Below are positions 1 through 26,058 of a stretch of 26,058 bases of DNA, in pieces. The notes under the pieces were generated by a model. That model had not been told where the DNA came from. It ran no database searches and saw nothing but the letters and a program-made list of their open reading frames with translations. A program made the position numbers and the translations under genes. Origin of the DNA: Candidatus Nanopusillus sp. (GTDB lineage: Archaea > Nanobdellota > Nanobdellia > Nanobdellales > Nanobdellaceae); assembly GCA_046536775.1 (NCBI GenBank), contig JAWDMD010000004.1, forward strand, positions 1 through 26,058, in the 5' to 3' direction. How positions within the stretch are numbered: position 1 is the stretch's first letter; each line of letters opens with the position of its first letter.

Positions 1-315
1 TTCATTAAATAATGTTGCATTATTTACATATGCAAAATTATTACCAATATTTATACTTCCATTACATATTGCTATATCTTGTTGAAATGGAGATGGAGTT
101 GGAGTATTTTGCGTATTTGATATCAATATAGGATATACACCAGAATCTGATGCAGCAACACAATAATATAAATTTGCTGTAGTTAGTGTTATACTCTTAG
201 CTGCGGCACTATTACTTCCAGCAACATCTGCTCCGACCTGCGAATATATATTAGATGTAGAAATTAATAATAGAAAACTTATTATAGCAAAATATAATAT
301 TCTTTTTATTCCCAT
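1..315 (-). CDS. hypothetical secreted protein (C-terminus cut by window edge)
   Basis: Not in the supplied ORF track. My own minus-strand translation from the ATG at 315..313 stays open to position 1 (105 codons): MGIKRILYFAIISFLLLISTSNIYSQVGADVAGSNSAAAK... This is a short basic N-terminus plus a hydrophobic core (Sec-type signal peptide look), followed by an Asn/Thr/Ser-rich region with two Cys. Confidence 0.45.
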   Translation of the reverse strand, partial: MGIKRILYFAIISFLLLISTSNIYSQVGADVAGSNSAAAKSITLTTANLYYCVAASDSGVYPILISNTQNTPTPSPFQQDIAICNGSINIGNNFAYVNNATLFNE

Positions 316-388
316 GAGATATTAGAAAACATTGCCCAATATAAGATTATGATTGTTAATAACCTTAATCATTTATGATAATCGAACC

Positions 389-461
389 CGGGCCCGGGGG
401 GATTCGAACCCCCGATCTTCGGGTTAAGAGCCCGACGCTTTACCAGCTAAGCTACGGGCCC
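389..461 (-). tRNA. tRNA-Lys (anticodon CUU), 73 nt, no encoded CCA
   Basis: The minus strand reads GGGCCCG-TA-GCTT-AGCTGGTA-AAGC-G-TCGGG-CTCTTAA-CCCGA-AGATC-GGGGG-TTCGAAT-CCCCC-CGGGCCC-G. It forms a perfect 7-bp acceptor stem, 4-bp D stem, 5-bp anticodon stem and 5-bp T stem with a TTCGAAT loop. The anticodon loop is C-T-CTT-A-A. The segment is a GC-rich island in AT-rich DNA. Confidence 0.92.
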
Positions 462-494
462 AATATAAATTTTATAATAAAAAGAAATTATAAA

Positions 495-1073
495 TTATTC
501 CACATTATAATCTTTTATTTCTGGTATGAAATTTTTTATAATTTCTTTTTGTTCTTTACTTAAATTCATATCTTTAACACTTATTGATATTTTCTTATTG
601 TTTTCATCAATATTTACATCAATACCTTTTTTAGAAATATTATATGTTATACTCAAAATTCCCAAAACTTTTTCTTTTAAATCTGTAACTTCTCTATTCA
701 ATTTTATTACATATAATAGATCTTTACCAGCATATGGATGGTTAAAATCTATAATAACCCTCCCACTATTTATGGATCTTATAATACCAACCATATTATC
801 TACATTTACAACCAAGTTTGGTATTGGATTTATATTTCTCTTATAAAATTCACTGATAGGTATTATTTTAACTAAATTTGAATCTCTTTCTCCGAAAGGT
901 CTTTTTAATAAAAAACTATATTCTTTTCCATACTCTGCATTAGTCAACTTTTCTTCAATTTCTTTATTCAATATATTATATCCTAAAGGCATTATTACCG
1001 GTTCATTCGTTTTTTCCAACAATCTGTTATCTTGATCATATATTGAATACTCGATCTCGACCCACTTTACCAT
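495..1073 (-). CDS. FKBP-type peptidyl-prolyl cis-trans isomerase (archaeal SlyD-like, with flap insert)
   Basis: 192-aa ORF. Contains the DFNHPYAGKDL motif typical of archaeal/SlyD FKBPs (DFNHPLAGK), preceded by an insert-in-flap-like segment. Confidence 0.75.
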   Translation of the reverse strand: MVKWVEIEYSIYDQDNRLLEKTNEPVIMPLGYNILNKEIEEKLTNAEYGKEYSFLLKRPFGERDSNLVKIIPISEFYKRNINPIPNLVVNVDNMVGIIRSINSGRVIIDFNHPYAGKDLLYVIKLNREVTDLKEKVLGILSITYNISKKGIDVNIDENNKKISISVKDMNLSKEQKEIIKNFIPEIKDYNVE

Positions 1074-1094
1074 TGATGAAAAATCTAAATAAAG

Positions 1095-1104
1095 TTTATA
1101 TAAA
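1095..1104. promoter_or_regulatory. palindromic TATA-like box in the divergent FKBP/ftsZ intergenic region
   Basis: TTTATATAAA is its own reverse complement. Its centre lies about 26 nt upstream of the FKBP ATG (1073), which fits a leaderless transcript. A second A/T box, TTTTATTAA (about 1139-1147), lies about 26 nt upstream of the ftsZ ATG. AT-rich background makes chance matches likely. Confidence 0.3.
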
Positions 1105-1168
1105 TTATTTAAAGTTTTTGATTATCTAAAAAAGATAGTTTTATTAATTTTATTTTCAAAAAAATTTA

Positions 1169-2242
1169 ATGGATAATGATACGGAGATTTTTGATAAAGA
1201 GTTGGAAGAATATCTAGCACAAGCAACAAAGAGGATAAAGGTTATTGGATGTGGAGGTGGTGGAAGCAATACAATCTCTACATTATATAACATGGGAATT
1301 GAGGGTCCAGAATTAATAGCAATAAATACTGATGTAAGGCATTTGTTAATAACAAAAGCACATAAAAAGATACTAGTAGGAAAACAACTAACAAAAGGTT
1401 TAGGTGCAGGAAAAGATCCTAAAGTTGGAGAAGAAGCTGCAAAGGAATCTGAACAGGAATTAAAAAAAGCAATAGAAGGTTCTGATGTTGTATTTATAAC
1501 TTGTGGTCTCGGAGGAGGAACTGGGGGTGGTACAGCACCAGTTGTTGCTGAAATTGCAAAAAAGATGGGAACTTTAGTAATTGCTATATGTACATGGCCC
1601 TTCTCTGCAGAAGGTGCAAATATATGGGATAATGCTTTATATTCTTTAGAAAAATTAGAAAACAATGTAGATTTATTAGTAATTATTCCAAATGATAAAT
1701 TACAGGCTTTATATCCAAACATTCCATTAATGCAAGCATTTAAAGTTGCAGATTCATTATTAGCAAATGCATTAAAGGATCTAACAGAATTATTAACAAA
1801 ACCAGGATATATAAATGTAGATTTTGCAGACTTTAGATCAATTGTAGCTAGTTCTGGATATGGTGTATTTGGAGTTGGAGAATCAAATTCAGAAAGCAAA
1901 GCATCAGAAGCTGTTCAAAGAGCATTAAACAATCCTTTGGTTGATGTTGATGCTACAGGAGCAAAAGCTGCATTGGTGAGAATTGTTGCATCACCAGATG
2001 TAACACCTACAGACATAAATAAAATATTAGATACAATAAAATCTGTATTAGATCCAAAAGCAAAATTAATACAAGGTATTACATTTGAAGAGGATAAAAA
2101 GAATTATTTAAGGATATCATTAACAATTACAAAACTAAAAGCTCCTCCATCATTTATATTGGGAATAAAATCTGGAGAAAAAGAATTAAAACCGGAAGAA
2201 CAGAAAAAGTTAGAAAGCGATCTTGGAATTGAAGTTATTTAG
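1169..2242 (+). CDS. ftsZ: cell division protein FtsZ
   Basis: 357 aa. Contains the GCGGGGSNT and GLGGGTGGGTAPVVAEIAK tubulin/FtsZ GTP-binding signatures. Overall length and layout are typical of archaeal FtsZ. Confidence 0.95.
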   Translation: MDNDTEIFDKELEEYLAQATKRIKVIGCGGGGSNTISTLYNMGIEGPELIAINTDVRHLLITKAHKKILVGKQLTKGLGAGKDPKVGEEAAKESEQELKKAIEGSDVVFITCGLGGGTGGGTAPVVAEIAKKMGTLVIAICTWPFSAEGANIWDNALYSLEKLENNVDLLVIIPNDKLQALYPNIPLMQAFKVADSLLANALKDLTELLTKPGYINVDFADFRSIVASSGYGVFGVGESNSESKASEAVQRALNNPLVDVDATGAKAALVRIVASPDVTPTDINKILDTIKSVLDPKAKLIQGITFEEDKKNYLRISLTITKLKAPPSFILGIKSGEKELKPEEQKKLESDLGIEVI

Positions 2243-2672
2243 ATTTTTCTATTAATTTTAAACTATTTATAGGTACATTTAATTGTAAAGGAACTGGAAC
2301 ATCAATTAATTCTATTGTTACTTCCTTTTTCTTTTCATCTATACTTATTATTTTTCCTCTAGTTCCTTTAAATGCTCCAGATAATACTTCTACTATATCA
2401 TTTATATCATATTCAACTTTTTCTTCTTCAAAGTATTTCAATAAATCTTCTATTGGGATTTCTTGAGGTAATACTCTTTTAACATGTCTTATTCCCAATA
2501 CAGCTCTTTGTAATTCTAAAGAATTTATTGTTTCAACAAATAAATATCCTTTTACGCCGGGTATTTGCATTATAGAATATATAGCATATCTTCCATTCTT
2601 TCCTTCATTTGCTAAAATATCGGATACAAGCTCCTCTCTTCCAGATGTTACAACTATGGCGTATATTGGCAT
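2235..2672 (-). CDS. spt5: transcription elongation factor Spt5 (NusG)
   Basis: 145 aa. N-terminal NGN domain (MPIYAIVVTSGREE...) plus a C-terminal KOW motif (GAFKGTRGKIISIDEKKKEVTIEL). Adjacent to secE. Confidence 0.9.
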   Translation of the reverse strand: MPIYAIVVTSGREELVSDILANEGKNGRYAIYSIMQIPGVKGYLFVETINSLELQRAVLGIRHVKRVLPQEIPIEDLLKYFEEEKVEYDINDIVEVLSGAFKGTRGKIISIDEKKKEVTIELIDVPVPLQLNVPINSLKLIEKSK

Positions 2673-2839
2673 ATCATTATACTATACTGTAAACTTATAA
2701 ATATAGGTAATACGATAACTGCAACCAATGCAAAGAATAATAAAGTAACATAAACTAATTTTTTTACCTCATCCCATTTGGGTTTATTAGCTGTTTCATA
2801 TACCTCCTTCATTTCCTTTATACTATCAATGATACCCAT
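2654..2839 (-). CDS. secE: preprotein translocase subunit SecE / Sec61-gamma
   Basis: 61 aa. Amphipathic N-terminus (KPKWDEVKK) followed by a single C-terminal TM helix. Sits immediately upstream of spt5 and overlaps it by 19 nt, the canonical secE-nusG pairing. Confidence 0.7.
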   Translation of the reverse strand: MGIIDSIKEMKEVYETANKPKWDEVKKLVYVTLLFFALVAVIVLPIFISLQYSIMICQYTP

Positions 2840-2840
2840 C

Positions 2841-2870
2841 TATATAATCTTTAAAATATATTTTAAAAAA
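2841..2870. promoter_or_regulatory. interleaved divergent promoter region for secE (-) and L11 (+)
   Basis: Only 40 nt separate the two start codons (2839 and 2880). The gap contains TATATAAT (2841-2848), the 14-nt perfect palindrome TAAAATATATTTTA (2852-2865) and TTTTAAAAAA (2861-2870). The assignment as TATA boxes is inferred. Confidence 0.3.
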
Positions 2871-2879
2871 CAAATCTAT

Positions 2880-3359
2880 ATGGGCAAGGAAGTTATAGAA
2901 TTATTAGTAGAAGGTGGAAATGCTAAACCAGGACCAAATATAGGACCAAAATTGAGTCAACTAAAATTAAACATTGGGGAAGTAATAAGTAAGATAAACG
3001 AAGCTACAAAAGAATTCAAAGGTCTACAAGTACCTGTAAAAATAATAGTAGATACAGAAACAAAAAAATATGAAATATCTGTTGGATTACCACCAACATC
3101 ATCATTATTAAAAAGAGAAGCAAATGTAGAAGTTGCAAAAAGAACAAAACCAGATGAAGTGGTTGGAAATGTTACAATGGAACAAATAATAAAGGTTGCA
3201 AAAATTAAGATGAAAGATTTAAATACCAATAATTTAAAATATGCAGTAAAAATGGTTCTAGGAACAGCATTATCCTTGGGATTAACAGTAAATAATAGAA
3301 ATCCAAAAGAGTTAGAAAAAGAAGTCGATCAAGGATTATATGATAATCTATTAAGATGA
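2880..3359 (+). CDS. rpl11: 50S ribosomal protein L11 (uL11)
   Basis: The track ORF starts at 2778, but its first 34 codons are hydrophobic junk antisense to secE. The conserved N-terminus MGKEVIELLVEGGNAKPGPNIGPKLS begins at the ATG at 2880, giving 159 aa. Confidence 0.9.
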   Translation: MGKEVIELLVEGGNAKPGPNIGPKLSQLKLNIGEVISKINEATKEFKGLQVPVKIIVDTETKKYEISVGLPPTSSLLKREANVEVAKRTKPDEVVGNVTMEQIIKVAKIKMKDLNTNNLKYAVKMVLGTALSLGLTVNNRNPKELEKEVDQGLYDNLLR

Positions 3360-3360
3360 T

Positions 3361-3513
3361 ATGTTTGATATTTTAAGTTTTTTTATTGGTTTAATATTTG
3401 GGATAGTTATATCAGTTATTACAATTTTTCTGATTATAAAACATTATATAAAGAAATACTTCTCATCTAAAAAATCAATAAGGGATATAATAGAGTTATT
3501 TGTTAAAAAATAA
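3361..3513 (+). CDS. small single-pass membrane protein (50 aa), hypothetical
   Basis: Not in the ORF track (too short). My own translation: MFDILSFFIGLIFGIVISVITIFLIIKHYIKKYFSSKKSIRDIIELFVKK*. It starts 1 nt after the L11 stop. One clear TM helix is followed by a basic tail. A TATA-like box for L1 follows it. Confidence 0.35.
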   Translation: MFDILSFFIGLIFGIVISVITIFLIIKHYIKKYFSSKKSIRDIIELFVKK

Positions 3514-3544
3514 TTTTTAAATATATTCCATATTTCTTTTTTCT

Positions 3545-4198
3545 ATGGATGTTAAAAGTGTACAATCGATCATAGAAAAATCAAAAAAGAGAAGATTTAA
3601 ACAAACAGTAGAACTAATAATTAATTTAAAGAAAGAATATGATTTAAACAAAAGTGAAAATAGATTTACAGAATATGTTGAATTACCTAAGAGTAGGGGA
3701 AAGAAAATAAAACTTGCTGCAATTGTTGGACCCGAATTAGAAACGCCAGCAAAAGAAATGTTTGATTTTGTATTAGTTAAGGATAAAATAAAGGAAATAG
3801 CTGAAAATAAGAGAGAAGCAAAAAAACTAGTTAGAAGATATTATATTTTTGCAGCACAGGCATCAACTATGGCAGATGTAGGAAGATATTTAGGTAAATA
3901 TTTATCTACAAAAAATAAAATGCCAAATCCTAAATTTGGAATGATAATTCCAGATAATGCAAACCAAGATTTCTTAAGATCTACTTATAATAGATTACAA
4001 AATATGGTTAGAATTGCTGTTAAGAGCCATAAAACTATTGGTATACCAATTGGAACTGAAGATATGAAATATGATGATATATTAGAAAATGCTAATCATG
4101 TACTAGAATATTTTATTAATAGAGTTCCTGGAAATAAAAACAGCATAAAGAGTGTTTATATAAAGCTAACAATGAGCGATTCAATAAGAATTATGTAA
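3545..4198 (+). CDS. rpl1: 50S ribosomal protein L1 (uL1)
   Basis: 217 aa in the L11-L1-L10 position. The N-terminal region (SKKRRFKQTVELIINLK) and overall pattern are typical of archaeal L1. The box TTTAAATATA lies about 24 nt upstream. Confidence 0.88.
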   Translation: MDVKSVQSIIEKSKKRRFKQTVELIINLKKEYDLNKSENRFTEYVELPKSRGKKIKLAAIVGPELETPAKEMFDFVLVKDKIKEIAENKREAKKLVRRYYIFAAQASTMADVGRYLGKYLSTKNKMPNPKFGMIIPDNANQDFLRSTYNRLQNMVRIAVKSHKTIGIPIGTEDMKYDDILENANHVLEYFINRVPGNKNSIKSVYIKLTMSDSIRIM

Positions 4199-4200
4199 AA

Positions 4201-5064
4201 ATGGTATCCCAACAAAAAATATTATATGTAAATGACTTATATTCTAAATTATCTAATTCCAAGATAATTGGAATAGCAAATATAACAGATATTCCCACAA
4301 ATGCTTTACAGGTAATTAGAAAAAAGTTAAAGGAAATGAATATCGATGTAAAAGTTGTTAAAAAGAACCTTTTTATTAAATCTTTAGAAAAAATTAATGA
4401 TCCGAATATTAAAAAGATAATAGATATGATTGAAGAAAATAAAAGAATTACGGTTCTATTAATATTGCCAAAAGAAGAGATAAATCCCTTCTTATTAAAC
4501 AAAATATTAGAAGAAAATAAAAGTTATAGATCTGCTAGGGAAGGGGATATATTGGAGGAAGATGTAATAATAAGAGCTGGACCTACCAATTTAACACCAG
4601 GTCCTGTATTAACTGAATTAAAGAAATACAATATAAAAACAAAAGTTGAAAATGGAAAAATTGTTATAATTGAAGATACAGTAGTAGCAAAGAAGGGTCA
4701 AAAGGTTGATATTGGATTAGTATCATTATTACAGAAATTTAATGTAACTCCAATACCTGTAAAAATAAAATTATTATTATTATATGATGGAAAAACATTA
4801 TATACATATGATATATTATCAACACCTTTAGAAGAGTATATAAATCAATTAAGATCTGGATTCAGAAAAGCTATATCATTATCAGTAGAAATTTCATTCC
4901 CAACAAAAGAAAATATAAAAATATTATTAACCAAAGCATACCAAAACTTAGTAAAATTATCATTAAATACAGGAATACCAACAAAAGATACAATAAAAGA
5001 TCTATTAAGAATTACAAACAGAAGATCTGCAACATTAAAAGAAAAGCTAAATATTAAAGACTAG
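4201..5064 (+). CDS. rplP0: 50S ribosomal stalk protein P0 (uL10), short form lacking the usual C-terminal tail
   Basis: 287 aa, starting 2 nt after L1. The N-terminal uL10 pattern is present (KIIGIANITDIPTNALQVIRKKLK...VKVVKKNLF). It ends ...RITNRRSATLKEKLNIKD with no acidic or hydrophobic stalk tail. Confidence 0.82.
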   Translation: MVSQQKILYVNDLYSKLSNSKIIGIANITDIPTNALQVIRKKLKEMNIDVKVVKKNLFIKSLEKINDPNIKKIIDMIEENKRITVLLILPKEEINPFLLNKILEENKSYRSAREGDILEEDVIIRAGPTNLTPGPVLTELKKYNIKTKVENGKIVIIEDTVVAKKGQKVDIGLVSLLQKFNVTPIPVKIKLLLLYDGKTLYTYDILSTPLEEYINQLRSGFRKAISLSVEISFPTKENIKILLTKAYQNLVKLSLNTGIPTKDTIKDLLRITNRRSATLKEKLNIKD

Positions 5065-5066
5065 AC

Positions 5067-5085
5067 TTTATTTTTAATATTTTTT
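5067..5085 (+). terminator. oligo-T tract after the L1-P0 operon (putative archaeal terminator)
   Basis: T5 (5071-5075) and T6 (5080-5085) runs lie directly after the P0 stop codon (5062-5064). Archaeal RNAP terminates at oligo-T, but such runs are common in this AT-rich DNA. Confidence 0.3.
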
Positions 5086-5222
5086 AGTACTTTTAAAGCA
5101 ATAATCATATCCCAAAAGTTTTTAGATTTTTAATATCAAAAATATAGAAATAAAATAGTTTTATTTTTTAGTAGATATTTTTATAGTAACATTTATAAAT
5201 ATTTATTTAATTATTTTTATAC

Positions 5223-5819
5223 ATGACACCACAAGATAGTTATAAATTAACTGATAAACCTACAATAAGAAACCTTGAAAGTATATTGAAAATACTTGAT
5301 GATGTAAAGCCAGTATTAATAGGTGGAATGGCTGTAGCTGCATATGCAAATTATTATAATATAAATTATATTAGAGAAACTGGGGATATAGATTTTATAA
5401 TAAATGAAAATAAATATGTAGATACAAAAGGAATAATATATAGAGAATTACCAAATTTACCAATTAAAGAAAGACAAATATTTGGATATGATGGTATTGA
5501 AATTAAATATAAAGATAGTCCAAGTGTAAGTATATTATTTAAAGATAAAGAAATTCCATATAATGAAATAGAATTAAATCTAGGTAAAAAGAAAATAAAA
5601 TTATATGTTGCTAAAATGGAATATCTGTTAGTAGATAAAATATTTACTTATTTGAATAGAAAGGAAGAAAAAGACTTCAATGATATAGAAATATTATCTC
5701 GTTTAATGAAAGAATATGGTTATGATAAAGACCTATTTTACAATATATTTGATGACTATTCAAAAAAATATGGAAAATATTCTTCTAAAGCTAAAGATAT
5801 TATAGAAAATATATTGTAA
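5223..5819 (+). CDS. nucleotidyltransferase-fold protein, AbiEii/DUF1814-like (solo)
   Basis: 198 aa. LIGGMAVAAY...RETGDIDFII matches the GG-x-A...R-x-[ST]-x-DIDF NTase motif of AbiEii/MenT-type toxins. The downstream YLNRKEEKDFNDIEIL resembles their R-x(3-4)-KD-x-x-D-x-x-L motif. It is shorter than typical family members, and the call rests on motif recognition only. Confidence 0.45.
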   Translation: MTPQDSYKLTDKPTIRNLESILKILDDVKPVLIGGMAVAAYANYYNINYIRETGDIDFIINENKYVDTKGIIYRELPNLPIKERQIFGYDGIEIKYKDSPSVSILFKDKEIPYNEIELNLGKKKIKLYVAKMEYLLVDKIFTYLNRKEEKDFNDIEILSRLMKEYGYDKDLFYNIFDDYSKKYGKYSSKAKDIIENIL

Positions 5820-5826
5820 ATATTTT

Positions 5827-5880
5827 TATCAGCGTAGCCGTATTCATCATTTTTCAGTTTCAAGCCAACCACATCATTAT
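5827..5880 (-). ncRNA. archaeal C/D box sRNA (2'-O-methylation guide)
   Basis: The minus strand reads ATA-ATGATGT(C)-GGTTGGCTTGAAA-CTGA(D')-AAA-ATGATGA(C')-ATACGGCTACG-CTGA(D)-TAA. All four boxes are in canonical order, with 13-nt and 11-nt guides and a 3-nt D'-C' spacer. It is an intergenic GC-enriched patch in AT-rich DNA. Confidence 0.6.
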
Positions 5881-5883
5881 TCT

Positions 5884-5935
5884 TCCCTACCTTGAGGAAC
5901 TAGTTCATGTATCCCCAGTGCATGGCAGGTAGGGA
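5884..5935 (-). other. GC-rich structured hairpin (unknown RNA or recombinase-associated element)
   Basis: 9-bp perfect stem TCCCTACCT (5884-5892) / AGGTAGGGA (5927-5935). A second 6-bp inner stem is fully paired only on the minus-strand transcript (TGGGGA/TCCTCA with one G-U, which becomes an A-C mismatch on the plus strand). It lies directly 5' of the C/D sRNA on the minus strand. Confidence 0.3.
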
Positions 5936-5995
5936 TAAAATTATAATATTTTTTATGATTTAAAATTTTTATATTGCAAAGTTTCTGAAATATAA

Positions 5996-6832
5996 ATGGA
6001 TGAAATTATTGAAGAATATAAAGTATGGTTAGAAATTCAAGGAAAATCCAAGAATACAATAAAAACATATTCTAGTACAGTAAAGAAATTTTTAGAATTT
6101 CTAATAAATAATGGAATAATTATTACAGATACAAAATCTATTAATAGTTCATTAGATAAGAATCTGATTCTAAAATTTTTGGCTGAATTAAAGGTTAAGA
6201 AAAAATTAGATTCAAATTCATTAAGATTATATGTTAGATCCATATCTTCATTTCTAAAATTTTTAGATAATGAAAATTTAGCAAAGCAAATAAAAGCTCC
6301 AAAAGTAGATAAAAGATTGCCAAAATTTATTACATATGATGAATTAAACAAGTTGTTAGAAAACGCTGAAAATTATAGAGATAAACTAATTATTAAATTC
6401 TTATTTTATACCGGAGTAAGAGTCTCTGAATTAACGAAAATAAAAAAGAATGATATAATTTTTGAAGAAGGTTTTGTAAAAGTATATGGAAAAGGTGGAA
6501 AAGAAAGAATAGTACCTGTACCAAAGGATTTGTTAAATGAATTAAAGGATTACGTAAATAAAATAAATACCGAAAATGTATTTCCACTATCATCAAGACA
6601 GGCAGAAAGAATTATAAAGAATATTGCAAAAAAAGCGGGAATAAGTAAAAAAGTAACTCCACATGTACTGAGGCATTCTCTTGCAACAACATTATTATCA
6701 AGAGGTGTTGATATAAGATATATACAAGAAATACTTGGACATAGTTCGTTAAATATTACACAAATATATACACATGTTGTTCCAAATCAACTAAAAGAAA
6801 TATATAATAGAGTTTTTGAAAGCCTAGCTTAA
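5996..6832 (+). CDS. xerA: tyrosine recombinase, XerA/XerC/XerD family
   Basis: 278 aa with an N-terminal SAM-like core-binding domain. The catalytic signature is present: YTGVRVSEL (Arg), GKGGKERIVP (Lys), HVLRHSLAT (His-x-x-Arg), LGHSSLNITQIYTHV (His, Tyr nucleophile). Confidence 0.85.
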   Translation: MDEIIEEYKVWLEIQGKSKNTIKTYSSTVKKFLEFLINNGIIITDTKSINSSLDKNLILKFLAELKVKKKLDSNSLRLYVRSISSFLKFLDNENLAKQIKAPKVDKRLPKFITYDELNKLLENAENYRDKLIIKFLFYTGVRVSELTKIKKNDIIFEEGFVKVYGKGGKERIVPVPKDLLNELKDYVNKINTENVFPLSSRQAERIIKNIAKKAGISKKVTPHVLRHSLATTLLSRGVDIRYIQEILGHSSLNITQIYTHVVPNQLKEIYNRVFESLA

Positions 6833-7717
6833 AATCGTTTTTATTTCGAAGTAATATATTACAATTACTACTATTGTTATTATAATTGATATTATAAATT
6901 CTGCAGATAATAATGGCAAGCTTTGAGATAATAATGAATTTATATTGATTGTTCTAAATATATATGGAAATAACACTGTTGCTAATATAATTGCATTTAA
7001 ATAATGAGAAATAATGAATAATGTTCTTTGTACAATATCTTTTAAATTCATAGATGTTAATATTAATAATATTATTAACGGAACAAAGAATAGATAATGT
7101 ATTGTATTTGTATATAGATATATATCTAATAATACTAGCAAATATCCTATTAATCCATATATTTTAAACTTCTTTACATTAAATATATATCCAAGAATAC
7201 CTAAAACAAATAATATTGTTGATAACAATAATAATAATGTAAAATAATTAAATATAATAAAAAGTCCCCAAAAAATATTTCCATTTAAAATTTTAATACC
7301 ATAACCTGTAATCGCTGCAGATAATATAGAAACTAATAATATTGCCATTGTTAAAGTTCCAAATAAATATATTAATATATCTCTTTTACTATATTCCTTA
7401 TTTATGCTTTTTCCTTCAAAAAATCCTATTCCAATGTTTCTAAATATGAATAAGAATAGTATAATAAATATTAGTGGATAAAATGAATATGCAACAGGAA
7501 CTAATAATGATGGTAATAAAGCTTCATATTGTACTAAAAAGAACGCAATCGATGTACCGGTTATTTCCCACATTGATAAAAATAAATTTTCATATTTTTC
7601 ATATACATCTTTATTTATAAAGAAAGATAATGCCAAAGCTATTTCTATTCCTATCAATAATAAAATTGTTGCTGCAATTAAAAATATATATGTATAAAAG
7701 TAAAATGAATAGTTCAT
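6824..7717 (-). CDS. cydB: cytochrome bd-type oxidase subunit II (divergent)
   Basis: 297-aa polytopic membrane protein. Its start overlaps the cydA stop by 4 nt (ATGA). It has a W-E-x-x-G-T segment near the position of the CydB N-E-x-W motif. The call rests mainly on position and topology. Confidence 0.6.
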   Translation of the reverse strand: MNYSFYFYTYIFLIAATILLLIGIEIALALSFFINKDVYEKYENLFLSMWEITGTSIAFFLVQYEALLPSLLVPVAYSFYPLIFIILFLFIFRNIGIGFFEGKSINKEYSKRDILIYLFGTLTMAILLVSILSAAITGYGIKILNGNIFWGLFIIFNYFTLLLLLSTILFVLGILGYIFNVKKFKIYGLIGYLLVLLDIYLYTNTIHYLFFVPLIILLILTSMNLKDIVQRTLFIISHYLNAIILATVLFPYIFRTININSLLSQSLPLLSAEFIISIIITIVVIVIYYFEIKTILS

Positions 7718-9078
7718 CCTAATTTATTAACAAAATATCTTTTTATAGCCCATATAGATAAAACAAATAATGTTATATATATTAATTCAAAGGTTATTGC
7801 AATGGAAATAACTCCAGGATTTAAATTTGCAGCATCCTTTGTTAATAATATTCCATATATTGTCCAAGGTTGTCTACCAACTTCTGCAGCAATCCATCCA
7901 GTTTCTAAAGAAATCAAAGATAATACTGATAATAATATTAATCCATATAATAATAATTTATTCATATAAAATGTATATTTTGGATTTAAAGTAAATTTTT
8001 TATCTTTTTTATCTTCTTTTGAAATTATTAAAGAAATTAATCCATACAATGATATAAAGAATATTAAGAATCCAAATGTTGCCATTATATCGAAAGAATT
8101 ATGCGCTATAGTAATATCTTTTGGTGAAGGTATATATGACTCATTTGTATATATCCCAGGAACAACTGTATTTGGATTAGCACTTTCATATAATAATAAA
8201 CTTTGCAAATTTGGAATTTGTATTGAATCAATTAATGTATAATTGTTTGTAACAATTCCAAATAAATTTTCAGGTGCATTAGAAATGTTTCCATTTAAAT
8301 TAGCCTCTAATGTTGCATACTTAATTGGTTGATATTTTGCTAATATATCTGCTGAATTTATTCCAAATATTCCTAAGAAAAATATTGATAAAAATAATAT
8401 AGGAATTGTTAATTTCAAGGCTTTCCCATATATTTTTATATTTTTAATATCCTTTTCTTTCAATATTTTATAAGAAATAATCAATACAAACAGTGATAAA
8501 CCAAATTCTAATGATGATAAAACTCCATGAGATACTTCAATAAATTGTATTGGAGTAAAGAATATAGAATATGGATTTGTATCAATATACTGACCATCCA
8601 AATATTCAATTCCTACAGGATAATTCATAAAAGAATTTAATGTTATTATTAAAAGACCAGATGTTGCTGCAAATATTCCAATTAAATACATAAATATAGG
8701 ATGTAATACTGAATTATTATATTTTTTAAATGAATAGAAATATATACCTACAAATAAAGATTCCATAAAGAATGCTAAAACCTCTATATATAATGATATA
8801 ATTGCTGTATTACTCACTATTTGCATAAATTTTGGGAATAATATATACATTTCAACAGCGACAATTGTACCTGATAATGTTCCAATTGCAAATAAAACTA
8901 ATATTAATGTTGATATTCTTTGAGCTAAAATTTTTATACTTTCATCCTTCTTTAATATTCCATATAATTCTAATGTTCCAATTGAAAAGGGCATTCCAAT
9001 GGTAATTGATGCTATTATAATATGTATAACAAGAGAAGATGCAAAAACAATCCTATCAATATCATATACAGGTAACAT
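7714..9078 (-). CDS. cydA: cytochrome bd-type quinol oxidase subunit I
   Basis: 454 aa. [23 protein letters not shown] aligns by eye with E. coli CydA [37 protein letters not shown] aligns with [31 protein letters not shown] aligns with GWFVAEYGRQPWAIG. Confidence 0.88.
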   Translation of the reverse strand: [454 protein letters not shown]

Positions 9079-9116
9079 AAAAATATTTATGGGTTTATAT
9101 ATTTTAAAAAAATTAT

Positions 9117-9602
9117 TTAAAAGATAAATATAGCAGCGGATACAACAGTTGTATAATTACTTACAGCAGCTTTTTTAAATATCTCAAATTCCTTATCTAT
9201 TTCTATATTATACATTGATTGTAGCATATTTTTTGCCATATTTTTTGCATGTCCCTCTTCCTTTCCAGTATAGTATCCATGATATTCTGTAAAATATCCA
9301 TTATATTTTTTATCCTTAGGTAATGCTACTCCAACTGATGAAAATATTTCCTTATCTTTTTCATTTGACGTAAATCTTGCTAGAACACAAAATACAACCT
9401 GACCTGCTTTTAAATACTTTAATCCCTCATCTACATCTATAATTTTTACTTTTGGTGGTGCTATGCTAGATACTGGAACTAGATTAAACCTCTCTATTTT
9501 CGCATCTCTCAGTGCATATTCAAAACTTAATAGCGAATCGTCTGCTACACCTATACCAGAAGTAAAGAAAACTTTTTTTGGCACCAGACTCCGCGGGTTC
9601 AT
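9117..9602 (-). CDS. pdaD: pyruvoyl-dependent arginine decarboxylase
   Basis: 161 aa. FFTSGIGVADDSLLSFEYALRDAKIERFNLVPVSSIAPP carries the PdaD self-cleavage Ser-Ser context. Length is typical of the family. Confidence 0.88.
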   Translation of the reverse strand: MNPRSLVPKKVFFTSGIGVADDSLLSFEYALRDAKIERFNLVPVSSIAPPKVKIIDVDEGLKYLKAGQVVFCVLARFTSNEKDKEIFSSVGVALPKDKKYNGYFTEYHGYYTGKEEGHAKNMAKNMLQSMYNIEIDKEFEIFKKAAVSNYTTVVSAAIFIF

Positions 9603-9633
9603 AAAATAAAAAATTACTTTTATGATTTATAAA

Positions 9634-10239
9634 TTATCTAGAGGATGAAGCCAACCTTTCTAACTCTAATTTCTTCTGTATTGCAAATGACTCTACAGAA
9701 TTCCTATAAGCATTTATTATTTCTTTTGCCAATGCACTTGCCATATCTTTTTTATTTCTAGAACCATGATATGATCCCCAAACAATATACCTTATAGCTA
9801 GATCAATTCTTCTTAAAGGTGAAATATCTACTGCCTTTGGATATCTTGCACCACCCATTTCTATATTTGTTATTTCTTCTCTTGGAGCAGCATTTTCTAT
9901 AGCTTTTGTCAATACTTTTATTGGATTTTGTTTTGTTTCCTTTTCAATTATTTCAAATACTTTTATCAATATTTTTAATACTTTATGATATTCTCCAGAA
10001 GCATAATATGATGTAAACTTATGTTTTCCTCCATAATGACCTGGTGTCATTAATCTACCAATTAATCTCTCTATAATCGGCATGTTTTTTCTCCCAAATC
10101 TTCTATTCTGATATCTACCATTTGTCTTTGGAACAACATATGGCTTTAAATTCATAAATGCTCTTAAGGTTTCATCTTCTACATCTATTTCATATTTCCA
10201 TCTTCCTAGAAATTTCAAATCATTAATACTATTTACCAT
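9634..10239 (-). CDS. rps7: 30S ribosomal protein S7 (uS7)
   Basis: 201 aa. Contains ...IENAAPREEITNIEMGGARYPKAVDISPLRRIDLAIRYI... and ends ...ERLASSSR, both typical of archaeal uS7. Confidence 0.9.
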   Translation of the reverse strand: MVNSINDLKFLGRWKYEIDVEDETLRAFMNLKPYVVPKTNGRYQNRRFGRKNMPIIERLIGRLMTPGHYGGKHKFTSYYASGEYHKVLKILIKVFEIIEKETKQNPIKVLTKAIENAAPREEITNIEMGGARYPKAVDISPLRRIDLAIRYIVWGSYHGSRNKKDMASALAKEIINAYRNSVESFAIQKKLELERLASSSR

Positions 10240-10270
10240 TAAAAATAATATTAAAGAATAAATTAAAAAA

Positions 10271-11086
10271 TTATTCTGATTCTCTTATTGCCTTAACTAA
10301 TACAGGTATTAGTGTTAGTACAAATAAGATTACAAAACCCCATGCAAATATGCTCTCTACACTTGCTGAAATATTTGAATATCCAACAGTCAATACTGAC
10401 AATGATGATATAACGAATATTGAATATATAAATATTTGAATAAATGGTTTTACGTTTTTATAATATGAATTTTCGCTTATATGTTCTGTTATATACTTCA
10501 TAACAATTAATCCAATTGACAATATTACAAATACACCTATTATATTATCAAATAATGTATATTGGAATCCTAACAAGTTTAGAGAATAATATGTTATTAT
10601 CCATACAAATCCTAGAAATAGTAATAGTTTCAATAATTCCGCTATATATTCATTATATCCTTCAATTAGTATATATAGATATGATGTAAAGAATATGGAG
10701 AATATTACACCAGCTGCTATTATTAATACAGCTATTGATATTAATAATAATGTTGAAGAAACTGTCATTGTCAATTGTAATATATTGGATATATAATAAT
10801 ACTGAGTTGTTGTTAATACATTTGGCATAAATGATAATACACTGTTAAATACCAATATTCCCAATACTATTCCAACTAAATATGATAATAACGTTGCTAC
10901 ATTTATTTCTGGCATTTTACTAAATGTTGATTTTAATTTTTCGTATACAATCTCTATCTTTATATATTTTGCGAATAGCCAGCTCAATATCTTATATACT
11001 ATCCATCCAACAAAATAGCCTATTATACCACCCAATACTAGAAAACCAATAAAATAACCTATAGACATCAATAAGTCATATACCAT
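10271..11086 (-). CDS. polytopic membrane protein of unknown function (inserted between S12 and S7)
   Basis: 271 aa with roughly 7-8 hydrophobic segments and no motif I recognise. It has its own 114-nt upstream spacer containing A/T boxes. Confidence 0.55.
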   Translation of the reverse strand: MVYDLLMSIGYFIGFLVLGGIIGYFVGWIVYKILSWLFAKYIKIEIVYEKLKSTFSKMPEINVATLLSYLVGIVLGILVFNSVLSFMPNVLTTTQYYYISNILQLTMTVSSTLLLISIAVLIIAAGVIFSIFFTSYLYILIEGYNEYIAELLKLLLFLGFVWIITYYSLNLLGFQYTLFDNIIGVFVILSIGLIVMKYITEHISENSYYKNVKPFIQIFIYSIFVISSLSVLTVGYSNISASVESIFAWGFVILFVLTLIPVLVKAIRESE

Positions 11087-11200
11087 TTATCTTTTATGCA
11101 ATAAAATTATATAAATTTTGTTTTTGTTATTAGAAAATAACGACTATTTTTACCTATTTTCTATAATAAAATTACATATAGAAAATTATTCAAATAAAAA

Positions 11201-11629
11201 CTATCTTCTAGCTTTCTCTATCTTACCTCTTCTTAATAATTCCAAAGGTTGTCCATTTACTAAAATTACTTTATATCTTACTCCAGGTATTGAACCTATA
11301 GTTCTTCCCTTTGGTCCACCTATTCCAACTATTAATACATCATCATGCTCATCAACATATTTTATTGACTTATCACCTGGAGCAAAGGCTGTAACAATTT
11401 TCCCATTTTTCTTTAGCTGCACTTTTACACATTTTATCATTCCAGAATATGGCTGTCTTTTTTCAATCTGTACCTTTTCTAATACAATTCCTGATGCCAT
11501 TGGACTTCCTTCCAAAGGATCATATTTTTCCTTTAGTTTCAATATTCTCCTTTTCCATTCCTTCTTACTCCATCTAAATTTTTTTCTATTTTCAATTAAT
11601 TTCTTAGCAGCAAATAATCCATTAGCCAT
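11201..11629 (-). CDS. rps12: 30S ribosomal protein S12 (uS12)
   Basis: 142 aa. Contains ...[49 protein letters not shown]...IPGVRYKV..., the characteristic archaeal uS12 sequence. Confidence 0.93.
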
Positions 11630-11894
11630 TCTTTAATATAGATATAACAGAAATTTTAAATGGCTTTTTCAATAACAAACCCACTTCCTCATTTGAATAA
11701 TTCAATACTTCTACTTCAAAATTTTCCAACTTTTGATAGTACTCTACATCCTTTTTTATATTTTCAGGGATATTTTTTGCTAAAAATATTTTTTCTACCT
11801 TTCCTCTCTTAATCATTTTCAAAGTTCTATTATATCCAATAATTACATTTTTCTCATCAACGATCTTCTTTCTTAAATCATCAAACGTTACCAT
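11622..11894 (-). CDS. rpl30e: 50S ribosomal protein L30e
   Basis: 90 aa. Sits after rpoA'' and has the pattern ...[24 protein letters not shown]...VEYY...[17 protein letters not shown], typical of eL30. Confidence 0.82.
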
Positions 11895-11920
11895 AAAATC
11901 TATCTATATAAAAAATATTT

Positions 11921-13015
11921 TTATTCCTTATCTTCCTTTTTATTTCCTACAAAATATATATCATATAAACCTGTACCTAAGTATATTGGTTGGTTCATTA
12001 TAACATTATCTATTCCACCTAATACTTTATCAGACTGTCCCATCATTGAAGATCTAACAAATATAGAAATTGGGGTTTCAAATGCCGCTTTTGATAACGT
12101 AGATTCTTTTTCTGCATGTAATCCATATCTATTTATACCTAAATATATTCCATACCATGTCAACATATCTGCTACTAACATAAAATGTCTTACATTTACA
12201 CTAAGACCCTGATCTTCATATAATTTAACTAATTCCTGCAATATTGCAGCTCTGGTAGCTTCTATTCCAAATACTTTTTCTATTTCTCTTAGATCATTTG
12301 TATATAATTTTGTATAATCTACTTCTGGTATTTTCATAATTTCCAATAAATTAGACCCAACAGTATATATTACATATTCATTATCTTCTTTATTTATAGT
12401 TACATCTTTGATTCCTTTTATTCCTTTTATTAGTATTTTCTTTATCGTTTCTTTAAGCAAATATAACTCTCTTGCAGATAATTTTGGAGCAATTATATAT
12501 ATATTCTGTTTATCATTCTCAACCTTGTATTTCTTTATTTTCTTTTTTAATATTCTAAATATTTCATCAAATGTTAATTCTTCTTCTTTCAATTTCTCTT
12601 TATCCAAACTAATTATTATCTTATTTTCAAATACATCCAATGTTATTGATAATAATAAATCTTCCAATAATAATTCCTTTATCCTTTTTGCAATACTTTG
12701 AACTACATTTATATCATTTTTATACTCATCCAACAACCTTATTATCATATATTTTCTTTTCAATTTCTTTTTTGCATCGGTTATTTCTGTAATTCTAGGT
12801 AAACCCAAAGAAACTTGTTGAGCAGATATACCTACAAAGTGGAATGATTTTAATATCATTTGTGTAGTTGGTTCTGCAATTGATTGTGCAGCAACTATAC
12901 CAGTAGGCTCACCTGGATCTATTATAAATTTATATGAAAAATCTTCTACAATTTTTCTTAATTTTTCATCTTCTATTTTTTCTAGATCTTTTTTTATCTT
13001 TTCCGGTAGTTCCAT
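11921..13015 (-). CDS. rpoA2: DNA-directed RNA polymerase subunit A''
   Basis: 364 aa. GEPTGIVAAQSIAEPTTQMILKSFHFVGISAQQVSLGLPRITEI is the trigger-loop region conserved in Rpb1/A''. The start overlaps the A' tail by 50 nt. Confidence 0.93.
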   Translation of the reverse strand: MELPEKIKKDLEKIEDEKLRKIVEDFSYKFIIDPGEPTGIVAAQSIAEPTTQMILKSFHFVGISAQQVSLGLPRITEITDAKKKLKRKYMIIRLLDEYKNDINVVQSIAKRIKELLLEDLLLSITLDVFENKIIISLDKEKLKEEELTFDEIFRILKKKIKKYKVENDKQNIYIIAPKLSARELYLLKETIKKILIKGIKGIKDVTINKEDNEYVIYTVGSNLLEIMKIPEVDYTKLYTNDLREIEKVFGIEATRAAILQELVKLYEDQGLSVNVRHFMLVADMLTWYGIYLGINRYGLHAEKESTLSKAAFETPISIFVRSSMMGQSDKVLGGIDNVIMNQPIYLGTGLYDIYFVGNKKEDKE

Positions 13016-15641
13016 TTTTATTATTTTCTACATAAGGTTTTAAAATTTGGGCCAGTAAATTTACATCTAATTTTCCATTTATTGATTTATGTACTGCAAC
13101 ACCATCTCCGCCATAGACAAATTGTATAACCCTATTATAAGCATCTCTAACAGTTAAATCCTCACTTACATGAAGATCATATAAACTTAATACCAATCTC
13201 CTATAGAAATATCCAGATTGGGCAGTTCTTATTGCAGTATCCATTAAAGAGTCTCTGCCAGGTAATGCATGGAAGAACATTTCCCATGGTTTTAATCCAT
13301 CTCTATAAGAACTTATTACCCAACCATGATATTTTGGATGATATATATTTCTTTCAAATATTGATAAATTCCTTCCTTTATAACCGAAATTTATAAACTT
13401 CCCTCTAAATGCTTGAAATCCCAATGATCCAACCATCCTAACAGCATTTTGCCAATCACCTCTTGCACCAGTTACAGACATGATATATGTACCTGTATCT
13501 TTTTTCATATATCTTCTAAGAACATCTTGTATTTTTGTAACACTATCCGATGCTGTCTGTATAGACCTTAACTCATATGTTTCCTGTAAACTTCTACCAG
13601 CAATTCTTTCAAGAGTTCCTTCAGTATATTGTTTATATAAATCATCTATTGTTTTTTGTGTATCATTTATTATCTTTTTTATTTCCTCTTTTGCCTCTTC
13701 TGGTAAATCAAAATCGGAAATAGACATTGAAATTCCCAAATTATATTGATAGTATATTCCTAATAAGCTATATTTTTGTAATAAATCTGTTATATATTCT
13801 TTTCCGTATAATTTATATAATACAACAAATAATCTACCCTTCTCCGCCTTTATTAAACTTGAATCTAGATGTCCCCTAACTATCATTCCATTTTCTATCT
13901 TTATTTTATCATTTTCAAAATTAAAGTCATCTGGTAAAAATATTGAAGCAATTTCTTTTCCAGTTAAATAATCTCTACCTTCTTCTTTTGCTTTTTTAAT
14001 AATATTAGACAATCTATCTAAATCCTTATCATTAGCATTTGACATATATACTAACTGTCCAGCTTGATTAATTGGTATTTTTACATCATCTTGTGTTATT
14101 AAATACAATCCTGTTATCATTTCTTGAATCATACCAACAATAAAGTCTCCATACCTTGGAGTAATATAATTATTTGATATTTCTGTTAAAAGTTCCGTTT
14201 CTGCTCTTGCTTCTTCACTTCTTGGCAAGAATATATTCATTTCATCTCCATCAAAATCTGCATTATATGGTCTACATATTATTGGATTTATTCCAAAAGT
14301 ATCTACAGGAAGTACTTTAACATAATGCCCCATCATTGATAATCTATGTAAAGAAGGATATCTCAACAATAATACAATGTCCCCATTCATTAAATGTCTT
14401 TCAACAACCCATCCTGGTGCAATCATTGAAGCGAGTGTTTCCTTATTTTCTTCAGTAATTACTCTTTTTCTTCCATCTGGCGATATTACATAGTTTGCAC
14501 CTGGATATTTTTCGGGTCCATTCAATATATACTCTTTCATTTTTTCAATATTCCATTCAGTAACCCTTTCGGGAACTGTTAATGTTTTTGCAACATATAG
14601 TGGTATTCCAACCTCATTTGGTTTTATCTTCGTATCTGGAGTAATAACTGCCCTTGAACTATAATTTATCCTTTTTCCAAGCAAATATCTTCTAATTATA
14701 CCTTCCTTTCCAGAAACTCTTTCAACTAATGATTTTAGTGGTTTTCCCCATCTATGCTGAGCCTTCGGGACATTTGGTAAAGTATTGTTAAAATATGTAA
14801 ATATATGGTACTGTAATAAATTATATATATCATCTACAATAACTTGTGGGGCTCCCGTTGTTATATCTTCTTTTAATCTTTGATTTGTTCTTACAATATC
14901 GACTAATTTATGGGTTAAATCATCTTCTGCCCTCTCTCCATTTTCCAAAACTATAGAAGGTCTCATTGTTACTGGAGGTACAGGTAAAACTGTTAATATC
15001 ATCCATTCTGGTCTAGAAAATGATGGATCAAATCCAATTAATGGTAAATCTTCATTTGGTATTTTTTCAAATATTGATCTCATTTCAACAGGATACATTC
15101 TTCTTTCATTTTCCTTATCTTTAACATAAAAGTAAAATGGTTTCCTAAATTCAACTTTTGGATTTTCGTATCCACATATAGGACATTTTGATCTTCTTTT
15201 AGCTCTAGAATATACAAACTTAATTATAAATTTATATAATTTATTCCATCTTCTTGAATTTCTATACCTTTCTATTTTATTTGATATAAATTCCCTTTCC
15301 TCTTTTGTTAATTTTACATGACCGCAATTATGACAAACTGCATTTATTAATTCTTTAACAATTGGCAAAAATTCTGGATGTAATACTGGTCTTGCCAATT
15401 CTATATGACCAAAATGGCCCAAACATTTTCCTGCAGTTTTTCCACATGATTCACATACATAACTTGGATCTACCACCCCTAACCTTAAATCCATTAATCC
15501 ACCCCTTATTGGAGTTCCATCTTCATCATATAACTCTGATACAATTATTTTTGCTGCAGACATTTTTCTTATTGTATCTGGACCTAATAGAGAATATTGA
15601 ATTTCAGAAATTCTTTTGAAAAATATGTCGTTCATCATCAA
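12966..15641 (-). CDS. rpoA1: DNA-directed RNA polymerase subunit A'
   Basis: 891 aa. It has an N-terminal zinc motif (CESCGKTAGKCLGHFGHIELARPV) and the catalytic YNADFDGDEMN motif. The start overlaps the B' stop by 4 nt. Confidence 0.95.
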   Translation of the reverse strand: MMMNDIFFKRISEIQYSLLGPDTIRKMSAAKIIVSELYDEDGTPIRGGLMDLRLGVVDPSYVCESCGKTAGKCLGHFGHIELARPVLHPEFLPIVKELINAVCHNCGHVKLTKEEREFISNKIERYRNSRRWNKLYKFIIKFVYSRAKRRSKCPICGYENPKVEFRKPFYFYVKDKENERRMYPVEMRSIFEKIPNEDLPLIGFDPSFSRPEWMILTVLPVPPVTMRPSIVLENGERAEDDLTHKLVDIVRTNQRLKEDITTGAPQVIVDDIYNLLQYHIFTYFNNTLPNVPKAQHRWGKPLKSLVERVSGKEGIIRRYLLGKRINYSSRAVITPDTKIKPNEVGIPLYVAKTLTVPERVTEWNIEKMKEYILNGPEKYPGANYVISPDGRKRVITEENKETLASMIAPGWVVERHLMNGDIVLLLRYPSLHRLSMMGHYVKVLPVDTFGINPIICRPYNADFDGDEMNIFLPRSEEARAETELLTEISNNYITPRYGDFIVGMIQEMITGLYLITQDDVKIPINQAGQLVYMSNANDKDLDRLSNIIKKAKEEGRDYLTGKEIASIFLPDDFNFENDKIKIENGMIVRGHLDSSLIKAEKGRLFVVLYKLYGKEYITDLLQKYSLLGIYYQYNLGISMSISDFDLPEEAKEEIKKIINDTQKTIDDLYKQYTEGTLERIAGRSLQETYELRSIQTASDSVTKIQDVLRRYMKKDTGTYIMSVTGARGDWQNAVRMVGSLGFQAFRGKFINFGYKGRNLSIFERNIYHPKYHGWVISSYRDGLKPWEMFFHALPGRDSLMDTAIRTAQSGYFYRRLVLSLYDLHVSEDLTVRDAYNRVIQFVYGGDGVAVHKSINGKLDVNLLAQILKPYVENNKNGTTGKDKKRSRKNRR

Positions 15642-17440
15642 AACTTGTAATTCAACTTAAGCCTAGGCCAAATTCCAAGAGAGATTAATTCATTTAATAA
15701 TAAATAGAAAGCATAAGAAATCTTAACTTTTGATATTTTTTCAGTTTCACCACAAACAGGACAATAAACTCTATTTCTTATATTATCTTCAACAGCAAGA
15801 GAACCACATTTTTCACAAACATAAACTGTTGTATCATCAGAAGAATACATTTCTCTTAATAACATAGGTGCACCATAAGCAGCAAGAACCTCATGTTCCA
15901 TTTCACTAAATTTCAAACCACCTTTCTTTGATTTACCTTCTGTAGGTTGTCTTGTTAATAATGTAACAGGACCTGTTGCTCTCGCCTGTAATTTATTCTT
16001 TGCCATATGTTTTAATCTTAAATAATATACACTTCCAATAAATATTTTAACTTTAAATTCATCTCCAGTTAAAGGATTATATAATGTTTCTGTTCCATCT
16101 TCTCTAAATCCTAAAGATAATAATTCTTTCCTTAATTCTTCTTCACTTTCTCCATACCAAGGAGTTCCATCAATATATCTCCCATTCAAACTTCCAATCT
16201 TTCCAGAAAGTAATTCTAATAATAAACCAACAGTTTCTCTTGAAGGAATTCCAGCAGGAGAGAATATTATATCTGGAACAAGACCTGAAGACGACCATGG
16301 CATATCTGATGGATCAACAAGCATTCCCAAAACACCTTTCTGTCCATGTCTTACAGAAAATTTATCTCCAAGTTCTGGGATCCTTAAATCTCTTAATTTT
16401 ATCCTAACTAATAAATTTCCATCATCAGATTCTGTTAATATAACCCTATCTACCCATCCTTCCTCCCCACTACCAGTAGTTAATGAAGAATCTTTCTTTC
16501 TTAAACCTGTTGTAATAGATTCAGAAGTTAAACCAATAAATCTTGGAGGTGATATTCTACCAACAAGAACCTCTTCAGGTTTTACAAATGATTCAACAGA
16601 AACAATTCCATCTTCTTCTAAACCTTTATATTTATCCTTTCCTCTATATAATTCTACAGAAGGATCTGGAATTGTAATTTCATCTTGTAATCCTCCAGAA
16701 TATCTTAGTCTATCTATTTCATAAGATCTGAAATATACAGATCTAAATAAACCCCTATCTACCGAACCTTTATTCATGATAATTGCATCTTCAATATTAT
16801 ATCCTTCCTGTGTCATTACAGCAACAATTACATTTTCTCCTATCGCATAATCGTCTTTAAATATATCAAAAGAAAATGTTCTAGTAATTGGATATTGCGG
16901 ATAGTATAAAATGGATATATCAGTATCAAATCTATTATGGAAGTTTAATGAATATATAGCATGAGACTGCCTTTGTGGCCTAACACCTCTATTTAATCTT
17001 GCAGATTGATTTCTATTTGAAAATGGAACTAGAGATGTAGCTATACCAAATATTACCAAAGAAGATAATTCTAAATGAGTTGTATTTTCTTTTATATCTT
17101 CTGGATATAATGCAACACTCAAATTTTCTTCTTCAGCAGGATCAACCCATTCAATTATACCTTCTTTTTCCAAATCAGACCATTTTATCTCTCCTCTCTT
17201 TAATTTTTCAATATGTTCTTTTGTTAATAATGGTTTACCATCTTTTACAACAATCAAAGGTCTTAAAATCCTTCCTTTTCTTGTTAATATTTCTATAACA
17301 TTTTTCGTTTCATCAAAATATATATTTACAAAATATGGAATAATACCTTTTCTTCTCTTTTCCTTAAATTCTTCAATAAATTTATTAGCATCATCAACAT
17401 ATCCAACAAAAACACTATCTATATAAACCTCATATGCCAT
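15638..17440 (-). CDS. rpoB1: DNA-directed RNA polymerase subunit B' (C-terminal part of split RpoB)
   Basis: 600 aa. Contains GDKFSVRHGQKGV, GLKFSEMEHEVLAAYGA and the C-terminal Zn ribbon CEKCGS...CPVCG. Confidence 0.95.
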   Translation of the reverse strand: MAYEVYIDSVFVGYVDDANKFIEEFKEKRRKGIIPYFVNIYFDETKNVIEILTRKGRILRPLIVVKDGKPLLTKEHIEKLKRGEIKWSDLEKEGIIEWVDPAEEENLSVALYPEDIKENTTHLELSSLVIFGIATSLVPFSNRNQSARLNRGVRPQRQSHAIYSLNFHNRFDTDISILYYPQYPITRTFSFDIFKDDYAIGENVIVAVMTQEGYNIEDAIIMNKGSVDRGLFRSVYFRSYEIDRLRYSGGLQDEITIPDPSVELYRGKDKYKGLEEDGIVSVESFVKPEEVLVGRISPPRFIGLTSESITTGLRKKDSSLTTGSGEEGWVDRVILTESDDGNLLVRIKLRDLRIPELGDKFSVRHGQKGVLGMLVDPSDMPWSSSGLVPDIIFSPAGIPSRETVGLLLELLSGKIGSLNGRYIDGTPWYGESEEELRKELLSLGFREDGTETLYNPLTGDEFKVKIFIGSVYYLRLKHMAKNKLQARATGPVTLLTRQPTEGKSKKGGLKFSEMEHEVLAAYGAPMLLREMYSSDDTTVYVCEKCGSLAVEDNIRNRVYCPVCGETEKISKVKISYAFYLLLNELISLGIWPRLKLNYKF

Positions 17441-18962
17441 TTTTATTTTTTATATCTGAAATATTTTTAACTATTGGCCTCAATCCTATATCCTCTAACT
17501 TCCTAATTAATTCTTTTTTATCAAGATCCTCAAAACTTATTTTTGACAATATTGTTTTATTTTTTCTTAATCCAGTTTCATGACCTTCAGGTGTTTCTAT
17601 TAAATCCAATCTACCCCAATGAGTACCATGAGCCATTCTTGCTTCTAATAATTCAGCTTCACCAGATATTGAAGAAACAACTCTTGTTAAATTAGATAAG
17701 ACAGCAATTTTATTTGTTCTATCTAGAGCTTGTGAAATTCCGGTTCTATTCCTTGTCCATTTTCCAATAGCCATTACATTTTCAAATCTTTCAGAAAATA
17801 TTTTTGATCTAAATATGGATGTATATGAAGGCATTTTTCCCCTTTTTACCAACCTTTCATATTGATACATTGCATCTGTCATCAATGTTCTTAAAGTAAC
17901 TAAGAAATATTCCCTTATCAATTCTCCAGGTGTTCTAACTATTTTATTTGCAAAGTGATCTTTTATATCTTCATCAATTTTTTCATGAGCTAATAATAAT
18001 AACTTTCTTGTCATCTTCAATAAATTGTATGCTTTTAATAATCTATCATTTGGTGATGTCCCAACATTTGGTAATAATAAATTATCTAATATTGACAATA
18101 ATTTTTCTTTTTTAACTTCTGGAGATCCTGTTAATTTTAATTTATCAGCTAAATATCCTATTGCATCTTCAGAAGTTTTTATATTTTGGAATTCCAATAA
18201 ATTTATATATACTTCTTCAAAATCGTCTCCTTCAGAAATTAATTGACTTATTTCAACATCCTTCTCCAAACCCAGAGCTCTTACCAAAGGTATTAACGGA
18301 ACCTTTTTATATTTCTCAAATGATAGGTATAATAAACCATCTTTTGTCATCTCCATTCTATGAGCCTTTAATTGGGTTAAAGATTCTGATAATAAATACC
18401 CACTATATTTTATGGAACCGGATCCTTCTTGAACATAAAACTTATTTGTAGCAAGTTCCTCAGATAATATAATTAATTTTTCATTTCCATTAATAATAAA
18501 ATACCCACCACTATCTGTCGGATCTTCTCCAATTCTTATTAATTCCTCTTCAGATAGTCCATAAGTATTGCAATATTTTGATCTAACCATTATTGGCAAT
18601 CTACCAACAGATACTTGATATTTACTCTTAAATGTTTCATTTTCATATACAGAAAATTCCATAAATATTGTTCCAGCATATGTAAGTCTTCTAATTCTAG
18701 CTTCTATTGGATATATTAATCTAGAAACTCCTTCCTTTTCCATAAAATCTGCCTTCCCCAACCACAATTTTTCTATTCTAAATTGCAAATCCCTTAATCC
18801 TGGAGCTAATAATCTTGGAGAAAATGCGCCCAATTCTCTTCCAATCTTTGTCATTTCTACATCAACAAAATATTCAAAAGATCTGAGGTGTACTCCTAAT
18901 AGATCGTTTTCCTCCAAATATTTATAGAATAAGATATAATTATCTATATTATTATTAGCCAC
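17430..18962 (-). CDS. rpoB2: DNA-directed RNA polymerase subunit B'' (N-terminal part of split RpoB)
   Basis: 510 aa. Contains typical Rpb2 N-terminal blocks (GGYFIINGNEKLI, RMAHGTHWGRLDLIETPEG). The start codon is GTG at 18962..18960, and an in-frame stop lies 2 codons upstream. Confidence 0.93.
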   Translation of the reverse strand: MANNNIDNYILFYKYLEENDLLGVHLRSFEYFVDVEMTKIGRELGAFSPRLLAPGLRDLQFRIEKLWLGKADFMEKEGVSRLIYPIEARIRRLTYAGTIFMEFSVYENETFKSKYQVSVGRLPIMVRSKYCNTYGLSEEELIRIGEDPTDSGGYFIINGNEKLIILSEELATNKFYVQEGSGSIKYSGYLLSESLTQLKAHRMEMTKDGLLYLSFEKYKKVPLIPLVRALGLEKDVEISQLISEGDDFEEVYINLLEFQNIKTSEDAIGYLADKLKLTGSPEVKKEKLLSILDNLLLPNVGTSPNDRLLKAYNLLKMTRKLLLLAHEKIDEDIKDHFANKIVRTPGELIREYFLVTLRTLMTDAMYQYERLVKRGKMPSYTSIFRSKIFSERFENVMAIGKWTRNRTGISQALDRTNKIAVLSNLTRVVSSISGEAELLEARMAHGTHWGRLDLIETPEGHETGLRKNKTILSKISFEDLDKKELIRKLEDIGLRPIVKNISDIKNKNGI

Positions 18963-18994
18963 TTTTTATTTATATATATGATATCCTTATAAGC

Positions 18995-19309
18995 TTAATC
19001 CTCAACAACAACTCTATAATATACTTCTTCCCCAATCCATGGATTATTTCTTATAATCTTGATAATATCCCCTGGCTTAGCATTTAGATTCTTTAATGCT
19101 GGATCTGAAATTTTGATTTTTGGTAAATCTAATAAAGATATTTTATACTTTCCCAATATTTCCTTCTTTTCTTCTTCTGATAATATTACATGTTTTGGTA
19201 CCAAATAATGTTTTGTTATATCAATTTCTGATAATTCTCTTAAACTTTTTTTAGGTTTATTAACCTTAGAAGTTTTTTTAGATTTGGGCCTTTTAGTAGA
19301 TTTAACCAT
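18995..19309 (-). CDS. rpoH: DNA-directed RNA polymerase subunit H (Rpb5 homologue) with Lys-rich N-terminal extension
   Basis: 104 aa. The C-terminal 70 aa, [69 protein letters not shown], match the RpoH pattern. It sits at the head of the rpoH-B-A string. Confidence 0.85.
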
Positions 19310-19359
19310 TTATCTAATTTTTATAAAAAACTTATAACTTTACCTCCTAGATATTAGGA

Positions 19360-20220
19360 ATGGGCAAAGTGGCTATATTCACAAAGACCAACATACAAGA
19401 TTATAGAGTAGTAAAGTTAAAAGAAGAAATAAAAAATTATAATAACATTAGCATTATTGACATAGAAAAGGAAAATATGCTTCCATATAATGAAAAAATA
19501 TTAAACTATGATACATATTATTTTTTCATTGGATCCACTTTTTTATCTGATATACACCTACTAGCAAAATATCTTGAACAAAATGGAAAAGAAGTAATAA
19601 ATACCATACATATTAAAGAATCTGTAATATCAAAAACTCTATTTTATAGTATTATTAATAAATATATAAAAATTCCAGAATTTTTGAAAATATATTCAAT
19701 AGATAACATCGAATATGTAATAAATAAAATAGGATTTCCAATGGTAATAAAGCATCAGTTTGTACATAGGGGAGAATTTGTACATAAAATAGATAATGAA
19801 AAAGAACTATATGCTTTTTTAGAAAAATATTTATTAGATAAAAGGATAAACATAAAACATTTAATATTTCAAAAATATATACCATATGAGAAAGATATAA
19901 GGGTGATTTTCGTAGGAAAGCCCATTGGTGCGATGGAGAGAATTAATGAAAATAGTTTTAAGGCAAATATTAGCCAGGGTGGATATGGAAAACAATATAA
20001 TTTGGATGAAGAAATAATAAATATTGGATATAAAATTATGGAAAAATGTGACTTACAAATATTTGCATTCGATCTATTATTAAAAAATGATCAATATTAT
20101 TTGATAGACTTACATCATATATTTCAATATGAAGGATTTGATAAATATTTAAATAAAAATATTACGAGAGAAATACTAAATTACTTAAATGAAATTAGTA
20201 ATAAAAGCCAAGGGAAATAA
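19360..20220 (+). CDS. ATP-grasp ligase, RimK-like family
   Basis: 286 aa. Contains GFPMVIKHQFVHRGEFVHKI (ATP-grasp central domain), IFQKYIPYEKDIRVIFVGKPIGAMERI and ANISQGGYG. These are typical of RimK/LysX/MptN-type alpha-L-glutamate ligases. The substrate cannot be inferred. Confidence 0.7.
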   Translation: MGKVAIFTKTNIQDYRVVKLKEEIKNYNNISIIDIEKENMLPYNEKILNYDTYYFFIGSTFLSDIHLLAKYLEQNGKEVINTIHIKESVISKTLFYSIINKYIKIPEFLKIYSIDNIEYVINKIGFPMVIKHQFVHRGEFVHKIDNEKELYAFLEKYLLDKRINIKHLIFQKYIPYEKDIRVIFVGKPIGAMERINENSFKANISQGGYGKQYNLDEEIINIGYKIMEKCDLQIFAFDLLLKNDQYYLIDLHHIFQYEGFDKYLNKNITREILNYLNEISNKSQGK

Positions 20221-20596
20221 ATTAATAAAAGCAACACATAAAAGTACTTTAGAAATTACTAAAGATAGTTTTTTAACTGAAAGGGGGGATTGTATAATTG
20301 GTATAAGTTCAAATTATTCTGTAAAAGATTTACCAGAAGATCTTAAAGATCATTTATTAAACGAAGGAAAAATAAAGATTACAATTAAAGTTGATGATTT
20401 AATAGACGATATAATTGCATATGGCTCAAAAAGATTATTGTTAACAAATGATAAAAGTATTGTTATAAGAAAAAGCAATTATATTGATGATAGAACTTTG
20501 GCAATAAACTCAAATAAGAGTGCTATTGATATTGATAGAAAATTAATAGAAAGATTAAAGAATAAAAAAAATATGGATTTTGTTATATATTACTAA
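20189..20596 (+). CDS. DUF371-like protein
   Basis: 135 aa. IKATHKSTLEITKDSFLTERGDCIIGISSN matches my recollection of the DUF371 signature (ATH-x-[ST]-T-x-E-[IV]-TK...LT-x-x-GDCI-[IV]-G). The start overlaps the ATP-grasp gene by 32 nt. Confidence 0.55.
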   Translation: MKLVIKAKGNKLIKATHKSTLEITKDSFLTERGDCIIGISSNYSVKDLPEDLKDHLLNEGKIKITIKVDDLIDDIIAYGSKRLLLTNDKSIVIRKSNYIDDRTLAINSNKSAIDIDRKLIERLKNKKNMDFVIYY

Positions 20597-20633
20597 AAAA
20601 TATTTATAAAGAATAAAGTATTTATCCTTAATT

Positions 20634-21395
20634 ATGAAAAGAAGAGGTATAGATATGGCTGTACAGTTAATATTTGTAATAATAATAATGTTAGTAGTAG
20701 CAGTTATTGTAATCAAGTTATTCCAGCAACAATCATCAAAGATTAGCGAAATATCAAATACACAAATACAACAAGCAGTTTCTGATTGCTCAAGCTATTG
20801 TACAGATCTATCTACATTTTGTACAAAGTACGAAAATATAGGAAATGGACTTGTACAAACAAGTCCTGGATATTATGTCTGTTTAAATGCTGTTCCATGC
20901 AGTATAGTATTACAATTATATGGTGGCTCTTCTAGTCAATGTCAAAATCAAGGATTTTCCATATCACCTCTTGATTGCATGTATTTAGAATGTCAAAATT
21001 ATATTGACAATTTATATTATAGTCCATTACAAGCAACAAGTTATATATTTGGAAATTATTCTTCTACTACATATTTTAATGTAACATCTGGACAAGAAAA
21101 TATCCAAATTTCAGCTCCATCCTCAATATTAAATCCAGGTCCATCACAATGTTCTGCACAATTACCAACATGGATTACAAACCAAGTATTTGGTGCATTA
21201 TTAGATATAGCTAACTACTATAATACTGCAGATGGATGTAACTTGAATTTAACAGTTAGTAATGGAATATTAATGGTGACTGGAAATTGTACATCATTAG
21301 GTATAAATAATAATGTTAATGGAATGCCATTGTGCCAATTCTTAATGCAAGTACCATATTCTCAGTTAAATAATATACCAAGCGTAACAAGCTAA
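20634..21395 (+). CDS. cysteine-rich secreted / pilin-like protein (12 Cys)
   Basis: 253 aa. The N-terminus MKRRGIDMAVQLIFVIIIMLVVAVIVIKLF is a basic stretch, then Gly, then a 22-residue hydrophobic helix (class III signal-peptide look). There are 12 Cys and several N-x-S/T sequons. The box TATTTATAAA lies about 28 nt upstream. Confidence 0.5.
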   Translation: MKRRGIDMAVQLIFVIIIMLVVAVIVIKLFQQQSSKISEISNTQIQQAVSDCSSYCTDLSTFCTKYENIGNGLVQTSPGYYVCLNAVPCSIVLQLYGGSSSQCQNQGFSISPLDCMYLECQNYIDNLYYSPLQATSYIFGNYSSTTYFNVTSGQENIQISAPSSILNPGPSQCSAQLPTWITNQVFGALLDIANYYNTADGCNLNLTVSNGILMVTGNCTSLGINNNVNGMPLCQFLMQVPYSQLNNIPSVTS

Positions 21396-21400
21396 ATGTA

Positions 21401-23371
21401 ATGAGTTTTTTTGAGTATTTTTATAACAACTTTAATTTAATAAAATTAAAAGCTCCTAGTTCTATATATAAAAAGTATGCTTTTCATTTATGGTTAAATA
21501 GATTAAATACAAATCCAGATAATATATTTTCTTCTGTAATAAATCTAGCATTATTTTCCATAATTATATATTTTATTTTAAGTTTTGTCAGTTTTCAATT
21601 AGCTTTTTCTTTATTAATATCTTTATTAATATTATCTTTCTATTTTGCATATTATCCAATATTTTATACACAAATTGTTAGAATTCAAGTAACATCCGAA
21701 ATTATATGGATAATACTATATTTATCACTATATCTAAAAAGAAATCCTAATTTAGAAAACGGAATAAAATATGTAGCTTATTATATGAAAGGTTATATTG
21801 CAACAGACTTTAAATCATTATTATATAATTTAGAAACAAATAAATTTAATGATATAGAATCTGCATTGGAATATTATCAGAGAAGATGGTTTTATCTAAG
21901 TCCAGATTTTGTATATGCAATGACACATATTGTAAATATTAAATATAAAACATCTATTGATGATATAAATAAATTATTAGATAGAATATTGGGGTGGGTA
22001 TTGAAAAAATCCTTAGAAAAATCCCAATTATATGTAGATGCTTTAAAAGAACCAGCAACAGTTATCGTATCTTTCTTAGTAATGTTACCAATAGTTAGTT
22101 TAATGATGTTACCAATAGTATCTTTATTCTTATTAAATACCGTAAGTTTCTATTTTATAGCATTTTCATATATAATAATTTTACCAGTTGTTACATTTCT
22201 AATAATTCAAAACTTTCTATCAAAAAATCCATTTGCATTCTCTGTTCCAGATTTATCCTTAGCAAGAGATCTACCAAAACCTGGAAAATTTAAAGTAGGA
22301 AATAAGGAAGTTCCAGCAATAATAATCTCAATAATATTGGGATCAATTGCATTTTTAGGAATATATCATTTAATTTCCTTAGCTATAAAAATTGCACTTA
22401 TTCCACAGGGATTTTTGAGTGATTATTTAAATATAGTTTATCAAGATAGAGCATTAATATATTCTGTTTTAACTCTAACATTACCTTTAGGATTGGGTTT
22501 GGGTATAGGATCTTATTACTATTTAACATCTTTCCAAAAAGTTAAAAAAATATATCAAATTGAAGAAATAGAAAATGAGTTTCCAATTGTTGTATATGAG
22601 TTTGCATCATTATTAGAAGATGGTTATCCATTTGAAATAGTAATTGAAAAAACATATTATAATTATAAAATAATAAAATCCTCTGGGGTTATGGAAAATT
22701 TTCTGAAAACAACACTATATAACTTGAGAAGAGGTTATGATTTAAATTTTTCTGTATTTGATCCAAAAATTGGCTCTTTAAATCTATATCCATCAAAATT
22801 AGTGAGAGAATCAATGCAACTCTTAGTTACTTCTTCTTCAAAAGGTCCTGATGTTTTATCAAAGATTTCATATAATATATCAACAAATTTAGAAAATGTA
22901 GATAATATAAGATATAATGTAAGGAAGATATTAAATGAAATAATTGGATTAATAGATATGACATCAAGAAATTTAGTACCATTAATTTCTGCAATGGTTA
23001 CAATTTTTAATAACGGTATAGTTTCAATGCTTTTTGCACTTGCATATTTCTTTCAATTAATAGACCAATCTTTTGGTTTAGGTGGTGGATCAAATCTATA
23101 TAATTTTATTGTAAATACCTTTAATCTATATAACCTAATACCACCAACATTTTTTGAAGCAATAATTGGTATATTTTTTATAGAATATGTGGTAATAACT
23201 TCATATATGAGTGCTGGAATAAAATATGGTTTTGATAGTACAATGACATCATATTATATAGGTAGAAATTTGTTGTTTGGAACGATATTTTATGTAATAT
23301 TTTCAATAATAGGAATATTAGTTATATATACAGTATTTGGCCCATACTTACCGACAAGTATACAATTATGA
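21401..23371 (+). CDS. polytopic membrane protein, FlaJ/TadC/PilC-like type IV filament platform (putative)
   Basis: 656 aa with many TM segments and two repeated soluble helical blocks (about residues 93-225 and 385-525). Their pattern, e.g. IENEFPIVVYEFASLLEDGYPFEIVIEKTY...LRRGYDLNFSV...LVRESMQLLVTSSSKGPDVLSKIS, resembles the duplicated T2SS-F domain. Pilin-like genes flank it. Confidence 0.55.
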   Translation: MSFFEYFYNNFNLIKLKAPSSIYKKYAFHLWLNRLNTNPDNIFSSVINLALFSIIIYFILSFVSFQLAFSLLISLLILSFYFAYYPIFYTQIVRIQVTSEIIWIILYLSLYLKRNPNLENGIKYVAYYMKGYIATDFKSLLYNLETNKFNDIESALEYYQRRWFYLSPDFVYAMTHIVNIKYKTSIDDINKLLDRILGWVLKKSLEKSQLYVDALKEPATVIVSFLVMLPIVSLMMLPIVSLFLLNTVSFYFIAFSYIIILPVVTFLIIQNFLSKNPFAFSVPDLSLARDLPKPGKFKVGNKEVPAIIISIILGSIAFLGIYHLISLAIKIALIPQGFLSDYLNIVYQDRALIYSVLTLTLPLGLGLGIGSYYYLTSFQKVKKIYQIEEIENEFPIVVYEFASLLEDGYPFEIVIEKTYYNYKIIKSSGVMENFLKTTLYNLRRGYDLNFSVFDPKIGSLNLYPSKLVRESMQLLVTSSSKGPDVLSKISYNISTNLENVDNIRYNVRKILNEIIGLIDMTSRNLVPLISAMVTIFNNGIVSMLFALAYFFQLIDQSFGLGGGSNLYNFIVNTFNLYNLIPPTFFEAIIGIFFIEYVVITSYMSAGIKYGFDSTMTSYYIGRNLLFGTIFYVIFSIIGILVIYTVFGPYLPTSIQL

Positions 23372-23652
23372 GATTACAACAAACAATATATTGGATTATA
23401 ATAACCTTTATATTAATTATAGTTGCTGGCTTATTCTCTTTTTATTATATTTATAATGTAAAAAATAATTTAAGTGGAAATAGTATACAAACCATTAATT
23501 GTCAACAACTTGGAAATTTATATAATAGAAGTTTTCAGGAAATAATCAATATTAAAGTATTTCTTAATGAAAATTGTACAATAAATGGAATAACGATACC
23601 TGCAGGCTATAGAATTATATATATTTATAACGGAAGTATTAATTATATATGA
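23368..23652 (+). CDS. small N-terminally anchored pilin-like protein (2 Cys)
   Basis: 94 aa: MRLQQTIYWIIITFILIIVAGLFSFYYIY..., then ...INCQQLGNLY...NENCT. The start overlaps the platform gene stop (ATGA). Confidence 0.45.
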   Translation: MRLQQTIYWIIITFILIIVAGLFSFYYIYNVKNNLSGNSIQTINCQQLGNLYNRSFQEIINIKVFLNENCTINGITIPAGYRIIYIYNGSINYI

Positions 23653-24128
23653 AGAACGACATAGCAATAGATACTGTATTTATAATAATAATAGCAATAA
23701 TATCTGTCGTAGTTGTATTAGATATTATTTTTACAAAATTCTTTGGCAATTCTCAAGTATATTATTGTCAAACATTAATATCACAAGGTGGTTTTTCTCC
23801 TTCATGTGAAAAATATTATCCTTCTGCAATAAATGTTATATATACAAATGAAAGTAATGATACTATTTATTCAGATACAACAGGATTAATATTAAATTGC
23901 TACAATAATAATGTAAACACAAATAGATTATTTAATGTATGTTATGATGTTTATATAAATGAGAATATTACTCTGAATTCATCAATATTACTTCAATATA
24001 TACAAAATTATACTGAATTTAATCCAAATAATATCATATTCAATTTGAATAATAGCAATGGAAATATATATCCATACAATAGTATATTTATAATATACAA
24101 CAATAGTTATATTTTAATATGGCAATAA
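23649..24128 (+). CDS. small N-terminally anchored pilin-like protein (4 Cys)
   Basis: 159 aa. MKNDIAIDTVFIIIIAIISVVVVLDIIF resembles the archaeal class III signal pattern K-G-Q-I-S-L-E-F-hydrophobic. This is followed by YYCQTLISQGGFSPSCEKYY. ATGA overlap with the upstream gene. Confidence 0.45.
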   Translation: MKNDIAIDTVFIIIIAIISVVVVLDIIFTKFFGNSQVYYCQTLISQGGFSPSCEKYYPSAINVIYTNESNDTIYSDTTGLILNCYNNNVNTNRLFNVCYDVYINENITLNSSILLQYIQNYTEFNPNNIIFNLNNSNGNIYPYNSIFIIYNNSYILIWQ

Positions 24129-24532
24129 AGTCTCAAGAACTTCCAATTAATTATACCTTTTTAATAATTATTGGAATAGTTGTTACATTAGTAATTGTGG
24201 GCATAATATTTTTATTAAAAGGAAATATAACTTCTTATATTGATAATACAATACCCAAATATAATAATACGCAGACTGTAGTAGAAACAAATATAAGTTC
24301 AATACAAGATGTTGCGATGGATGTAGTATCATGTTATTATAAAAAAGCCCAGGGTCTTTGTTATTTAATTAACTATCAGGGAAATCCATTTACATGTCAG
24401 GATTTAATAAATAATGTAAGCAGTATAGATCCAAATGTAGTAATGCAGAATTGTAATTATAATATAAATACTGGAGATTATATACTAGTATATTCGGCAG
24501 TAAATTATGTTTATATTAGTATTCAAGGGTAA
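24119..24532 (+). CDS. small N-terminally anchored pilin-like protein (4 Cys)
   Basis: 137 aa: MAIKSQELPINYTFLIIIGIVVTLVIVGIIFLL, then SCYYKKAQGLCY...FTCQDL...QNCNY. 10-nt overlap with the upstream gene. Confidence 0.45.
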   Translation: MAIKSQELPINYTFLIIIGIVVTLVIVGIIFLLKGNITSYIDNTIPKYNNTQTVVETNISSIQDVAMDVVSCYYKKAQGLCYLINYQGNPFTCQDLINNVSSIDPNVVMQNCNYNINTGDYILVYSAVNYVYISIQG

Positions 24533-24534
24533 AA

Positions 24535-24975
24535 ATGGATAATTGGTTTTGGATAATTGTAACAATTATTGCTTTTGGTTTATCTTTATATTTATATTTT
24601 AAATTTGCGAGTATAAATAGTCAAACCCAATCATTATATCAAGATATATCTTCATGTCAAAATTTATATACAACAGTTGAAAAAGTATGCTATTCTAACA
24701 ATGGAACAGAATTCTATATTAACATTGAAATAAACAATTATTTAAATTATATTTATGGTAATAATAGTTTATTAAGTTGTTATATATATGACAAATATTA
24801 TAATTATACAATACCATGCAATGTAATAATAAATACAACAAATAATACGATTGAATATTATACTTCCGGATTATTTTACGAATTATCGCGTGGAAAATCA
24901 AATGAACAAATCCCACTACTTGTTGAAAAGACATCTCCAACACAAGTAACAATTTATATAGAAAATCCAAGTTAA
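24535..24975 (+). CDS. small N-terminally anchored pilin-like protein (4 Cys)
   Basis: 146 aa: MDNWFWIIVTIIAFGLSLYLYF, then ISSCQNLYTTVEKVCYS...LLSCYIY...IPCNVI. 2-nt gap from the upstream gene. Confidence 0.45.
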   Translation: MDNWFWIIVTIIAFGLSLYLYFKFASINSQTQSLYQDISSCQNLYTTVEKVCYSNNGTEFYINIEINNYLNYIYGNNSLLSCYIYDKYYNYTIPCNVIINTTNNTIEYYTSGLFYELSRGKSNEQIPLLVEKTSPTQVTIYIENPS

Positions 24976-25011
24976 AAAACTTTAAAACTTTTTTAATATT
25001 ATTAATCCATA

Positions 25012-26058
25012 ATGAAAAGAGATCAATTAAATTTACTTTCAATAGTAATAATATTAGTAGTTATATCATTATCTTTCCTAATATATTATCAATATTCTTC
25101 TAATGTTAAAAGGGAACAAGAAAAATATATATTTGAAAATTTTATTAACAGTTTACAGAATTTAGAGAATACAATAAATAGTATTCAAGGCACTTATTAT
25201 GTAAAAGTTGATATACCAAGTGGAGTTATATTATATACAAATAGTACAGAATTAATAATACAATATAATAACAATAATTATACAATTAATTTTTACAAGA
25301 ATGTAACATTGTATAATAATAATCAAAACGTGAGTTTTTTATATCCAAACAATTATATATATCTTGTTAGTACAAATAATACTATTTTTATTACAACAAA
25401 TTTTCAGAATTCAATTACTGTATTTAATCAATATTTACCTAATGGATCTCTTATAATTATAAATCCCGAAAATAATCAAAACAATAACAACAATGGAGGA
25501 AATAATAATATTAACTCAAATTCTCAATGTTTAGTTAACTATACTGGACAAACAAGCTTTTTCTGGGGTGATGTAAATGGTAATAATTATTTACCTCCAA
25601 TAGGAGACCAGGGAAATTGCGGAGATTGTTGGGCTTTTGCTAGCGCAAACGGAATTGCTTCAGTATATATGATAAGAAATAATGAATCTAATTATGGATT
25701 ACAATTATCCCCAGCATATTTAGCGATAGAATGCAATAAGGGTTATCAAAATAATCAACCAGAGTGTAGCTCTGAAGAAGGATGCAATGGTGGTTGGCCA
25801 TATTATGGTATAGTATTTACATCTCAAAATGGCATACCGCCAGATCCTGGATGGAGCAATTATGATTCTACTTTATATGGATGCCCAGGAAATGGTTTTA
25901 GTTATCCGGGCGATGTGTGTAATTATAATTATAATGGACCCACTTCTCCATTATATTATCCAGAGGGTGTTATAGATCTTGAGGAAAATGGACCTTTATC
26001 AGATCAACAAATAATTCAAGATTTATTATGTTATGGACCTTTAGTAGCTGCTGGAATG
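25012..26058 (+). CDS. papain-family (C1) cysteine peptidase with N-terminal pilin-like anchor domain (3' end beyond window)
   Basis: Not in the ORF track because it runs off the window. My own translation from the ATG at 25012 is open for 349 codons. It has four parts: an anchor (MKRDQLNLLSIVIILVVISLSFLIYY); a beta-rich region of about 130 aa; an Asn-rich linker (NPENNQNNNNNGGNNNINSNS); and a C1 domain. The C1 domain reads FFWGDVNGNNYLPPIGDQGNCGDCWAFASANGIAS (catalytic Cys codon 25627-25629), GCNGGW and GPLVAAG. Confidence 0.8.
   Translation, partial: MKRDQLNLLSIVIILVVISLSFLIYYQYSSNVKREQEKYIFENFINSLQNLENTINSIQGTYYVKVDIPSGVILYTNSTELIIQYNNNNYTINFYKNVTLYNNNQNVSFLYPNNYIYLVSTNNTIFITTNFQNSITVFNQYLPNGSLIIINPENNQNNNNNGGNNNINSNSQCLVNYTGQTSFFWGDVNGNNYLPPIGDQGNCGDCWAFASANGIASVYMIRNNESNYGLQLSPAYLAIECNKGYQNNQPECSSEEGCNGGWPYYGIVFTSQNGIPPDPGWSNYDSTLYGCPGNGFSYPGDVCNYNYNGPTSPLYYPEGVIDLEENGPLSDQQIIQDLLCYGPLVAAGM

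Follow-up and report, generated by a model that had tools for sequence, protein, structure and literature searches.

A probable type IV filament platform-and-subunit arm in a nanoarchaeon of the Nanopusillaceae

In known type IV filament (TFF) systems, T2SSF-like cytoplasmic domains are the parts on which the ATPase docks. In the Sulfolobus bindosome assembly system (Bas), and among modular type IV pilins of bacteria (for example PilB and PilC of Streptococcus sanguinis), a class III-type N-terminal helix is borne by functional proteins, namely binding proteins and adhesins. A platform acts on this cargo together with its ATPase; PibD or PilD serves as the prepilin peptidase, and the ATPase is adjacent. 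We know of no papain-type protease among such cargo. The platforms of arCOG01814 (Makarova, Koonin and Albers 2016) are polytopic membrane proteins of 9–10 helices with two tandem repeats, in each of which membrane helices come after a cytoplasmic helical bundle. In other DPANN lineages (Nanohaloarchaeota, Aenigmatarchaeota, Woesearchaeota, and Pacearchaeota), type IV filament loci combine a 750-aa T2SSE ATPase, a 700-aa TadC protein, and a run of pilins, which in distant DPANN loci carry [KR]G sites and lie downstream of the platform. In the loci compared here, the ATPase gene ends 3–9 nt before the platform gene in Nanohaloarchaeota, is 0.4–1.1 kb from it in an unclassified archaeal MAG and in a genome of Aenigmatarchaeota, and is 3.7–6.4 kb away in Woesearchaeota and Pacearchaeota, where an A24 peptidase ends the locus.

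We analyzed a 26,058-nt stretch of DNA (the window) from Candidatus Nanopusillus, a tiny parasitic archaeon of hot springs. Positions 20634–26058 hold seven tightly packed ORFs, all on one strand, whose junctions are, in order, +5, −4 (ATGA), −4 (ATGA), −10, +2, and +36 nt; recomputed, the run and its junctions match the original prediction exactly. The features are as follows.

20600..20633, + strand: short intergenic region upstream of g1, containing the TTTATAAA box
20634..21395, + strand: g1, 253 aa, pilin-like, 12 Cys
21401..23371, + strand: g2, 656 aa, polytopic platform protein of the T2SSF (GspF/PilC/TadC/FlaJ) superfamily
23368..23652, + strand: g3, 94 aa, pilin-like, 2 Cys; start overlaps the g2 stop (ATGA)
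23649..24128, + strand: g4, 159 aa, pilin-like, 4 Cys; ATGA overlap with g3
24119..24532, + strand: g5, 137 aa, pilin-like, 4 Cys; 10-nt overlap with g4
24535..24975, + strand: g6, 146 aa, single-helix module containing Cys
24976..25011, + strand: 36-nt spacer between g6 and g7, A/T-rich
25012..26058, + strand: g7, at least 349 aa (349+), ATG at 25012, cut by the window end; anchor plus protease

Read directly, the sequence places the TTTATAAA box ~28 nt before the g1 ATG in a genome of ~25% G+C; this box could conceivably be an archaeal TATA element for a leaderless g1 transcript. A bacterial-type promoter scan found no enrichment. The g6–g7 spacer, which contains the stretch TTTAAAA...TTTTTAATA, may be an internal promoter before g7. 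The upstream neighbors are, as had been proposed and as Pfam confirms, a RimK-type ATP-grasp ligase (E 1.4e-22) and a DUF371 protein (E 3.5e-47).

The protein g2 is, as the original prediction held, a platform protein; it is very divergent, strongly constrained, and of the TadC/FlaJ/GspF type. On its own, the sequence falls under every Pfam threshold, T2SSF included, and the top global Foldseek matches of its AlphaFold model (pLDDT 87, pTM 0.83) are transporters and pyrophosphatases (E >0.08, TM ~0.1). These two results would fit a reading of g2 as an unrelated transporter beside chance membrane peptides encoded by the small ORFs, a reading that we consider extremely improbable and that is contradicted by homologs, folds, and gene context. 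The g2 family comprises 938 representatives (50% identity clustering) spread over several DPANN lineages, and T2SSF is matched by 31 of 58 aligned members, while a full-length homolog that is 26% identical to g2 (P0009) scores above the PF00482 cutoff. The family profile matches EpsF (2vma, E 1e-3), and the model matches the EpsF cytoplasmic domain locally (2vmb_B, Foldseek probability 0.99, TM 0.69). In addition, the N- and C-terminal halves of g2 align with each other (hhalign E 2e-4), and distant relatives have genes for a T2SSE ATPase and for an A24 peptidase in their context. The assignment of the Nanopusillus acidilobi ortholog, Nps_00520, to arCOG01814 (Wurch 2016, supplementary file 2) completes the case for a platform, which thus rests on transitive homology, internal duplication, local fold, and this published assignment. 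With arCOG01814 platforms g2 shares the polytopic architecture of 9–10 helices and the two tandem repeats; it differs in being only 25–28% identical to its nearest relatives outside Nanopusillaceae and in having no adjoining ATPase gene. All of the invariant family residues (P230, P238, E391, E412, G458, P527) are present.

The products of g1 and g3–g7 are extracytoplasmic Cys-rich proteins, each anchored by one N-terminal hydrophobic helix that follows 2–7 polar residues. Cysteine reaches 3.1 per 100 aa in the pilin-like proteins versus 0.36 in other window ORFs, and its number is even in all five that are complete; N-glycosylation sequons occur at 1.5 times the expected number. The N-terminus of g1, MKRRG followed across the class III-like site by IDMAVQLIFVIIIMLVVAVIV, is the most canonical in the cluster. 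Across 11 orthologs it is kept as M[KR][KR]R[GSA], the helix is highly conserved, and all 12 Cys are invariant. Some g1 orthologs are named "major pilin PilA" or "pseudopilin PulG" in IMG, and g1 is the best candidate for the main (major) subunit. Its AlphaFold model (pLDDT 78, N-terminal helix at residues 3–37) matches nothing in the PDB, pilins included, and no pilin match was found in Pfam or NCBIfam.

The smaller proteins begin with MRLQQTIYWIIITF (g3), MKNDIAIDTVFIIII (g4), MAIKSQELPINYTFLIIIG (g5), and MDNWFWIIVTIIAFGL (g6, which has no basic leader). At its start (K-S/G then Q-E-L/M-P), g5 is similar to the pilin that comes first after the platform in Pacearchaeota and Woesearchaeota loci (MVNKKGQEMTLGT), and the g3 ortholog group is present in 9/9 genomes sampled. 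Judged by sequence comparison, several of the pilin-like proteins are mutually paralogous: g4/g5, whose alignment extends past the membrane helix (hhalign probability 86%, E 5.6e-6, 102 columns), g7N/g9N, and g9/g11. Profile similarity between g3 and g6 is weak (hhalign probability 49%). The earlier suggestion of class III signal peptides stands as to overall shape but not as to cleavage sites or family matches. A canonical [KR][G/A/S] site is found only in g1 and, in some genomes, g5; any of N, S, E, G, R, Y, D, and L can precede the conserved Gln; and models for archaeal pilins, Class III signals, and archaellins match 0 of 83 cluster proteins. A FlaFind-like cleavage core, scored with an approximate pattern, occurs in 0/103 Nanopusillaceae N-termini versus 22/64 in distant DPANN loci.

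The last gene of the window encodes a pilin-like anchor (residues 1 to ~130), an Asn-rich linker, and a papain-family (MEROPS C1) cysteine peptidase domain (Pfam Peptidase_C1, E 7e-13, residues 191–345) with the catalytic Cys motif GNCGDCWAFAS. Full-length orthologs span 436–528 aa with Peptidase_C1 E values down to 7.6e-25, and the catalytic Cys, His, and Asn of the N. acidilobi ortholog align to falcipain-3. Unlike other papain-family enzymes, the g7 domain is fused to a membrane helix and pilin-like module rather than to a signal peptide and propeptide, has extra Cys residues, and is encoded within a TFF-type operon. This fusion was absent from the earlier description of the locus. In strain YN1, the g7 anchor module is a stand-alone 141-aa gene (48% identity) and the g6 module (57% identity) forms the N-terminal anchor of a 579-aa C1 peptidase, so that the protease domain moves between anchor modules across genomes.

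No secretion ATPase or A24 peptidase was found in the window, or in six-frame translations of 15 related loci with up to 10 kb on each side, as had been noted for the locus itself. The cleavage motifs are degenerate, and no proteome detection is recorded for the cluster entries Nps_00500–00525 (Wurch 2016 table). Together these observations could describe the remnant of a type IV pilus locus whose ATPase, peptidase, and function were lost in genome reduction. We regard such decay as very unlikely, and the conservation data contradict it. The ORFs are intact with identical overlaps in 13 genomes at 54–95% identity, all cluster genes are under purifying selection, and both the g1 cysteines and the catalytic residues of the protease are retained. 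Constraint is strongest on g2 (dN/dS 0.08–0.15), with 0.11–0.47 for the other cluster genes and, for comparison, 0.13–0.17 for the ATP-grasp neighbor. Because the same gene order and overlaps are seen in 13 loci of Nanopusillaceae, three complete genomes among them, and selection acts on every gene, the cluster is not a product of chance; it is translationally coupled and conserved across the family as 12–13 genes. In relatives it runs ~9 kb beyond the equivalent of the window end, which bears out the earlier suspicion that it continues past the truncated last gene. By this comparison, the seven ORFs make up the 5′ half of the cluster.

Gene content and sequence similarity indicate that the cluster descends from the type IV filament locus of several DPANN lineages, and the original idea of a minimal module is not upheld, nor is the cluster self-contained. 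In both kinds of locus, homologous platforms precede a series of single-helix proteins, and cargo domains occur on modular pilin-like proteins (an Aenigmatarchaeota locus has LamG lectin domains). They differ in that the Nanopusillaceae locus has neither ATPase nor peptidase, has leaders shrunk to M-[KR]-x-Q in place of [KR]G sites, and has added the C1 protease, a DUF333-like Cys-rich protein, and two His-motif polytopic proteins. A surface-display cluster that forms no filament is a rather unlikely alternative. On that account the N-termini would be signal anchors of the ordinary, uncleaved kind, as in type II membrane proteins; ATPase-driven polymerization would be absent; and the TadC-like g2 would have been reused to organize the membrane, or as an insertion scaffold, for Cys-rich enzymes and adhesins of the surface. 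The missing cleavage cores, pilin matches, and ATPase in cis would fit, as would the lack of a reported A24 peptidase in these genomes and cargo domains of 410–550 aa with up to 24 Cys, which would make awkward filament subunits. However, g2 keeps its two T2SSF-like cytoplasmic domains, and constraint on them is stronger than elsewhere in the cluster; g1 retains its [KR][G/A/S] site and helix, and the ancestral loci had ATPase, pilins, and peptidase.

The "orphan" state of the operon is accurate as to partners in cis but is less odd than it appears, since in N. acidilobi the gene for FlaJ, the platform of the archaellum, likewise lies apart from that for FlaI, although archaellum proteins are expressed, and that genome has at least four secretion ATPase genes at other sites (Wurch 2016 supplement). 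Five are listed for Nst1 (Makarova 2016). The published tables list no A24 peptidase for N. acidilobi (Wurch 2016), and two nanoarchaea are named as exceptions without one (Makarova 2016). N. acidilobi has two arCOG01814 proteins; the other, Nps_02245, adjoins the arCOG01818 ATPase Nps_02250, which was detected in the proteome and has no pilins annotated alongside (Wurch 2016). It is possible, although we think it doubtful, that g2 is a second platform subunit of that system rather than part of an independent machine, the window supplying its missing pilins. Such an arrangement would resemble two-platform archaeal TFF systems; two platform proteins are found in some DPANN loci (2026 preprint), and a nanoarchaeal ATPase without findable cognate pilins has been described (Makarova 2016). 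However, N. acidilobi also encodes an ATPase without a paired platform, Nps_01175 (Wurch 2016), so one-to-one pairing with g2 is equally possible, and g2 carries both T2SSF repeats and is therefore a complete platform, not half of one.

Overall, the locus is an unlinked pilin and platform arm of an already known machine type, not a new system. We favor, with moderate confidence, its reading as the platform-plus-subunit arm of a TFF machine. A secretion ATPase from elsewhere, for which the orthologs of Nps_02250 and Nps_01175 are candidates, would dock on the two cytoplasmic domains of g2 and drive the helix-anchored subunits out of the membrane to build a short pilus or pseudopilus. Its main subunit would most likely be g1, with the remaining products serving as minor subunits, tip subunits, and "modular pilins" that bear cargo. 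The logic of Sulfolobus Bas and modular type IV pilins would fit a protease on a pilin-like anchor, although the Nanopusillaceae locus lacks their prepilin peptidase and adjacent ATPase. One modular pilin would display a papain-type protease at the cell surface, where it could plausibly grip or open the host S-layer.

The best-supported reading of the cluster at the 3′ end of the window is that it encodes one arm of a type IV filament machine, the subunits and the platform, and that this machine would be powered by an ATPase encoded elsewhere. Re-reading of the ORFs returns the layout given in the original prediction: seven same-strand ORFs (g1–g7) occupy positions 20634–26058, their junctions measure +5, −4, −4, −10, +2, and +36 nt, and the last ORF starts at position 25012 and is cut by the window end. 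The second, g2 (21401–23371), encodes the 656-aa platform protein, and the other six encode pilin-like proteins. Genes for a RimK-type ATP-grasp ligase and a DUF371 protein (Pfam) lie upstream. A scan for bacterial-type promoters and terminators shows no enrichment, and Rfam, tRNA, and tandem-repeat scans of the cluster region return nothing relevant.

The cluster had been suspected to run past the window end, and in relatives it does, reaching 12–13 genes. Gene order, which had been singled out as a check, is the same in 13 Nanopusillaceae loci, all those recovered, including all three complete genomes among them (Nanopusillus acidilobi, Nanobdella aerobiophila MJ1, and strain YN1). The order is g1, g2 (platform), g3, g4, g5, g6, g7, g8, g9, g10, g11, g12, and g13, and neighbors mostly overlap by 4–20 nt. 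The part of the cluster that is truncated in or lies beyond the window reads as follows in relatives.

Genes g7 to g13 of the cluster in Nanopusillaceae relatives
g7, ~500 aa: pilin-like anchor and papain-family peptidase
g8, ~275 aa: signal sequence, C-terminal anchor, weak DUF333 similarity
g9, ~540 aa: pilin-like protein
g10, ~400 aa: polytopic protein
g11, ~411 aa: pilin-like protein with up to 24 Cys
g12, 215 aa: pilin-like protein
g13, ~345 aa: second polytopic protein

The g2 product is a platform protein of the T2SSF (GspF/PilC/TadC/FlaJ) superfamily, as had been proposed from its helices and repeated soluble blocks. The family profile and the local structural comparison both reach the platform protein EpsF, but g2 has no T2SSF match of its own: a Pfam scan of g2 alone (E up to 1) gives DUF5743 (E 0.055) as the sole match. 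Exact look-up of the 656-aa sequence finds no identical protein on record, and its counterparts in Candidatus Nanobsidianus stetteri Nst1 and Candidatus Nanopusillus acidilobi share 95% and 94% identity with it, respectively, which places the window in a Nanopusillaceae nanoarchaeon. A word-indexed homolog search with g2 recovers eight close orthologs and a distant 715-aa homolog, P0009 (26% identity over 96% of the query, E 3e-54), which carries PF00482 (T2SSF) at 31 bits against a cutoff of 25.2. Among 1.84 billion cluster representatives, the g2-family profile finds 938 full-length relatives of 650–750 aa, and the Pfam T2SSF model is matched by 31 of 58 aligned family members. A PDB sequence search with a shallow family alignment returned nothing; the profile of a deeper alignment was needed, and through its second soluble block it matches Vibrio EpsF in the cytoplasmic domain (2vma, E 1e-3).

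The internal architecture of g2, two tandem repeats of a cytoplasmic helical domain plus membrane helices, agrees with this assignment. Its N-terminal and C-terminal halves align with each other in hhalign (E 2e-4, 147 columns), so that a membrane helix and a helical bundle of one half are matched to those of the other and NPNLE is paired with GYPFE. An AlphaFold model built from a 58-sequence alignment (pLDDT 87.2, pTM 0.83) matches EpsF (2vmb_B) in local Foldseek with a probability of 0.99, a TM score of 0.69, and an rmsd of 3.5 over 127 columns, and matches the PilC model of 3jc8 with a probability of 0.63. Global Foldseek matches of the same model, with TM scores of ~0.1, were rejected as meaningless. 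In the supplementary table of Wurch et al. (2016), the N. acidilobi ortholog Nps_00520 (= Nst1_638) carries the description "uncharacterized conserved membrane protein," has 9 membrane helices, and is assigned to arCOG01814, the group that also holds the annotated "T2SS protein F," Nps_02245. That g2 might instead be an unrelated transporter is contradicted by this homology and by the genomic context. The proposal that the cluster is a decaying remnant is likewise contradicted, here by dN/dS values, which make g2 the most constrained gene of the cluster (0.08–0.15), and by invariant Cys residues.

The cluster lacks a motor gene and a processing gene, in line with the original prediction that neither is present in cis. 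Pfam detects no secretion ATPase or A24 prepilin peptidase in the window; an HMM of DPANN ATPases (E up to 10) finds none in six-frame translations of 15 loci, the window and 14 related ones, with up to 10 kb on each side, and the same translations contain no A24 peptidase. The four core parts of such a machine (ATPase, platform, pilin, and class III peptidase) are not co-located, the cluster having only the platform and pilin-like genes.

Loci of distant DPANN relatives show the ancestry of this arrangement. In Nanohaloarchaeota, a gene for a 750-aa T2SSE ATPase ends 3–9 nt ahead of the homologous platform gene. For one Aenigmatarchaeota genome and one unclassified archaeal MAG, the distance between ATPase and platform is 0.4–1.1 kb; in Woesearchaeota and Pacearchaeota it is 3.7–6.4 kb, with several consecutive [KR][KR]G pilins encoded after the platform and an A24 peptidase gene at the end of the locus. 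These platform-linked ATPases are 44–47% identical across lineages, and the best 120 matches listed for a profile of seven of them all come from lineages other than Nanopusillaceae. Two loci from such lineages show further features. The ATPase ORF upstream of the platform in a Nanohalobium MAG (L030:3940–9771) is 1943 aa long, and several Nanohaloarchaeota homologs of ~1250 aa contain intein or Hint domains (PF14528, PF14890), indicating that inteins are common in this ATPase family. Immediately upstream of the ATPase on an Aenigmatarchaeota chromosome lies a gene (L026:5456–7096) for a 546-aa protein with a class III-like N terminus, MRLKGISGLMVAIF, and two LamG/ConA-like lectin domains (E 5e-49); the protein looks like a modular adhesin-pilin.

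Where might the motor for g2 be encoded? According to Makarova et al. (2016), Nst1 has five secretion ATPases, one nanoarchaeal ATPase has cognate pilins that "could not be identified," and two nanoarchaea are exceptions without an A24 peptidase. In the N. acidilobi gene table (Wurch et al., 2016), the ATPase Nps_00925 lies beside FlaH, Nps_01175 is unpaired, Nps_02250 adjoins the other arCOG01814 platform and is seen in the proteome, Nps_03260 adjoins a split TadC, and the FlaJ Nps_02340 is far from FlaI. Unlinking of platform and ATPase genes is thus a habit of this genome, and the archaellum of N. acidilobi is expressed despite its unlinked FlaJ and FlaI. The table has no entry for arCOG02298, arCOG02300, or "peptidase A24"; the host table does have an A24 entry. 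We suggest that one of the ATPases encoded elsewhere would power g2. A competing explanation is that g2 serves as a second platform for the Nps_02245/Nps_02250 system.

The six pilin-like products of the window share the build described in the original prediction, each starting with 2–7 polar residues that lead into a single hydrophobic helix of about 20 residues; over 103 Nanopusillaceae cluster proteins, the median number of residues preceding the hydrophobic core is 4. The remaining parts of these proteins contain 3.1 Cys per 100 aa compared with 0.36 in other ORFs of the window (12, 2, 4, 4, and 4 Cys in the complete proteins g1 and g3–g6), and N-glycosylation sequons are modestly enriched, both of which fit extracytoplasmic domains. 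Ten ortholog groups of pilin-like proteins are conserved across the family, and profile comparison identifies paralogy between g4 and g5, between the N-terminal modules of g7 and g9, and between g9 and g11.

The comparison with class III signal peptides holds for the shape of the N terminus but only in part for the cleavage site. The canonical −2/−1 site (K/R, then G/A/S) is kept only in g1 and in g5 of some genomes. The g1 N terminus reads M[KR][KR]R[G/S/A] (KRRG, KKRA, KKRS) ahead of a highly conserved helix; the others, those g5 proteins excepted, begin M-[KR]-x-Q, with a variable −1 residue before the Gln. A FlaFind-like core pattern occurs in 0 of 103 Nanopusillaceae N termini versus 22 of 64 in the distant DPANN loci. 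The Pilin_N, Class_IIIsignal, and Arch_flagellin models (Pfam and NCBIfam, E up to 0.05) match 0 of 83 cluster proteins, single stray matches being to GspG (0.014) and ComGD (0.026); pilins of the distant DPANN relatives are also mostly missed by pilin models. The sole subunit modeled, g1 (pLDDT 78), has an N-terminal helix at residues 3–37 and a mixed α/β head with no PDB match of E below 1; some orthologs of g1 carry the IMG labels "major pilin PilA" or "pseudopilin PulG." A concatenated 979-aa query of the six pilin-like proteins gave no scored match despite 88–90% identical orthologs in the collection. The cause probably lies in the step that collects candidates rather than in biology, and negatives of that search should be treated with caution for low-complexity proteins of AT-rich genomes.

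These N termini bear directly on whether the cluster builds a filament or only displays proteins. If the N termini were uncleaved signal anchors, the cluster would serve display alone, and both the missing prepilin peptidase and the degenerate cleavage sites speak for this; the strong constraint on the cytoplasmic domains of the platform speaks against it. On the filament reading, g1 would be the likeliest main subunit of the polymer, and the remaining pilin-like proteins would act either as minor subunits or as modular subunits that bear cargo, a surface protease among them.

The protease domain belongs to g7. The g7 fragment in the window matches Peptidase_C1 (PF00112, MEROPS C1) with an E of 7e-13 and 49.6 bits against a cutoff of 20.7, and it includes the catalytic Cys in CGDCWAF. 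The catalytic His and Asn fall beyond the window end; in the full-length N. acidilobi ortholog, His (GHAMLLVGY) and Asn (ENQWG) align to falcipain-3. YN1 has a different fusion, of the peptidase domain (47% identity) with a g6-type anchor (57% identity), and its g7-type anchor (48% identity) stands alone as a 141-aa gene. This exchange indicates that the anchors behave as independent modules with the protease as cargo. In MAG KM4331-08 (L012:13201–14930), a 256-aa g6-type gene precedes a 313-aa ORF whose start lies within apparent peptidase C-terminal sequence and for which no Peptidase_C1 match is recorded; the protease gene may be disrupted or rearranged there.

The other distal genes have distinct features. 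The g8 product (L007:15123–15947 and orthologs) has 14 Cys, a signal at its N terminus, and a membrane anchor at its C terminus; its DUF333 similarity is weak (best E 1.3e-4, in 5 of 83 proteins), and the gene is duplicated in YN1 (L016:14937–15788 and 16223–16741). The g10 and g13 products (L016:18264–19466, L015:20674–21711) are paralogous polytopic proteins of 9–12 helices without Cys that match no Pfam family and share conserved His motifs (GIHHKIYK/AIHAYLYH and IHG). They were considered as hidden A24 peptidases and rejected, as they have no conserved Asp pair, no GxGD motif, and no HMM match.

The rest of the window (~25% G+C) encodes a split RpoB, as well as RpoH, FtsZ, and ribosomal proteins, together with the following.

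Other features of the window
388–462, minus strand: tRNA-Lys (CTT) gene, the sole Rfam/ARAGORN match in the window
5223–5819, plus strand: AbiEii-type nucleotidyltransferase toxin-like ORF (E 8.8e-6)
5996–6832, plus strand: phage-integrase-family tyrosine recombinase (E 1.4e-41)
6824–7717, minus strand: 296-aa ORF after cytochrome bd subunit I, no Pfam match
7714–9078, minus strand: cytochrome bd oxidase subunit I (Pfam E 5.5e-88)

The adjoining AbiEii-type ORF and recombinase lie among ribosomal protein genes; they may form a small integrated element, or the recombinase may be of the Xer type. Jarett et al. (2018) describe a hypothetical ORF directly downstream of cytochrome bd subunit I in clade 1 Nanoarchaeota and report that quinone synthesis genes were not found in terrestrial Nanoarchaeota.

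Overall, the platform family, the DPANN pilus loci, and the placement of the ortholog in arCOG01814 were already known. The literature we found does not describe the conserved 12–13-gene Nanopusillaceae cluster, near-leaderless subunits in genomes reported without an A24 peptidase, or a protease on a swappable pilin-like anchor; a cryo-ET paper on a DPANN co-culture and the YN4 preprint describe the cluster in neither case. MacSyFinder-style models require the full set of core parts at a single locus and would overlook this cluster; locus-based detectors with that requirement will fail to find such systems in reduced, scrambled genomes. A more elaborate reading, which we consider improbable as a whole, is that Nanopusillaceae build a filament or pseudopilus without a prepilin peptidase, from near-leaderless subunits (M-[KR]-x-Q right before the helix) that evolved to need no trimming, with g10 and g13 as new machine parts and a papain-type surface protease that cuts the S-layer of the host archaeon at the attachment site from its swappable pilin-like anchor.

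Wurch et al. (2016) regard conserved uncharacterized membrane proteins as the place to look for how nanoarchaea recognize, hold, and tap their hosts. The cluster, which joins a secreted-type protease to a pilin-like anchor, may have such a host-contact role, and its products are candidates for the pilins that the 2016 census failed to find for one pilus system. If the reported absence of an A24 peptidase holds, Nanopusillaceae would offer a direct test of whether untrimmed subunits can form type IV filaments.

What the first reader, a model, noticed from the sequence alone, without database searches (positions are those of the whole stretch)
25012..26058. Papain-like cysteine protease fused behind a pilin-like anchor and a poly-Asn linker
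Seen in sequence: the last ORF of the cluster has four parts in order.
- An N-terminal anchor, MKRDQLNLLSIVIILVVISLSFLIYY.
- A beta-rich module of about 130 aa whose end (NNYIYLVSTNNTIFITTN) resembles the C-terminal strands of the four upstream small proteins.
- A low-complexity Asn/Gly linker.
- A clear C1 peptidase domain with QGNCGDCWAF (papain Cys25 context), GCNGGW and GPLVAAG.

Established knowledge: C1A peptidases are normally made as Sec-secreted pro-enzymes with an I29-type propeptide. No propeptide-like ERFNIN segment is visible here.

Inference: the protease may be displayed on, or delivered by, the filament or pseudopilus encoded upstream, for example to attack a host envelope or S-layer. 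I do not know of a described pilin-fused C1 protease. The catalytic His and Asn lie beyond the window, so activity cannot be judged.
Basis: partly seen in the sequence, partly recalled or inferred. Interest (0 to 1): 0.7.

Follow-up and report, generated by a model that had tools for sequence, protein, structure and literature searches.

The report
Pilin-like anchor carrying papain-type protease
A tiny parasitic archaeon (Nanopusillus group) encodes an apparently active papain-type protease tied by a floppy asparagine-rich tether to a pilin-shaped membrane anchor, inside a conserved pilus-assembly-like operon, which makes it a testable candidate tool for working on the host's (or its own) cell envelope.

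Summary
ORF 25012-26058 (cut by the window end) has four parts: an N-terminal hydrophobic helix, a ~125-aa module, an Asn/Gly linker and a Peptidase_C1 domain (PF00112, E 7e-13). Full-length orthologues (98% identical, 470-570 aa) keep Gln/Cys/His/Asn/Trp, so it is not a pseudo-protease, and there is no I29 propeptide.

Two details are wrong. It is not the last gene: the operon continues with six more genes. The "shared C-terminal strands" are not above composition-matched chance.

The pilin idea is partly supported.
- An AlphaFold model gives one 55-residue N-terminal helix plus a beta head.
- The operon's 656-aa membrane protein is a divergent TadC/FlaJ platform (arCOG01814).
- In archaeon YN1 the same module is a free-standing 141-aa gene, and the protease is fused instead to the orthologue of the upstream 146-aa protein. 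So the N-module is a swappable carrier, not a prodomain.

Caveats:
- there is no canonical prepilin-peptidase site;
- no prepilin peptidase is annotated in N. acidilobi;
- no ATPase lies in the operon;
- Foldseek found no pilin match;
- no filament or substrate data exist.

Bacterial modular pilins and the Sulfolobus bindosome are precedents. I rate it a new variant of a known kind, of moderate interest.

The parts
25012..25089 (+). Residues 1-26. Short polar leader (MKRD), invariant Gln5, then a hydrophobic helix. This is the membrane anchor, equivalent to the alpha1-N part of a pilin.
   Evidence: Only hydrophobic segment of the protein. M1, K2, Q5, L6 and N7 are invariant in 37 orthologues, while position 4 varies (D/Y/N/G/S). 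Helical in the AF2 model.
25090..25185 (+). Residues 27-58. Amphipathic continuation of the same helix, equivalent to the alpha1-C part of a pilin.
   Evidence: The AF2 model gives one continuous helix over residues 3-57, block pLDDT 79-91. Mean pairwise identity among orthologues is 83%.
25186..25416 (+). Residues 59-135. Beta-sheet head of the N-module, eight predicted strands.
   Evidence: AF2 strands lie at 62-128, pLDDT about 80-90. Mean pairwise identity is 84%, higher than in the protease domain. The same module is a free-standing 141-142-aa protein in YN1 and in L016 (hmmsearch E 2e-28 and 5e-23).
25417..25527 (+). Residues 136-172. Low-confidence connector followed by an Asn/Gly/Gln low-complexity linker.
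   Evidence: pLDDT is below 50 from residue 136. The linker is 59% Asn. Its length ranges from 15 to 68 aa among orthologues and is longer still in P0031 and P0038, often with NQT sequons.
25528..26058 (+). Residues 173-349. N-terminal roughly 55% of a papain-family (C1) peptidase domain, cut by the window end. Gln200 is codon 25609-25611 and the catalytic Cys206 is codon 25627-25629.
   Evidence: PF00112, E 7e-13. Alignment with papain puts Gln19, Cys22, Cys25 and Trp26 in register. Orthologue P0001 continues with GHAMLLVGY (His) and FENQW (Asn, Trp).
24535..24975 (+). g146, a 146-aa protein with an N-terminal hydrophobic helix. In archaeon YN1 it is the alternative carrier of the protease.
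   Evidence: The YN1 579-aa C1 protein has an N-terminus 58% identical to g146 over 142 aa, E 3e-57. The AF2 model has low confidence (pLDDT 59.7) but shows helix 3-52 followed by strands.
24119..24532 (+). g137, a small protein with an N-terminal hydrophobic helix. Operon member.
   Evidence: Syntenic in all ten related genomes examined. Its coding region overlaps or abuts its neighbours.
23649..24128 (+). g159, a small protein with the N-terminus MKNDIA|IDTVF followed by a hydrophobic helix. Operon member.
   Evidence: The Ala-Ile-Asp junction resembles the Gly-Ile-Asp junction of g253.
23368..23652 (+). g94, a small protein with the N-terminus MRLQQ followed by a hydrophobic helix. Operon member.
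21401..23371 (+). g656, a polytopic membrane protein. It is a divergent TadC/FlaJ (T2SSF-family) platform protein.
   Evidence: BLASTP E 6e-63 over its full length to P0056, which passes Pfam T2SSF (31 bits against a cut-off of 25.2). The N. acidilobi orthologue Nps_00520 is assigned to arCOG01814, which is named 'Pilus assembly protein TadC'. It is 93-96% identical among Nanopusillus genomes.
20634..21395 (+). g253, a Cys-rich 253-aa protein with a canonical-looking class III signal (MKRRG|IDMAVQLIFVIII). Candidate pilin of the operon.
   Evidence: The sequence and its conservation across genomes, including MKKRA|IDMAVQ in L011. No family hit.

Best explanation
The gene encodes a bimodular surface protein of a Nanopusillaceae archaeon.

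Architecture:
- A pilin-shaped carrier: a very short leader, a ~55-residue N-terminal helix whose first half sits in the membrane, and a small beta head.
- A flexible Asn/Gly/Thr-rich linker of variable length, probably N-glycosylated.
- A catalytically competent, propeptide-less, disulfide-rich papain-family (C1) protease that faces outward.

Context: the gene sits in the middle of a conserved operon of about 13 genes. The operon is built around a TadC/FlaJ-type platform protein and contains at least eight proteins with the same kind of N-terminus.

Proposed mechanism: the carrier lets the platform machinery handle the protein like a minor or modular pilin, or like a bindosome subunit. The assembly ATPase would be encoded elsewhere in the genome. 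The protein would be held at the cell surface, or at the end of a short filament, so that the tethered protease can cut envelope proteins. The most plausible target is the host S-layer or host surface proteins at the contact site; the cell's own surface proteins are the alternative.

Shown: domain composition; intact catalytic residues in orthologues; autonomy and swapping of the carrier; operon conservation; TadC homology of the platform.

Inferred: pilin-like handling, surface display, and the substrate.
For: 1. Protease. PF00112 is hit in the window fragment and in the full-length orthologue. Gln19, Cys25, His159 and Trp177 are aligned and invariant, and Asn175 is aligned, against papain. 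In 37 orthologues Cys206 and His370 are invariant, and Gln200, Asn402 and Trp404 are at least 90% conserved. There are 15 Cys, all in the protease domain, and 10 N-glycosylation sequons.

2. Carrier shape. The AF2 model has pLDDT 77.7 and pTM 0.63, with helix 3-57 followed by eight strands. There is a single hydrophobic segment at residues 6-26.

3. Carrier autonomy. A profile of the module finds free-standing 141- and 142-aa proteins (E 2e-28 and 5e-23). The 141-aa one is a gene of the same operon in YN1, L012:15785-16210.

4. Carrier swap. In YN1 the C1 domain (45% identical, E 3e-75) is fused behind the orthologue of the upstream g146 protein (58% identical, E 3e-57). The fusion goes through a different middle module and a Pro/Ser linker.

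5. Selection pattern. The module is more conserved than the protease (82% against 71% mean pairwise identity). The linker is hypervariable at 15-68 aa.

6. Machinery. g656 is a TadC/FlaJ homologue. g253 has a canonical class III-type N-terminus. The operon is syntenic in ten genomes, namely eight GTDB species plus YN1 and DAIUEN01, and its genes overlap. N. acidilobi has an arCOG01818 ATPase, detected by proteomics, next to a second arCOG01814 paralogue elsewhere in the genome.

7. Prevalence. All N-terminally complete family loci among the 41 found in the metagenome scan carry the module-protease fusion.

8. Precedent. Modular pilins are described in bacteria (PMC8179133) and the bindosome in Sulfolobus (PMC3387779).

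9. Biological need. In YN1 the host membrane is drawn through the host S-layer at the contact site, and the proteins of the attachment organelle are unknown (PMC11420986).
Against: - The N-terminus has no Gly/Ala at the position before the hydrophobic stretch (MKRD-Q). That position is variable among orthologues, so a canonical prepilin-peptidase site is absent.
- No A24 prepilin peptidase is annotated in N. acidilobi. Makarova et al. likewise report none in two nanoarchaeal genomes.
- No ATPase gene lies in the operon.
- Foldseek against the PDB gave no hit below E 0.25 and no pilin among the top 50. Sequence profiles hit no pilin, archaellin or PilC structure.
- No Pfam or NCBIfam pilin model is hit.
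- The whole operon, Nps_00465 to Nps_00525, was undetected in the N. acidilobi proteome. Only about a third of proteins were detected, and glycosylated membrane proteins are hard to see.
- The alignments behind the structure models are shallow (at least 69% identity), so the models rest on little covariation.
- Nothing here bears directly on the substrate.
Confidence: 0.5

Rival explanations
1. It is an ordinary type II (signal-anchor) membrane ectoprotease. The N-terminal helix is just a membrane anchor, the beta module is a stalk that sits under the S-layer, and the protein is not handled by any pilus-like machinery. Operon membership would reflect co-expression of surface proteins, or a static membrane complex.
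For: - No canonical prepilin cleavage motif.
- No annotated prepilin peptidase in N. acidilobi.
- No ATPase in the operon.
- No structural or profile match to pilins.
- With 15-35 residues, most linkers are too short to cross a pseudo-periplasm unless the carrier is lifted. The width of that space comes from my own knowledge of archaeal envelopes.
Against: - The helix is predicted to run about 30 residues beyond the membrane segment and to be followed by a small beta head. That is the pilin layout rather than a simple anchor.
- The carrier is more conserved than the enzyme.
- At least eight operon proteins share the same N-terminal design next to a TadC homologue.
- The protease has been moved between two such carriers within the operon.
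Confidence: 0.3
2. The protease works on the cell's own proteins or on food rather than on the host envelope. It would mature or turn over the symbiont's own pilin-like and S-layer proteins, or scavenge host-derived peptides. The carrier would merely keep it from diffusing away.
For: - It is co-encoded with many secreted or anchored proteins that could be substrates.
- Cysteine peptidases of the transglutaminase-like family are genomically linked to archaeal type IV pilus loci and were suggested to process or degrade pilins (PMC4858521).
- Nanobdellota depend on their hosts for most nutrients (PMC11420986).
Against: - Nothing here speaks directly against it.
- The leaders of the operon proteins are cytoplasmic while the protease is external, so it cannot replace the missing prepilin peptidase. 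This is a topological argument and an inference.
- The faster evolution of the protease domain and its C-terminal insert (71% and 60% identity against 82% for the carrier) fits a partner-facing role slightly better.
Confidence: 0.12
3. The N-module is a functional replacement for the missing I29 propeptide. It would act as an intramolecular chaperone or inhibitor that folds or silences the protease and is later removed.
For: C1A enzymes usually need a prodomain (established knowledge) and none is present here. The module lies N-terminal to the enzyme, as a prodomain would.
Against: - The same module is a separate gene in YN1 and in L016, where the protease carries a different N-terminal partner.
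- It begins with a membrane helix.
- It is separated from the enzyme by a 15-90-residue disordered linker.
- It shows no similarity to I29.
Confidence: 0.04
4. The domain is a pseudo-protease that serves as a binding (adhesin) module.
For: - The domain is very divergent from characterised C1A enzymes: the best PDB match has E 3.5e-6 and covers only about 75 residues.
- It has large insertions.
- One sub-lineage (P0038, P0039) has lost the oxyanion-hole Gln and changed Trp177 to Phe.
Against: In 37 orthologues Cys206 and His370 are invariant, and Gln200, Asn402 and Trp404 are at least 90% conserved. The same residues are in register with papain in the YN1 protein and in the distant 436-aa and 489-aa forms aligned in A3 and A5.
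Confidence: 0.04

Closest known systems
Bacterial modular type IV pilins, such as Streptococcus sanguinis PilB (pilin + vWA) and PilC (pilin + lectin). An InterPro census lists more than 1,200 such proteins in 264 architectures, including a peptidase module, IPR030392 (PMC8179133).
   Same: A small N-terminal pilin-type module is joined by a linker to a bulky functional module unrelated to pilus biology. The gene lies next to pilus-assembly genes. The carrier-plus-cargo logic is the same, and so is the swapping of the cargo between carriers.
   Different: - This case is archaeal.
- The leader lacks the Gly(-1) and Glu(+5) signature, and no prepilin peptidase is known in the organism.
- The cargo is a C1 papain-type protease, which that paper does not name among its examples.
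- Membership in the pilin family could not be shown by sequence or by Foldseek.
[quoted passage not shown]
   Same: In an archaeon, functional non-filament proteins carry a pilin-like N-terminus. They depend on a dedicated platform/ATPase system and accessory small pilin-like proteins for surface localisation.
   Different: - The cargo is an enzyme (a protease), not a solute-binding protein.
- The ATPase is not in the operon.
- Bindosome substrates are cut by PibD at a canonical site, which is absent here.
Haloarchaeal subclade 4F type IV pilus loci: arCOG01818 ATPase, arCOG01814 TadC and several predicted pilins (PMC4858521 and its supplement).
   Same: The platform protein of this operon falls in the same arCOG (arCOG01814) and is followed by a row of small proteins with a single N-terminal helix. 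That paper noted that the cognate pilins of nanoarchaeal systems could not be identified, and these genes are candidates.
   Different: - There is no adjacent ATPase.
- The small proteins match no pilin arCOG or Pfam model.
- A protease fusion and two extra polytopic membrane proteins are present.
Papain, cathepsin L and falcipain (MEROPS family C1, subfamily C1A).
   Same: It matches the Pfam C1 model, has the Gln-Cys-His-Asn-Trp catalytic set, and has the CGxCW and GCxGG motifs.
   Different: - No signal peptide plus I29 propeptide.
- About 25% identity to papain.
- Extra Cys-rich insertions: about 12 aa after the His strand and about 45 aa after the Asn-x-Trp motif.
- It is tethered to a membrane carrier.
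Surface-displayed archaeal proteases and pilus-linked cysteine peptidases. Examples are the protease bound to the S-layer of Staphylothermus marinus (PMC3387779) and the transglutaminase-like peptidases linked to euryarchaeal type IV pilus loci (PMC4858521).
   Same: A protease is held on an archaeal surface structure, or a cysteine peptidase is genomically associated with pilus genes.
   Different: The peptidase families differ (subtilisin and transglutaminase-like). Those are separate proteins, not fusions to a pilin-like module.

Membership tests
Peptidase family C1 (papain family; Pfam PF00112) | Match to the family profile above the curated threshold | tested here: met
   49.6 bits against 20.7 for the window fragment. 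60.8 bits for the full-length orthologue P0001.
Peptidase family C1 (papain family; Pfam PF00112) | Catalytic Cys in the Q-x(5)-C-W context (papain Gln19 and Cys25) | tested here: met
   DQGNCGDCWAF lies at residues 199-209 of the window ORF and is in register with papain.
Peptidase family C1 (papain family; Pfam PF00112) | Catalytic His159 and Asn175 (plus Trp177) | tested here: met
   These residues are not in the window because the gene is cut. They are present in the 98%-identical P0001 as GHAMLLVGY and FENQW. His is invariant and Asn and Trp are at least 90% conserved in 37 orthologues.
Peptidase family C1 (papain family; Pfam PF00112) | Sec signal peptide plus I29-type inhibitory propeptide (typical of subfamily C1A, not defining for family C1) | tested here: not met
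   Only PF00112 is hit. The mature-domain start (FFWGDVNGNNYLPP) follows the linker directly.
Peptidase family C1 (papain family; Pfam PF00112) | Thiol-dependent, E-64-sensitive proteolytic activity | not testable with these tools
   Needs recombinant enzyme.
Type IV pilin / type IV filament subunit (modular pilin) | Class III signal peptide: short polar leader ending in Gly/Ala, cleaved by an A24 prepilin peptidase | tested here: not met
   - The leader is MKRD, followed by invariant Gln5.
- The residue before Gln is D/Y/N/G/S among orthologues; only a few read KG|Q.
- No A24 peptidase appears in the published N. acidilobi annotation.
- Processing itself cannot be tested here.
Type IV pilin / type IV filament subunit (modular pilin) | N-terminal alpha-helix of about 50 residues, hydrophobic in its first half | tested here: met
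   AF2 gives helix 3-57 with pLDDT 79-91. The hydrophobic segment spans residues 6-26. This is a prediction only.
Type IV pilin / type IV filament subunit (modular pilin) | Globular beta-sheet head with structural similarity to known pilins or archaellins | tested here: inconclusive
Type IV pilin / type IV filament subunit (modular pilin) | Genomic association with a platform protein (PilC/TadC/FlaJ) and an assembly ATPase | tested here: inconclusive
   The platform is present in the operon. The ATPase is absent from the operon. An arCOG01818 ATPase is encoded elsewhere in N. acidilobi according to the published annotation.
Type IV pilin / type IV filament subunit (modular pilin) | Incorporation into a filament | not testable with these tools
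   Needs microscopy or biochemistry.
TadC/FlaJ/GspF platform proteins (Pfam T2SSF, arCOG01814), for g656 at 21401-23371 | Match to the T2SSF profile | tested here: inconclusive
   - There is no direct hit at E <= 0.1.
- The full-length homologue P0056 (BLASTP E 6e-63) passes the threshold at 31 bits against 25.2.
- The orthologue Nps_00520 is assigned to arCOG01814, which is TadC.
- The internal two-domain repeat was not detectable by hhalign.

The most novel reading that the evidence does not exclude
The operon comprises a TadC paralogue, at least eight pilin-like proteins, two polytopic membrane proteins and the tethered C1 protease. In this reading it encodes the still unidentified host-contact apparatus of Nanopusillaceae-type ectosymbionts. 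That apparatus would be the filament/portal part of the 'attachment organelle' seen by cryo-ET in YN1 and YN4. The protease would be the tip enzyme that locally opens the host S-layer so that the membranes can meet.
Probability: 0.15. Interest if true: 0.85.

Novelty: new variant of a known kind. Interest (0 to 1): 0.55.

Why it matters
How nanosized DPANN/Nanobdellota archaea breach the S-layer of their hosts and build a cytoplasmic bridge is an open question. The YN1 paper states that the proteins of the attachment organelle are unknown.

This finding offers a concrete, conserved and experimentally tractable candidate: an apparently active protease physically tethered to a pilin-like carrier, next to a pilus platform gene. 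It is present in cultivated systems (N. acidilobi as Nps_00495, and YN1), so it can be tested.

It also gives candidates for the nanoarchaeal pilins that a systematic survey could not identify. And it extends the 'modular pilin' principle, a functional module grafted on a pilin carrier, to archaea and to a papain-type enzyme. A natural domain swap between two carriers serves as internal evidence.

If instead it is only an anchored housekeeping ectoprotease, it is of modest interest.

Tried and rejected
1. Sequence homology between the N-module and the four upstream small proteins.
   - hhalign probabilities were below 1% for the soluble parts. Only the N-terminal helices scored, at 7-47%.
   - Shuffle tests of the C-terminal strands gave z <= 2.4. 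The 'QNL..T' helix motif shared with g146 gave z about 2.2.
   - Rejected as evidence of homology.
2. Foldseek of the N-module model against the PDB gave no meaningful hits. The best were ribosomal protein fragments at E 0.25.
4. Profile and sequence searches of the N-module, g656 and g253 against PDB sequences found nothing below E 0.3.
5. Pfam and NCBIfam scans of all operon proteins gave no pilin, archaellin or T2SSF hit. Only chance-level matches to membrane helices appeared.
6. An hhalign search for the internal T2SSF duplication in g656 found nothing.
7. The AF2 model of g146 has low confidence (pLDDT 59.7). I used only its secondary-structure pattern and did not send it to fold search.
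8. Proteomic support was sought and not found. The orthologous operon is blank in the N. acidilobi proteome table.
9. Literature searches for Nanopusillus/Nanoarchaeota plus peptidase or cysteine protease found no discussion of this protein.
10. The prodomain and pseudo-protease readings were considered and set aside; see the rival explanations.
11. A role as substitute prepilin peptidase was rejected on topology. The enzyme is outside the membrane and the leaders are inside.
Full report
**Origin and setting**

The window has about 25% G+C. It carries archaeal core genes: FtsZ, ribosomal proteins L11/L1/L10, S7 and S12, a split RpoB, RpoA'/A'', RpoH, and cytochrome bd subunit I. Close homologues of its proteins come from Candidatus Nanopusillus and Nanobsidianus genomes and from metagenomes. 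The organism is therefore a member of the Nanopusillaceae, nanosized ectosymbionts of thermoacidophilic Crenarchaeota (PMC4935971).

**Checking the observation**

- Frame 1 from 25012 is open to the window end, 349 codons.
- It begins MKRDQLNLLSIVIILVVISLSFLIYY, the only hydrophobic segment of the protein.
- Residues 27-150 form an Asn/Ile/Tyr-rich module.
- Residues 151-172 form a linker that is 59% Asn.
- From about residue 173 there is a Peptidase_C1 domain: PF00112, 49.6 bits against a threshold of 20.7, E 7e-13. Its motif is DQGNCGDCWAF, and the catalytic Cys codon is 25627-25629.

Two details of the finding do not hold.

First, this is not the last gene of the cluster. In an 86-kb syntenic contig (L003), and in every other related genome, six more genes follow in the same direction.

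Second, the claimed resemblance between the end of the module and the C-terminal strands of the four upstream proteins is not above chance once the extreme Asn/Ile/Tyr composition is taken into account. Shuffle z-scores are -0.4 to 2.4. Profile-profile probabilities for the soluble parts are below 1%.

**Is it a real protease?**

The search found 44 close relatives (E <= 2.4e-36), and those recovered full-length are 470-570 aa. The 98%-identical P0001 continues past the window end with ...GHAMLLVGY... and ...CWIFENQWAD....

In an alignment with papain and two ordinary prokaryotic C1 enzymes, Gln19, Cys22, Cys25, Trp26, His159 and Trp177 are invariant and Asn175 is in register. Among 37 orthologues Cys206 and His370 are invariant, and Gln200, Asn402 and Trp404 are at least 90% conserved.

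The enzyme is very divergent. The best PDB sequence match has E 3.5e-6. It has Cys-rich insertions after the His strand and after the Asn-x-Trp motif. No I29 propeptide is present; the mature-domain start follows the linker directly.

All 15 Cys lie in the protease domain, and there are 10 N-x-S/T sequons. This fits an extracellular glycoprotein, although that reading is an inference. One sub-lineage (P0038, P0039) has lost the oxyanion-hole Gln.

**What is the N-terminal module?**

An AlphaFold2 model built on 18 orthologues has mean pLDDT 77.7 and pTM 0.63. It predicts one continuous helix over residues 3-57, eight beta strands over residues 62-128, and disorder from residue 136. That is the 'lollipop' layout of type IV pilins as described in PMC8179133. 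The supporting alignment is shallow, however. Foldseek against the PDB gave no significant match, and the more sensitive libraries were unavailable.

The decisive evidence is comparative. An exhaustive profile search with the module found eight proteins in total:

- two module-C1 fusions from the Nanopusillus group (P0013 and the 489-aa P0057);
- a 66-aa fragment;
- a more distant 436-aa fusion (P0061);
- two free-standing proteins of 141 and 142 aa, with E 2e-28 and 5e-23;
- two weak matches (E above 1e-4) to unrelated repeat-rich proteins.

The 141-aa protein is a gene of the same operon in the complete genome of Nanobdellota archaeon YN1, at L012:15785-16210.

In YN1 the C1 domain is 45% identical to ours (E 3e-75). 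It is fused to the orthologue of the upstream 146-aa protein g146 (58% identity over 142 aa, E 3e-57), through an extra beta-rich middle module and a Pro/Ser linker. An independent assembly gives the same fusion (P0044).

So the protease has been attached to two different small operon proteins in two lineages. The module of our protein is an autonomous member of that protein set, not a prodomain.

Three further observations fit a carrier that must fit a conserved partner, with a cargo that is freer to evolve:

- The module is more conserved than the enzyme: 82% mean pairwise identity, against 71% for the protease and 60% for its C-terminal insert.
- The linker varies from 15 to 68 residues in that alignment and is longer still in P0031 and P0038.
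- All N-terminally complete family loci among the 41 found in a metagenome scan carry the module-C1 fusion.

**The operon**

The gene order is RimK-like ATP-grasp, DUF371, g253, g656, g94, g159, g137, g146, C1. In Nanopusillus the following genes are d275, d552, d400, d412, d215 and d344. This order is conserved in eight GTDB species, including N. acidilobi and N. stetteri, and also in YN1 and DAIUEN01. Coding regions overlap or abut.

g656 is the best-conserved protein of the operon, 93-96% identical among Nanopusillus genomes. It has no direct Pfam hit. Over its full length, however, it is homologous (E 6e-63) to a protein that passes the T2SSF threshold. Its N. acidilobi orthologue Nps_00520 is assigned to arCOG01814, which Makarova et al. 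name 'Pilus assembly protein TadC' of subclade 4F.

g253 starts MKRRG|IDMAVQLIFVIII, a canonical-looking class III signal. g94, g159, g137, the C1 protein, d552, d412 and d215 all start with a 3-6-residue polar leader, usually M-[KR]-x-Q, followed by about 20 hydrophobic residues. g146 has the same design without the charge.

A low-confidence model of g146 (pLDDT 59.7) shows the same pattern: helix 3-52, then strands.

**What argues against a bona fide type IV filament system**

- The residue before the invariant Gln is variable (D/Y/N/G/S), so a canonical Gly/Ala cleavage site is missing.
- No A24 prepilin peptidase is annotated in N. acidilobi, although its host has one. Makarova et al. also report none in two nanoarchaeal genomes.
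- No ATPase lies in the operon or the window. N. acidilobi does encode an arCOG01818 ATPase, detected by proteomics, next to a second arCOG01814 paralogue elsewhere in the genome.
- None of the operon proteins was detected in the N. acidilobi proteome. Only about one third of all proteins were detected.

**Mechanism proposed**

The protein is best read as a bimodular surface protein: a pilin-shaped carrier, a flexible and probably glycosylated tether, and an active C1 protease. The TadC-centred apparatus encoded around it would handle it like a minor or modular pilin, or like a bindosome subunit.

Most linkers are too short to cross an archaeal pseudo-periplasm on their own. This rests on my own knowledge of envelope dimensions. 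Reaching the outside would therefore require the carrier to be lifted, for example at the tip of a short filament.

The substrate is unknown. Cryo-ET of YN1 shows the host membrane drawn through the host S-layer at the contact site, and the organelle proteins are unidentified. The host S-layer is therefore the most attractive target. The cell's own surface proteins, or nutrient peptides, are alternatives.

**Comparison with what is known**

- Modular pilins are established in bacteria, and one recorded architecture has a peptidase module (PMC8179133).
- In Sulfolobus, non-pilin proteins with class III signals are assembled into the bindosome by pilus-biogenesis homologues (PMC3387779).
- Transglutaminase-like cysteine peptidases are genomically linked to euryarchaeal pilus loci (PMC4858521).

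The gene itself has been annotated as 'Peptidase C1A subfamily' (Nps_00495, Nst1_643) since the genome papers. I found no discussion of its fusion architecture, its operon, or a role in symbiosis.

Because the defining class III signal is not met, I do not file it as a type IV pilin. I describe it as working like a modular pilin.

**Verdict**

It is a new variant of a known kind, with interest 0.55. The most novel reading not excluded is that this operon builds the host-contact apparatus, with the protease as an S-layer cutter. I give that reading a probability of about 0.15.

Noticed in passing
L003:11529-18225 (syntenic continuation beyond the window end): The operon continues with six genes that have no Pfam hits:
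- d275, which has an N-terminal signal-like helix and a C-terminal membrane helix;
- d552, d412 and d215, all with M[KR]xQ plus a hydrophobic N-terminus and Cys-rich ectodomains;
- two polytopic membrane proteins, d400 and d344.
   Followed up: partly
L012:13201-14940 and L012:15785-16210 (YN1 genome AP031373.1): There is a natural domain swap. In YN1 the C1 protease is fused to the g146 orthologue through an extra beta-rich module and a Pro/Ser linker. The N-module of the window protein is a separate 141-aa gene there. YN1 also has a duplicated d275-like gene of 172 aa.
   Followed up: yes
window 20634-21395 (+): g253 is a Cys-rich 253-aa protein and the only operon member with a canonical-looking class III signal (MKRRG|IDMAVQ...). 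It may be one of the nanoarchaeal pilins that Makarova et al. could not identify. Neither its structure nor its homologues were examined.
   Followed up: partly
window 19360-20596 (+): A RimK-family ATP-grasp ligase and a DUF371 protein overlap each other and sit directly upstream of the operon in every genome examined. Whether they belong to it, for example by modifying a surface protein, is unknown.
   Followed up: no
window 6824-9078 (-): Cytochrome bd oxidase subunit I (7714-9078) is followed by a 297-aa ORF with no Pfam hit (6824-7717). This is probably the divergent subunit II that Jarett et al. 2018 describe for Nanoarchaeota.
   Followed up: no
window 5223-6832 (+): An AbiEii-like nucleotidyltransferase (5223-5819) and a tyrosine recombinase of the phage-integrase family (5996-6832) lie between the ribosomal-protein genes and the cytochrome bd genes. 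The recombinase could be the chromosomal XerA-type enzyme or a remnant of a mobile element.
   Followed up: no
window 10271-11086 (-): A 271-aa ORF with no Pfam hit lies between the S7 and S12 ribosomal protein genes.
   Followed up: no
P0038 and P0039 (orthologues; loci L049, L050 and L053): One sub-lineage of the fusion protein has replaced the oxyanion-hole Gln (DQGNCGDCW becomes ESKFCGSCW) and Trp177 (ENQW becomes ENTF). It carries very long Gly/Ser-rich linkers. Its activity may be altered or lost.
   Followed up: partly
window 25462-25527 and orthologue linkers: Many orthologue linkers contain repeated N-Q-T units (TNQTNQTNQT). These are tandem N-glycosylation sequons and suggest a heavily glycosylated tether.
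   Followed up: no
window 388-462 (-): tRNA-Lys (CTT) is the only RNA gene detected in the window.
   Followed up: yes
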